The translations under genes were made by a program, and so were the position numbers. From assembly GCA_937143345.1 (NCBI GenBank), contig CAKZRD010000004.1, positions 1 to 52,132 of the forward strand: DNA of 52,132 nucleotides, in the 5' to 3' direction. The notes under the pieces were generated by a model. The model made no database searches. It saw only the letters and a list, made by a program, of their open reading frames with translations, and was not told the origin of the DNA. Positions 1 to 52,132 of the stretch are shown here, piece by piece. This DNA is from an uncultured archaeon (GTDB lineage Archaea; Nanobdellota; Nanobdellia; Pacearchaeales; GW2011-AR1). Positions within the stretch are counted from its first letter, which is position 1. Each line of letters opens with the position of its first letter.

Positions 1-152
1 TTCCAATATTCTTTTTTACCTCTTGAAGGAGTTCCACCTGCTTTTAATTTTTCTGAAACCTCTTTAACTTTGACAACCTCCCAATCCTTCGGCAGTTCTC
101 CTAATTCTGTTTGTTTGTATTCTTCTGTTTGGAGTGTTTGTTGTGTTGTCAT
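1..152 (-). CDS. hsdS: Type I restriction-modification specificity subunit, N-terminal part (runs off window)
   Basis: Manual translation from ATG at 152 (ATGA overlap with hsdM stop): MTTQQTLQTEEYKQTELGELPKDWEVVKVKEVSEKLKAGGTPSRGKKEYW, the typical HsdS 'ELGELPxxWEVV...GGTPS' start. Not in the ORF track. Confidence 0.9.
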   Translation of the reverse strand, partial: MTTQQTLQTEEYKQTELGELPKDWEVVKVKEVSEKLKAGGTPSRGKKEYW

Positions 153-1672
153 TCTATCTCAAACCCTAACTGCTCCAAGACTTCTTTTAATTTGGTGTCT
201 GCTTTTTGCTGTTCTTCTTTTGCTTCTTTGAGCAATACAACAGCTTCATCTAAAGGCAGAGTTGTATCTTCGCCGTTTGTTGAAACATAACGAGAAGGGC
301 TTAAATTGTAATCATTTTTTACAAGCTCTTCTTTTGTTACAATCTTGCTTATTCCTTTTTTCTCAGTAAAATTTAAGTAAATATCAGAAATCTGTTTTAT
401 TGCTGCATCTGGCAAGAAATTTTTAGGTCTGCCTTTTTCAAAGAGTTTAGAAGCATTAATCATTAAAACTTTATCCTTGTGTTTCTTATCTTTATTGATA
501 ACAAGGATTATTCCTGCTGAAGTTGTGTTATAAAAAAGATTTTCAGGCATTAAAAGAACAGCTTCAACTAAATCATTTTCAACAAATGCTTTTCTTATAT
601 CTCTCTCACGGCTTGAGCCTTCATTTCCAGATCCACGAGAAACTGCTCCAGTATCTAAAACAACTGCCATTCTTCCTTTATCTTTCAAAGAAGCGAACAT
701 ATGCTGAACCCAGCCCCAGTCAGCAGAGCTGTTTGGTGGGAAGCCATAAACAAACCTGTTGAAAGTGTCTGTTTCATAAGTAGATTGCTTGAAAATATTC
801 TGATTCCACATTGGATTTGCAACAACAATGTCAAACTTCATCAAGGAGCCGTCTTTATTTTTGAAAGCAGGCTTATTCATTGTATCGCCAAGGGCAATCT
901 CTGATTCCATCTTATGAATAAATGAGTTCATTCTTGCCATAGCATAAGTTCCATGCAAGACTTCCTGCCCGAAAAACTGCAAAGGCTTTATTTTTTCATC
1001 TTCCCCATATTTTTCTTTAAACTTTAAGAATATCTTAATGAGTAAACCGCCTGAGCCAAGGCAGGGATCGTAAACAAGTTCTCCTTCTTTTGGGTCAAGC
1101 ATATTTGCCATTAGAATTGCAACTTCTTTTGGTGTGTAGAATTCTCCTGCGCTTTGTCCTGAGCCTTCTGCGAATTTTCTGAGCAAATATTCATAAGCTC
1201 TTCCAAGAATGTCTGGCTCTGCATCTTTAAGTCCTATCTTATGTCTATTGAGAACATCAATTAAAGATTTCAATAGTTCATCACTGATTATTCTTTGTCC
1301 TGCGGCAGTTTCATTAAAATCTCTTATGTCTATTACTCCCTGAAGTTTTGGGTTTTCTCTTGCGATTGCTCTAACTGCATCAGTCAAGAATTCTCCAAGC
1401 CTTGTGCTTTGCTTGAAAACTTCCGACCAGCGAGAATTTTTAGGAATGTAAAACCATACAAGAGAATGATCTTCTTCAATTAATTCTTCAGCAGTTTTTT
1501 TATCTCCATACTCTTGTGCAAGTTTTTCAATCTCTTCATCAAAAACATCTGAAAGTCTTTTTAAGAATACTAAAGGTAAAATATAATCTTTGTATTTAGG
1601 AGCATCAACAGGACCCCTGATTTTACAAGCAGCTTCCCAAAGCCAGTTTTCTAAAGTTTTTATATCTAACAT
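149..1672 (-). CDS. hsdM: Type I R-M DNA methyltransferase subunit M
   Basis: LWEAACKIRG N-terminus, GEFYTP, DPCLGSGG (motif I), ANPMW (motif IV variant), YNLSPSRY; coupled to hsdS. Confidence 0.95.
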   Translation of the reverse strand: MLDIKTLENWLWEAACKIRGPVDAPKYKDYILPLVFLKRLSDVFDEEIEKLAQEYGDKKTAEELIEEDHSLVWFYIPKNSRWSEVFKQSTRLGEFLTDAVRAIARENPKLQGVIDIRDFNETAAGQRIISDELLKSLIDVLNRHKIGLKDAEPDILGRAYEYLLRKFAEGSGQSAGEFYTPKEVAILMANMLDPKEGELVYDPCLGSGGLLIKIFLKFKEKYGEDEKIKPLQFFGQEVLHGTYAMARMNSFIHKMESEIALGDTMNKPAFKNKDGSLMKFDIVVANPMWNQNIFKQSTYETDTFNRFVYGFPPNSSADWGWVQHMFASLKDKGRMAVVLDTGAVSRGSGNEGSSRERDIRKAFVENDLVEAVLLMPENLFYNTTSAGIILVINKDKKHKDKVLMINASKLFEKGRPKNFLPDAAIKQISDIYLNFTEKKGISKIVTKEELVKNDYNLSPSRYVSTNGEDTTLPLDEAVVLLKEAKEEQQKADTKLKEVLEQLGFEIE

Positions 1673-1730
1673 TTTATTTATCTCCTTTCTTCTTTAATTC
1701 TTTCAGTTTTTATTTATATAAAAAGCTTTT

Positions 1731-2456
1731 TTATTTCACTTCATAAACAGCCCTAACTCTAGAAGAAATTTTTCTTTTTGAAGGAGAAATATTTGCTTTT
1801 ACAAAAGAAGAAACATCTTCGGAAGAATCTCCTCGCGCTTCGTAAAATCTCCAAGGAGAATATTCAAAACTCTCTTCTATTGAGATTAATCTTCCTAATT
1901 TTTTTCCTTGCCCAGAAACTAATGCCTCTGCTTTTGTTCTTGCATCATGGGAAGCAAGTTTTATCGCTTCTGCTTTTGTTTTCGTTTCAATTCCTTTACT
2001 CAACTCAAAATTTATCCAACCAATGTTAGCCCCAGCTTTCAAAGATTCATCGATAATTTTTCCTATTTCTTTGTTTGAAGAATCAATTTTTATCTCTAAA
2101 GAATGAACAACTTTCCAGCCGTTTGATTTTTTTCCATATCGCGTCCATTCTATATCTTCAAAAATATTAAAAGAATTTGTTTTTATCTCTTCTATTGCGA
2201 GTTTTTTTAAATTTTCAGACAAACTATCATAAATTTCAGAATTTTTTTGATTTGCTTCTTTAGAACTATTCGCAAGCGTTTCAATATTTAAATACAAGGC
2301 AATAATATCAGGTGTAACAGAAATTTCCGCTTCCCCAACAGAAGAAATTGTCGAGGAATTTTTTCCTTTTAATTGAAGAACAGCGAAAACAATTATTCCA
2401 ACTATAATAATAACACTTAAAGAAATTATCAAACTTATCTTGACACTCTTTTCCAT
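1731..2456 (-). CDS. SIMPL (DUF541) domain membrane-anchored protein
   Basis: N-terminal TM, ISSVGEAEISVTPD, AIKLASHDARTKAEALV, LGRLISIEE, VRAVYEVK. Confidence 0.85.
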   Translation of the reverse strand: MEKSVKISLIISLSVIIIVGIIVFAVLQLKGKNSSTISSVGEAEISVTPDIIALYLNIETLANSSKEANQKNSEIYDSLSENLKKLAIEEIKTNSFNIFEDIEWTRYGKKSNGWKVVHSLEIKIDSSNKEIGKIIDESLKAGANIGWINFELSKGIETKTKAEAIKLASHDARTKAEALVSGQGKKLGRLISIEESFEYSPWRFYEARGDSSEDVSSFVKANISPSKRKISSRVRAVYEVK

Positions 2457-2486
2457 TAATATTCAAATAAAAATTTCTTTAAAAAC

Positions 2487-3551
2487 TTATTGATTTTTAT
2501 ATTCCTCAACTTTGTCCTCAAAATAAACCAATTCAATTCCAGCCCTTTCAAACATTTCTTCGCTTTCTTTTGCTGCGTGATATTTTTTTTCACAAACAAC
2601 CCTCTTGATTCCCGAATTTATTATCATCATAGCACAAGTTCTACAAGGAGTCATTTTACAATAAAGAGTAGCACCTTCTATAGAAATTCCAAGTTTTGCT
2701 GCTTGGCAGATAGCATTTTGTTCTGCATGAATAGTTCTTACACAATGTGTTGTAACCTTTCCGTCTTCGTGAATAATTTTTTTAAACAAATGTCCAACTT
2801 CGTCGCAATGTGGAAAACCTTTCGGAGAACCAACATAACCAGCAACTAAAAGATGATTGTTTTTTGCTATAACACAACCGCTTCTTCCCCTATCACATGT
2901 AGCTCTTTTTGCAATCGTCTTACAAACTTCCATAAAATATTCATCCCACGAAGGTCTTTTATAGTTAGTAATTCCCTCTCCACGATTAATCGATTCTTCT
3001 TTTGTCGTTTCTTTTAATAAGATATATTCTACTTTTGTTTTTAATGTCTCAATAGAAGAATCATTTAAAATTAAATAATCCGAATTCTCAAGACAAAGTT
3101 TAACCTGTTGTCCTTCCTCTTTTTCTCCTATTCCAAAATCTCTTTCTTCCATCTTTTTAAATTCTTCAAGTGTTTTCGGGTCACTCTCTCTTTTTCTCGC
3201 CAAAATTCTTTCAAATCTTTTTTCTACAGGAGCATCAACACCGATAATAATCCCATTTTGTTTTTTAATTTCTTGAATTTCTCCCAAATTTCTTATTCCG
3301 TCGATAACAATATCTTTTTTTTCTCTTGCTTCTTTTAAGCATCTTTTAACTAATTCGCCTTTTCCAAATTTTTCTCTTATCTTGTTTCCTATATCTTGCA
3401 AATCTTTAATAGTATAATTGTTAATTCCCATTTCTATCGCTTCTTTTCTAACCTCGTCCGAAGTAGAAAGATAAAAAAAACCTTTTTCTCTTAAAATTTC
3501 CGCCACAATTCCTTTTCCAGCTCCTTTTGTTCCAGTTATTCCGATTATCAT
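2487..3551 (-). CDS. P-loop nucleotide kinase (dephospho-CoA/NMP kinase-like) fused to dCMP deaminase
   Basis: GITGTKGAGKG P-loop and IDGIRN in the N-half; RPSWDEYFM, HAEQNAI and PCRTC Zn motifs in the C-half. Start moved to ATG 3551 (ATGA overlap with nrdG stop). Confidence 0.9.
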   Translation of the reverse strand: MIIGITGTKGAGKGIVAEILREKGFFYLSTSDEVRKEAIEMGINNYTIKDLQDIGNKIREKFGKGELVKRCLKEAREKKDIVIDGIRNLGEIQEIKKQNGIIIGVDAPVEKRFERILARKRESDPKTLEEFKKMEERDFGIGEKEEGQQVKLCLENSDYLILNDSSIETLKTKVEYILLKETTKEESINRGEGITNYKRPSWDEYFMEVCKTIAKRATCDRGRSGCVIAKNNHLLVAGYVGSPKGFPHCDEVGHLFKKIIHEDGKVTTHCVRTIHAEQNAICQAAKLGISIEGATLYCKMTPCRTCAMMIINSGIKRVVCEKKYHAAKESEEMFERAGIELVYFEDKVEEYKNQ

Positions 3552-4255
3552 ACTCTTATTAAAATTTCCTCGCAAAGATTTTCTTTTTCTAATTCTTTCC
3601 TTATATTCTTTAAATAATTTTCTTCTGTGTTTTTTTCTTCTTTAAATTTTTTATCGATATATTTTCCTTCGTTTCTAAAACCTTGCAAACAAAATCTTTT
3701 TATTTTTTTTCCTACAACAGAGTTAATCCATTTGATTTCCTCAATAACGCTTTTCTCTTCGTGAAATTTTTTTAAAATTGTTGTTCTAAATTCATAATCA
3801 TTTAAAGAAGAAATAATCTTCATACTTTCTTCAATTTTATTTAAATCTGCATTAACATTTGTTATTTTTCTATAATCTTCTTTCTTTCCTTTAACATCCA
3901 TTGAAACATAATCAACAAGAGAATTATTAATGAAAAATTTTAGTTTTTCAGGAAAACTTCCATTTGTATCAATTTTTATTTTATAACCAAAAGATTTTAT
4001 TTTTTTTAAAAAATTTTCTTCTAAACTAACTAACGGTTCTCCGCCAGTTATACAAACACCTTCCAATTGACCCTTTCTCTTTTCTAAAAAATTAAATATT
4101 TCATTTAAATCGATGTCAGGAGTTTTTTCTTCTAAGACAAGTTCCGGATTATAACAAAAACTACAACGAAAATTACAGCCGAATAAAAAAATAGTACAAG
4201 CTATTTGTCCCGGATAATCAACCAAAGTTGTTCTCTGTAGATATTTTATTTTCAT
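3548..4255 (-). CDS. nrdG: Anaerobic ribonucleotide reductase activating enzyme (radical SAM)
   Basis: VDYPG, CNFRCSFC (CxxxCxxC), ITGGEP, KIDTNG; in the nrdD operon. Confidence 0.93.
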   Translation of the reverse strand: MKIKYLQRTTLVDYPGQIACTIFLFGCNFRCSFCYNPELVLEEKTPDIDLNEIFNFLEKRKGQLEGVCITGGEPLVSLEENFLKKIKSFGYKIKIDTNGSFPEKLKFFINNSLVDYVSMDVKGKKEDYRKITNVNADLNKIEESMKIISSLNDYEFRTTILKKFHEEKSVIEEIKWINSVVGKKIKRFCLQGFRNEGKYIDKKFKEEKNTEENYLKNIRKELEKENLCEEILIRV

Positions 4256-4374
4256 TCTATTTTGAATTTTGATCTATCAAAAAATTCGGCTCTTTTTCCT
4301 TCATTCCATTGCTCTACTGGGCGAATGTAGCCGCAAATTCTTGAATAGACCTCACATTTTGTCCTCTTTTTCAT
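4252..4374 (-). CDS. Stand-alone NrdD glycyl-radical peptide (40 aa)
   Basis: Manual translation MKKRTKCEVYSRICGYIRPVEQWNEGKRAEFFDRSKFKIE; YSRxxGY glycyl-radical motif; GAGGAGGT just upstream; ATGA overlaps at both ends. Confidence 0.9.
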   Translation of the reverse strand: MKKRTKCEVYSRICGYIRPVEQWNEGKRAEFFDRSKFKIE

Positions 4375-6419
4375 TTTACCTCCTCATTTAATTCGAAAGG
4401 TTCACCTTCGTGATAATCATTTTCCAAGTCACATTTAGGGCAATATTCGTGTTCTCCTTCCAAATAACCATGTATTGGGCAGATAGAAAAACTAGGTGTT
4501 AAAGTAAAATACGGAAGCTTGTAATTTTGGCAAACTTTTTTAACAATATTTCTCGCGGCTTCCCAAGAAATTTTTTCTCCTAAAAAAGCATGAAAAACAG
4601 TTCCGCCAGTGTATTTTGTCTGAAGTTCGTCTTGTAAATCAAGTGCTTCAAACAAATCATCCGTGTAATTAACAGGTAAATGTGTTGAGTTTGTATAGTA
4701 AGGATGCGCATTTTTTTCGCGAATATCTTTTTCATTGGCAACAATTATTTTTCCTCCAAATCTTTTTTTATCTAATCTTGCAAACCTATAAGTTGTTCCT
4801 TCACCAGGTGTCGCTTCTAAATTATAGATATTTCCAGTTTCTTTTTGATATTCTTCTAATTTTAATCTCATAAAATCTAAAACTTTTAAAGCAAATTTTC
4901 TTCCTTTTTCTGTTGCAATGTTTTCTCCAGGCATAAAATTAATTATCGCCTCATTAATTCCAAGCAAACCTATTGTAGAAAAATGATTTTTCCAATATTG
5001 ACCAAAACGCTGTTTAACTTGTCTTAAATAAAACTTGCAATAAGGATAAAGCCCTTGCTCTGTTAGTTTTTCTATAGTTTTTCTTTTTATCTCTAAACTT
5101 TCCTTTGCCAATTCCATTAATTCTTTAACTCTTTTTAGGAAATCTTCTTCATTCGAAGATAAAAAACCTATTCTTGCCATATTTATTGTAACTACGCCGA
5201 TGCTTCCGGTTTGTGGATTAGCTCCAAATAAACCCCCACCCCTCTTTCTTAATTCTGTTTGATCTAACCTTAATCTACAACACATACTTCTCGCATCTTC
5301 TGGATTCATATCTGAGTTTATAAAATTAGAAAAATAAGGAATTCCATATTTCGCAGTCATTTCCCATATAGGTTTATATTCTTCATTTTCCCAATCAAAA
5401 TCTTTTGTGATGTTGTATGTTGGAATAGGAAAAGTAAAAACTCTACCAGCAGCATCTCCTTCAAGCATAGTTTCTGCAAAAGCCTTGTTTATCATTTTCA
5501 TTTCTTTTTCAAAATCCTTATAACATTCTTTTTTTGGAATTCCTCCGATAATTACTGGTTCGTCTTTTATGTAGTTAGGAACTTTTAAATCAAGAGTTAT
5601 ATTTGTAAAAGGTGTTTGAAAACCAACTCTCGTCGGCACAGCTAAATTAAAAATAAATTCTTGCATAATTTGTTTAATACCCTTATAGTCTAAATTATCA
5701 TATCTTGCGAAAGGTGCTAAAAGAGTGTCAAAATTTGAAAATGCTTGTGCACCAGCAGTTTCTCCTTGTAATGTGTAAAAGAAGTTAACAATTTGTCCGA
5801 GAGCTGTTCTTAAATGTTTTGCAGGAGCAGATTGAACTTTTCCCTTAACTCCTTTAAAACCAACACTCAGCAAATCTTTCAAATCCCATCCGACGCAATA
5901 AGCCCCAAGAGTTCCTAAATCATGTATGTGAAAATCCCCATCTTCATGAGCTTTTCTTATACTTTCAGGATAAATTCTCCTCAACCAATAATTTTGAATT
6001 ATTTTCGTTGCGATGTAATTGTTTAAACCTTGTAATGAATAACCCATATTTGAATTTTCTTTAACCATCCAATCATTCATTCCGATGTAATCTTCAACAG
6101 CTTCAATTGTGTCAAAAAGCCCTTTAACATAACGAAGTTCTTCTCTAGATTTTCTATACAAAATGTATGCTTTTGCTGTTTGATCATGTCCCCTTTTAAT
6201 TAAAGTTTCTTCGACAATATTTTGGATATCTTCAACACCAGGAATTCCGTTTTCTCCGAATCTTTCATTAACTTTTTTTACAACTTCTTCTGAAATTTCC
6301 CTTGTTTTTTCTTTATTTTCTCCACCAACAGCACGGACAGCTGCCCAAACAGCATTGAAAATTTTATCTGGATTAAATAAAACAACACTTCCATCTCTTT
6401 TTCTTATTTTTGTTACCAT
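4371..6419 (-). CDS. nrdD: Class III ribonucleoside-triphosphate reductase catalytic subunit lacking C-terminal glycyl-radical segment
   Basis: N-terminal ATP cone, HIHDL, AYC, SMCCRL finger loop, EATPGE, YTGGTVFH, CPIHG..CPKC Zn site. Confidence 0.95.
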   Translation of the reverse strand: MVTKIRKRDGSVVLFNPDKIFNAVWAAVRAVGGENKEKTREISEEVVKKVNERFGENGIPGVEDIQNIVEETLIKRGHDQTAKAYILYRKSREELRYVKGLFDTIEAVEDYIGMNDWMVKENSNMGYSLQGLNNYIATKIIQNYWLRRIYPESIRKAHEDGDFHIHDLGTLGAYCVGWDLKDLLSVGFKGVKGKVQSAPAKHLRTALGQIVNFFYTLQGETAGAQAFSNFDTLLAPFARYDNLDYKGIKQIMQEFIFNLAVPTRVGFQTPFTNITLDLKVPNYIKDEPVIIGGIPKKECYKDFEKEMKMINKAFAETMLEGDAAGRVFTFPIPTYNITKDFDWENEEYKPIWEMTAKYGIPYFSNFINSDMNPEDARSMCCRLRLDQTELRKRGGGLFGANPQTGSIGVVTINMARIGFLSSNEEDFLKRVKELMELAKESLEIKRKTIEKLTEQGLYPYCKFYLRQVKQRFGQYWKNHFSTIGLLGINEAIINFMPGENIATEKGRKFALKVLDFMRLKLEEYQKETGNIYNLEATPGEGTTYRFARLDKKRFGGKIIVANEKDIREKNAHPYYTNSTHLPVNYTDDLFEALDLQDELQTKYTGGTVFHAFLGEKISWEAARNIVKKVCQNYKLPYFTLTPSFSICPIHGYLEGEHEYCPKCDLENDYHEGEPFELNEEVK

Positions 6420-6420
6420 C

Positions 6421-6834
6421 TTATTGAACTATTTTTTCTAAGTTATTTAGTATTCCAGAATATCTTTTCTCTTCTTCTGTTAAAAAAGTTCTTCCTAACC
6501 ATTTAAAGATATAATCAACTATAGAGTTTGCTTTAGGGATTTCTTCATTGCCAGTATATCCGCTAGGTTCAAAGTAGGTATTTGAAAATTTTCTTACTAG
6601 CTCTTTAAGTGGAACACCATATTGCAAACAAAGAGAGATAGCGATTCCGAAAGAGTCCATTACACCCCCAAGAGTACTTCCTTCTTTTGCCATAGTTATA
6701 AAAATTTCTCCAGGTTTTCCATCTTCATAAAGACCAACATTTAGATAACCTTCATACCCACCGATAGAAAATTTATGGATTAGCGAATTTCTTGTTGTAG
6801 GCAATCTTCTTCTGTAAACCTCTTCCTCATCCAT
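6421..6834 (-). CDS. Stand-alone TSCPD domain protein (homologous to class II RNR NrdJ C-terminal region)
   Basis: RRRLP..HKFSIGG.EGYL.VGLYEDG.PGEIFITMAKEGST..LQYGVPL..FEPSG..SIVDYIF matches the NrdJ C-terminal/TSCPD region. Confidence 0.85.
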   Translation of the reverse strand: MDEEEVYRRRLPTTRNSLIHKFSIGGYEGYLNVGLYEDGKPGEIFITMAKEGSTLGGVMDSFGIAISLCLQYGVPLKELVRKFSNTYFEPSGYTGNEEIPKANSIVDYIFKWLGRTFLTEEEKRYSGILNNLEKIVQ

Positions 6835-7282
6835 TTTTTAATCTGATTAAATTTTTTAATTCTTCTTTAAAATCTTCAATATCGGCGAATTCTCTATAAA
6901 CAGAAGCAAATCTTATATATGAAATTTTGTCTAATTTTTTTAGTTTTTTCATCACAATTTCTCCTATTTTTTTTGATTCTATTTCTTTACCCTTAGAGAT
7001 TTTATAAACTTCAGATTCTATTTCAGAAACAATTTTTTCTACTTGTTCAGAACTTATTTGCCTTTTTTCAATCGCTTTTTCTATTCCTTTTTTTACTTTT
7101 CCAATATCAAAATCCTGTCTAGAACCATCTTTTTTTATAACTTTTAATTCGACTTCTATTCTCTCGTATGTTGTGAACCTTTTTTTACATTTAAGACACT
7201 CCCGTCTTCTTCTTGTTATATTTTTTATGTCTCTTTTATCAACAACTCTTGTTTCTTCATGTTGGCAAAAAGGGCATTTCAT
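6827..7282 (-). CDS. nrdR: Transcriptional repressor NrdR
   Basis: MKCPFC..RRRREC..CKKRFTTYE Zn ribbon, ATP cone, YIRFASVYREF. Confidence 0.97.
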   Translation of the reverse strand: MKCPFCQHEETRVVDKRDIKNITRRRRECLKCKKRFTTYERIEVELKVIKKDGSRQDFDIGKVKKGIEKAIEKRQISSEQVEKIVSEIESEVYKISKGKEIESKKIGEIVMKKLKKLDKISYIRFASVYREFADIEDFKEELKNLIRLKNG

Positions 7283-7294
7283 TTTTTTTAATAA

Positions 7295-7342
7295 CTACAA
7301 TATGTTATGTTTATTTATCTTTTTACACACAATATATTGCGT
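7295..7342. promoter_or_regulatory. Tandem NrdR boxes
   Basis: CTACAATATGTTATGT (7295-7310) and ACACAATATATTGCGT (7327-7342) resemble acaCwAtATaTwGtgt; starts are 32 bp apart, directly upstream of the nrdR operon. Confidence 0.85.
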
Positions 7343-7442
7343 TTTGAAAAACTTCTTTATAAATCTTTGTTACTACTCTTTTTTAAAATTTAAATTTTTC
7401 ACTAATAAAAAACATTTTAAAAGACATTTTCTTTTATTTTTT

Positions 7443-8558
7443 ATGAATAAAAAAGAAATTTTAGCATATAATTTTGACGCTTCTCAAAAAGAAGGTAAAT
7501 TGAATAAAGTTTATTTGCCACAAACAATAGAAGAAGTTAAGAAAATTGTAAAAAAAGAAAAAAATTTAACTTTACGTGGCGGGGGAACAGGTTTAGTAGG
7601 TGGCAGTGTTCCGCAAGGGGATTCTATTCTGGATTTATCAAAACTAAACAAAATATTGGAATTAAACAAAGAAAAGAAAACAATTTTAGTTGAAGTAGGA
7701 GTTATTTTAGATGAATTACAAAAGTATTTAGATAAATATAGTTTAGAGTTCCCTTTAAATCCTTCTTCCCATTCAATTTGTACTATTGGTGGAATGATAG
7801 CAACAAATGCCGTCGGAACAAGAGCAATAAAATATGGTAAAACCGGAGATTGGGTAAGATGGATTGAAGTAGTTAATTTTAAAGGAGAGTTAATAAGAAT
7901 TCCAAAAACGGATTTAAAAGATTATGTTGGGATGGAAGGAATAACAGGAGTTATAGTAAGGGCGTGCCTTCAATTAATAGAGGGAAAAAAAAGATATGTC
8001 GAGATCTTTTATTTTGATAAATATGAAGATATTATTCAAAAAGTTAAGGAACTAAAGCAAAGGAGTAATATTTCAGCTATAGAGTTTTTTGATAAAAAAA
8101 TTTCTAATTTTTTAGGATTAGGAAAAGTTTATTCTTTAATAGTAGAGTTTGAAGAAGAAGCAAAAGACAAAGAAAAATTAAAGAAAAGCGAGGAAATTTA
8201 TTATGTAAGAGATTCTCTTTTTCCGAAACTAGCGTCCGAAGGATATTATTTAATTGAAGATCCGAAAATAATGCTTGAAAAATCTTTATTTTTAGTCGAA
8301 TGGCTAGAAAAAAAAGAAATTCCATTCTATGCTCATATTTCGGTTGGAATTTTTCATCCTTGTTTTTCTAAAGAAAAAGAACATTTAATTAGCGATATGA
8401 TGTCTCTTGTTAAAAAGAACTTCGGGCAAATAACCGGAGAACACGGAATCGGTTTATTAAAAAAATCTTTTTTAGATCCAAATGATAAAAAACTTTTTGA
8501 GTCGATAAAAAAACGCCTTGACCCATTAAATAAATTCAATAAAAATAAAATAGTATGA
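7443..8558 (+). CDS. FAD-binding oxidoreductase (GlcD/D-lactate dehydrogenase family)
   Basis: RGGGTGLVGG, CTIGGMIATNA, GMEGITGVI, ITGEHGIG, LDPLNKFN. Start set to ATG 7443; the longer track start overlaps nrdR. Confidence 0.9.
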   Translation: MNKKEILAYNFDASQKEGKLNKVYLPQTIEEVKKIVKKEKNLTLRGGGTGLVGGSVPQGDSILDLSKLNKILELNKEKKTILVEVGVILDELQKYLDKYSLEFPLNPSSHSICTIGGMIATNAVGTRAIKYGKTGDWVRWIEVVNFKGELIRIPKTDLKDYVGMEGITGVIVRACLQLIEGKKRYVEIFYFDKYEDIIQKVKELKQRSNISAIEFFDKKISNFLGLGKVYSLIVEFEEEAKDKEKLKKSEEIYYVRDSLFPKLASEGYYLIEDPKIMLEKSLFLVEWLEKKEIPFYAHISVGIFHPCFSKEKEHLISDMMSLVKKNFGQITGEHGIGLLKKSFLDPNDKKLFESIKKRLDPLNKFNKNKIV

Positions 8559-9580
8559 AGATTTCTTTTGAAGAAGAAAAAAATTTTCTTGAAAATATAA
8601 AAAAAACAGACAAAATAGCTATTTTTACGCACACAGATTTAGACAGAATAGTCTGTGGTGTCCTTTTCTATGATTTTTTTAAAAAAAAAGATTGTATAGA
8701 AATAGATGTTTTTTTTATTGACTATTGGAAAAATAAAATTTCTGATTTTAATATAAGTAATAAAATGATAGTTATTATTTCTGATTTTGCTCTAGAAAAT
8801 ATCTTGCAAGATTTAATGAAAATTCCAGAAAAAATAAAAGTTTTTTATACAGATCATCACCAATCAAAAGAAAATATTTGGAGAAAAAATATATATGAGT
8901 TTAGAACAACAGATCTTGGCTTTATTCCTTCTTCAAGAACAGTTTATGAACTTGTATGGGGAAAAAAATGGCTTTCTGTTTTAGGTGTTTTGGCAGATTT
9001 TGGAAATGAATATGAAGAAAATAAAGAGTTTTTAAACGAGTTTTTTGAAGAAAGTGGAAAATCTTTAAATTATTTTAAAGAAGAGGTTATGTATATGCTG
9101 GCGAGAGCAATAATTTACTTCGAGAAAAACAAAGAAAAAAGTTTTTTTTATATCCTTAAAGGTTTAAATTCTATAGAAGAACTTAAAATTTTCAAAAAAT
9201 ATAACGATGAAGTCCAAAAAGAATTTAATAAATTCGTAAGAGAATTTAAAGAGAAATCTGAGAAAAAAGGAAAAATAAAATTTTTTTATTTTGAGCCCGA
9301 ATATAATATAAAAAGCATTTTAATAAATTACATTTCTTCTTTTAAAAAGGACGAAATTTATGTTTTTTTAACTCCTTCTAATGAAAAAGTAAATATTTCT
9401 TTAAGAAACCAATCAAGAGAATTTAATCTTTATAATCTTATTAAATATGCTACTAAAAATTTGAAAGATTCTTCTAGTGGATGGCATTTAAATGCTGCAG
9501 GAGCAACAATAAGAAAAAAGGATTTTAAAAAATTTAAAAATAATCTTTTCTTATTAAATTTACAAAATTTTAGAGGATGA
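8555..9580 (+). CDS. DHH-family phosphoesterase with DHHA1 domain (divergent)
   Basis: HTDLD, ISD, DHH, ISLR and GWH.NAAG (GGH variant) motifs. Confidence 0.8.
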   Translation: MKISFEEEKNFLENIKKTDKIAIFTHTDLDRIVCGVLFYDFFKKKDCIEIDVFFIDYWKNKISDFNISNKMIVIISDFALENILQDLMKIPEKIKVFYTDHHQSKENIWRKNIYEFRTTDLGFIPSSRTVYELVWGKKWLSVLGVLADFGNEYEENKEFLNEFFEESGKSLNYFKEEVMYMLARAIIYFEKNKEKSFFYILKGLNSIEELKIFKKYNDEVQKEFNKFVREFKEKSEKKGKIKFFYFEPEYNIKSILINYISSFKKDEIYVFLTPSNEKVNISLRNQSREFNLYNLIKYATKNLKDSSSGWHLNAAGATIRKKDFKKFKNNLFLLNLQNFRG

Positions 9581-9966
9581 AAGAGCAAAACAAAATTCAA
9601 AGTAAGAATGCTATAGAAGAAGCAAAAGAAATATTTTCTTCATGCATTAAATGTGGAATGTGTAAGTCCATATGCCCTGTTTTTTCTGTTTTAAGGGAAG
9701 AACATCTTTCTCCTAGAGGTCATTCTTCTTTAGCAATAAAAAATGTTTTTACAGATTCTTTTTTTCATTGTACTTTATGTAAGGCCTGTGAAGAAAAATG
9801 TCCAATAAAATTAAAAATTTGCGATGCAATTATCAAAATTAGAGAATCATTGTCATTAGAAGAAAAAAACATAAAAGAAAACAAAGAGATGATTAAGAAA
9901 GTAAGAGAAACGGGAAATCCTTTCGGAGGAGAAAAATCTAGCGGGGACAAATTATATTGTTGTTAG
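9577..9966 (+). CDS. 4Fe-4S dicluster protein (GlcF/HdrC N-terminal-like)
   Basis: CIKCGMCKSICP, SPRG, CTLCKACEEKCP, ETGNPFG. Confidence 0.88.
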   Translation: MKEQNKIQSKNAIEEAKEIFSSCIKCGMCKSICPVFSVLREEHLSPRGHSSLAIKNVFTDSFFHCTLCKACEEKCPIKLKICDAIIKIRESLSLEEKNIKENKEMIKKVRETGNPFGGEKSSGDKLYCC

Positions 9967-10003
9967 AGATAATCTTTTTAAACCTTTTTTTTCTTTAAAT
10001 TAG

Positions 10004-11980
10004 ATGGGAAGAAAGATACTCTTTTTATTTTTATTTCTATTTGCTATTAACCATGTTTTTGCAACAATTTCTTTTTCAGATATTAAAGAGCTTTATAATT
10101 TAGGGGATGAGATAAGTGTTACAATAAAACTAAATCCTTCATCACAATCAGGAAATTTTGAGTATTCTTTGAATTGTGGAGAAGAAAAAGAAATAATAAT
10201 ATTTTATAAAGGAATTGAGAACTATTTCCAAGCCGGAAAAGAAGAAAAATTAAACACAAAAATTTTTTTAGAGAGAAGTTATATAAATAATCTTTCAGGA
10301 GAATGTTATCTAAAAGTAATATTGGGTAGCGAGAGTTCATCATCTCCAAAATTTAAAATTTCTAACAAAGTTAAAGTTGATTTAAGTTTAGATAAATATT
10401 CGTATGATCCTGGAGAAAACATTGTTTTAGAAATAAAAGCAATAAAAGAAAATGGAGAGAAGTTTAATGGTTTTGTTAAGATTGAAGGAGTTGTTTCTTT
10501 TGAAAAAGAAATTAAAGAAGGATATTTGAAAGAAATCTTATCTACTAAGCCAAACAAAGAAGCAGGAGATTATTCTTTAAATGTTTTCGTTTATGATTTA
10601 GGAAAAGACAAAAAAGTAAATAATTTCGAAAATAAAACGATAAATTTAAAGATAAACCAAATCCCTAAATCAGTTCCTTTAACTTTATCCTCTTTAGAAA
10701 TAAATCCGGGTGAAGAATTAAAATATCAGGCTAATATTTATGATCAATCCGGAAAACCAATGAAAGGTTTAATTAATATCGAATTTGTTTCTCCAGATAA
10801 AACAAAAATAATAAAGAGAAACATAGAATCAGGAAGTTCTGATTCCATAAAAATACAAGCAAACGAAACACCTGGAGTATGGACTTTAGTTTCTTCTTTT
10901 GGCAAAATTAGAGAAGAAAGAGATATTAAAATCCTAAAACTTGCAAAAATCGATTTTGAGTTTTTTGAGAATTCATCGATAATTGTTATAAAAAATATTG
11001 GAAATGATATTTATAACGGAGATGTTTTATTTAATATAGGGGGTGAAGCTAGAAATTTAACTTTATCAATAGCTCCCGGAGAAGAAAGAAAATTTGTTCT
11101 TTCTGGTCCTGGAAAACAGAATGTTAAACTAAGCGCAGGAAATGAAAGTGTTGAAAAAACATTATTATTGACCGGAAGAGTTGTTGATGTTAGGGAAGTT
11201 AAAAAATATTTTATATTTTCCGATTACCCTATTATTTGGACTTTCATTGGGGTTTTATTGATTTTTTTGGTTGTTGTATTGTTTTTCCGTTATAGAAATA
11301 AAACTTTTGATTTAACTAAAAAAATTAAAGAAAAGATTTCAAAAAAAGAAATAAAAAAACAAGGAGAATTTATCAATATCAAAAGTAACATCAGCAACGC
11401 AGAGTCTTCTTTAGTTTTAGAAGGTACGAAAGAGCCTGCAACTTTTATTGTTTTAAAGATAAAAAACAAAATATCAAAAGAAAGCAAAGAAAGACTTGAA
11501 AAAATAATAAGAGAATTAAATAAGTATAATGCTGTTTTTGAATTTAAAGAAAACGAAATTGTAACTATTTTTTCACCTAAAAAAACAAAATCTTTTAAAA
11601 ACGAATATTCTGCGATAAAATATTCTTATGAAATATCTAAAGCAGTCGAAGAATTAAACAAAAAATTTGAAGAAAAAATTAATTTAGGTATAGGGATTAG
11701 TTCTGGAGATTTAATCTCAAAAATTGAAAATGGTAAATTAAAATATACAAACATTGATAACTCAATTTTTATAAGTAGGAGAATATCACAAAACTTTTCA
11801 AATAATAATGTTGTAATCTCTGAAAGAGTTAAAAACAAACTTTTGAGAGAGGTTAGAACAGAAAAAATAGAAAAAGACGGCAACACATATTACATTGTTA
11901 AGAGAATCTCAGATAAAGAAGAAAACGAAGCAAAACTTAAAGAAATTCTTAAAAGAACTAGTATTTCATCATATGATTAA
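10004..11980 (+). CDS. Single-pass membrane protein: signal peptide, beta-rich ectodomain, TM, C-terminal class III nucleotidyl cyclase-like domain (degenerate)
   Basis: Signal peptide; Ig-like beta repeats; TM ~aa410-428; C-terminal NLGIGISSGDLI..KYTNIDNSIFISRRIS..VVISERV parallels the cyclase 'IGI.SG...G..VN.ASR...I.ISE' pattern. Confidence 0.65.
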   Translation: MGRKILFLFLFLFAINHVFATISFSDIKELYNLGDEISVTIKLNPSSQSGNFEYSLNCGEEKEIIIFYKGIENYFQAGKEEKLNTKIFLERSYINNLSGECYLKVILGSESSSSPKFKISNKVKVDLSLDKYSYDPGENIVLEIKAIKENGEKFNGFVKIEGVVSFEKEIKEGYLKEILSTKPNKEAGDYSLNVFVYDLGKDKKVNNFENKTINLKINQIPKSVPLTLSSLEINPGEELKYQANIYDQSGKPMKGLINIEFVSPDKTKIIKRNIESGSSDSIKIQANETPGVWTLVSSFGKIREERDIKILKLAKIDFEFFENSSIIVIKNIGNDIYNGDVLFNIGGEARNLTLSIAPGEERKFVLSGPGKQNVKLSAGNESVEKTLLLTGRVVDVREVKKYFIFSDYPIIWTFIGVLLIFLVVVLFFRYRNKTFDLTKKIKEKISKKEIKKQGEFINIKSNISNAESSLVLEGTKEPATFIVLKIKNKISKESKERLEKIIRELNKYNAVFEFKENEIVTIFSPKKTKSFKNEYSAIKYSYEISKAVEELNKKFEEKINLGIGISSGDLISKIENGKLKYTNIDNSIFISRRISQNFSNNNVVISERVKNKLLREVRTEKIEKDGNTYYIVKRISDKEENEAKLKEILKRTSISSYD

Positions 11981-12632
11981 AGTAATTTTTTTTGATTTTG
12001 ATGGGACTATCTCCCAAACAAGAAATATTCTAGAAAAATTATTTTTTGAAGTTTTAGATAAGATCGATTTTAAATATAATAAGTCAAAAATAAAAAAACT
12101 TTTTGGTATGAAAATAGAAGAAATTCTTAAAAAATTAAATATGGATGAGAGATTAAGAGAGAAAATTAAAAATCTTTACTATAAATCTTTGATAGAAAGA
12201 GTTTATTTAAGTAGTTTATCTCTTTGTTCTTCTGTTAAGCCATTATTTGAATTAAGGAGAAGATATAAAATGGTAATTGTTTCCAATTCTGAGAATATTT
12301 TTTTAAAAATGGCAATTAAAAAATTAAAGTTGGGAAGGTTATTCGATGAGGTTTATGGAGCCGATGATTTTTCTACAAAAGACAAAATGTTGAAAAAATT
12401 GTTTAAAAAATACAATATAAATCAAAAAGAAGCGATTTATATAGGAGATAGATTTTCAGATGTAGTATTTGCTAAAAAAGCAGGATGTTACTCTGTTGCT
12501 ATTCATAACAATTGCTCTTGGTCGAGTTTAAAAGAAATAAAAAAATACTCCCCTGATTTTATAATAAAAAATTTCAAAGATTTGAAAAAAATAATAAAAA
12601 AAATAAATAAGGAAAAAGATTTATTTAGTTAA
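11973..12632 (+). CDS. HAD-superfamily phosphatase (Gph-like)
   Basis: FDFDGT, VSNS, YIGDRFSD motifs; start set to ATG 11973. Confidence 0.9.
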   Translation: MIKVIFFDFDGTISQTRNILEKLFFEVLDKIDFKYNKSKIKKLFGMKIEEILKKLNMDERLREKIKNLYYKSLIERVYLSSLSLCSSVKPLFELRRRYKMVIVSNSENIFLKMAIKKLKLGRLFDEVYGADDFSTKDKMLKKLFKKYNINQKEAIYIGDRFSDVVFAKKAGCYSVAIHNNCSWSSLKEIKKYSPDFIIKNFKDLKKIIKKINKEKDLFS

Positions 12633-12939
12633 AGCTTCTTCTTCTAAATCCTTGTCTTCTACCAAAATTTCTTCTATTGAAATTTCTTTTTGGTCTTTCT
12701 GTCATAGGTTGAGCTTCTGCAACTTTTAAAGCTCTTCCTTCGACTTCTTTTCCGTTCATTTCTTCCATTGCCTTTTTAGCACTTTCTTCCGCTTCGATAA
12801 CAACAAAACCGAAGCCCTTCGATTTCCCAGAAAAATTGTTTTTTATCAAAACAACTTCTGTAGGTTCATAAGAAGAAAATAGTTCTTTCAAATTATCTTC
12901 TGTAATACTAAAAGGCAAATTTCCTACATACAATTTCAT
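12625..12939 (-). CDS. RRM RNA-binding protein with Arg/Gly-rich tail
   Basis: RNP2 LYVGNL and RNP1 KGFGFV. Confidence 0.95.
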   Translation of the reverse strand: MKLYVGNLPFSITEDNLKELFSSYEPTEVVLIKNNFSGKSKGFGFVVIEAEESAKKAMEEMNGKEVEGRALKVAEAQPMTERPKRNFNRRNFGRRQGFRRRSFN

Positions 12940-12972
12940 CTATTCCTCCGAACAATTTAGTTAAAGTAGAAA

Positions 12973-13242
12973 TCATCTTTTCTTGAATAAGTCCTTTGTC
13001 ATTGATTTAATCCATTTCCAATGTAAAACTATATGTATTAAAACAAATAAAATCATTAAAAGACCGGCATAGTTATGTATTTGGGACCAAACTTGCTTTT
13101 GAACACCTAAAAATTCTATATATCTCCCTTGTCTGATTCCTGGAGGTATAAAGAAAAATATCACTAGTCCTGTTATGGCAGTTACGAAAAAAGATAAAAA
13201 TGCTAAAAAATCAATAAGAAAATTTAATTTTGCCTTATTCAT
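12973..13242 (-). CDS. DUF4405-like small membrane protein (possible heme-binding His)
   Basis: Two TMs; W..IH..AG......IH..LHW.WI pattern. Confidence 0.75.
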   Translation of the reverse strand: MNKAKLNFLIDFLAFLSFFVTAITGLVIFFFIPPGIRQGRYIEFLGVQKQVWSQIHNYAGLLMILFVLIHIVLHWKWIKSMTKDLFKKR

Positions 13243-13246
13243 AACT

Positions 13247-13783
13247 TTATTCCTCTAACTTATCAACACTATAAGTTTCTATTTTTAAAGTTTTCTCTTT
13301 CCAAAAGTTTGCAGGAAGTCCTGCCTTTAAGCACAAAGAAGACAAAAATTCTTCTTCATTTTCAATTTCTTCCCAAACCTGTGGAAGATAAGTAGCAGAG
13401 TGAAGAGTATAAGAAAGAATAACTCCTTTGCCTTTTATCTTTCTTTTTAATTCATCTAAACCCCTGTAAGAAATTTCTTTTGGTAAAGATAAAATAGATA
13501 TCTCTATTTTTATTTTCCTAATTTCTTCTTTTGAAACAGAATAAAATCTCGGATCTTTAAAAGCAGCATTTTTAGCATTTTCAATAACATCCTTCCAAAG
13601 TTCCTGTCGAGGAATTAGGCTCCCAATACAACCTCTTAATTCACCATCTTTTTTTAAAGTCACAAAACAAGCCCTCTTTTCAGAAAATTCTCTTTTTATT
13701 TTTTCCTCAACAACTAAATTTTTCCCCGCTAATTCAGAGATTATGGCTTCTCTTGCTATCTTTAAAAGAACTTTTTTATCCAT
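13247..13783 (-). CDS. amrA: AmmeMemoRadiSam protein A (AMMECR1 family)
   Basis: CFVTL, LRGCIG, AAFKDPRF, EISILS, ATYLPQVW, LCLKAGL. Confidence 0.95.
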   Translation of the reverse strand: MDKKVLLKIAREAIISELAGKNLVVEEKIKREFSEKRACFVTLKKDGELRGCIGSLIPRQELWKDVIENAKNAAFKDPRFYSVSKEEIRKIKIEISILSLPKEISYRGLDELKRKIKGKGVILSYTLHSATYLPQVWEEIENEEEFLSSLCLKAGLPANFWKEKTLKIETYSVDKLEE

Positions 13784-14032
13784 CTAACTTACTTTGAAAA
13801 CCCTATAATCTTTGTGTATATCTTCTGGCACAATTATCCCAACTTCTTCGCCAGCTTTTGCTTCTTTTATCGGTTGGCGATTTATTTGCATGCTTTCAAC
13901 AATAAAAACAACATCTTTTTTCCCACCTTTTATTTCTATTTTATCTCCTATCTTTAGAGGAGAAGATAATTTTATAGCTGCCGCTTTCACTTGTTTAAAA
14001 TAATTTGTTACTACCCCTATTTGTTTTCCCAT
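13784..14032 (-). CDS. Small translation-factor-like beta-barrel protein (EF-Tu domain II-like)
   Basis: IGVVTNYF..LKIGDKI..VESMQI....EAKAGEEVGI pattern. Confidence 0.75.
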   Translation of the reverse strand: MGKQIGVVTNYFKQVKAAAIKLSSPLKIGDKIEIKGGKKDVVFIVESMQINRQPIKEAKAGEEVGIIVPEDIHKDYRVFKVS

Positions 14033-14069
14033 AAAAAAATAAAGAATTAAGATTATTTAAGTTTTTTGT

Positions 14070-14468
14070 TTAATTTTCTAAAACACTTACTAAAATTTTT
14101 CTTTTTCTTGGTCCATCAAACTCACATAGAAAGAGGTTTTGCCAAGTTCCAAGTATTAGTTTTCCTTTTTCAAAAGGGATTGTTAAAGAATTGCCTATTA
14201 AAGAGGTCTTTATGTGTGCGTCACTATTAGAATCAATTTTATCATGTAGCCAAATGCCTTTTCTAACTAAGGAGTTCAAAAAATTTGAAATATCCTCCCG
14301 GAGGTTTTCATCAGCATTTTCATTTATTGTTAAGCCGCAAGTGGTATGTGGGCAAAAAAGATGAACAATTCCTTCTTTTATTTCTACTTTTTCGAGAACT
14401 TTCTCAATGAGTATAGTAATATCAATTAATTCTTCTTTTCTCTTTGTTTCTACTAAGATTTCTTTCAT
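14070..14468 (-). CDS. yjbQ: YjbQ/UPF0047 family protein
   Basis: HTTCGLTINENAD, HD..DSNSDAHIK, LGTWQ..EFDGPRKR. Confidence 0.93.
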   Translation of the reverse strand: MKEILVETKRKEELIDITILIEKVLEKVEIKEGIVHLFCPHTTCGLTINENADENLREDISNFLNSLVRKGIWLHDKIDSNSDAHIKTSLIGNSLTIPFEKGKLILGTWQNLFLCEFDGPRKRKILVSVLEN

Positions 14469-14668
14469 ATTTTCTTCTTTGAAATAATCTCTGCAAATTT
14501 TTCAAAACTTCTGTCAAATGTTTTTTCAATTTCAATTGGAAAACAGCATGCAGGAAGCTGCCTTTTTTCTAAGTGGTGTTTTAAACATTCACAGCAAATT
14601 CCTTTTCTCGGACAACCAGGGTAACTACAATTACACTTTTTCAAATTTTGTTTTTGTTTACATTCCAT
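14465..14668 (-). CDS. Small Cys-rich protein (DUF6485-like)
   Basis: CNCSYPGCPRKGICCECLKHH..LPACCF..DRSFE. Confidence 0.75.
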   Translation of the reverse strand: MECKQKQNLKKCNCSYPGCPRKGICCECLKHHLEKRQLPACCFPIEIEKTFDRSFEKFAEIISKKKI

Positions 14669-14762
14669 AAAAGAATAAAAAATAACAGTTATTTTAAGCT
14701 TTTTGTTTAATTTTCTTTATTCAATACAAATTAAAAAAAGAATTCATTCATTTCAGTTTTTT

Positions 14763-15083
14763 CTAATTTAAAATCTTCTCGATTATTTTTTTATTTTTAT
14801 CGTTTAATTGAACCTCAACAAGCCTTTTTGCATTGGCAGGTTTTTTTATTAAAAAACGAAAAGGTTTAACTAAATCAACTTTTACAACTTCGTTTTTTTC
14901 ATCTAACCAAACAGCTAAAAAATTATGAAAAACAAAAAGAGAGTGGATATTGGAAGCTTTTATAAAATAAAGATTTTTGTAATTTCTTTTTTTAAACATT
15001 AATCCAATAAAACCTTTCCAAAAACCAACTTTTTCACAATTAATAAAAATATTTTCCTTTTTATTTTTTATTTTTAGTAACAT
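14763..15083 (-). CDS. DUF192 family protein
   Basis: GLMF, IHSLFV, AVWLD, KPF, VE pattern. Confidence 0.75.
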   Translation of the reverse strand: MLLKIKNKKENIFINCEKVGFWKGFIGLMFKKRNYKNLYFIKASNIHSLFVFHNFLAVWLDEKNEVVKVDLVKPFRFLIKKPANAKRLVEVQLNDKNKKIIEKILN

Positions 15084-15084
15084 T

Positions 15085-15294
15085 TTATTGTTTTTTTACA
15101 AATTCAGTATAATGGCATTTTCCACAATAGTTTCTGTCAGGAGATTTTGTTAAGAAAATCCCTGGACCGCACCTAGGACAATATTTTTCTCTCAATAATT
15201 TTTCTCCTTCTATTTTATAGAACTTCCATTTTTGAGAAGAAGGATAATTTTTGTGTTTTTTCTTTCCTTTAACTTTTGGTTTTTGTACACCCAT
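15085..15294 (-). CDS. rps27ae: 30S ribosomal protein S27ae (eS31)
   Basis: CPRCGPGIFL..R.YCGKCHYTEF. Confidence 0.95.
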   Translation of the reverse strand: MGVQKPKVKGKKKHKNYPSSQKWKFYKIEGEKLLREKYCPRCGPGIFLTKSPDRNYCGKCHYTEFVKKQ

Positions 15295-15590
15295 TATTTA
15301 TTCACCTCACTTTGTTTTTTAGATTCTTCGAGCATTTTTTTTCTTGTTTTTCTTGGAATCTTTTCTATTTTATTTTTATCTTCTTTTGTTTGGTAAACAA
15401 AAATCTCCGCTTTAAAATTTTTTTCTCCAAAAAATGAATATATTTTTTTTACAACAGAGCAATTTTCATTTAAATTAAGTTCTTTAATTAAATCATCTCT
15501 TTTTGGACAAACATTATTTTCTATTTTTATTTGCAATTCTTCTCTTTTAAGTAAAGGATTGTTTTTCTTTTCTAAAATTTCGCATTTCAT
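15294..15590 (-). CDS. rps24e: 30S ribosomal protein S24e
   Basis: NPLLKREE, position between spt4 and rps27ae. Confidence 0.85.
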   Translation of the reverse strand: MKCEILEKKNNPLLKREELQIKIENNVCPKRDDLIKELNLNENCSVVKKIYSFFGEKNFKAEIFVYQTKEDKNKIEKIPRKTRKKMLEESKKQSEVNK

Positions 15591-15772
15591 TTTGTTTTAA
15601 TAGCAAATTTTCCTTTTGAATTTATTTTCATCTTTTTTGCAATAATAGATTTTTCTATGTCGAATACATTTATTTCCCCTTTAAAATTTTCAATGTTTTG
15701 ACTTTCTCCACAATTTGGGCATTTCTCTTCTTCATAAATTCTTCTGCAATTTAAACATGCTCTTTCTTTCAT
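15587..15772 (-). CDS. spt4: Transcription elongation factor Spt4 (RpoE'')
   Basis: ACLNC..CPNCG, SIIAKKM..GKFAIK; follows rpoE1. Confidence 0.93.
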   Translation of the reverse strand: MKERACLNCRRIYEEEKCPNCGESQNIENFKGEINVFDIEKSIIAKKMKINSKGKFAIKTK

Positions 15773-16362
15773 TTTTTCTTTGATTCTTTTTTAGTTTCTT
15801 TTTTTTCTTTATCCGCCGCTCTTTTTTCTTTTTCTTTATCTGCAATTACCCATTCAATTTTCCCAAGACCTTGTTGTCTCATTGTAAGACCTATTTTAAC
15901 ATCATCTGTTTTTTGAGAAATTGCGATAACTCTCGCCAAGCACCTATCTCCCACATTCAAGCTTCTTTTAGTTTCTTTTCCAGTTAATGAACCGCTTTTA
16001 GAAAACGAAACAAAATCTTCCATTGCCTGTGAAATATGAATCATTCCTTTTGCAACCCCTAAATCCATAAATGCACCAAAAGAAGTTATTTCCTGAACAT
16101 TGCAAAAAAGTAGTTCTTGAAGAACAGGTTTAAAAACGATTATTTTAAATAAAGATTTGTAATATACTGCCCCGTCTTCTGGAATAATGACTCCATCTCG
16201 AACATCTAAAACATCAAGAACATCTATAACAACTCCTATCTCTCTATCCTGAAAGTTTTCATAACTTTTTTTTAATTGATTTTCAACAGCTTCAAAACTA
16301 TCTAAATTAAAAAGAGAAGGTTCAACTCTTACATAGTCTTCAACAGTTAAAACATAAAACAT
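15769..16362 (-). CDS. rpoE1: RNA polymerase subunit E' (Rpo7)
   Basis: VRVEP, DGAVYY, FGAF, HISQ, IGLTMRQ.GLGK. Confidence 0.95.
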   Translation of the reverse strand: MFYVLTVEDYVRVEPSLFNLDSFEAVENQLKKSYENFQDREIGVVIDVLDVLDVRDGVIIPEDGAVYYKSLFKIIVFKPVLQELLFCNVQEITSFGAFMDLGVAKGMIHISQAMEDFVSFSKSGSLTGKETKRSLNVGDRCLARVIAISQKTDDVKIGLTMRQQGLGKIEWVIADKEKEKRAADKEKKETKKESKKK

Positions 16363-16393
16363 TTTTTTAATAGTTTTGATTGATTTTTAAACT

Positions 16394-16915
16394 TTATGTT
16401 TCAAATTCAAACTTTTTATTTTCAAATTTTTTAATGAGAAAAGATGAAAAGTCATAATCTTTGTTTATATTTTCAGTTGTTGATAAAAATATTTCAAGTT
16501 CGTCAACATTATCTTTCCAAAAAAATTTAAGCTTTCTAATAAATTTTTCATACTCTTTTAAAGTTTCGTGGATAGAAATAATTAAATCAGTTTTATTTCC
16601 ATTTCCTTCCCCTTTAATAAAAAGGATAATCTCGGGTTGGGTTTTTATAAAATTTGTTGTTTCTTCGAATTCTTTCTTTTTTGAATAATCTTTCCATCGA
16701 TACATAATAACTGCATGAACATTAAATCCTAATTTAGAGAAGTCAACTAATGAAAGATATTTTCTAATTATTCCAAGATTTTCAAGTTTTTTTCTTATTT
16801 TTAATATTGTTTGTCTACTAGTGTTTACCTTTCTTGCAATTTCTTGATCTGATTTTTTACAATTTTTTATTATTTCTAAAAGAACTTCAGTTTCTCTCCT
16901 AGTTAGATCTTTCAT
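16394..16915 (-). CDS. Lrp/AsnC family transcriptional regulator
   Basis: HTH SDQEIARKVNTSRQT..KKLE..GIIRKY...VDFSKLG; start set to ATG 16915. Confidence 0.85.
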   Translation of the reverse strand: MKDLTRRETEVLLEIIKNCKKSDQEIARKVNTSRQTILKIRKKLENLGIIRKYLSLVDFSKLGFNVHAVIMYRWKDYSKKKEFEETTNFIKTQPEIILFIKGEGNGNKTDLIISIHETLKEYEKFIRKLKFFWKDNVDELEIFLSTTENINKDYDFSSFLIKKFENKKFEFET

Positions 16916-16925
16916 ATCAGTTATA

Positions 16926-16971
16926 TTTACACTTTGTTTAAAAATTTTTCCTTTTTTTAACATTTTGTAAA
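16926..16971. promoter_or_regulatory. Candidate Lrp-type operator: two 15-bp semi-palindromes 31 bp apart
   Basis: TTTACACTTTGTTTA (16926-16940) and TTAACATTTTGTAAA (16957-16971) between the divergent lrp and groES genes. Confidence 0.4.
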
Positions 16972-17048
16972 GAAATAATAAGAAAAAAGACAAAAAAGTT
17001 TATAAATAAACTATATTTTTTCTAATTAATTAAAATTTTATTTAAAAA

Positions 17049-17324
17049 ATGAAAGTTATACCTTTTGGAGAGAGAGTTCTTTTAAGAATAGAAAAAGCGA
17101 AAGAAGAGAGAACAAAAGGAGGGATTTACCTTCCGAAATCTGATGAAGAAAAAAAACAAGGCGTTATTGTTTCTATTGGTAAAGATAAAGATGGTAAAGA
17201 TCTTCCATTAAAAATAGGTGAAACAGTTTTATATGCTGGTTATTCAAATGAAGATATTGAAATTGATGGGAAAAAACATGTTATCGTAGAATTTAAAGAT
17301 ATTATAGCAAGATTGGAGGAATAA
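17049..17324 (+). CDS. groES: Co-chaperonin GroES
   Basis: PFGERVL, TKGGIYLP, DIIA; upstream of groEL. Confidence 0.95.
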   Translation: MKVIPFGERVLLRIEKAKEERTKGGIYLPKSDEEKKQGVIVSIGKDKDGKDLPLKIGETVLYAGYSNEDIEIDGKKHVIVEFKDIIARLEE

Positions 17325-18947
17325 ATGGCAGATACAAAACAAATAATTTTTGGGGATAATGCAAGGCAAGCATTAGTTAGAGGAATTGATAAAGTAGCGA
17401 ATACAGTTAAAGTTACACTTGGACCTTCTGGAAGAACAGTTATTTTAGACAGAAATAGTCCTCTTGTTTCGAATGACGGAGTTACAATAGCAAAAGAGAT
17501 TGAGCTTAAAGACAAGTTTGAAAATATAGGCGCAAAATTAATTAAAGAAATTTCTTCTAAAACACAAGACGCTGCCGGAGACGGAACCACTACAGCTATT
17601 ATTTTAGGTCAGTCAATAATCAAAGAAGGAATGAAAAATATTGCTGCTGGAGCAAACCCTATAGAAATTAAGAGAGGTTTAGAAAAAGCTTCAAAAAAAA
17701 TAATTGATTATTTAAGAAAAAAAAGTGTTGAAGTCAAAGATAAAAAAACAATTTCTCAGGTAGCAAGCATTTCTGCAAACAACGACGAAGAAATAGGAAA
17801 TTTAATTGCAGAAGCAATGGAAAAGGTTGGAAATGAAGGAATTATTACTGTTGAAGATGGGAAAAGTACTGAAACAACGTTGGAGGTAGTTGAAGGTATG
17901 CAGTTTGATAAGGGTTTTATTTCTCCGTATATGGTTACGGATAGTGAAAAAATGATTGCAGAATTAGAAGATTCCTATATTTTAATTACAAATAAAAAAA
18001 TAAGTTCTATAAAACAAATTGTTCATGTTCTTGAAAGTGTTGCTCAAGAAGGCAAATCTCTTTTAATAATTTGTGAGGATTTAGAAGGAGAGGCATTAGC
18101 AGCGATAATAATTAATTTATTAAAAGGAACAGTAAAATGTTGTGCTGTCAAAGCCCCAGGTTTCGGTGACGAACAAAAAGAAATTTTAGAAGATCTTGCC
18201 ATAATAACAGGGGGAAAAGTTATAACAGAAGAAAAAGGATTAAAACTTGAAGAAGTTGGAGAAGATGTTCTAGGGAGTGCAAGAAGAGTCGTTGTTCATG
18301 AAGATAAAACGACAATTATTGAGGGGAGAGGTGATAAAAAAGATATAGAAAAAAGAATTAAAACAATTGAGAATCAAATAAAAAATACAGATTCAAATTA
18401 CAAAAAAGAAGATTTAAAGAAGAGATTAGCTAAATTAGGAAAAGGGGTTGCTGTAATTAAAGTCGGTGCTTCGACAGAGACAGAACTTGAAGAGAAAAAG
18501 TTAAGAATCGATGATGCTTTGAATGCTACGAGGGCCGCTGTAGAAGAAGGTGTTATTGTAGGTGGTGGTGTTTCATTATTAAGAGCAAAAAAAATTTTAG
18601 AAGATAGTTATATAGAAAAAGAGTTTGAAAAAGATGAAAAAGTAGGATTAAACATTTTAAGAAAAGTTTTAGAAGAACCAATAAAACAAATTGTGAAAAA
18701 TTCAGGAAAAGATGAATCAGAGGTTTTAGTCAAGGTTAAAGAAGATAAAAAAGAAAATTTCGGTTATAACGCTAAAACAGGAATGTTTGAAGATTTATTT
18801 CAAGCAGGAGTTATTGATCCAACGAAAGTTGTAAGATCCGCTCTACAAAATTCTGTTTCTGTTTCTAGCTTAGTTTTAACAACAGAAGCGCTTGTTGCCG
18901 ATTTTGAAGAGAAAAAAGACAAAGTTAGTGAAACGATAATAATTTAA
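17325..18947 (+). CDS. groEL: Group I chaperonin GroEL
   Basis: [39 protein letters not shown]; no GGM tail. Confidence 0.97.
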
Positions 18948-18969
18948 AAAACTTTTTTCTTATTTTTTT

Positions 18970-19494
18970 ATGAGGATAAATAAAGAAAATTTAAGTGAAA
19001 CAAAAGAAGCTGCAAAATTTCTCCTTGGAAAAATTATTTGTAGAAAAATAAGGAGCAAAATTTTAAGAGCGAAGATTGTTGAAACAGAAGCTTATTTTGA
19101 TGAGAAAGACCCAGCATCTCGTGCTTGTCAAAACGGAGATTTAAAAAAAACAATGCAAATGAAAAAAGGAACAATTTTAGTTTATGGTGTTCATAACAAT
19201 TGGCTTTTAAACATCGTTTGTGGAGATGAGGGAAAAGCAGAAGCTGTTCTTATTAGGGCGATTGAGCCATTAAACTTCGATGGAAAAACAAAAGGTCCCG
19301 GTTTATTAACCAAAGCATTAAAAATAGATAAAAAATTACATAAAAAAAACATTTTCTCTTCGGAAGAATTTTGGATTGAAGAAAATAAAGAAGAGTTTAA
19401 AATTATTGAGAGTTTTAGAATAGGTGTAAAAAAAGATTTAAATGAAAAATTAAGATTTTATATAAAAGATAATAAATTCGTTAGTAAAAAATGA
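18970..19494 (+). CDS. mpg: 3-methyladenine DNA glycosylase (MPG/AAG family)
   Basis: IVETEAY, DPAS, AVLIRAIEP, GPGLLTKAL, RIG. Confidence 0.92.
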   Translation: MRINKENLSETKEAAKFLLGKIICRKIRSKILRAKIVETEAYFDEKDPASRACQNGDLKKTMQMKKGTILVYGVHNNWLLNIVCGDEGKAEAVLIRAIEPLNFDGKTKGPGLLTKALKIDKKLHKKNIFSSEEFWIEENKEEFKIIESFRIGVKKDLNEKLRFYIKDNKFVSKK

Positions 19495-20072
19495 AGTTTG
19501 TTATAGAACATTTGGAAAAAAGAGTTTGGCCATGGTGTTTAATTGAGTATGAAAGTATTAAAGATATCGTAGGAAAAGAAAAACTTATTTTTACGAATAT
19601 AAAAAGAAGAAACAAAAATTTAGAAAAACTTGGGAAATGTTTTAAAGAAAGATTTTTTAAGATTGTTCTTGAAAAAAATATAAATCCAAAAAAAGTTTGT
19701 GTTTTTGATCCGCAAGCAAAAAAAACTATTTCTCCAAATGAAGCTAAAGAGTTTGATTATTTTGTTTTCGGAGGAATTTTAGGAGATCATCCACCAAAAA
19801 AGAGAACAAAAAAAGAATTATCGCCAACATTAAAAGGTTGTATTTTTAGAAATCTCGGTAAGAAACAATTTCCTACAGATAATGCCGTTCTTGTTGTAAA
19901 AAAAATAATTGAAGGAAAAAAGTTCAAAGATTTAAATTTTAAAGACAAACTAGAAATAAAAATTAATGAAATTGAAAGTGTTGAACTTCCTTTTAGATAC
20001 ATGATCGAAGAAGAAAAACCATTTATAAGAGAAAAACTTTTAAATTACATAAAGAGAAAAAGGAAATTTTAA
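19491..20072 (+). CDS. SPOUT methyltransferase, Sfm1/DUF431-like
   Basis: IEHLE..W..EY, GGILGDHPP..RT, LG..Q..TD.AV, VELPFRY. Confidence 0.85.
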   Translation: MKFVIEHLEKRVWPWCLIEYESIKDIVGKEKLIFTNIKRRNKNLEKLGKCFKERFFKIVLEKNINPKKVCVFDPQAKKTISPNEAKEFDYFVFGGILGDHPPKKRTKKELSPTLKGCIFRNLGKKQFPTDNAVLVVKKIIEGKKFKDLNFKDKLEIKINEIESVELPFRYMIEEEKPFIREKLLNYIKRKRKF

Positions 20073-20776
20073 AAAATAAAAGAAGCATAACCAACGACAG
20101 AACTTTTATCTCCAGTGACATCTCCAGAATTTTTGTATTGAATTAATTTCGGTTTCCAATTATTTATTTTACAAAGATTAATTAAAATTAACAAAGGAAA
20201 AACTCCGCATGCAGAATTTTCTTCATTTAAGAAAAATTTTTCTTCTAAGTTTTCTATAGCCATTATTGTTTTTTTGTCTTTTTTTATTGCTTCTTCATAA
20301 GGTAAAAAATGAGACAAATCCGTCGAAAAAACAAAATCACCTTCGAGTTTTGAAATCTTTTCTGCTATATTTTTTGATTCTTCCGGGGAAATATAACTAA
20401 CTATTAGTGGAAGAATTTCTTTATATTTGAGAAATTGTAAAAAAGGAATTTGATTAAAAATTGAATGCTCTCTAGAAAAATCAATTTGTGGAAAATCAGA
20501 AGAAGAAACCTTAATTTTTCCGAGCGGAGTTTCAATGAATTCTTTTAAATAAGAAAAAACGCCTTTAATATTGTAATAATGGTTTGGACCGAGGACAATT
20601 GCTTTTTTATTTTTTGAATTTTTTAAAAAAGAAAACCCTTTTCCTGCAATTTCTCCAGAATATTGATATCCTGCATGAGGAACAATTATACCATTAAATT
20701 TCTCTTTTCTTTTGTCTTTTAAAAATAAGGAAAGAGCTTTTTTTAGTTTTTCTTTGTTTTGTAGATACCAATTCAT
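20069..20776 (-). CDS. amrB: AmmeMemoRadiSam protein B (MEMO1 family)
   Basis: PHAGYQYSG, GPNH, EHS..Q.PF, STDLSH, ACG, SGDVTGD.SSVVGY. Confidence 0.95.
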   Translation of the reverse strand: MNWYLQNKEKLKKALSLFLKDKRKEKFNGIIVPHAGYQYSGEIAGKGFSFLKNSKNKKAIVLGPNHYYNIKGVFSYLKEFIETPLGKIKVSSSDFPQIDFSREHSIFNQIPFLQFLKYKEILPLIVSYISPEESKNIAEKISKLEGDFVFSTDLSHFLPYEEAIKKDKKTIMAIENLEEKFFLNEENSACGVFPLLILINLCKINNWKPKLIQYKNSGDVTGDKSSVVGYASFIF

Positions 20777-20809
20777 AAGAAATATAAATATTTAAAGTTT
20801 AAAATAATT

Positions 20810-21685
20810 ATGGAAAAAGCAATTTTTTATAAAAAGGAAGAAAATTTTGTAAAGTGTTTTGCTTGTAACCACAAATGTTCAATTTCTGAAGGAAAAAAAG
20901 GATTTTGTGGTGTAAGAAAGAATATAGACGGAGATTTGTTTCTTTTGACATATGGAAAAGTTTCAGCAGAACATATTGATCCAATAGAAAAGAAGCCACT
21001 TTATCATTTTTTGCCAGGGAGTTTTAGTTATTCTATCGGAGGATTTGGGTGTAATTTTCTTTGTCCATGGTGTCAAAATTTTGAAATTTCTCAATGTAAA
21101 AAAAGTTTTTGTGTAAAAAAAAGAAAACCAGAAGAAATAGTGAAATCTGCTTTAGAATATTCTTGTCCTTCAATTTCTTATACTTACAATGAACCTTCAA
21201 TATGGGCAGAGTTTGTTTACGATATTTCAAAATTAGCAAAGAAAAACAATTTAAAAAATGTTTGGGTTACGAATGGTTATTTTTCCGAGGAAGTTCTTAA
21301 CTTTTTCATGAAAGAAAAATTAATAGATGCTATGAATATCGATTTAAAAGCATTTAAAAAAGAAACCTACGAAAAATATTGTGGGGCAAATCTTAAAAAA
21401 ATTTTAAATTCAATAAAAAAAGCACACAAGAAAAAAATTCATATTGAAATAACTAGTTTAATAATACCAAATTTAAATGATTCTGAAAAAGAATTAAAAG
21501 AAATGGCAAAGTTTATTTTTTCTTTAGATAAAAGAGGTGAAGTTCCTTGGCATATTTCAAGATTTTTTCCGATGTATAAATTTTGTGACGAAAAATATTT
21601 TATTACTCCTTTAGAAAAATTGAAAAAAGCCGAAGATATAGGAAAAAATGAAGGACTTAAATATATTTATTTAGGGAATGTTTAG
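20810..21685 (+). CDS. amrS: AmmeMemoRadiSam radical SAM enzyme
   Basis: C..C..C..G.CGVR, DPIEKKPLYHF.PG, CNFLCPWCQN, YTYNEP, WHISRFFP.YK, YIYLGNV. Confidence 0.95.
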   Translation: MEKAIFYKKEENFVKCFACNHKCSISEGKKGFCGVRKNIDGDLFLLTYGKVSAEHIDPIEKKPLYHFLPGSFSYSIGGFGCNFLCPWCQNFEISQCKKSFCVKKRKPEEIVKSALEYSCPSISYTYNEPSIWAEFVYDISKLAKKNNLKNVWVTNGYFSEEVLNFFMKEKLIDAMNIDLKAFKKETYEKYCGANLKKILNSIKKAHKKKIHIEITSLIIPNLNDSEKELKEMAKFIFSLDKRGEVPWHISRFFPMYKFCDEKYFITPLEKLKKAEDIGKNEGLKYIYLGNV

Positions 21686-21722
21686 TAAAATTAAAAAATT
21701 TATTTTTTGCAGAATGTAAAAG

Positions 21723-21795
21723 TAGCCCCACCAGGATTCGAACCTGGGCCACAGCCTCCAAAGGGCTGTATCCTTGACCGCTAGACGATGGGGCT
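21723..21795 (-). tRNA. tRNA-Gln(UUG)
   Basis: AGCCCCA/TGGGGCT acceptor stem (A1-U72, archaeal Gln type), anticodon arm CAGCC-CTTTGGA-GGCTG, TTCGAAT T-loop; CCA not encoded. Confidence 0.96.
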
Positions 21796-21838
21796 ATAAA
21801 TTACACAATATAAAAACAAAAACTATTTTTAAGTTTTC

Positions 21839-22840
21839 TTATTTCCATTCAACTTTGACAATATCTGTTCTTTCCCGAGGATTGAAATCAGCTTTATTTA
21901 ATTCTTCTGGCTTGAAGAAAATCTTTTTTTCAAACATCTTTAAACCAAGATAAGCAATCATCGCGGCATTATCTAAAAGAAATTGTTTTTCAGGAATAAA
22001 AAGTTTACATCCCCTTTCTTTACACATTATCTTACACATTTCTTGAAGACGAGAATTACAAGCAACACCCCCACCTAATAAAAGTTCTTTTTTTCCTAAA
22101 TGAGCCAATGCTCTTTCAGCTGCTTCTACAAGCATAGCAAAAGATGTTTCTTGCATAGAAAAAGCTAAATCTTCTTTTTTTTCTCCTTTATTTTTTAAAT
22201 GAATAAGTTTCGCGAGTATTCCAGAAAAAGAAACATCCATTCCCTTTATAGGGTAAGAAATTTCGAGATATTTTTTTCCTTTTTTTGCCATTTCTTCTAT
22301 TTTCGGACCTCCTGGAAATCCAATTCCTAATTCTCTTGCAAAACAATCTATAAAGTTTCCTATTCCTAAATCAAGAGTTTCTCCAAAGATACGATATTTT
22401 TTTCCTTCGTAAGCGATTATTTGAGTATTCGCTCCAGATACATAAAGTAAAACAGGGTCTTTTGCACCAGTTAGTTCACCTATTTCTAAATGAGCTATAC
22501 AATGGTTAACGCAAACAAGGGGAATTTTAAAGGAAGAAGATATTTTTTTTGCGAAAATCATTCCTTCTTTTAAGCACGGAGCCAAACCTGGAGAAGAAGA
22601 AACAGCAACGGCAATAATTTCTTTTTCATTTATTTTTGTTTTTTCAAGAGCCTTTTTAAAAAGAAATTCAGCAATCTTCATATGATGTTTTCCTAATTCT
22701 GTAGGAATTAAACCACCTTTTTCCGTAGTAAAAACATCTTTTATGTTACAAAGAATTTTTTTTGTTTTTTTTTCAATAAAAGAAATACCAAAAGTATGTG
22801 CCGTGCATTCTATTCCAAGAAGATAATTTTTTTTTACCAT
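21839..22840 (-). CDS. kae1: tRNA N6-adenosine threonylcarbamoyltransferase Kae1
   Basis: GIECTAHT, VNHCIAHLE, VSGANTQ, GETLD, GGVACN, DNAAMIA. Confidence 0.97.
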   Translation of the reverse strand: MVKKNYLLGIECTAHTFGISFIEKKTKKILCNIKDVFTTEKGGLIPTELGKHHMKIAEFLFKKALEKTKINEKEIIAVAVSSSPGLAPCLKEGMIFAKKISSSFKIPLVCVNHCIAHLEIGELTGAKDPVLLYVSGANTQIIAYEGKKYRIFGETLDLGIGNFIDCFARELGIGFPGGPKIEEMAKKGKKYLEISYPIKGMDVSFSGILAKLIHLKNKGEKKEDLAFSMQETSFAMLVEAAERALAHLGKKELLLGGGVACNSRLQEMCKIMCKERGCKLFIPEKQFLLDNAAMIAYLGLKMFEKKIFFKPEELNKADFNPRERTDIVKVEWK

Positions 22841-22855
22841 AAGAAGTTTTTTATT

Positions 22856-23584
22856 TTATGAGTCTAAAATTTTGTAAATATTTAAAGCATCTTTTAAATT
22901 TATTAAAGGTTTTTCCGTCGATAAAATATCATCAAGTCCAATTCTTGGACAGGCAGTGTTAATCCAACAATCAATAAAGGAAAAATTTTCAAGTTCTTTT
23001 AAATCTACGAAGTCACAAACGAAAACAAAAACCTCTTTGCCTTTTTTTTCAATTTCTTTTTTAAGACTAAAGCAACTTTCCAAATAGTTCTGCCCATATT
23101 TTGTTGAAGAAATTATTCCTATTTTTTTTGCGTTTAAAAAAATTCTTAAATTTCTTTTTAATTTAGAGATTATATTTTGAATATCTTTTATTGTTAAGAT
23201 AGTTAGGCTCTTCTTTAAAGGATTAAAAACAAAAATATTTTTTCTAAAATTTTCTTTCTGAGCCAACAACAAAGAAAAAGGGTGGAAAAGGCCATCACCG
23301 ATGTATAGAATATCTGAAGAAGAATTAAAAATATCTTCTGAAAAACTATCTGAATAACAGTCACAACCCAGAATTTGTCCCTTTTTTAATGTTCTTTTTG
23401 CCTTAGTTTTTTTTATTTTTATTCCAATATTTTCTAATTGTTTTTCTATATTTTTCGTGTTAAACTGAACAGAAGAAAAAATAAAAAGAGAATTAATTTT
23501 TTTTTCTTTTAAAGATTTAATTGAATTTTCATCTAAAAAAATTTCTTCATCAAATTCACACGGGACAAAAATTATTTTTACCAT
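22856..23584 (-). CDS. dph2: Diphthamide synthesis Dph2, C-terminal two domains (split gene)
   Basis: GQILGC, GDGLFH, STKYGQ, TACPRI..DD. Confidence 0.88.
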   Translation of the reverse strand: MVKIIFVPCEFDEEIFLDENSIKSLKEKKINSLFIFSSVQFNTKNIEKQLENIGIKIKKTKAKRTLKKGQILGCDCYSDSFSEDIFNSSSDILYIGDGLFHPFSLLLAQKENFRKNIFVFNPLKKSLTILTIKDIQNIISKLKRNLRIFLNAKKIGIISSTKYGQNYLESCFSLKKEIEKKGKEVFVFVCDFVDLKELENFSFIDCWINTACPRIGLDDILSTEKPLINLKDALNIYKILDS

Positions 23585-23841
23585 TCTTTTTCTTTTATAT
23601 ATTTATTATGTCCAAATTGAACAATTAAGTCAACTCCAATATTTTTAACTTGGAAAGGGATATCACAACCACCAAAGCAATTTCCAAGCCAAATAAGGAT
23701 TTTTGCTTTTGTTTTTTTCTCTAAGAATTTTGTTATATTTTCTGCTTTTTGTTTTAATCCATCGGGAAGTTGAATTAAAATTTTCTTAAATTTCCCCTTA
23801 ATTATTCTTTTAGATAAACTTTCTAAATTAAGATTATACAT
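23578..23841 (-). CDS. dph2: Diphthamide synthesis Dph2, N-terminal domain (split gene)
   Basis: IQLPDGLK, CFGGCD, QFGH. Confidence 0.88.
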   Translation of the reverse strand: MYNLNLESLSKRIIKGKFKKILIQLPDGLKQKAENITKFLEKKTKAKILIWLGNCFGGCDIPFQVKNIGVDLIVQFGHNKYIKEKEW

Positions 23842-23847
23842 AAAACC

Positions 23848-24429
23848 TCAAAAAATATTTTCTTCTATTAAATTTTTGTCTTTTATCGCTTTTATAGCTC
23901 TTTTTATGTTGTCGTCTAATTGCTTCATAGAATATTCTAATTGCTCCTTGTTTTTTGTTCCTGTGCAAACAAGTTTTCCATTACTAAACAAAAGGAATGT
24001 TGCAGGGGGTTCGATAAGTTTATAAACAAGGCCTGGAAATTGTTCAGGTTCATATTCTGTATTTTCAAGTTCTAAAGAAAGAAGGTTTAGATTTAAGTTT
24101 AATTTGATTTCTCCAGAAGCAACAATATTCTGAACAGTTATTTTTGGTATTATTGTTACTTTAACCCCTATTTTTTTTAATTGTTTTATTACTTGGTTAA
24201 CGACATCTCTCACTTGAGCAACAGATTTAACTCCTGTACAAACAAGTTTTCCAGAAGAAAAAACAAGGACAGCAGACTTAGGTTCTTTAATCCTTAAAAC
24301 AAGACCGGGGAATGTTTCTGGATTGTATTCAGTATTTGGTTGTGTTTTTGCTAGTTTGGAAAGAGAGATATTTGTTTCTAAAGAAGTTGTAGCAACAATA
24401 TTCTGCACTTTCAAATTTTTTTCCCTCAT
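23848..24429 (-). CDS. tbp: TATA-box binding protein
   Basis: Two repeats: QNIVA..EYNPETFPGLV..FSSGKLVCTG and QNIVA..EYEPEQFPGLV..FSNGKLVCTG. Confidence 0.98.
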   Translation of the reverse strand: MREKNLKVQNIVATTSLETNISLSKLAKTQPNTEYNPETFPGLVLRIKEPKSAVLVFSSGKLVCTGVKSVAQVRDVVNQVIKQLKKIGVKVTIIPKITVQNIVASGEIKLNLNLNLLSLELENTEYEPEQFPGLVYKLIEPPATFLLFSNGKLVCTGTKNKEQLEYSMKQLDDNIKRAIKAIKDKNLIEENIF

Positions 24430-24431
24430 AA

Positions 24432-25211
24432 TTATGTTAAAAGATAATCTCCTTTTAAGACTTTCTTCGGATAAACAACAAAAATTTGTTTATTTTTTAT
24501 TTCAAAAGAGACTATTCTTCTTTTTATGTTTATTCCTCTAAGTTTTAAAATTTCTAAAGCCCTTTCTCTAATTCCATTCTTTCTTAAAACATTATATAAA
24601 ATAATTATTCCATCAGATAAAAAAGAAACAGCTTCCCCCTGTTCAACAAAATTCGTTCCTATATGCGTGGGGTTTGCTACCTCTCTTATTAAAAAAGAAG
24701 TTATCTTATGCGCTTCTAAATATCTAAAAAGCTGTTCCATATAAATTCTAAAACGAGAACTCTCCCCAGAAAAAGCACTAGAAATACTTGAAAGAGAGTC
24801 GATAAGAACAATATCCGGATTAAAATTTTTGGGAATTAAAACCGGCTGGATATCGATTAAAAGTTCTTTTTTTGCTTCAGAAAGCAAGGCCTCTACACTT
24901 CTAGCTATGTCTAAAGCATTAAATCTCTTTAAATAAATTAATCCTTTTTTTTCTAAATCTAAATAGTTTATACCAATATTTTCTAAATGTTCTCTTAATC
25001 TTCCCTCTGGTTCTTCAAAGCTCATAAATAAAACTTTTTTTCCTCTATTGCAAAAGTTTTTTAATAAATTTAAACAAAAAATTGTTTTTCCGTTACCAGG
25101 ACCACCTTCTATTAAAACAGAACTTCCAATCGGTATTCCTTCTCCTAAAAGTTCATCAAATCCTTCAATTCCTGTTTTAAGAAATTTTTCTTCTTTTACC
25201 TCTTTTTTCAT
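24432..25211 (-). CDS. KaiC/RAD55-family single-domain ATPase
   Basis: TGIEGFD, GGPGNGKT, SFEE, IDSL, SDGII, LKLRG. Confidence 0.92.
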   Translation of the reverse strand: MKKEVKEEKFLKTGIEGFDELLGEGIPIGSSVLIEGGPGNGKTIFCLNLLKNFCNRGKKVLFMSFEEPEGRLREHLENIGINYLDLEKKGLIYLKRFNALDIARSVEALLSEAKKELLIDIQPVLIPKNFNPDIVLIDSLSSISSAFSGESSRFRIYMEQLFRYLEAHKITSFLIREVANPTHIGTNFVEQGEAVSFLSDGIIILYNVLRKNGIRERALEILKLRGINIKRRIVSFEIKNKQIFVVYPKKVLKGDYLLT

Positions 25212-25233
25212 AATAATTTTTCCATTCTTTTAT

Positions 25234-25707
25234 TTAAAAACTTTTCTTTTTTATTTTTTCCAAAGGATTAAATAGTGGTTCAAACCTTTTTCTTCTTCTT
25301 AAATTTAAAAGATATTTTAAAAGAATAAAACCAAAAAACCCAAATAAAAAACCGAGTAGAAAAATCTGGATAAAACTAAAAAAACTATCTCCGGTTTTCT
25401 CAGCAATTACATTCCCAGTGATGTTATTTGATAAAAAAAATAAACCAAAAAGAGGGAGAAGAAATATAGAACCAAAAACTAATTTTTTCCTTCTTTTTTT
25501 ATTTAAATATTTTTTGTATCTTTCTCTATTTTTCGGCGTTAAATTTTTGTAGAAAAAAGTATCTTCGTAATTAATAAACTTACCAAATTTTGCAGATATT
25601 TTTTGTTCTATTTTTATAATTCTATCAATCAAATCATTCTCTAAAAACTCTTCTTTATCTTTTTTTGTTTTTAATATCTCTATTTGCATTTTTCTTTTTT
25701 CTTTCAT
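25234..25707 (-). CDS. Hypothetical two-TM membrane protein with ITGNVI loop
   Basis: Two hydrophobic helices flanking NNITGNVIAE. Confidence 0.7.
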   Translation of the reverse strand: MKEKRKMQIEILKTKKDKEEFLENDLIDRIIKIEQKISAKFGKFINYEDTFFYKNLTPKNRERYKKYLNKKRRKKLVFGSIFLLPLFGLFFLSNNITGNVIAEKTGDSFFSFIQIFLLGFLFGFFGFILLKYLLNLRRRKRFEPLFNPLEKIKKKSF

Positions 25708-26536
25708 TTATTTCTTCTAATTGTTCTTTTAACAAAGAAATTTGTCTGTCTATATCTCTTACTAATTCAGAGAGCTTTTTATTCTTTATTGTGAACTCAA
25801 CTTCAGAAATTTTTCCTTTGTTGAAATAAATATTCTGGTTTTTTGCTATTAAATCTTTAATAGATTTTTTTCTCATCTCTAAATATAACATTTTTCTTTT
25901 AAGAAAAAATAGTTTGATAGGTGTTTTAAAAAAATGAATTAAAATTAAAAAAACTAAAATAGAAATAAAAAGAGGTTGCCATTTTTCTCTTAAAAATCTT
26001 TTCATATTTTTTGTAGTCGAATCATAAAAAGTTCTTGTGAAAGATAATTTTGATTGTTCTTCTGTTATTTTTATATAGGTTTTTTCAATTAAATCATCGA
26101 TAATTTCATATCTTTCGTTTTTCATCTCTCTGTTTATTTGGGAAAAAAGATAATCTATATCCGAAGAATTAATATTTTTACCATAATTTTCATAAAATCT
26201 TTCTAATGCTTTTATTTTATCTCGCATACTCAAAGCAGCGAATTTTATTGTTTCAATTTCAGAGCATTTTTTTAAAATTTTTGAATAATCTGTTTCTAGG
26301 TTTTTCGATTTAAGAATTTGCTGAGCTTCAAAAAGTGTTTTTGCTTCTTTTATAGTATCATTAACACGAATAACGGAAAAACCTTCTTTTGCTAAATCTT
26401 CCATTATGATATATGAATTATTTATACACAAAGCAGATCTTTCTTCTTCTGTTATTTTTAAATCTTGGGCAGAAATAAAACTAAACAAAAAAAACATACA
26501 AAAGAAAACCAACACTTCTTTTTCTTTATAATTCAT
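25655..26536 (-). CDS. Hypothetical secreted helical protein with internal TM and C-terminal coiled coil
   Basis: Signal peptide ending ISA-Q, helical body, TM around aa 187-204. Confidence 0.7.
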   Translation of the reverse strand: MNYKEKEVLVFFCMFFLFSFISAQDLKITEEERSALCINNSYIIMEDLAKEGFSVIRVNDTIKEAKTLFEAQQILKSKNLETDYSKILKKCSEIETIKFAALSMRDKIKALERFYENYGKNINSSDIDYLFSQINREMKNERYEIIDDLIEKTYIKITEEQSKLSFTRTFYDSTTKNMKRFLREKWQPLFISILVFLILIHFFKTPIKLFFLKRKMLYLEMRKKSIKDLIAKNQNIYFNKGKISEVEFTIKNKKLSELVRDIDRQISLLKEQLEEINERKKKNANRDIKNKKR

Positions 26537-26604
26537 CTATATTAAAATTAAATCTTATTTAAAAAGCTTTTTGTTTAAACGCTCCTGCCGAGTAAATCGC
26601 CAGT

Positions 26605-27132
26605 GTGGAATTCGCAGGGACGCATTTTGATAAATCTATGGAGAATGGTAAACTTCCGCCAGAATTATGCGATAACTCTGAATGTAAGAACCTTAAACTA
26701 TTTGATGATAAAAACTTGCTTAAAGAATGGAGAAACTCAAGAAAAGGTTTATGGTTTGAAGATAAGGCAGGCAATATTCTTCATGGGGAAATAGATAACT
26801 TAATGGTGAATAAAACAAATAATAAACTTATCGTTTTGGATTATAAAACCCGTGGCTTTCCTTTGAAAGAAGATACGTATGAGCATTATCAAGACCAACT
26901 TAACATTTATGCTTGGCTTCTTGAAAAATTAGGGCATAAAGTAGAAGACTTTGCTTATTTGTTATTCTATCATCCAAAAGAAGTTCTTGAAACAGGAGAA
27001 GTTGTTTTTAATACGGATTTAAAGAAAATGAAAATCTCTCCAGAAGATGCCGAGAAGCTTTTCAGCAAAGCAATAAAAATGCTTAATGAAGATTGCCCTA
27101 AAGAGAGTTGTGTTTGGTGTGAGAAGGTTTGA
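26605..27132 (+). pseudogene. PD-(D/E)XK nuclease (RecB/Cas4-like), probably 5'-truncated
   Basis: GEIDNL, VLDYKT, QLNIY, C-terminal C..C pair; no N-terminal SPS/CPRC segment; GTG start at the island edge. Confidence 0.7.
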
Positions 27133-27244
27133 GATACTAGTGGCGTGTAGCTCTCAAACCCTCATCGAATTCGATACTTTAATAATCCCTAACAAGTTTA
27201 AATTACTAATTGAATGAAATGAAAATTAAAAATTCATTACAACT

Positions 27245-28057
27245 ATGGATGAGATAATTACTACGGGACTTTTGAAAGAGGGCAGTTTATCTGCTCGAAT
27301 TTACTTTTCATTATTAGCAGAACCTAAAACACAATCTCAATTATCTAGGGAGATTTATGATGGTAAAGTTCAATTAGATAATATAAACAAAAACATCAAA
27401 GATCTTATTAATGAAGGATATGTTGAGAAATTGGATAAGCTTTTTGGCAAGGGACAAAATTATAATCAGAATTATTACCAATCTACGCTAAAACCTCTTT
27501 TAGAGTATATCACTAATAAAGTTAAATGGAGAAAGAAAACTAGCAAATCCACAAAAAAGGAAGAAATAACTTCTGCAGACTTGGCTTATTTGAAAATTCT
27601 ATTTAATTCAAACTGGTTTAAGAGATTTTATTCTCAAGGATACCTAAACCTAGATTTAGAAGCTAGTGGTAAATCTAATAAAAGATATTGCTCTTGCCCT
27701 ATTAGATTATTGGCTAGATTAATTGAGGAGATATTTGTAATAGCTGAAATGTTTGGAAATTATGACTTTATCCTATTAAATAAAAACGATAAAATTGATA
27801 ATTTTGATACTTTCATTCTTTCTAATCAAAACAGAATCGATAATACAAAAAGAAAAATTATTAAGAAAGTAATTAATGATGCTAAAGATAACTTGGGATC
27901 TTATCCTAGGACTGATAGCACTATTGATTATTACTTTAAAGATTATGGAGTATTATTCTTACCTTTTGATTTATCAAAGAAATTATCCTCTATTGGAAGA
28001 GTTCCTTTGACAGTTGCTCTTGCTTTTGATAATGCTTTGAAATACCAAGGTCTTTAG
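27245..28057 (+). CDS. Hypothetical protein with N-terminal winged HTH
   Basis: IYFSLLAEPKTQSQLSREIY...INKNIKDLINEGYVEK pattern. Confidence 0.6.
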   Translation: MDEIITTGLLKEGSLSARIYFSLLAEPKTQSQLSREIYDGKVQLDNINKNIKDLINEGYVEKLDKLFGKGQNYNQNYYQSTLKPLLEYITNKVKWRKKTSKSTKKEEITSADLAYLKILFNSNWFKRFYSQGYLNLDLEASGKSNKRYCSCPIRLLARLIEEIFVIAEMFGNYDFILLNKNDKIDNFDTFILSNQNRIDNTKRKIIKKVINDAKDNLGSYPRTDSTIDYYFKDYGVLFLPFDLSKKLSSIGRVPLTVALAFDNALKYQGL

Positions 28058-28134
28058 AAAACGTCCGTTTTCCAATCCCCTATTTTTTACATCCTGGCTC
28101 GTCTATTAAAATCTGGCATTTACATGGGGGGATT

Positions 28135-29073
28135 TTATAAGAACTCTAAACTTACAAGATTACCATTGCAACTAAATTTACCTTTTCCGCCAATAGGTAT
28201 GATTATGTTTTCTACGCAATGCCCTATTTCTTCGATTCTAGCTATTGGAATATTTGAATCTATAAATACTTCTTTAGCAAGCTCTTCAATCGTAACATCG
28301 TTTTCCTTTTGTTTTTGTTCACAAAATGCAAAACTTCCCAAGATAATTCCTCGGCATAAGTGAAATTTTTTATGTTGTTTTATTTGAGTTAATTTGGATT
28401 TAATAACTGATTTTTCTTCCCCTATATCTTCTAATATCAATATATATGGAGAATCTAATATCTCTAATGGATCATATTTAGTTCCAAGTAATAAAGAAAA
28501 AGAAGCTAAACATCCTCCTAAAAATATTCCTTCACCTTGTCCAGGAATTATAGTTCGCCATTTATTTGTATTGGGGTTTTTAATTATATCTAGTTTACCT
28601 TTCTTCAGAAATGAATTTAAGATGTTTTCAGTATATTCAGTTGCATTTTTACCAAGACCCCATAAGAAATCTAGGCCATGATAAGTAATTATTTTAGATT
28701 TTAAAGAGATTACATTAAGCAAAACAGTAATATCACTAAGACCAAAAAAAGGTTTTTTATTATGACTTATAAGATTATAATCTAATAAATCTAATAAATC
28801 ATTAGAGTTATCTCCTCCTTGAGAAGATATGATTGCCCTAATTTTTTTATCTTTAAATGCTTCCATAATATCTTCAGCTCTTTCTTCAGCAGTTCCTGAT
28901 AGGAAGCTTCTTTTTCCATTAAAATGTTTTGAATAATCAAACAAGATAGAATTATTTTTTAGTACTTTTTCCGCTTTTTCAATTAACTCTTTTGCCTCAG
29001 ATTCATCCAGAACATTTGCCGATGGCGAAACAATTCTTACTTTAATTTCTTCTTCTAGTTTCTTCTTTTGCAT
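28135..29073 (-). CDS. S66 peptidase (LD-carboxypeptidase/MccF family)
   Basis: IVSPS, GTAEERAEDI, QGG, G.SDIT (Ser), GGCL, LEDIGE (Glu), IGH (His). Confidence 0.92.
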   Translation of the reverse strand: MQKKKLEEEIKVRIVSPSANVLDESEAKELIEKAEKVLKNNSILFDYSKHFNGKRSFLSGTAEERAEDIMEAFKDKKIRAIISSQGGDNSNDLLDLLDYNLISHNKKPFFGLSDITVLLNVISLKSKIITYHGLDFLWGLGKNATEYTENILNSFLKKGKLDIIKNPNTNKWRTIIPGQGEGIFLGGCLASFSLLLGTKYDPLEILDSPYILILEDIGEEKSVIKSKLTQIKQHKKFHLCRGIILGSFAFCEQKQKENDVTIEELAKEVFIDSNIPIARIEEIGHCVENIIIPIGGKGKFSCNGNLVSLEFL

Positions 29074-29638
29074 TTTGTACTATCCACTCTGATTTATCCC
29101 TCAGAAAATTAGGATCATTTCCCAAAATTCTGAACATCTCTTTTAGTGAGTCTATCCTCTCAGAACAATAAGGAACTGGACTTTTTATATCTTTAGAAGG
29201 ACTATTATAAATTGAATAAACCTGATTTACATTCTTTTGAATCATTGCCAATTCTAAATAAATTTGAGAGGATTCTGACAGAAAAGCGTTATCTTTTAAA
29301 TCGAACCATTTGAGAGTTATAGGGCAGGTATCCGTTGTATAATTTATTGCTTCTCTTCCATAAACAGCTCCTGGTGAGGAAATCATTCTAGTGGTTAATG
29401 GCAGGGTTGTAAAAAGTGCTCCAAGATTATCAAAATATTCATTTACAGACAAATTAATTCTATGATTTATCTGAGCTATATGTCCCCACATTTCATTTTC
29501 TGAAAAATCCTTTACTCTATTTTCAACTTCCTCTAGCGAGGGGATTATCTTAGATATATCCTTAATTTCCTTAAATATTTTATTACCCATATAGGAAATA
29601 GTTCCATCATGATTAGCTCTATAGGGTCCTAGCATCAT
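29042..29638 (-). pseudogene. Truncated/chimeric AsnRS/AspRS catalytic-domain paralog (archaeal asparagine synthetase A-like)
   Basis: TTRMISSPGA..FLSESSQIYLE..VYSIYNS, then breaks off before the expected motif 2 FRxE into unrelated sequence. Confidence 0.65.
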
Positions 29639-29713
29639 ACAATTATAAAAATTTTCAATTTAAAAACCTATTTAACTAAAAAAGTTTAAAAAGAGGTAAT
29701 CTTTAAATAAATA

Positions 29714-30670
29714 ATGGATAAAAGTAAACTTAATATAAAGGATATGAAACTTTTAGATTTATTGGATTTAGATTCTAGGGCAAATTTATCAGTACTTTCT
29801 AAACAACTAAGTATTTCTAATCAAGCAACCTCTAAGAAAATAAAGCAACTATTAAATCAAGATTTTTTAAAGTTTGTAACTTTCGTTGACTTATTTTCGA
29901 TAGGATATAATAATGCACACATATACCTTAAATTACAGGGCTATGAAAAGAAAGATTACGAAAATTTTATTATAGAAATTTCAAAAATAAAGGGTATTGC
30001 ATGGATTGCAGAGTTATTTGGAGATTTTGATTTAGGCATTTCATTTTTTTATAAAAATAGTTTAGAGCTCGCAAAATTCATGGAAAAAATAAATATTATC
30101 TGCAAAGAGAATATAAAAGAAAGAGAGACATTTTTTATAAAAGAGCATATAATTTCAAATATATGCTTTGATATAGATTCTAAACGAGTTCTTGATAAAA
30201 TTCAGCTCTCTAATAAAATTTATTCATTAAACAAACAAGAAATGGCAATTCTAGGCAAAATAAAGTCAAACCCCAGATATTCTATTTATTCTTTGTCAGA
30301 AGAACTTAAACTTAATCCAAAAACAATAAAGAACATTATCAAAAGATTAGAGTCTCTTAAGATTATTAGATGGTATAAAATAATCTCAAACTATCGAAAA
30401 CTGAATAAAATGTATAATGTTTGCCTTTTAGAGATAAAGCCTGGCGAGAAGATAGAAAGTATAATGAACTTCTTTGAACAAGAAAGAAACATACCATTTA
30501 TCTCAAGAACTTTTGAAAATAATCTGCTTTTTGATTACATTAGCCAAGATTATCAAGAGATTAAAGATTGTGTAAATCTTTTGAAAAAGAAATTTGAGGA
30601 CAAGATCTTGAATTATAAAATTTTTAGTATAGAGAAAGTGATAAAGAATGTAGAAACCTACGATGAATAA
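29714..30670 (+). CDS. Tandem-duplicated Lrp/AsnC family regulator
   Basis: Two HTH+RAM units (DSRANLSVLSKQL..; NPRYSIYSLSEELKL..IKRLE...II); divergent from the aaRS-like gene. Confidence 0.85.
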   Translation: MDKSKLNIKDMKLLDLLDLDSRANLSVLSKQLSISNQATSKKIKQLLNQDFLKFVTFVDLFSIGYNNAHIYLKLQGYEKKDYENFIIEISKIKGIAWIAELFGDFDLGISFFYKNSLELAKFMEKINIICKENIKERETFFIKEHIISNICFDIDSKRVLDKIQLSNKIYSLNKQEMAILGKIKSNPRYSIYSLSEELKLNPKTIKNIIKRLESLKIIRWYKIISNYRKLNKMYNVCLLEIKPGEKIESIMNFFEQERNIPFISRTFENNLLFDYISQDYQEIKDCVNLLKKKFEDKILNYKIFSIEKVIKNVETYDE

Positions 30671-30803
30671 TTTCTTTTTATCCTAAGAGTGCCAAAAGTG
30701 TAACAAAAAGGCGAACGTGGGCGGAGAGTATGTATATATTATTATTGATCATTATAATAATAGTAATACACCTAAAATGAAAGAATTTTTGGCTATGTTT
30801 TCT

Positions 30804-31988
30804 TTATTTTGTTTTATTTTGCTTAGCTTCTTGCAACTCTATTATCTTTCTTTGAAGGTCTGCCAACAATAAGGCTCCTTTGTTTGATTGTTGTTGGATT
30901 GTATCCATTTTTTCCATTAAAATTTGGTTTTGCTTTTCAGATTCCAATAAACGCTTTTCCATGTCGGTCTTTGTTAAGTCCAAAAGCAAATCCTCTTCTG
31001 TTATTGTATCCTTCATGCCTAAAAGTTCGCTGTAGTAATGGATTTTATCGCTTTTCTTCCAGCCAAACCTATACTTTAGGGCATTTTCATTCTTATATCT
31101 CGGAAGCCAATAGTAACATGAACAATGCCTAAAGTCATACATCGTAAGATTGCTATATTTTTCTCCAGCTGGGCTTAATTCTTCCCCGAAAATTCTCTGC
31201 CCTAATCTTTTCAAATACTTATTAGTTGAAGCAGGATCAATATCAAAAATATAATCCTCTGATTTTAATCCGTTATTCCTAATAAACTCTTTAAGCAACT
31301 TTGAAGAAAGCATTAACTTTATTCTTCTTCCGAAAGTTTTAGAAATTTCATCTCTAATGTTTAGCTCTTTGCAATCTTTGTTTAAGTCTGAAACTTTAAT
31401 ATTGATTAATTCAGAAGGAGCTCGCATTCCTGTATCCAAAAGAAACATAATAAGAACTTTGTATTCGTATTTGCAATTATCACAAAGTTTCTTTATTTGC
31501 TCTTCAGTCAAATAAACCCATTCTGGCTTTTCTCTTGAATTATCTAATTCGGAAGTTATGTCTATGATTTCTCGTCCTTCTTTTCTACTCGATTTAATAT
31601 ACCAATGCCAGAATGCTTTGAATGTTTTAATAAAATCAACAAAAGACTTATAGTTTCCGCCATCTTCTCGCTTTATTACTCCGTTTCTCATATCAGCAAA
31701 GAAATAATGCAGTTGCTCTTCCTGTATCTTAGTAATATCATCGATGTTGTAAATCTCTTTAAACTTTCTCATTAGATAAACGAGTCTTGTTCTAACAGAA
31801 ATAAGCCTGTTGAAACCTCTCGGACCTTTCTTAGTTCCAAGAGTTATGTTTCTGCCAACTTCCATATCTCTAATGTAAGCAAGAATTAAATCAGAGTTCA
31901 CCTTGCTAATTTCAGAAATTCCTTTTTCTTCAACTTTCTTTTTCCAAGAAATATACCTTTCTTGGTTTTTGTAGGGGTCTCGCTTCAT
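30804..31988 (-). CDS. Tyrosine recombinase/integrase
   Basis: DTGMRAPSE (Arg), SKTFGR (Lys), YDFRH, FGW, HYY (Tyr); C-terminal coiled coil; ATG 31988 preferred over the track start 32027. Confidence 0.92.
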   Translation of the reverse strand: MKRDPYKNQERYISWKKKVEEKGISEISKVNSDLILAYIRDMEVGRNITLGTKKGPRGFNRLISVRTRLVYLMRKFKEIYNIDDITKIQEEQLHYFFADMRNGVIKREDGGNYKSFVDFIKTFKAFWHWYIKSSRKEGREIIDITSELDNSREKPEWVYLTEEQIKKLCDNCKYEYKVLIMFLLDTGMRAPSELINIKVSDLNKDCKELNIRDEISKTFGRRIKLMLSSKLLKEFIRNNGLKSEDYIFDIDPASTNKYLKRLGQRIFGEELSPAGEKYSNLTMYDFRHCSCYYWLPRYKNENALKYRFGWKKSDKIHYYSELLGMKDTITEEDLLLDLTKTDMEKRLLESEKQNQILMEKMDTIQQQSNKGALLLADLQRKIIELQEAKQNKTK

Positions 31989-32066
31989 ATTTGTTTTAAG
32001 GCAGAAGTTTTTAAATTCCTCTACCACTGATTTGGTGCGTCCCCTACAAATTCCAATTTAGGTTTA

Positions 32067-32234
32067 TGCTCCCACCGGGATTCGAACCCGGGTTATCACC
32101 GATCTCCGTATCACCTCGAGAAGGAAAATTTCTTCCAGAGATGTAGTTTCCATAAAGGAAGAAAGCTTCTGTCTCATCGACGCTGCCTTCACTACTTGAG
32201 AGGGTGATGTCCTTGGCCTCTAGACTATGGGAGC
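32067..32234 (-). tRNA. tRNA-Glu(CUC) with 95-nt intron at position 37/38 (intron 32102-32196)
   Basis: GCTCCCA/TGGGAGC acceptor stem, TCACC/GGTGA anticodon stem, CTC anticodon; BHB motif: CUCU(32-35) pairs with intron GGAG, two 3-nt bulges, outer helix GUA/UAC. Confidence 0.92.
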
Positions 32235-32273
32235 TTTATTTAAGAAGAAAATTTATTTTTTAAAACTTATGAA

Positions 32274-32600
32274 TTAACTTAATTCAAGAATTGCTTCTGC
32301 AATGTCTCCTTTTGTTTTTTTCAATATTTTTAAAACTTCTTTTTTTGATTTACCTGTTTTTTCCATCACAATTTTTATGTCTTCTTCATTAAAAGAGGAC
32401 GATTCTTCTTCGGAGATTTCTCCAGAAATCTGAAAACTTGTGTTTCCGCTCATTTTTATTTTCATAACAGAAGGATTATTAATTTTTATCTTTTTATCTT
32501 CACATTCAATAATAACTCGTGAAGCATTGATTTCCTCTTGAGCAATGCCCATCTTTTTCATAAGCCCTTCTATCTGTTTTGGATTAAGATTTCCGAACAT
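32274..32600 (-). CDS. nac: Nascent polypeptide-associated complex protein
   Basis: NPKQ..MKKMGI, FQISG, EDIKIV..GDIAEAI UBA-like tail. Confidence 0.95.
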   Translation of the reverse strand: MFGNLNPKQIEGLMKKMGIAQEEINASRVIIECEDKKIKINNPSVMKIKMSGNTSFQISGEISEEESSSFNEEDIKIVMEKTGKSKKEVLKILKKTKGDIAEAILELS

Positions 32601-32601
32601 T

Positions 32602-32751
32602 TTAAATTAAAAAGTTTAATAAAAGATAAAAAATTATTAGAACGATAATAAACCCGACGACAAGACCAGGACTTAGCTGGATTTTCGAATCATATTCTTC
32701 CTTATATCTTGTTATTCCACCATACGCAGGTAAAAAAATATTATCAGCCAT
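32602..32751 (-). CDS. secG: Preprotein translocase Sec61beta/SecG (49 aa)
   Basis: Manual translation MADNIFLPAYGGITRYKEEYDSKIQLSPGLVVGFIIVLIIFYLLLNFLI: GG..RY.EE..SKI.L.P followed by a TM. Not in the ORF track. Confidence 0.88.
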   Translation of the reverse strand: MADNIFLPAYGGITRYKEEYDSKIQLSPGLVVGFIIVLIIFYLLLNFLI

Positions 32752-33297
32752 AAAAATTAGTATAATTCTCTGTTTTTAAATTTTCCTGATGAACCCACTT
32801 TTGTATTTTTTCTTATTTTTTCGCTTTATTAATTAATTTTAAAATTCCAATATCCCAACCATACATCTAACTAATCCTAATAATCGCCAAATTGCTAGTC
32901 TAATCTTATAATTTTCATAATTTTTTCGATATTCCTGAAATTTCTGAGTTTTTTCATTTTCTGCAATTCGTTTTTTATTAAAATTAAAGTATGTTTCTTT
33001 TCATTTGATATTTACCTAAAATTGTATTGAACACCAAGCTTAAACAATCCGAATGGTTTGAGCAAAACAAAGTTACCTCGGGTGTTTTGCAGATTAAAAT
33101 CTAATTTTTTTGTGAATTTTTTTATTTCTTCCGATTTATCAAAATAATCAGCTTATTTGAATTTATTTTTTTTATCTTTTTGAGATACTCAGATTTACTA
33201 TAAATTTATTTTTTAGGTAATATCTAAGCTATCTTCTATTTCTACAAAATTTACTGTTTTTAAAAAGATTTAAATATTTAGTTTTTTTAATATTAGT

Positions 33298-35727
33298 ATG
33301 AAAAAAAAGTTAATGATAATTTTCTCGTTGACCATTCTTTTTGTGTTACTATTAGGTTTTCTTTTTCGAACAAATTTTTTTATAGAGCAAATAAAATCGC
33401 CAATAATTACAGGAAAGGTTGTTGGAGAAGAAATAGTTCAGTTTCCTATTGCGGCAGTTGCAGATTCTGGAGATCCTTCTGCTGTTATTGGGAATAAAAA
33501 TATGGTTTTTTGCAGTCGTTATTGGCAAAAGAATTCTAACAAAGCGTCAGGGAAAATAAGTGTAGAATTTGAAAAAGAAGTTTACCCTACAAAAATAATT
33601 GTTTTTGGTTCTGATGCATGGTTTAGTAAGGCTGAAGCATGGAATGGTACGGATTGGTTAATTATTTGGATGGGAGAATCATCTAATAAAATTACAGAGA
33701 TGAATGTTCGACAGATATATTTTAAGACTAAGAAGATAAGAATAACATCTCCTATAGGAAAATGGGGGAGGATTTGTTCTATTAAACTTGTTGGTAAGGA
33801 GAAATTTGAAGAATTCCCTCTGTGTAAAGATACGGGAATAGTTTGTAAGGTTGGTGAGGTATGTACTAAAGGTTGGAAAAACTCAAAGGATACGAGTATG
33901 TGTTGTTCTTCTAACTGCGAACAAAGAATCTTTGCCTATAGTCTTGGGTATTTTACTGGGGGAAGTTCATTGGACTCAATTCGAATGGCAAAACTTCTTC
34001 ATATGAACTATTATCAAATGGGTGGGCAAGAGTGGTATATTAGGGAAAAGAACGACGAAATTCACGAGTATCAAGAGAGAATTGATTTCTATGAAAAAAC
34101 AAAAAATTCAAATGTTAATATCTTTCATCCTTTTTTTCGCAATGACCCAAGAGTTAATTATCTTGCTGGAGAAGATAAACTAATGGAAAAATATCCTCAT
34201 TATAATGGAGTTTATATAGATGACGCATCGAATATTGGATATGATGCAATTTATAAAGCAATAACTGATTTAAATAATTTAAAAAATGGTTTGAAATACA
34301 TTTTGGTAGGATACAATCATCATCTTCTTAATTGGGGAAATCATCTTTCTACTAAGTTTGGTTCTAACTCGCCAATTGGGTCAAATGTGGTTTGGTTTAT
34401 CTTTGGAAGAACTATACCTTGCGGGGTGTCAAATACAAACTTTAAAGAAATAGCTACTATAAATTCTAATAAACCTGCTAATAAGATTGGAATGGGAGTG
34501 TATGCAGGTTCATATAGTAACTATTACTGCATTAAGTTTAGAGGATACAAAGGTGGTGGATGGGAACCACATAATGTAAATTTACAAAGAGATTTTTGGA
34601 CAGAAGGTATCAGCTCAGGTTTTGGAGGTTTTTTCTTTTGGAATCCTTGGATGTTTAGTTTGAACGGCAGAAATACGGATTTTTATGGTTATATCCAAAG
34701 TAAGAATTTTCCTACATTAAGGGAACGTACATGGACACCTAGTGGAGTAAGAGTAACTGACCAAATAAATTTGATTTATGAAGTAATACCTGACTTATGT
34801 CCTTACTGTTCTCTTTGTGGGGAGAATAAGATTTATGTCGAAGACGGATTTTTTGGAGCTAGTTGTTGTAATCATGATGAAAAAGCGATAGGTAATGATT
34901 GTATTAAAAAATCTTCCATAAGTGTTTGGGCAAATGATTCAGATAAAGGAATAAAACTAGTTGGTCCTCCAAAAAGCTCTTTTAGATGTTATTCTGGTTT
35001 GGGTCAAGAAGAAATGTGGAAAAAGCCAATTAAAACTCAAACAGATTTAGTTACATTAGATTTTCCTACAGCAATTTCTCCAACACACCTCACATTTTAC
35101 GGAAACAACATTATAATAAACAAAGTGGAGATTTTGAATCCTCATGGAGAATGGATAGTAGTTTCTACTAACGAAAGTAATGGTCTTTGTATAGGCACAA
35201 TTAAACTAGAAAGAAAGAATTTCCAAACTAACAAAGTTAGGTTAACCTTACCTCCATCAAATTATGACAATAGTGCATTGGACGCAGTTATGATTAGTGA
35301 GGAGCATCCCCAAAACATTTGTGCACCATCTGATTGGAACTATACTCTTTTCCCGGAGATTTGTCCTTCGGAGACAGCTATTCAAATTAAATCGTGGTCA
35401 AAAATAAGACAATGTACTGGTGGATTTCAACCATCCTCTTTAGTAGAAAATATAACATGTTCTTATCGATCTTCTCCTAACAATCAATTTTTTAAAGATT
35501 CCGACGAAGATGGTGTTCCAGACGAAGTAGATTTTTGCCCTGAAACTTATTTTGGTTTTAAGGTAAACTCTTACGGCTGCCCACTTCCAATAAATTTTAC
35601 ATTTTATTCAAATTATCTTGAAAATACAACATCAAACATGATACAAAATTTAGTTTCAGGGAATGAAAACATTCTTTTTATAGAAGAGCCAAATTTTAAC
35701 ATAAATTATTTCTTTAGTAGATTTTGA
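33298..35727 (+). CDS. Large surface protein: N-terminal TM, two discoidin-like beta-sandwich repeats, central TIM-barrel glycoside-hydrolase-like region, Cys-rich linkers, TSP3-like Ca-binding repeat
   Basis: Repeated units (~aa50-168, ~aa540-670); NGVYIDD..PANKIGMG..GFGGFFFW; DSDEDGVPDEVDFCPET..GCP. Confidence 0.6.
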   Translation: MKKKLMIIFSLTILFVLLLGFLFRTNFFIEQIKSPIITGKVVGEEIVQFPIAAVADSGDPSAVIGNKNMVFCSRYWQKNSNKASGKISVEFEKEVYPTKIIVFGSDAWFSKAEAWNGTDWLIIWMGESSNKITEMNVRQIYFKTKKIRITSPIGKWGRICSIKLVGKEKFEEFPLCKDTGIVCKVGEVCTKGWKNSKDTSMCCSSNCEQRIFAYSLGYFTGGSSLDSIRMAKLLHMNYYQMGGQEWYIREKNDEIHEYQERIDFYEKTKNSNVNIFHPFFRNDPRVNYLAGEDKLMEKYPHYNGVYIDDASNIGYDAIYKAITDLNNLKNGLKYILVGYNHHLLNWGNHLSTKFGSNSPIGSNVVWFIFGRTIPCGVSNTNFKEIATINSNKPANKIGMGVYAGSYSNYYCIKFRGYKGGGWEPHNVNLQRDFWTEGISSGFGGFFFWNPWMFSLNGRNTDFYGYIQSKNFPTLRERTWTPSGVRVTDQINLIYEVIPDLCPYCSLCGENKIYVEDGFFGASCCNHDEKAIGNDCIKKSSISVWANDSDKGIKLVGPPKSSFRCYSGLGQEEMWKKPIKTQTDLVTLDFPTAISPTHLTFYGNNIIINKVEILNPHGEWIVVSTNESNGLCIGTIKLERKNFQTNKVRLTLPPSNYDNSALDAVMISEEHPQNICAPSDWNYTLFPEICPSETAIQIKSWSKIRQCTGGFQPSSLVENITCSYRSSPNNQFFKDSDEDGVPDEVDFCPETYFGFKVNSYGCPLPINFTFYSNYLENTTSNMIQNLVSGNENILFIEEPNFNINYFFSRF

Positions 35728-36010
35728 TTCTAGCAAGACTATAAGGGCAACTTCTAAAATGATAGATATCTCTTCTATAAGAGAGAACCCGGTAAGATTA
35801 ACTTTTTATAATGTTACAATACCAAAATCCAAGATTGCTATGAATGGAAGAAAATGCGAGATTTGTACTATCGTTAGTTTTCAGAACGAAATTCTATTAG
35901 TAGATGTTCCAAACTCCAACTCTTCATACTCTATCGTAATATTAGAAGAATATGAGAAATTTCCAGTTTATAAAACAAACATAGAAAATTCTTCCTGTAT
36001 ACCTAATTGA
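35705..36010 (+). pseudogene. Probable frameshifted C-terminal continuation of the 809-aa surface protein
   Basis: The +1 frame is open from 35705 across the 35727 stop (SLVDFDSSKTIRATSKMID...LTFYNV..NGRKCEIC). Confidence 0.55.
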
Positions 36011-36109
36011 ACTATTTTTATTTTTGAGCTTTGAACAAAACATAAAAACCAAAAGATTTTTAAATGAATTTTTTTTCTCTTTTTTATAAAAAGTTTATTA
36101 TTCTTGATT

Positions 36110-36316
36110 ATGCATGTCCTTCAACCAAAACACACAAAATTAAAGAAAGAAGAAGCAGAGGAATTATTAAAGAAATATAATATCTCTAAAATTCAACTTC
36201 CTAAAATTTTAGAAGACGATCCAGCATTACCTGAGGGAGTTTCTAGAGGAGATATAATCAAAATAGAAAGAAAAATTGAAGATAAAATTGAAGTTTACTA
36301 CAGGGTTGTTGTTTAA
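36110..36316 (+). CDS. rpoH: RNA polymerase subunit H (Rpo5)
   Basis: HVLQPKH, LPKI..DDPA, YYRVV. Confidence 0.96.
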   Translation: MHVLQPKHTKLKKEEAEELLKKYNISKIQLPKILEDDPALPEGVSRGDIIKIERKIEDKIEVYYRVVV

Positions 36317-39300
36317 ATGGTGAATAAAAATAAAAAAAATTTTTTTGATAAGGAGCATGTTTTAGTTAAAACCTTTTTTAGAGATTATTCTGTTGCAGAA
36401 TCTAATTTAGCTTCTTTTAATGATTTTATAGAAAACAAAATACAAAAAATTGCAACAGAGATTAATGAAATGAATGAAGATGGAGAAGTAGAAATAAAAA
36501 TAAATAAAATAAAAATAGGAAAACCTTGCATAACTGAAGCAGACGGTTCTTTAAAATATATTACTCCGGCAGAAGCAAGATTAAGAGAGCTTACTTATTC
36601 TGCTCCGATTGATGCAGAGATAACAGTTAAATTTTCCGGGCATGTCGAAAATAGTAAAGTCGAAATAGGAAAAATACCTATATTAGTTAAGAGTAAAGCT
36701 TGCAATCTTTATGGGCTATCAAAAGAAGAATTAATTTTAAAATACGAAGATCCAAATGATAAAGGAGGTTATTTTATAATAAACGGCCATGAAAGGATAA
36801 TCAGAATGGGAGAGGATCTCGCTTCTAATCTTCCATTTATCGAAGAAATTTCAAATAAAAATTTAATATTAAGGTTATTCTCTCAAAGAGGTTCTTATAA
36901 GATACCTATATCAATAACAGAAAATAAAGAAGGGATTTTAGAGATATCTTTTTCAAGATTTAAAAAGATACCATTAATTGTTCTAATCAAAGCTTTAGGA
37001 ATTATATCTGAAAAAGAAATAACTGAATTGATTGGAAAAGAAAATGATAGTTTAATAGTTAATTTAAATGAATTTGTTACAATATCAAACCAAAAAAGTG
37101 CAATGTTAAAGCTTGCCGAAATAACTTCTTTAATTGGTACTGAAAAAGAAGTTTTAGAAAGAATAAAACAAAGAATTGATTCCTATCTTCTTCCCCATAT
37201 CGGAATAAACGAGAATTCAAGGATAGAAAAAGTTAAAACTCTTTGTAAATTAGTTAAAATTTTTTATTCAGCTAAAGAAAACCCTAAAGACAGTATAACA
37301 GATAAAGACAATTATTACAATAAAAGAGTAAGGCTTGCTGGAGATTTGATCGCAGATCTTTTTAGAGTGAACTTGAATATATTTTTAAAAGAAATAAAAA
37401 GCGCTTTACAAAAATCAGTTAAAAGAAGAAGTTTTTATTCTATAAAAACAATTGCGAAGTCAACTTTATTTTCTAACAGAGTAGAGTCTGCTATTGCTAC
37501 CGGTTCTTGGGTAGGTGAAAAAACAGGCGTAACTCATAATATGAAAAAAGATAATGGTTTTGCAATACTTTCTCAATTGCAGAAAGTTGTTTCTTCTTTG
37601 GCAGGAGAACAAGAGAATTTTGACGCAAGAACAGTTCACCCGACGCATTATGGTAGATTTTGCCCTATAGAAACACCCGAAGGAACAGAAATTGGTTTAA
37701 GAAAAAATTTAGCTATGCTCGCAAGAGTGTCAACAAAAACAGATTTTTCAGAAGAAAAATTGATTAAAATTATGAAAGAAAACGGATTAACAGAAGAAAA
37801 TAAAAAAGGAGATGTTTTTTTAAATGGAAAATTTGTTGGTTGTTGTGATTCTGTTAAAGAATTATTCTTTAATTTAAGAGATAAAAGAAGAAGAAATGTT
37901 ATTCCTTACGAGGTTGGGTTTAAGTTAGATGAAAAAATGAATACTCTTTTTATTTCAAGCGAGAGTGGTAGAGTTTTAAGACCTTTGATTGTTGTAGAAA
38001 AAGGAAAACCTAAATTGACTGAAAATCACTTAAACCTTCTTAAAGAAAATATTATCAAATGGGATGATTTAATAAGAGAAGGAGTTATTGATTATATAGA
38101 CGCAGGAGAAGAAGAAAACTCTTTATCAGCTCTTTATATAGAAGACTTAACAGAAAAACATGATTATCTTGAGATTGATGCCGTTGCTCAATTGGGAATT
38201 ATAACTTCTTTAGTTCCTTACGCAAATCACGACCAGTCAGCTCGTCTATTAAGAGGTAGTAAAACACAAACACAATCTGTAGGAATTTATAGTGCAAATT
38301 ATCCTTTAAGACTTGATACAACTGTTTCTATTTTAACTTACCCTCAGAAACCACTAGCAAGAAGCTTTATTTATGACAATATAAATGTTTATCCTGCCGG
38401 TCAAAATGTTGTTGTTGCAGTTCTTCCTTATGAAGGATATAACGTCGATGACGCAATAGTGATGAATAAAGGATCTATAGACAGGGGTCTTGCTAGAAGC
38501 ACATATTTCAAACCATACTTTTCAGCAGAATTGAATTATGCAGGAAGATTGAAAGATGAATTTTGTATTCCTGATAAAGATGTTTCTGGTTATAGAACAG
38601 AAGAGGATTACCGTTATTTAGAAGAAGACGGTTTAATTTATCCTGAAGCTAATGTTAAGGAGGGAGATGTTTTGATTGGAAAATTAAGTCCTCCAAAATT
38701 TTTATCTGATATGAAGGATTTGTCTATAAGAACAAAAAAAGAAAATAGCACGGTAGTGAAGCAAGAAGAAGAAGGAATAGTTGATGCTGTTTTTTTTACT
38801 CAGGACGAAGAAGGAAACAGAATTGCTGCTGTAAGATTAAGAGATTTAAGAATTCCTGAGTTAGGAGATAAATTTGCAACACCACATGGACAGAAAGGAG
38901 TTATAGGTTTGATCGCAGAAGAGGAAAATGTCCCTTTTTCTGTTAATGGAATAAAACCAGACATTATTTTTAATCCGCATGGTATTCCTTCTCGTATGAC
39001 CGCAGGTTATCTTTTAGAAGTTTTAGCTAGCAAAGTTGCTTCTTTAAGTGGTAAAATAGTAGATACAACACCTTTTTATGGGACAGAATTAGGAACATTA
39101 GAAGAGAGTCTTAAAAAATTAGGATTTAGATATGACGGAAAAGAAATAATGTACAATGCAATTAGTGGGGAAAGAATGGAAGTAAAAATTTTTATTGGAA
39201 CAGTGTATTATCTTAAACTTGGAAGAATGGTAAAAAATTTATTGCATGCCAGATCAACAGGAAAGATTGCTCTTTTAACAAGACAGCCGATAGAAGGAAG

Positions 39301-39598
39301 AGCAAAAGGTGGAGGATTGAGATTAGGAGAAATGGAACAGCAAGCACTAATCGGCCATGGTGCTTCTTTATTATTAAAAGAAAGATATAGCTCCGATAGG
39401 ACAATAATTTATGTTTGCACTAAATGTGGAAGTTTAGCTGTTAAAGACGAAATAAGAAAAAAGGATTATTGTCCTTCATGTGGATCTACACAGATTGAAC
39501 CAGTTGATGTATCTTATGCATTTAAACTTTTAGTAGAAGAATTACAAGCGATGCTTATACAAACTAAATTTGAATTAAAAAATAAATACGAAAGATAA
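36317..39598 (+). CDS. rpoB: RNA polymerase subunit B (unsplit Rpo2)
   Basis: GGYFIING, CPIETPEG, GYNVDDA, GDKFATPHGQKG, GGLRLGEME, C-terminal Zn ribbon. Confidence 0.98.
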   Translation: MVNKNKKNFFDKEHVLVKTFFRDYSVAESNLASFNDFIENKIQKIATEINEMNEDGEVEIKINKIKIGKPCITEADGSLKYITPAEARLRELTYSAPIDAEITVKFSGHVENSKVEIGKIPILVKSKACNLYGLSKEELILKYEDPNDKGGYFIINGHERIIRMGEDLASNLPFIEEISNKNLILRLFSQRGSYKIPISITENKEGILEISFSRFKKIPLIVLIKALGIISEKEITELIGKENDSLIVNLNEFVTISNQKSAMLKLAEITSLIGTEKEVLERIKQRIDSYLLPHIGINENSRIEKVKTLCKLVKIFYSAKENPKDSITDKDNYYNKRVRLAGDLIADLFRVNLNIFLKEIKSALQKSVKRRSFYSIKTIAKSTLFSNRVESAIATGSWVGEKTGVTHNMKKDNGFAILSQLQKVVSSLAGEQENFDARTVHPTHYGRFCPIETPEGTEIGLRKNLAMLARVSTKTDFSEEKLIKIMKENGLTEENKKGDVFLNGKFVGCCDSVKELFFNLRDKRRRNVIPYEVGFKLDEKMNTLFISSESGRVLRPLIVVEKGKPKLTENHLNLLKENIIKWDDLIREGVIDYIDAGEEENSLSALYIEDLTEKHDYLEIDAVAQLGIITSLVPYANHDQSARLLRGSKTQTQSVGIYSANYPLRLDTTVSILTYPQKPLARSFIYDNINVYPAGQNVVVAVLPYEGYNVDDAIVMNKGSIDRGLARSTYFKPYFSAELNYAGRLKDEFCIPDKDVSGYRTEEDYRYLEEDGLIYPEANVKEGDVLIGKLSPPKFLSDMKDLSIRTKKENSTVVKQEEEGIVDAVFFTQDEEGNRIAAVRLRDLRIPELGDKFATPHGQKGVIGLIAEEENVPFSVNGIKPDIIFNPHGIPSRMTAGYLLEVLASKVASLSGKIVDTTPFYGTELGTLEESLKKLGFRYDGKEIMYNAISGERMEVKIFIGTVYYLKLGRMVKNLLHARSTGKIALLTRQPIEGRAKGGGLRLGEMEQQALIGHGASLLLKERYSSDRTIIYVCTKCGSLAVKDEIRKKDYCPSCGSTQIEPVDVSYAFKLLVEELQAMLIQTKFELKNKYER

Positions 39599-39599
39599 A

Positions 39600-39767
39600 A
39601 TGGATGTATTTGAATTTTACAATAATAAAATAGGAGAGTATAGAATAGTTTATCTGGATTTAAAAAGAAGAATACCTATCTTTTTTGAAGAAGGTTGTGA
39701 AGGACTAGAAGGAAGAATTGATGAAAATCATTTTAGAGGTAATCAGAGGGAACATGGAGATAATTAA
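39600..39767 (+). CDS. Small hypothetical protein (55 aa) between rpoB and rpoA
   Basis: Manual translation MDVFEFYNNKIGEYRIVYLDLKRRIPIFFEEGCEGLEGRIDENHFRGNQREHGDN; starts 1 nt after the rpoB stop and overlaps the rpoA ATG. Confidence 0.55.
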   Translation: MDVFEFYNNKIGEYRIVYLDLKRRIPIFFEEGCEGLEGRIDENHFRGNQREHGDN

Positions 39768-42700
39768 AAAACAAATAAGAAGTTTGGGATTCAAATTAAT
39801 GAGTCCAGAAGAAATAAAGAAAATAGCAGTTGTTAAAGTTGTTACACCAGAACTTTATGATGTAGATGGTTATCCTGTAGACGGTGGTTTGATGGATTTA
39901 AAGATGGGTGCAATTGATCCAGGAGTTAGGTGTAGAACTTGTGGAGGAAAATTAAAAGAGTGTTTAGGGCATCCTGGAATGATAGAGTTGGCTAGACCAG
40001 TATTACACATAAAATACATTAATGTTATTGAAAGTTTGTTAAAAAGTTGTTGTGCTTCTTGTGGGAAAGTTCTTTTGACAGAAGAAGAAAGAAATAAAAT
40101 TAAAATTTTAAAAGATAGAATAAAAAAAGCAAAAAATGCAAAAAAATGTCCTTTTTGCGAGTTTATTAAAGAGGAAATAAAATTCGAAAAACCTTCTTTT
40201 TTCTTTTTGAATAAAAAAAGATTAAATCCTGAAGAAATAAGAGAAAGACTTCAAAAAATTGATGCAGAATCATTAAATATTTTAGGAATTAATCCAGAAA
40301 TTTTCAGGCCAGAGTGGGCTGTTTTAACATATCTTTTAGTCCCACCTGTTACAGTTAGACCATCCATTACTCTCGAAAGTGGCGAGAGAAGTGAAGACGA
40401 TATAACTCATAAATTATCTGATATAATAAGGGCAAATCAAAGATTATGGGAAAATTTAAATGCCGGAGCTCCAGAAGTTATCATTGAGGATTTATGGGAT
40501 TTGCTACAATATCATGTTACAACTTTTTTTGATAACTCAATTGCAAAAATACCTCCAGCAAGACATAGAAGTGGTCAGCCATTAAAAACAATAACTGAAA
40601 GAATTAAAGGAAAAGAAGGCAGAATAAGAAAAAATCTTGCTGGAAAAAGAGTTAATTTTTCTGCTAGAACAGCAATTTCTCCAGATCCAAAAATAAATAT
40701 AGACGAATTGGGTGTTCCTTTCGATGTAGCTAAAATTATTACTGTCAATGAAAAAGTAACAAAATACAATATAGATTTTATTAAAGAGATGATACTTAGT
40801 GATGGATATCCAAAAGTTTTAAACATTGTTAGGCCGGATGGAAAGAAAAAGAAAGTTATTGAAGAATTAAAAGAAGAATTGTCTAAAGAAATTGAAATCG
40901 GTTATTCTGTAGACAGGACTTTAATGGATGGAGATATTGTTTTATTTAATAGACATCCTTCCTTACATAGAGCTTCAATAATGGCTCATTATGTGAGGAT
41001 TTTATTTGGAAGAACTTTTAGATTACATCCTGCTGTTTGTCCTCCATACAATGCAGACTTCGATGGTGATGAGATGAATATTCACGGACCTCAAACAGAA
41101 GAAGCAAGATCAGAAGCAAAATATCTTTTGTCTGTTGAAAATTCTTTAATTTCTCCAAAGAACAATATGAATCTTTTAGGATGTAATGACGATGCAATAT
41201 TAGGAAATTATATTCTAACAAGAAAAAAATTTTCTCCAGAGGAAGCAAAACAACTTTATTATTCTTCTGTTAAATGTCCAGTAAAAATAAAAAAAGAAAT
41301 AGATGGAGAAAGTTTGTTTATGAAAGTCGTAGGTGATAATATAAAAATAAAAAGCGATATAAAAAATACAAAAAATATTACTTCTGAAGAGGGTGAAATA
41401 ATAAAAGAGATTGACAAATTTTTAGATGATAGAAAAGAAGTTTTAAGAATTATTGAAAGAATATATGATCTTGGAGCAACATTTTTGTCTAGGAATGGTT
41501 TTACTATTTCTCTTCATGATTTGTCCGTAGATGAAAAAATAAAAAAAGAGACGAAAGAAATTCTTGAGAAAGCTAATAAAAAAGTTTTAGAAATTATAGA
41601 ACAATACAATAATAAGACATTAGAAAGATTACCAAGTAAAACTCTTGAAGAAACAAGAGAAATAAAAATTTTGCAGGTTTTAAATTCTGTTAGAAGCGAT
41701 ATTGGTAAAATTGTTAAAGAAAAGTTTCCTAAGGAAAATCTTGCGAATCAAATGATAACATCTAAGGCTAGAGGGAATATTTTAAACATTACACAACTTT
41801 CTTGTTTAGTTGGGCAACAAGTTCTAAATGGAAGAAGAATAAACTTTGGTTATAAGGATAGATCATTAAGCTTCTTTGAAAAAGGAGATTTAAGTCCGAG
41901 GGCCAATGGATTTATAGAAAGTTCTTTTATCGAAGGTCTTGAGCCAGACGAGTTTTTTTTCGGAGCGATAACTGGAAGAGACGCTATGATGGATACAGCT
42001 TTAAGAACACCTAAATCAGGTTATCTTTACAGAAGATTAGTTTCAGCTTTGCAGGATTTAATTGTTGAATACGATGGAACAATAAGAGATGCTTCTGACA
42101 ACATAATTCAGTTTTCTTTCGGTGGAGACGGTTTAGATGTCCAGGGCTTACATAAAAAACAAAAGCTAATTCCAGGAGAGGCTATCGGTGTTGTCACTGC
42201 CCAATCATTCGGTGAAAGCTCCACACAAATGGTTTTAAATGTTTTTCACTCTGCCGGAGTTGCTGAAATGCAGGTTACACAAGGTTTGCCTCGTCTAATT
42301 GAAATTTTAGATGCAAGAAAAGAACCATCTACTCCTGTAATGGAAATTTATCTTGATTCAGAAAATAATAATGAAAAAGATGCTAAGAAAATTGCTGAAA
42401 GAATAAAAGAATTAAAAATTGAAGAGATAATTTCTGAGATAATTATTGATTTTTCTTCAAATAGTTTAGAAATATTTTTAGACAAGGACGCTATGAGAAG
42501 AGCAAATGTCTCAACAGAAAAAATTAAGGAAGCAATAAAGGAAAAATCAATTTCTTTAAAAGAAAAGGATAATTCAATTTTAGTAACTCTTAAAGAAAAT
42601 TTAGATTTTAAGAAGTTATACAAAATGAAAGAAAAAATAAAAAAGCTTCAAATTTCCGGAATAAAAGGAATAGATCAGGTTTTGTTAGTAAAAAAAGAAA

Positions 42701-43170
42701 AAGATTATGTTATTTTAACTTCCGGTTCTAATTTAAAAGAAGTTATTAAAGTTAAAGGCATAGATAAAAATAAAGTTTTCACAAATAATATACATGAAAT
42801 AAGAGAAGTTTTTGGGATAGAGGTAGCAAGACAAGTAATAATCAACGAAATACAAAAAGTTTTAATCTCACAAGGTCTCGACATCGATTATAGACATATT
42901 TCTCTTGTTGCTGATTCTATGACTTCTTTCGGAGTTGTAAAAGGTGTTACAAGAGTAGGAATTATTTCTAATAAAAGTTCTATTCTTGCTAGAGCTTGTT
43001 TTGAAACTCCAGACAAGCATTTTATTAATACTACTAAGACAGGGAAGAAAGACGATTTAACTTCTGTAGTAGAAAATGTTATGTTAAATCAAACAGTTCC
43101 TGTAGGAACTTGTCTCCCAGGTCTTTTAGTAAAAGTTAAAGGTAAATTATCAGTGAAGAGTGAAAAATGA
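39754..43170 (+). CDS. rpoA: RNA polymerase subunit A, fused A'+A''
   Basis: Clamp Zn motifs, YNADFDGDEMN, bridge helix TPKSGYLYRRL, then directly PGEAIG..TQM..FH, GLPRLIE, ARACFE of A''. ATG 39754 preferred. Confidence 0.96.
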   Translation: MEIIKKQIRSLGFKLMSPEEIKKIAVVKVVTPELYDVDGYPVDGGLMDLKMGAIDPGVRCRTCGGKLKECLGHPGMIELARPVLHIKYINVIESLLKSCCASCGKVLLTEEERNKIKILKDRIKKAKNAKKCPFCEFIKEEIKFEKPSFFFLNKKRLNPEEIRERLQKIDAESLNILGINPEIFRPEWAVLTYLLVPPVTVRPSITLESGERSEDDITHKLSDIIRANQRLWENLNAGAPEVIIEDLWDLLQYHVTTFFDNSIAKIPPARHRSGQPLKTITERIKGKEGRIRKNLAGKRVNFSARTAISPDPKINIDELGVPFDVAKIITVNEKVTKYNIDFIKEMILSDGYPKVLNIVRPDGKKKKVIEELKEELSKEIEIGYSVDRTLMDGDIVLFNRHPSLHRASIMAHYVRILFGRTFRLHPAVCPPYNADFDGDEMNIHGPQTEEARSEAKYLLSVENSLISPKNNMNLLGCNDDAILGNYILTRKKFSPEEAKQLYYSSVKCPVKIKKEIDGESLFMKVVGDNIKIKSDIKNTKNITSEEGEIIKEIDKFLDDRKEVLRIIERIYDLGATFLSRNGFTISLHDLSVDEKIKKETKEILEKANKKVLEIIEQYNNKTLERLPSKTLEETREIKILQVLNSVRSDIGKIVKEKFPKENLANQMITSKARGNILNITQLSCLVGQQVLNGRRINFGYKDRSLSFFEKGDLSPRANGFIESSFIEGLEPDEFFFGAITGRDAMMDTALRTPKSGYLYRRLVSALQDLIVEYDGTIRDASDNIIQFSFGGDGLDVQGLHKKQKLIPGEAIGVVTAQSFGESSTQMVLNVFHSAGVAEMQVTQGLPRLIEILDARKEPSTPVMEIYLDSENNNEKDAKKIAERIKELKIEEIISEIIIDFSSNSLEIFLDKDAMRRANVSTEKIKEAIKEKSISLKEKDNSILVTLKENLDFKKLYKMKEKIKKLQISGIKGIDQVLLVKKEKDYVILTSGSNLKEVIKVKGIDKNKVFTNNIHEIREVFGIEVARQVIINEIQKVLISQGLDIDYRHISLVADSMTSFGVVKGVTRVGIISNKSSILARACFETPDKHFINTTKTGKKDDLTSVVENVMLNQTVPVGTCLPGLLVKVKGKLSVKSEK

Positions 43171-43409
43171 GTTTTAAAGAATTAAAAGAAAATTATCTCA
43201 ACAAAAGATTAATCTTTGGTATTCGTGAAACTATAAAAAATGCGAAAAAAACAAAAAAATATAAAGTTTTTGTTTCTAAAGATGCAAGAGAGGAAACAAT
43301 AAAAAAATTAGAAGAAAATAAAATAAATTTTGAGTTTACAAAACCAAAAGAAGAAGTTGCCAAAGAGTTAAATCTAAAATTTTTATCAGAGGTTTATTTT
43401 ATAAAATAA
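43167..43409 (+). CDS. rpl30e: Divergent ribosomal protein L30e/L7Ae-fold protein
   Basis: LIFGIRETIK, VFVSKDA; syntenic between rpoA'' and nusA. Confidence 0.7.
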   Translation: MSFKELKENYLNKRLIFGIRETIKNAKKTKKYKVFVSKDAREETIKKLEENKINFEFTKPKEEVAKELNLKFLSEVYFIK

Positions 43410-43410
43410 T

Positions 43411-43833
43411 ATGAAGATAAATTTAAGTCTAAATTCTATCAGATATTTAAATCTTTTAGAAAAAATTTCTAGAGTTAAAGCCAAAAATTGCTTTTTTTAT
43501 AATAATTCTCTTATTTTTATAATTGAAAAAAAAGATTTTTCGAAAGCAATCGGAAAAAACGGAAAAAATATGAAAATATTAAGTTCAATATTAAAAAAAA
43601 GAGTTCGTCTGATATTTTTTCCAAAGAATAAAAAAGAAATAGAAAATTTTTTTGTGGAGCTTGTAAAACCAATAAAATTAGAAGAAATTAAATTAAAAAA
43701 TAATGAACTTTTTGTTAAAGGAGGATTAGAAGAGAGATCAATTATTATCGGAAGAAATAGAAAGGGAGAAAAAGAGATTTTAAGTATATTAAATGATTTT
43801 TTTGGTATAAAAAAAATAAATTTTATCAAATAG
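43411..43833 (+). CDS. nusA: Archaeal NusA
   Basis: KAIGKNGKN and IIGRN KH motifs; synteny. Confidence 0.9.
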   Translation: MKINLSLNSIRYLNLLEKISRVKAKNCFFYNNSLIFIIEKKDFSKAIGKNGKNMKILSSILKKRVRLIFFPKNKKEIENFFVELVKPIKLEEIKLKNNELFVKGGLEERSIIIGRNRKGEKEILSILNDFFGIKKINFIK

Positions 43834-43867
43834 GAAAATTTTTAAATAAACAAAAAAACAAATTGTT

Positions 43868-44284
43868 ATGGGATTAGTAAACGCAAGAAAATTAACTAAC
43901 ATAAGAAAAAAGAATCTAAAAAACCAGAAAGCATTTAGGAGAAAGAAATTAAAAATTAAATCAGATCCATTAAAAGGAAGTTCACAAGCAAAAGGAATAG
44001 TTGTTTCTAAATTTCAGATTGAAGCTAAACAGCCGAATTCTGCTTTAAGAAAATGTTGTAGGGTTCAATTAAAAAAAACAGGTCAAATTGTCGGAGCTTT
44101 TATTCCTGGAAATCTTGCCCAAAAATTTATTGATGAACACGATGAAGTTATAATAGAAAAAATTGGTGGAAAACAAGGAAAAACGAAAGGCGATCTTTCT
44201 GGAATAAGATATCAAGTTATTAAAGTAAACGACCAACCATTAAGACTGCTATGGAAGGGTAGAATAGAAAAAGGTAGAAGATGA
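43868..44284 (+). CDS. rps12: 30S ribosomal protein S12 (uS12)
   Basis: EAKQPNSALRKC, FIDEHDEV. Confidence 0.97.
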   Translation: MGLVNARKLTNIRKKNLKNQKAFRRKKLKIKSDPLKGSSQAKGIVVSKFQIEAKQPNSALRKCCRVQLKKTGQIVGAFIPGNLAQKFIDEHDEVIIEKIGGKQGKTKGDLSGIRYQVIKVNDQPLRLLWKGRIEKGRR

Positions 44285-44874
44285 AATTTAAAATTTTCGG
44301 AAAATACGAAACAGAAAACATCCAAGTTAATGATTTTGGATTAAAAAAAGTTATTAATTTAAAACCGAAATTAGTTTTAAAATCACATGGAAGAATAAAG
44401 TTTGATCCATCAAAATCAAAAGTAAACGTTGTTGAAAGATTAATAAATCTTCTTCAGGTTCCAGGTTCTAGAAGTAAAAAACATAGAATAATAACAAGTT
44501 GGCAAACAGGTAAGTTTTCAAAAAGCACTAAAATAGTTCTTGATGCGTTTAAATTAATCGAAGAAAAAACAAAAAAAAACCCTATCGAAGTTTTTGTTAA
44601 AGCAATAGAAAATACTTCTCCAAGAGACGAAGTTACTTCTATAGAATACGGTGGAGCAAGATATCCTAAAGCAGTCGATATTTCTCCAAGGAGAAGAGTT
44701 AATCTTGCTTTAAGGTTTATTGTTAATGGAGCATATGATAAAGCATTTGGAAAAAAAGTGACTATTGCAGAAGCATTAGCAAAAGAAATAATGGATTCCG
44801 CCGAAAATTCCGGTGAAAGTTATGCTGTTCAAAAAAAGAACGATTTAGAAAAACAGGCAGATTCTGCTAGATAA
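44281..44874 (+). CDS. rps7: 30S ribosomal protein S7 (uS7)
   Basis: VERLIN, NPIEV, EYGGARYPKAVDISPRRR, ADSAR. Confidence 0.97.
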   Translation: MKFKIFGKYETENIQVNDFGLKKVINLKPKLVLKSHGRIKFDPSKSKVNVVERLINLLQVPGSRSKKHRIITSWQTGKFSKSTKIVLDAFKLIEEKTKKNPIEVFVKAIENTSPRDEVTSIEYGGARYPKAVDISPRRRVNLALRFIVNGAYDKAFGKKVTIAEALAKEIMDSAENSGESYAVQKKNDLEKQADSAR

Positions 44875-44927
44875 AGTATATTTTTTTTAATAATCTTATT
44901 TAAAAACTGAAAAAGAGATTTTGTTTT

Positions 44928-45794
44928 ATGAAGGAATATTTAAGAATTTTAAGAAAAGTTGTTGAAGAAGGAAAAAGAAAAAAAACACGAACCGGTATTG
45001 ATAGTTTTTCTTTAGAAGGTTGTATTTTTGAACACGATATGTCAAGAGGTTTTCCTTTATTGACTACAAAAAAAATGTCTGCAAAATCAATCATGGTTGA
45101 ATTAGAAGGATTTATCAAAGGGATTACAGACAAAAGATGGTATCAGGAAAGAGGTTGTACAATTTGGGATGAATGGTGTAACCCTTTAATAGTCCCATAT
45201 GGTCAAGACGAAGAAACAAAAAGAAAAATGAAGGAAGAAAGAGATTTAGGTCCTATTTATGGTTTCCAATGGAGACATTTTGGAGCAAAATACGAAGGTT
45301 ATGACAAAGATTATACCCGACAAGGATTCGATCAATTAAAAAATCTTTTGGATATTTTAGAAAAAGAACCACATAGCAGAAGGATGATTGTGAGTAGTTG
45401 GAATCCATTAGATTTGGACAAAATGGCTTTACCGCCTTGTCATTATTGTTTTCAAGTTATTGTAGAAGGAAAAAAATTAAATCTTTTATGGAACCAGAGA
45501 TCAATAGATGTTCCGTTAGGTTTACCTTTCAATATAGCAAGTTATGGATTGCTTCTGCATTTATTAGCAAGACAGTTTTCTTTTGAAGAAGGAAAATTAA
45601 TTGGTTTTTTAGGAGATATTCATATTTATGAAAATCAATTAGAGATAGCAAAAGAACAATTAAAAAGAGAACCACTTGAATTACCAAGAGTTCAAACAGA
45701 AGGACCTCTTTCTGTTTTGGAATGGGAGCATAAAAATACAACTTTTTTAGATTACAAATCACACAATAAATTAAGTTATCCCATCGCGATATGA
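44928..45794 (+). CDS. thyA: Thymidylate synthase (bacterial type)
   Basis: RTG, FPLLTTK, LGPIYGFQWR, ALPPCH, QRS.D..LGLPFN, D.HIYENQ. Confidence 0.97.
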   Translation: MKEYLRILRKVVEEGKRKKTRTGIDSFSLEGCIFEHDMSRGFPLLTTKKMSAKSIMVELEGFIKGITDKRWYQERGCTIWDEWCNPLIVPYGQDEETKRKMKEERDLGPIYGFQWRHFGAKYEGYDKDYTRQGFDQLKNLLDILEKEPHSRRMIVSSWNPLDLDKMALPPCHYCFQVIVEGKKLNLLWNQRSIDVPLGLPFNIASYGLLLHLLARQFSFEEGKLIGFLGDIHIYENQLEIAKEQLKREPLELPRVQTEGPLSVLEWEHKNTTFLDYKSHNKLSYPIAI

Positions 45795-46258
45795 AAGAAC
45801 TTGTTTTAATAGTAGCAGTTTCAGAAAATAATGTTATTGGTTTTAATGGAAAAATTCCCTGGTTTATCCAAGAAGATCTCAAAAGATTTAGAAATTTAAC
45901 TCTTGGAAATAGCGTCGTTATGGGTAGAAAAACTTTTGAATCCATCGGAAAACCATTAGAAAAAAGACAAAATATTGTTTTAACAGAAAGAAATGACTTT
46001 TTTTACGAAGGCATTGAAATAGCACATTCTTTAGATGAAGCTTTAAGATTAGCCAACAGAGAAAAAGTTTTTTTTATAGGTGGGAGAAAAGTTTATGAAA
46101 ATGCATTAAATGTTGTAGACAGAATGGAGATAACTTTAGTAAGAGGAAGTTATGAAGGAGATATTTTTTTTCCGAGAATAAATTACGAAGATTGGTTGGA
46201 AAAAACAAGATTAGATAAAGAAGGTTATTCTTTTTTAACCTATATAAGAAAAAAATAA
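45791..46258 (+). CDS. folA: Dihydrofolate reductase
   Basis: IVAVSENNVIG..IPW..EDL, MGRKTFESIG, IGG, GDIFFP. Confidence 0.97.
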   Translation: MKELVLIVAVSENNVIGFNGKIPWFIQEDLKRFRNLTLGNSVVMGRKTFESIGKPLEKRQNIVLTERNDFFYEGIEIAHSLDEALRLANREKVFFIGGRKVYENALNVVDRMEITLVRGSYEGDIFFPRINYEDWLEKTRLDKEGYSFLTYIRKK

Positions 46259-46454
46259 CTCACAGGTTTATTGTTTTCGGAAGAATTAACGAGAATAGAA
46301 AATGCTTAAAAATAAAAAAAGGTATATTTTATTTAAAAAAATTCTTATTTAAGATTAGAAATTCTTTAAGAGATCTGTAAAGGAAGAAAAAATTTCGTTT
46401 AAAAACCAAAGATTTAAAAAGATAAAATTGTAAAAATAATTATTCTTGATTCTT

Positions 46455-47120
46455 ATGGAAGAGGAATTAAAAAATTCAATATTAAAAACAGGCACTAGTA
46501 TAGTTGGTATAGTTTGTAAAGAAGGAGTTGTTTTAGCTGGAGATAGAAAAGTTACTGCCGGGGGTCATATTATTATGAATAAAAACACAAAAAAAGTTGT
46601 TCAGATAAATAATTATCTTGTTTTGGCAGCTACAGGTTCTGCTTCAGATATTGAGATGCTAAGAAAAATTGTTTCTGCTGAGCTTAAATTAAAAGAATTA
46701 AGAGACAGAAAAAGGCCTTCTGTTAAAGAAGCTGTTAATTTAATTGCTATGATTTCGTATAGAAATATCAGACAACCTTCTATGATTCCTTTTATTGCTG
46801 GAACTCTTGTTGCAGGATATAACGAAAATGGAAGTGTAGAACTTTATACTATCGAACCGGCAGGAAGTGCAATAAAAGTTGAAGATTACGATGCAAATTT
46901 TTCTTCAGGAATGCCTTATATTTTAGGTTTGCTGGAAAGACAATATAAAAAGAATATATCAATAGAAGAGGGAATTAAATTAGCTATAGAATCAATTAAA
47001 GCATCTTCTGAAAGAGACACTGGTTCTGGTTATGGTATCGATGTTTTTGTAATAACAAAAGAAGGAATAAAACAAGTATCAAAACAAAAAGCTTCTTTTG
47101 AATACAGAGAAGAAAACTGA
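46455..47120 (+). CDS. psmB: Proteasome beta subunit
   Basis: Propeptide ending KTG/TSIVG, AGDRKVT, ERDTGSG. Confidence 0.95.
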   Translation: MEEELKNSILKTGTSIVGIVCKEGVVLAGDRKVTAGGHIIMNKNTKKVVQINNYLVLAATGSASDIEMLRKIVSAELKLKELRDRKRPSVKEAVNLIAMISYRNIRQPSMIPFIAGTLVAGYNENGSVELYTIEPAGSAIKVEDYDANFSSGMPYILGLLERQYKKNISIEEGIKLAIESIKASSERDTGSGYGIDVFVITKEGIKQVSKQKASFEYREEN

Positions 47121-47126
47121 TTTTTA

Positions 47127-49019
47127 ATGGGAGACATTCTTAAAAACATAGAGGAAGAATTGCCAAAAGGAGTAATCGAAAACTCTTTTTTTGAAGGCGC
47201 TAATATAGTTATTTATACAAAAAATAAAAATTTCTTTTTAGAAGGAGAAGCAAATATTCGTGAAGCAGTAAATAAGTTTAAAAAAAGAATAGAATTAAGA
47301 GCATCAGAAGAAATTCTTTTAGAAAAAGAAAAAGCAGAACAAACGATTCGTTCTTTAATTCCTTCAGAAGCAGAGCTAACACAAATAATCTTCGATATTC
47401 AAAGAAGTATCGTTATTATCGAGGCAAAAAAACCTGGAAATGTCATAGGAAAAAATGGGGAATTATTGAAAGAGATAAGGAATAATACATTTTGGTTTCC
47501 AGTAGTTCAAAGAAGCCCAATAATAAATTCAAAAATAACCGAAAGTATTCGTTCTGTTCTTTATTTAAATAATAATCAACGAAAGAAATTTCTTAACGAC
47601 ATAGGTAAAAAAATTTATAAGGAATGGGATCCTTCAAAATTAGACGAATGGGTAAGATTAACTTTTTTGGGAAGTGGAAGACAGGTTGGTAGGAGTTCTC
47701 TTTTATTACAAACGCCACAAACAAGCATTTTAATAGATTGCGGAATAGATGTTTCTGCTCAGAATAGTGATAGATTTCCTATATTTAACGCTCCAGAATT
47801 CGATATAAATAAAATTGACGCGATAGTACTTTCTCATGCGCATTTAGATCATTCAGGTTTAATTCCTTATTTATACCGAATGGGTTACAAGGGGCCTGTG
47901 TATATGACAACCCCAACAAGAGATTTAGCTGCTCTTTTAGCATTAGATTTAATTGGTGTTTCTTATAAACAAGCTTCGACACCCCTCTTTTCTTCTTCAG
48001 ATGTTTCTGAGATGATTAAACATTCTATCTGTTTAAATTTTAATGAAGTTACAGATATAGCTCCTGATGTAAGAATAACATTTTACAATTCAGGACATAC
48101 TCTTGGAAGTGCTATGATTCATTTTAATATAGGAAATGGTTTACATAATTTTGTTTATACAGGAGATTTAAAATTTGGAAAATCACTTCTTTTAGATCCA
48201 GCAGTTTCTCATTTTCCGAGAGTTGAAACCTTACTTATAGAGTCAACTTATGGAGCGAAAAATAATGTTTTTCCATCGAGAAAAGAAACAGAAGAAGATT
48301 TAATTGAATTTATAAAAAAAGTTAGTTCGAGAGGGGGAAAAGTCTTAATTCCGGAACTTGGTTTAGGAAGAGCACAAGAGACGATGCTTGTTTTAGAAAA
48401 TGCAATTAAAGAAGGAAAATTAGAAAAAATTCCTATTTATATAGATGGAATGATATGGGATATAAATGCCATTCACACAGTTTATCCAGAGTTTTTATCT
48501 AGGAATGTAATGAGCTCAATTTTTCAAGATAACAATCCATTTACATCAGAAATCTTCAAACAAGTTGGTTCTGCTCAGGAAAGAAAAAAAGTTATTGAAG
48601 AACCTAATCCGTCTGTTATTTTAGCAACATCCGGAATGCTTGTTGGAGGCGCTTCCGTCGAATATTTCAGAGAAATTGCAGACAATGAAAAAAACGGAGT
48701 ATGCTTTGTTTGTTATCAGGGAGCTGGTTCTTTAGGAAGGCAGGTTCAAGAAGGTTTAAAAGAAACAAATTTTATTGTCGATGGAAAAGAAGAAACAGTT
48801 CCTATAAAATTAGAGGTTAAAACAATAGAAGGTTTTTCTGCACATAGTTCAAGAAGTGAATTAATGGCTTTTATTTCAAGGATAAATCCAAAACCTAAAA
48901 GAATATTAATAAATCATGGTGAACAATCAAGAAGTTTGGATCTTGCTTCCTCTATTTATAAATCTTTTAAAATAGAAACTGTTGTTCCGAGAAATCTAGA
49001 TGCTATAAGGTTAAGATGA
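47127..49019 (+). CDS. fttA: Beta-CASP ribonuclease aCPSF1 (FttA)
   Basis: N-terminal KH domains, HAHLDH, GHTLGSA, ESTYG, GFSAHS, NHGE; follows psmB. Confidence 0.96.
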   Translation: MGDILKNIEEELPKGVIENSFFEGANIVIYTKNKNFFLEGEANIREAVNKFKKRIELRASEEILLEKEKAEQTIRSLIPSEAELTQIIFDIQRSIVIIEAKKPGNVIGKNGELLKEIRNNTFWFPVVQRSPIINSKITESIRSVLYLNNNQRKKFLNDIGKKIYKEWDPSKLDEWVRLTFLGSGRQVGRSSLLLQTPQTSILIDCGIDVSAQNSDRFPIFNAPEFDINKIDAIVLSHAHLDHSGLIPYLYRMGYKGPVYMTTPTRDLAALLALDLIGVSYKQASTPLFSSSDVSEMIKHSICLNFNEVTDIAPDVRITFYNSGHTLGSAMIHFNIGNGLHNFVYTGDLKFGKSLLLDPAVSHFPRVETLLIESTYGAKNNVFPSRKETEEDLIEFIKKVSSRGGKVLIPELGLGRAQETMLVLENAIKEGKLEKIPIYIDGMIWDINAIHTVYPEFLSRNVMSSIFQDNNPFTSEIFKQVGSAQERKKVIEEPNPSVILATSGMLVGGASVEYFREIADNEKNGVCFVCYQGAGSLGRQVQEGLKETNFIVDGKEETVPIKLEVKTIEGFSAHSSRSELMAFISRINPKPKRILINHGEQSRSLDLASSIYKSFKIETVVPRNLDAIRLR

Positions 49020-49900
49020 AACACAAACTCTCTATAACTCTGATAATGCTTGGGCTTTTTTTAGTGACCCAAATTTTGGGAATTTTTATAATATCTAAAG
49101 GAGAAGCCCCGGAATTTATAAATGGAGAAGGACAAAAAAATATTGCTGGTTTTTTTAGTATTCTTATTTCTTTTATTATAGCAATATCTTTCTTCTTCTT
49201 TTTGATAAAATACAAATGGAAGTTTTTTATAAAAATATGGTTTAGTTTAGTTATTTTTTTAGCTTTAACAATAACAATTTATGCTATTTTAACAATATTC
49301 TTTAATGAAAAGACTTTAATTTTATTTTACTCTCTTTTAATTTCCTTATTTTTAACTTTTTTAAGAGTTCTAAGACCTTCAATAATAATCCATAATTTTA
49401 CAGAAGTTCTTATTTATTCTGGGGTTTCTTTAATTTTTATTCCATTTTTATCTCCTTTTTTTGTTATAATACTTCTCGTTTTAATCTCTTTTTATGATAT
49501 ATGGGCTGTTTGGCATGTTGGTTTTATGCAAAAGATAGCAAAATTTCAAATAGATGAAGTAAAAATTTTTAATGGTTTTTTCGTCCCTTATCTAAATAAA
49601 GATATAATGGAAAAAATAAAAAAAGTAAAAAAAAGTAAAAAATTAAATGCAAAGTTAAAAGTCCCGATAGCTCTTCTCGGTGGAGGGGATGTTGCTTTTA
49701 CTTTAATTCCAGCAGGAGTTTTTTTGAAGAGTTTTGGTTTGATGGCGGCTATCTTTGTCGTTCTTGGAGGATTTTTTGGGCTTTGTTATCTTATGTTTTT
49801 TTCAGAAAAAAAGAAGTTTTATCCAGCAATGCCTTTTATTACTCTTGGAATCTTCATCTCTTTGTTTTTTTACTTTTTTATATTTAAGATTTTTTATTAA
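49016..49900 (+). CDS. Presenilin/SPP-family intramembrane aspartyl protease
   Basis: Multi-TM protein with YD, LGGGD and PAMP motifs. Confidence 0.9.
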   Translation: MKHKLSITLIMLGLFLVTQILGIFIISKGEAPEFINGEGQKNIAGFFSILISFIIAISFFFFLIKYKWKFFIKIWFSLVIFLALTITIYAILTIFFNEKTLILFYSLLISLFLTFLRVLRPSIIIHNFTEVLIYSGVSLIFIPFLSPFFVIILLVLISFYDIWAVWHVGFMQKIAKFQIDEVKIFNGFFVPYLNKDIMEKIKKVKKSKKLNAKLKVPIALLGGGDVAFTLIPAGVFLKSFGLMAAIFVVLGGFFGLCYLMFFSEKKKFYPAMPFITLGIFISLFFYFFIFKIFY

Positions 49901-49997
49901 CTTTTCAGTTATAACAAAATCGAAAGATTTAAAAATATATTTTATCTTTTCATAATGGTAACAAAATGACAAATAAAAAACAATTAGGAAGACTTTA

Positions 49998-50780
49998 ATG
50001 ACATTTAACAACGAACTTATAAAAAAAGTAAAAGATTATTTTGATTTAAATATTTATGAAACCAGGGTTTGGCTTGCACTTTTGGCAAAGGGAATTTCTT
50101 CAGCTGGAGAAATAACAGAGTTTTCAGAGGTACCTCGTTCAAGAACATATGACGTTTTAGAAAGTTTAGAGAAGAAAGGCTTTGTTCTTCAAAAAATCGG
50201 TAAACCAGTTAAGTATCTTGCAATAAAACCAGAAATAGTTATAGAAAAATTAAAAAATAACATTATAAAGGAAGCTCAAGAAAAAGTTATGACTCTCGAT
50301 AATCTAAAAAACACAAAAGAATATGATGAAATAAAAGAACTTCACGAAAAAGGCCTCGAAACACTGAAAACAGAAAATATAACAAGCGCAATAAAAGGAA
50401 AATCAAATCTTTATAGTCAAATGAGGGACTTATTGGAGAATGCTGAAAATAGTGTTTATTTCGCAACTTCTGCTTTTGAATTAAGTACTAAACTAAAGAT
50501 GTTTCAAGAAATTTTTTCAAAATTGAAAAAAAGAAAAGTAATTATAAAAGTGATTATTCCTGAAAAAGAAGAAGTAAAAAAACTCTCAAAAAAACTAGGT
50601 GTTGAAATAAAATCAAAAAAAATAAGCGGAAAGTTTTTAATTATAGATAGGGAAGAGATTTTATTCATTGTAAAACCACTTAATGAAAAAAATGACGATA
50701 AAGAAAATGCTTTTTGGGTAAATTCAGTTTATTTTGCTAATTCTCTCGCTTATCTTTTTGATTTAGCTTGGAAGGATTAA
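49998..50780 (+). CDS. TrmB family transcriptional regulator
   Basis: LNIYET..VPRSRTYDVLESLEKKG; C-terminal PLD-like domain. Confidence 0.92.
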   Translation: MTFNNELIKKVKDYFDLNIYETRVWLALLAKGISSAGEITEFSEVPRSRTYDVLESLEKKGFVLQKIGKPVKYLAIKPEIVIEKLKNNIIKEAQEKVMTLDNLKNTKEYDEIKELHEKGLETLKTENITSAIKGKSNLYSQMRDLLENAENSVYFATSAFELSTKLKMFQEIFSKLKKRKVIIKVIIPEKEEVKKLSKKLGVEIKSKKISGKFLIIDREEILFIVKPLNEKNDDKENAFWVNSVYFANSLAYLFDLAWKD

Positions 50781-50914
50781 ATATAAGGAAAATAGATCTC
50801 TTCCAACAAAAGAATTTTTAAACCGAAAAAATCATTTAAAAAAATTTAATATAGAATCTTACTTCTAATTTCTGGTTTAGTGATGGAAGAAATTTTTTAA
50901 AAGGTTTGAAAAAA

Positions 50915-51679
50915 TTATAAAATTTTCATCTTAATTAGCCATCTCCATTTTTTAGGTGCGATGTCACCTGCTTTTCTTATATAAATGATTTTTAATCTTT
51001 TATTTCGAACCTCTTTTAAAACTTTTTCTTTAACTCCAAAACCGTGATAATAGATTAGAGTTCCCCTTTTTCCATATTTTAAAATAGAATCGATAAACGT
51101 TTCTTTTAAGTTTGGTCTTGGCATTAAAATAATGTCAAATTTTTCTTTTGTTTTTATTTTTCTTGAATCTCCTTGTAAAATCTCTACATAATTTTGAACT
51201 TTGTTTAATAAAACATTTTTTTTTCCATATACACAAGCTTTCTTGTTTAATTCAGAGGAAATTATTTTTGCTTTAATTCCTTTATTTTTTAAAAATTTCG
51301 CAAGAACGATAGGATAAGGAGAAACTCCTGCGAACATAACTAAAATTTTTGAATTTTGTTTTATTTCTTTTGAAATTTCTTCTGCTGTTAAAAATCTTTC
51401 ATGTGCTAATCTCGGTGAAAAATAAGTTTCTTCTACATTTAGATAAAAAGAGCAATAATTTTCTTTGTGGATTGTCTCTCTTTTATTTTCACCTGCAAGA
51501 AATTTTGTTTTAAATCTTCTTAATCTCCCTTTTATGTCAGTAGTTTTCTCTAAGATTGTTTTTATTTCTTTATGTTTTTTTAAGAAAAAATATGCATAAA
51601 TTTTTTTAAAAAGAAAGGGATAAAAATTATGAAACTTGATTATTGCAATATCTCCAATAAGATCTATCGATTTTCTCAT
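50915..51679 (-). CDS. Trm5/Taw2-family tRNA SAM-dependent transferase
   Basis: DLIGDIAI, TIHKEN, YFSPRL..ER, MFAGV.PY, ELN, GD. Confidence 0.88.
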   Translation of the reverse strand: MRKSIDLIGDIAIIKFHNFYPFLFKKIYAYFFLKKHKEIKTILEKTTDIKGRLRRFKTKFLAGENKRETIHKENYCSFYLNVEETYFSPRLAHERFLTAEEISKEIKQNSKILVMFAGVSPYPIVLAKFLKNKGIKAKIISSELNKKACVYGKKNVLLNKVQNYVEILQGDSRKIKTKEKFDIILMPRPNLKETFIDSILKYGKRGTLIYYHGFGVKEKVLKEVRNKRLKIIYIRKAGDIAPKKWRWLIKMKIL

Positions 51680-51715
51680 AACTAAAAAATAAAAAATGAT
51701 TTTTTAAATTTGTCT

Positions 51716-52072
51716 TTAATAAATTTTTGTTCCGTTCTCCACTTCTTTCTCTGGAGAAATCAGAACTACTTTATTATGATCTTGACTTGTAGCTGCCAAT
51801 AACATTCCTCTGCTTTCTATTCCTTTCAATTTTCTAGGCATTAAATTTTCAAAGAGCACTATTTTTTTCCCAAAAAGTTCTTCTTTAGAATAATGCTTTT
51901 TTATTCCTGCACAAATTATTCTTTCCCCATAAATTCCCGTATCGAGAGTTAATTTATATAGTTTATCAGCTCCTTCAATATCTTCAACCTTTCTTATTTC
52001 TGCTACAATAAGGTTTATTTTTTCCCAAACAGAAAAATCAACTTTTTCCATCTGCCTTTTTTGCTTGTTCAT
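51716..52072 (-). CDS. Stand-alone tRNA-binding OB-fold protein (Trbp111/MetRS C-terminal/CsaA-like)
   Basis: ADKLYKL, RIICAGI, NLMPRKLKGIESRGMLLA; exact start uncertain. Confidence 0.88.
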   Translation of the reverse strand: MNKQKRQMEKVDFSVWEKINLIVAEIRKVEDIEGADKLYKLTLDTGIYGERIICAGIKKHYSKEELFGKKIVLFENLMPRKLKGIESRGMLLAATSQDHNKVVLISPEKEVENGTKIY

Positions 52073-52132
52073 AAAATAATAGGCACTGAAAGACAAGACA
52101 GATAATTATTAGTATTGGTACAAGAAAAATAC

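Follow-up and report, generated by a model that had tools for sequence, protein, structure and literature searches.

A probable two-subunit class III ribonucleotide reductase with its glycyl-radical loop on a separate 40-residue peptide

Introduction

Class III ribonucleotide reductase (RNR) is an essential and much-studied radical enzyme, and its described members, as far as we could find, all carry the glycyl radical and the active site on a single chain. The locus considered here departs from that plan. In the window, by which we mean the whole 52,132-nucleotide contig CAKZRD010000004.1 of an uncultured archaeon (assembly GCA_937143345.1), an nrdD gene stops shortly after its zinc (Zn) site, and the radical motif lies on a 40-aa open reading frame (ORF) that begins at the nrdD stop. 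This raises the question of whether the two ORFs are the remains of a broken gene, the two parts of a recoded gene, or the two subunits of a working enzyme. The host is a DPANN archaeon, not a bacterium, and its small genome is a draft assembly of 31 contigs that is 89.7% complete; a search of this assembly for 16S gave no match.

Gene anatomy of the divided nrdD locus

All genes described here lie on the reverse strand. The first gene of the operon is nrdR (6827..7282), encoding a repressor with a Zn ribbon and an ATP-cone (Pfam Zn_ribbon_NrdR, 61.6 bits; ATP-cone, 79.2 bits), and nrdR is also upstream of nrdD in most related loci. It is followed by a stand-alone 137-aa TSCPD protein (6421..6834; Pfam TSCPD, 50.5 bits) that resembles the C-terminal part of class II RNR (NrdJ), matching positions 739-868 of the 960 in NCBIfam NF005122 with 170.8 bits, far under that model's cut-off of 859. 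Among the related loci, only L001, L009, L011, L012, L013, and L020 have a TSCPD gene between nrdR and nrdD.

The large nrdD ORF (4371..6419) encodes a 682-aa protein with an ATP-cone (residues 4-93, 6141..6410; Pfam PF03477, 81.9 bits), a catalytic barrel, and a Zn ribbon. It matches NCBIfam NF006126 with 1037.7 bits (cut-off 548) and positions 1-531 of the 562 in Pfam NRDD, PF13597 (616.1 bits, cut-off 26.2). Near its C-terminus, the sequence reads C647-P-I-H650-x9-C660-P-K-C663, a Zn-ribbon ligand motif of the form C647-x2-H650-x9-C660-x2-C663 (4431..4481) that aligns with the Zn ribbon of T. maritima NrdD (4coi); after it come 19 mostly acidic residues and no RxxGY loop.

The loop is found instead in the 40-aa ORF (4252..4374), which has the sequence MKKRTKCEVYSRICGYIRPVEQWNEGKRAEFFDRSKFKIE and matches positions 530-562 of the 562 in PF13597 (E 1.4e-10, 40.9 bits, cut-off 26.2) and positions 549-580 of the 581 in TIGR02487. 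Since the two ORFs match PF13597 at 1-531 and 530-562, they are jointly exactly collinear with a whole NrdD. The presumed radical site, Gly15 (codon 4330..4332), is assigned from its position in the RxxGY motif; it lies in S-R-I-C-G-Y, which aligns with the RIVGY motif of T. maritima NrdD. A Shine-Dalgarno (SD) element, GAGGAGGT, can be read within the 3' end of nrdD (4378..4385), and 3 nt after it comes the peptide's ATG (4372-4374), which overlaps the nrdD stop TGA (4371-4373). The peptide is in frame -1 (equivalently +2) relative to nrdD, and its own stop overlaps the ATG of nrdG as ATGA (4252-4255). The nrdG gene (3548..4255) encodes the radical-SAM activase (TIGR02495 NrdG2, 185.2 bits, cut-off 131.15; Pfam Radical_SAM) and directly follows the peptide gene in most related loci as well. 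Downstream of nrdG is a gene for a P-loop kinase-like domain fused to a dCMP/cytidine deaminase (2487..3575; Pfam dCMP_cyt_deam_1, 87.9 bits, and AAA_18/AAA_17), a fusion that is also downstream of nrdG in L011-L013, L015, L017, L019, and L020.

An earlier, sequence-only reading of this DNA had claimed that NrdD ends soon after its Zn site without a radical loop, that a YSRICGY motif sits on the 40-aa ORF at 4374-4252, and that this ORF has its own ribosome-binding site and is coupled to both nrdD and nrdG through ATGA overlaps. The ORF reading and the PF13597 matches confirm the first two claims, and the third agrees with the sequence as described above. Taken together, the large ORF and the peptide show the NrdD profile match, the Zn ribbon and RxxGY motif, and the nearby nrdG by which a class III RNR is recognised. 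Described NrdDs are single polypeptides, and here there is a stop at 4371-4373 together with a change of frame, conserved in relatives.

Searches of the archaeon's own genome (89.7% complete) found no second PF13597 match elsewhere, no match to the class I/II RNR catalytic domain PF02867, and no second glycyl-radical loop, i.e., the loop is present in a single copy. DPANN cells may also scavenge deoxynucleotides and the genome is 10% incomplete, so the argument that this is the only RNR and hence functional is not compelling alone.

Ribosome-binding sites, conservation, and selection

A match of at least 5 nt to AGGAGGTGA was found before 61 of 65 peptide starts from the related loci, versus 15 of 51 nrdD starts and 50 of 1300 random positions; the choice of peptide start favoured sites with an SD, which makes the count of 61 mildly circular. 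The peptide is under purifying selection. Pairwise comparison of 23 peptides (253 pairs) across a 33-codon core gives medians of 0.86 for the synonymous difference, which is saturated, and 0.21 for the non-synonymous difference; dN/dS is 0.06-0.18 where it could be estimated. Nine peptide residues (C7, R12, G15, Y16, R18, P19, K27, E30, and R34) are invariant in alignments A1 and A3, the presumed radical glycine being present in 23/23 rows of A1 and 28/28 rows of A3. The large subunits have a mean column identity of 71% in alignment A2, in which C647, H650, C660, and C663 are all invariant, and all 28 split-type large subunits compared have the finger-loop motif S378-M-C-C-R-L383 unchanged. 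Purifying selection acts on both ORFs.

Recurrence of the split

If the two ORFs had arisen from a 1-nt assembly error in an ordinary nrdD, or from a recent frameshift that inactivated it, the locus would be an artefact or a pseudogene. The draft state of the assembly (31 contigs) speaks for such an origin, as does a case elsewhere that looks like an error of this sort: the apparent split at L136 (Saccharicrinis), where the small ORF is without a start of its own and the overlap is 191 nt. Some apparent splits elsewhere, L136 among them, are probably errors. For the present locus, however, the same architecture is found, with differing junction sequences, in independent assemblies: of the 8 further genomes of the genus that were searched, 7 have it, as do many other genera. 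The purifying selection on both ORFs and the placement of an SD and an ATG exactly at the restart are likewise at odds with an artefact, which we consider the least credible of the explanations discussed here.

Looked for in relatives, the split was present, and it accounts for 65 of the 128 NrdD copies examined there, which were picked from earlier match tables and are not a random set. In all 65 split loci, the small gene has its own start, either ATG or an alternative. Its frame is offset from that of nrdD by 0, 1, and 2 in 12, 28, and 25 loci, respectively, and the spacing between nrdD and the peptide gene ranges from overlaps up to +1259 nt. For L010, the rule for picking starts gave an upstream ATG (gap -137), and a nearer ATG sits 1 nt past the stop. 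The junction in L011 and L012 consists of TAA, 11 nt, and ATG, while L015 has a 20-nt gap and L009 an offset of +1 with a 16-nt gap; in L069, L071, L073, and L074, the two pieces are in frame, and one stop codon is followed by ATG with a gap of 0.

These junctions bear on a further suggestion of the sequence-only reading, that a programmed -1 shift at GTA_AAA_TGA joins the two frames. Ribosomes slipping on A_AAA before the stop would then make a one-piece NrdD, and the small ORF would be no independent gene. The small frame is indeed -1 to nrdD, the stop comes after an A-AAA run, and immediately upstream there is an SD-like GAGGAGG. Nevertheless, the site is not an X_XXY_YYZ heptamer, and the SD is 1-2 nt from it rather than at the 10-14 nt from which an SD stimulates -1 shifts, as in dnaX. 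Junctions differ even within the genus (L009, L011, L012, and L015), the 65 loci have three offsets, gaps of up to 1259 nt, and no common slippery site, and every split locus keeps its own start with an SD (61/65 with a match of at least 5 nt). We therefore regard a programmed shift as very improbable. What stands of the earlier interpretation is that the split is real, old, and conserved, with the glycine on a separately translated peptide.

Across the phylum, approximately 53 of 110 NrdD-bearing genomes are split, 44 having a truncated main match and 9 an in-frame stop; this count was read by eye from a match table, and the 110 are the genomes above the cut-off in a whole sample of 401. Close relatives can differ in whether their NrdD is fused or split, and the genomes G431 and G152 each contain both forms. 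Splits are likewise seen in named MAGs of CPR bacteria, of Bipolaricaulota (3 loci), and of Hippea (1 locus). A hand-corrected set of 80 loci comprises 25 split, 2 fused with a spare, 46 fused, 4 fused at a contig edge, and 3 short ones without a large ORF; on inspection, L165 and L176 proved to be a fused NrdD with an extra radical copy. A phmmer search of 1.84 billion representatives gave 2898 matches at E <= 0.001. Among the best 150 of these 2898 matches, 149 are 41-174 aa long, and 134 of 171 fetched proteins start with M, are short, and have no CxxC ahead of the motif. Some such peptides have already been called as genes in public data, with JGI naming them anaerobic RNR.

Break points, spacers, and the Zn site

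Relatives show three break points, or split types. In the type of the present locus, the large subunit contains the complete set of four canonical Zn ligands; the other two (T2 and T3) divide the ligands between the pieces, from which it follows that their Zn site would be shared between the two polypeptides.

In some T3 loci, ORFs of 100-170 aa without an assigned family lie between the two pieces. A Pfam search of five spacer ORFs of L064-L066 assigned no family, the one match (E 0.097) falling below the cut-off. A mobile-element origin was considered and rejected, as Pfam found no endonuclease or intron signature in these five ORFs from the long spacers. In the phage RNRs known as 'genes in pieces', the interruption is at the DNA level: the nrdA of Aeromonas phage Aeh1 is said to be split by a homing endonuclease gene and the nrdD of T4 interrupted by a group I intron, both reportedly remaining functional. 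The locus under study, in contrast, has no spacer between nrdD and the peptide gene, and the spacers elsewhere are without such a signature.

A model of the complex of peptide and large subunit scored 0.85, versus 0.01 for the best control, and so passed the docking mark; of 80 solved complexes, 58 attain that mark, as do 2 of 110 mismatched pairs. Between docking runs, at least 97% of contacts were common, with a partner pLDDT of at least 84 and 182-189 interface contacts. We would like to note that such a pass is expected because of the likeness to solved one-piece NrdD structures; it demonstrates that likeness and not binding, and may be the model's memory of the fused NrdD structures 4coi, 1h78, and 8p23. 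A 40-aa peptide with neither a covalent tether nor a Zn ligand of its own may bind weakly.

We also considered the peptide's invariant Cys7 as a required Zn ligand. This was rejected on the grounds that the C-x2-H...C-x2-C of the large subunit already corresponds to the T. maritima ligand set, in which Zn is bound by CxxxHx6CxxC (PMC4493059). Cys7 aligns with Val in T. maritima NrdD and with Ile in P. copri NrdD. In the model, it is placed beside C647 and C660, and it may act as a fifth Zn ligand or swap with His650.

Comparison with known systems

By PF13597, NF006126, and TIGR02487, the split NrdD belongs to the same family as the one-piece NrdDs of T4 (1h78), E. coli, T. maritima (4coi/4u3e), and P. 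copri (8p23). It shares with them the ATP-cone, the finger-loop Cys motif, RxxGY, an adjoining NrdG, and a Zn ribbon that follows the last barrel strand and precedes the Gly loop (PMC4493059). It differs from them in that the Zn ribbon and the radical loop are no longer on one chain, the loop being a separate 40-aa polypeptide. In the open-access literature searched, including PMC9669993, PMC4390871, PMC13450708, PMC9531940, and PMC11528403, we found no description of a split NrdD or of an NrdD-type spare part. The solved and described NrdDs that we have found so far are all single chains.

GrcA, which is about 127 aa long, is homologous to the C-terminus of pyruvate formate-lyase (PFL) and backs up a PFL that has its own loop, whereas here the large subunit has no loop. 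The likeness is that GrcA/YfiD (and T4 Y06I) is a small, separate glycyl-radical-domain protein acting in trans on a large enzyme, and that GrcA is activated by its enzyme's activase (PMC13450708). A Pfam scan of the peptide (E <= 0.01) returned only PF13597 NRDD and no Gly_radical/PFL-type family, and its NCBIfam matches are all NrdD models. With a loopless large subunit and a single loop copy in the genome, the peptide is not a spare part in the manner of GrcA. The GrcA-like analogues of NrdD are instead found in the four bacterial genomes G457-G460, where an intact NrdD is accompanied by an extra mini-protein of 87-140 aa made up of a Zn ribbon and a radical loop; one of the mini-protein genes overlaps a gene for a FUR-family regulator. 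A June 2026 review gives formate lyases as the sole class of glycyl-radical enzymes with known spare-part proteins (PMC13450708).

Another RNR on two chains is NrdJa/NrdJb, the class II enzyme of Pseudomonas aeruginosa, in which two adjacent genes place a C-terminal functional module on the second chain (PMC9669993, citing Crona et al. 2015). That class is B12-dependent, however, and what the separated piece carries is not the radical site but IscU-like and Zn-finger domains with a presumed role in re-reduction.

A two-subunit enzyme and the reasons for its division

We think it very probable that this locus encodes a functional class III RNR whose catalytic protein has been fissioned into two separately translated polypeptides. 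The best reading is an obligate two-subunit enzyme with its radical domain in trans, the peptide being obligatory because the large subunit is without any loop. Binding, activation, and activity of the split RNR are what we infer, along the following lines. The small subunit would comprise the whole glycyl-radical loop and the following helix, and would be translated from its own strong ribosome-binding site. It would join the large subunit non-covalently, with its N-terminal strand T5-Y10 adding onto the Zn-ribbon strands, and the S-R-I-C-G15-Y loop would enter the barrel and so restore in trans the active site of an ordinary NrdD. NrdG would take a hydrogen from Gly15, the radical would move to the finger-loop cysteine, and NTPs would be reduced as by one-piece NrdD. 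If oxygen were to cleave at the radical glycine, only the peptide would be lost, and the large subunit could be used again.

On NrdD trees, the split/fused state changed at least 11-13 times, and a single origin of the split was rejected (AU p 1.4e-48). The division may nevertheless have arisen without any benefit, if the linker from Zn ribbon to loop tolerates a stop and a restart and drift fixes splits in reduced-genome symbionts with small populations, the pieces forming a permanent complex that behaves as an ordinary NrdD. We would put the chances of this account, for the fixation by drift and for the permanent complex alike, at about even. The split is found mainly in DPANN archaea and CPR bacteria, lineages known for split genes, of which Nanoarchaeum has many, though the three Bipolaricaulota loci and the Hippea locus fall outside them. 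The coexistence of fused and split forms in close relatives, and inside G431 and G152, is also consistent with neutral fission, and the in-frame cases (L069, L071, L073, and L074) are one stop codon and an ATG away from a fused gene. Because the difference is a single stop, switching is mutationally easy both ways and could alone give many changes on the trees. In contrast, the breaks all cluster in a short stretch and invariably set the loop free, and the 128 large-subunit ORFs are otherwise whole or intein-interrupted, as read rather than by a systematic break search. The near-universal strong ribosome-binding sites, moreover, indicate that the restart is maintained, and the occurrence of spare mini-proteins next to an intact NrdD shows that at least some organisms benefit from a free radical domain.

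Alternatively, in line with the cheap, exchangeable subunit proposed in the sequence-only reading, selection may keep the split, a fresh 40-aa peptide replacing an oxygen-cleaved one and saving the 682-aa subunit, as GrcA/YfiD rescues PFL. We consider this less likely, as we do the related suggestion that the new peptide might be activated by NrdG off the enzyme. The repeated changes of state with more than one origin, the three different break points, the far stronger SD of the peptide gene than of nrdD (61/65 versus 15/51), and the GrcA-like mini-proteins that four bacterial genomes add beside an intact NrdD all give circumstantial support to a replaceable part, and the rescue of PFL by GrcA is itself established (PMC8683613 and PMC13450708). 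On the other hand, the docking model gives the peptide an extensive buried interface (182-189 contacts), and the divided Zn ligands of T2 and T3 suggest a stable, metal-bridged complex. A strong ribosome-binding site may merely equalise the amounts of the two pieces, and the general tendency of DPANN genomes to split genes also weakens the case for exchange.

Significance

Whatever keeps the pieces apart, an obligate two-subunit enzyme remains our preferred reading, and the split class III RNR seems to be an arrangement that recurs widely in small-genome microbes and is apparently undescribed. About half of the phylum's NrdD-bearing genomes, and several bacterial lineages as well, encode the radical domain in a gene of its own. 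Annotation pipelines that skip 40-aa ORFs are expected to call these NrdDs truncated or to miss the radical site, and a missed radical site would mislead metabolic reconstruction of DPANN and CPR organisms. A radical subunit of 40 residues is within reach of chemical synthesis, which would allow isotopes to be placed at chosen sites or unnatural residues to be introduced and would make EPR, activase recognition, and radical transfer in RNR directly testable. The split also offers a way to test by what route the activase gets to the glycine, since the loop of one-piece enzymes must flip from the barrel, whereas a free peptide would have no need to.

A bolder proposal, which we find conceivable but doubtful, is that the 40-aa peptide is an exchangeable, protein-derived radical cofactor that NrdG activates in its free state, that docks to any empty large subunit, and that is discarded after cleavage by O2. 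NrdD would then have been split repeatedly by selection in episymbiotic archaea and bacteria at oxic-anoxic boundaries, and the mini-proteins would be the class III counterpart of GrcA. If true, the exchangeable peptides and the mini-proteins would together form a widespread and so far overlooked family of autonomous glycyl-radical carriers that serve the synthesis of DNA precursors.

Organization of the nrd Genes in the Window

The nrd genes of the window lie in a tight same-strand string of six genes running from 7282 to 2487 on the reverse strand, in a genome assembly of 554 kb (31 contigs, 89.7% complete). The repressor gene nrdR (6827-7282) comes first, followed by a gene for a 137 aa TSCPD protein (6421-6834), nrdD (4371-6419), an ORF of 40 aa (4252-4374), nrdG (3548-4255), and finally a kinase-deaminase fusion (2487-3575). 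The 682 aa product of nrdD covers positions 1 to 531 of the 562 in Pfam NRDD (616 bits), and the 40 aa ORF covers positions 530 to 562 (E 1.4e-10; 40.9 bits, cut-off 26.2). NCBIfam is concordant, the large ORF matching NF006126 (1037.7 bits) and the peptide matching positions 549-580 of the 581 in TIGR02487. The large ORF ends with C647-P-I-H650-x9-C660-P-K-C663 and then 19 mostly acidic residues, while the peptide reads MKKRTKCEVYSRICGYIRPVEQWNEGKRAEFFDRSKFKIE. Relative to nrdD, the peptide is in the -1 frame; its ATG stands 3 nt downstream of GAGGAGGT (4378-4385), and its gene shares ATGA overlaps with both nrdD and nrdG. The anatomy described in the sequence-only reading, i.e., a truncated nrdD and a 40 aa ORF with a ribosome-binding site, ATGA couplings, and a -1 frame, was borne out on all points by the ORFs and the Pfam and NCBIfam matches.

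Several other features of this contig deserve mention. The bacterial-type repressor gene nrdR leads the nrd operon of an archaeon here and is found upstream of nrdD in most related loci. The TSCPD gene, which overlaps nrdR by 8 nt, occupies the same place in only six related loci; its product is similar to the C-terminal part of class II RNR (NF005122 positions 739-868) and lacks the cysteines of the TSCPD motif, reading ...A-N-S-I-V-D... instead. No class I or class II catalytic domain was found in the window's genome. The last gene of the string encodes a dCMP/cytidine deaminase fused with a P-loop nucleotide-kinase-like domain. It has a 28-nt overlap with the end of nrdG and is kept downstream of nrdG in several relatives, forming a deoxynucleotide-metabolism operon. 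Elsewhere, an Rfam tRNA match spans 168 nt (32067-32234, reverse strand; 48.4 bits) with no ARAGORN call, and probably marks a tRNA gene that contains a long intron, which fits an archaeal host.

The Split in Related Genomes

An NrdD match was present in 30 of the 61 relatives searched, the window's own genome being counted among the 61. Within the genus, seven of the eight other genomes have a match, and all seven show a main match that stops near profile position 531, with a second, small match apart from it, so the same split that the sequence-only reading had proposed to look for in relatives was indeed there. The nearest public loci are named Candidatus Pacearchaeota, with peptides 86-87% identical and NrdD tails the same as in the genus members L011 and L009. 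The window's genome also encodes ribosomal protein S3Ae, a family matched in just the four archaea among 14 control genomes; on these two grounds, the organism is a DPANN archaeon. Fifteen such loci were read, and in all fifteen the small ORF has its own ATG and an AGGAGG-type site, at frame offsets of 0, 1, or 2 and with the ATG lying -29 to +20 nt from the nrdD stop. We then added 100 regions picked from the match table of a 401-genome phylum sample (every listed case with a split or an in-frame stop and most of the fused ones, omitting two unpublished genomes), bringing the total with the earlier loci to 128 NrdD large ORFs: 65 split, 54 fused, and 9 in which no radical loop was found (partial or divergent). 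The ATGA overlap of the window recurs in 8 of the 65 split loci. The sequence-only reading had also suggested that a -1 shift could join the two frames. Across the 65 split loci, however, offsets of 0, 1, and 2 occur in 12, 28, and 25 loci, respectively, and the gaps range from overlaps up to +1259 nt; neither a single slippery site nor a single sequencing error can account for a pattern so varied, and both are ruled out as the cause common to all loci.

In the phylum sample itself (401 genomes of the window organism's own phylum), 115 genomes have an NrdD match, 110 of them above the cut-off. Reading the match table by eye, we found 44 genomes whose main match ends at profile position 516-540, and nine more with a full-length match interrupted by internal stops; in all nine of the latter (L069-L077), the large ORF and its stop are followed by a peptide ORF that begins at a start of its own. 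By that reading, 53 of the 110 above-cut-off genomes are split. Two genomes (G431 and G152) hold a split and a fused copy together. The fused tally of the phylum counts two unpublished genomes, G380 and G304.

Beyond the phylum, a phmmer search of the peptide against 1.84 billion cluster representatives returned 2898 matches at E <= 0.001, and 149 of the best 150 of these are 41-174 aa long. Of the 171 short proteins retrieved, 134 combine a Met start and a short length with the absence of any CxxC ahead of the motif; the rest comprise 6 with a Met start and an upstream CxxC, 11 with a non-Met start, and 20 motif variants falling outside the regular expression. A search of named genomes matched at least 600 stretches, of which the best 80 were classed: 25 are split, 46 are fused, 4 more are fused but lie at contig edges, 2 have a fused gene and an extra copy, and 3 are short proteins lacking a neighbouring large ORF. 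Eleven of the 25 split loci among these best 80 are archaeal (Pacearchaeota, Woesearchaeota, Micrarchaeota, Nanobdellota, and others) and 14 are bacterial, the latter including CPR lineages such as Saccharibacteria, Dojkabacteria, Falkowbacteria, and Veblenbacteria, along with three Bipolaricaulota, one Hippea, two MAGs labelled Gammaproteobacteria, and one Saccharicrinis. We would like to note that the Saccharicrinis MAG (L136) has an apparent split in which the second frame lacks a start and overlaps the first by 191 nt, and that its sister genomes are fused; this case is probably an assembly frameshift. Some of the splits called in public data are thus not genuine.

Break Points and Changes between Split and Fused Forms

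Three types of split can be told apart by how the large subunit ends and how the peptide begins. In T1 (33 loci, including the window), the break falls downstream of a complete Zn ribbon. In T2 (19 loci), the last Cys is missing from the large subunit, whose end reads ...H-x-x-C-P-[YHF], and the peptide begins M-x-K-C-G-x-K-[CT]-E-V-Y-S-R, so that at least one Cys of the Zn ribbon has moved to the peptide. In T3 (13 loci, from a distant NrdD subfamily), the large subunit stops past the first C-x-x-C knuckle and the second is held by the peptide (M..K-C-x-x-C-G-S-x-N-V-Y-G-[MI]-S-R-V-V-G-Y); as read from these motifs, the two chains must both contribute to the T3 Zn site. Four T3 loci have nrdD pieces 221-1259 nt apart (L064:1456-1785, L065:1424-2682, L066:1424-1941, and L068:1765-1985), and no Pfam family was detected in the 92-170 aa same-strand ORFs scanned from the long T3 spacers. 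Many NrdD large subunits of the phylum, split and fused alike, also carry in-frame intein-like insertions of 300-450 aa (L028, L129, L130, and L131; genomes G227, G234, G327, G185, G338, G201, and G373).

Unrooted trees were built from the large subunits with the radical-loop columns taken out. The FastTree tree of 128 rows requires at least 14 changes between split and fused, 13 of the fused label's changes being forced by well-supported branches, and the IQ-TREE tree of 58 rows gives 12 changes, 11 of them forced. Constraining all T1 and T2 rows together, a group defined after the first tree had been viewed, costs 1060 log-likelihood units (AU p 1.4e-48). Because the trees are unrooted, gains are indistinguishable from losses; since the in-frame cases differ by one stop codon, switching is easy in both directions.

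Selection and Translation Signals of the Peptide Gene

Among 23 window-type peptides compared over a core of 33 codons (253 pairs), synonymous differences are saturated, with a median of 0.86, and non-synonymous differences have a median of 0.21; dN/dS is 0.06-0.18 for those pairs with the window where it could be estimated. Residues C7, R12, G15, Y16, R18, P19, K27, E30, and R34 are invariant across both peptide alignments. Sequence matching AGGAGGTGA over 5 nt or more lies upstream of the start in 61 of 65 peptides, compared to 15 of 51 nrdD genes and 50 of 1300 random positions, under a start-picking rule that is biased to sites with such a match, although most peptides have a single candidate start. 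By these substitution and translation signals, the small gene is a maintained gene.

Many radical peptides have short Cys-rich ends (CGC, CAC, CCSC, or C-x-C-x-C; L013, L014, L019, L020, L035, L037, L065-L067, and others), which recall the redox-active C-terminal Cys pairs of class I and II RNRs and are absent from the window's peptide. One 139 aa radical peptide (L044:2920-3336, forward strand) continues from the loop into a glutaredoxin domain (Pfam Glutaredoxin, 28 bits) that contains T-C-P-N-C. C-terminal extensions of about 125 aa occur in several fused NrdDs (L086, L095, L098, L099, and L104).

Predicted Assembly of the Two Pieces

For the C-terminal part, the NrdD of T. maritima is the nearest relative with a solved structure. 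In that enzyme (PMC4493059), the Zn ribbon, with ligands CxxxHx6CxxC, sits between the last barrel strand and the radical-Gly loop, and the C-terminal domain is believed to move substantially in order to bring the buried radical Gly to the activase. Compared to this enzyme, the window's break falls exactly between the Zn ribbon and the radical loop. The complex (residues 105-682, peptide, and Zn) was modelled three times, with scores of 0.84, 0.86, and 0.85, whereas the best control scored 0.01. Of 80 solved complexes, 58 reached this mark, as did 2 of 110 mismatched pairs; at least 97% of contacts are common to the three models, with a partner pLDDT of at least 84. As one-piece structures are already solved, this pass speaks to likeness to one-piece NrdD and is not proof of binding. 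The model pairs residues 5-10 of the peptide with the ribbon strands of the large subunit (644-648 and 656-663) and puts Cys7 of the peptide beside C647 and C660. The finger-loop motif S-M-C-C-R-L is retained in the large subunit and is invariant in 28 of 28 split-type sequences, and no other RNR was detected in the window's genome (89.7% complete) by family and radical-loop searches. Given the model, the kept motif, and no other RNR being detected, the large subunit and the peptide would together form an obligate two-subunit NrdD, in which NrdG would activate Gly15 of the peptide.

Why the Enzyme Is Split

The two-piece class III RNR is real, ancient, and recurrent. In the open literature (subscription journals, RNRdb, and supplements being outside our scope), we found no description of a split NrdD or of an NrdD-type spare part, and a June 2026 review names formate lyases as the sole glycyl-radical enzyme class with known spare-part proteins (PMC13450708). 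Some public gene calls of such peptides exist under the label anaerobic RNR, so the peptide ORFs were visible and, as far as can be told, have been uninterpreted until now.

Drift in reduced genomes remains an explanation for the keeping of the split. Selection for a replaceable radical part, the idea put forward in the sequence-only reading, is plausible as well, though the Zn sites shared between chains in T2 and T3 and the large interface in the predicted model both point to stable complexes rather than exchange. What speaks for a replaceable part is that four bacterial genomes (G457-G460; two bacterial MAGs, one Parcubacteria, and one Thermodesulfobacteriota) add to a full one-piece NrdD an extra protein of 87-140 aa that pairs a small Zn ribbon with another copy of the radical loop (NRDD profile positions 503-562). 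All four extra genes are on the forward strand: two lie between nrdD and nrdG (L165:2658-2921 and L176:2697-2960), and two are on a contig other than that of nrdD (L167:2249-2611 and L160:2315-2614, the latter overlapping the end of a FUR-family regulator gene). This is the arrangement of GrcA/YfiD transposed to class III RNR, and it demonstrates that some genomes retain a free radical domain of the NrdD type even where the enzyme is complete without it.
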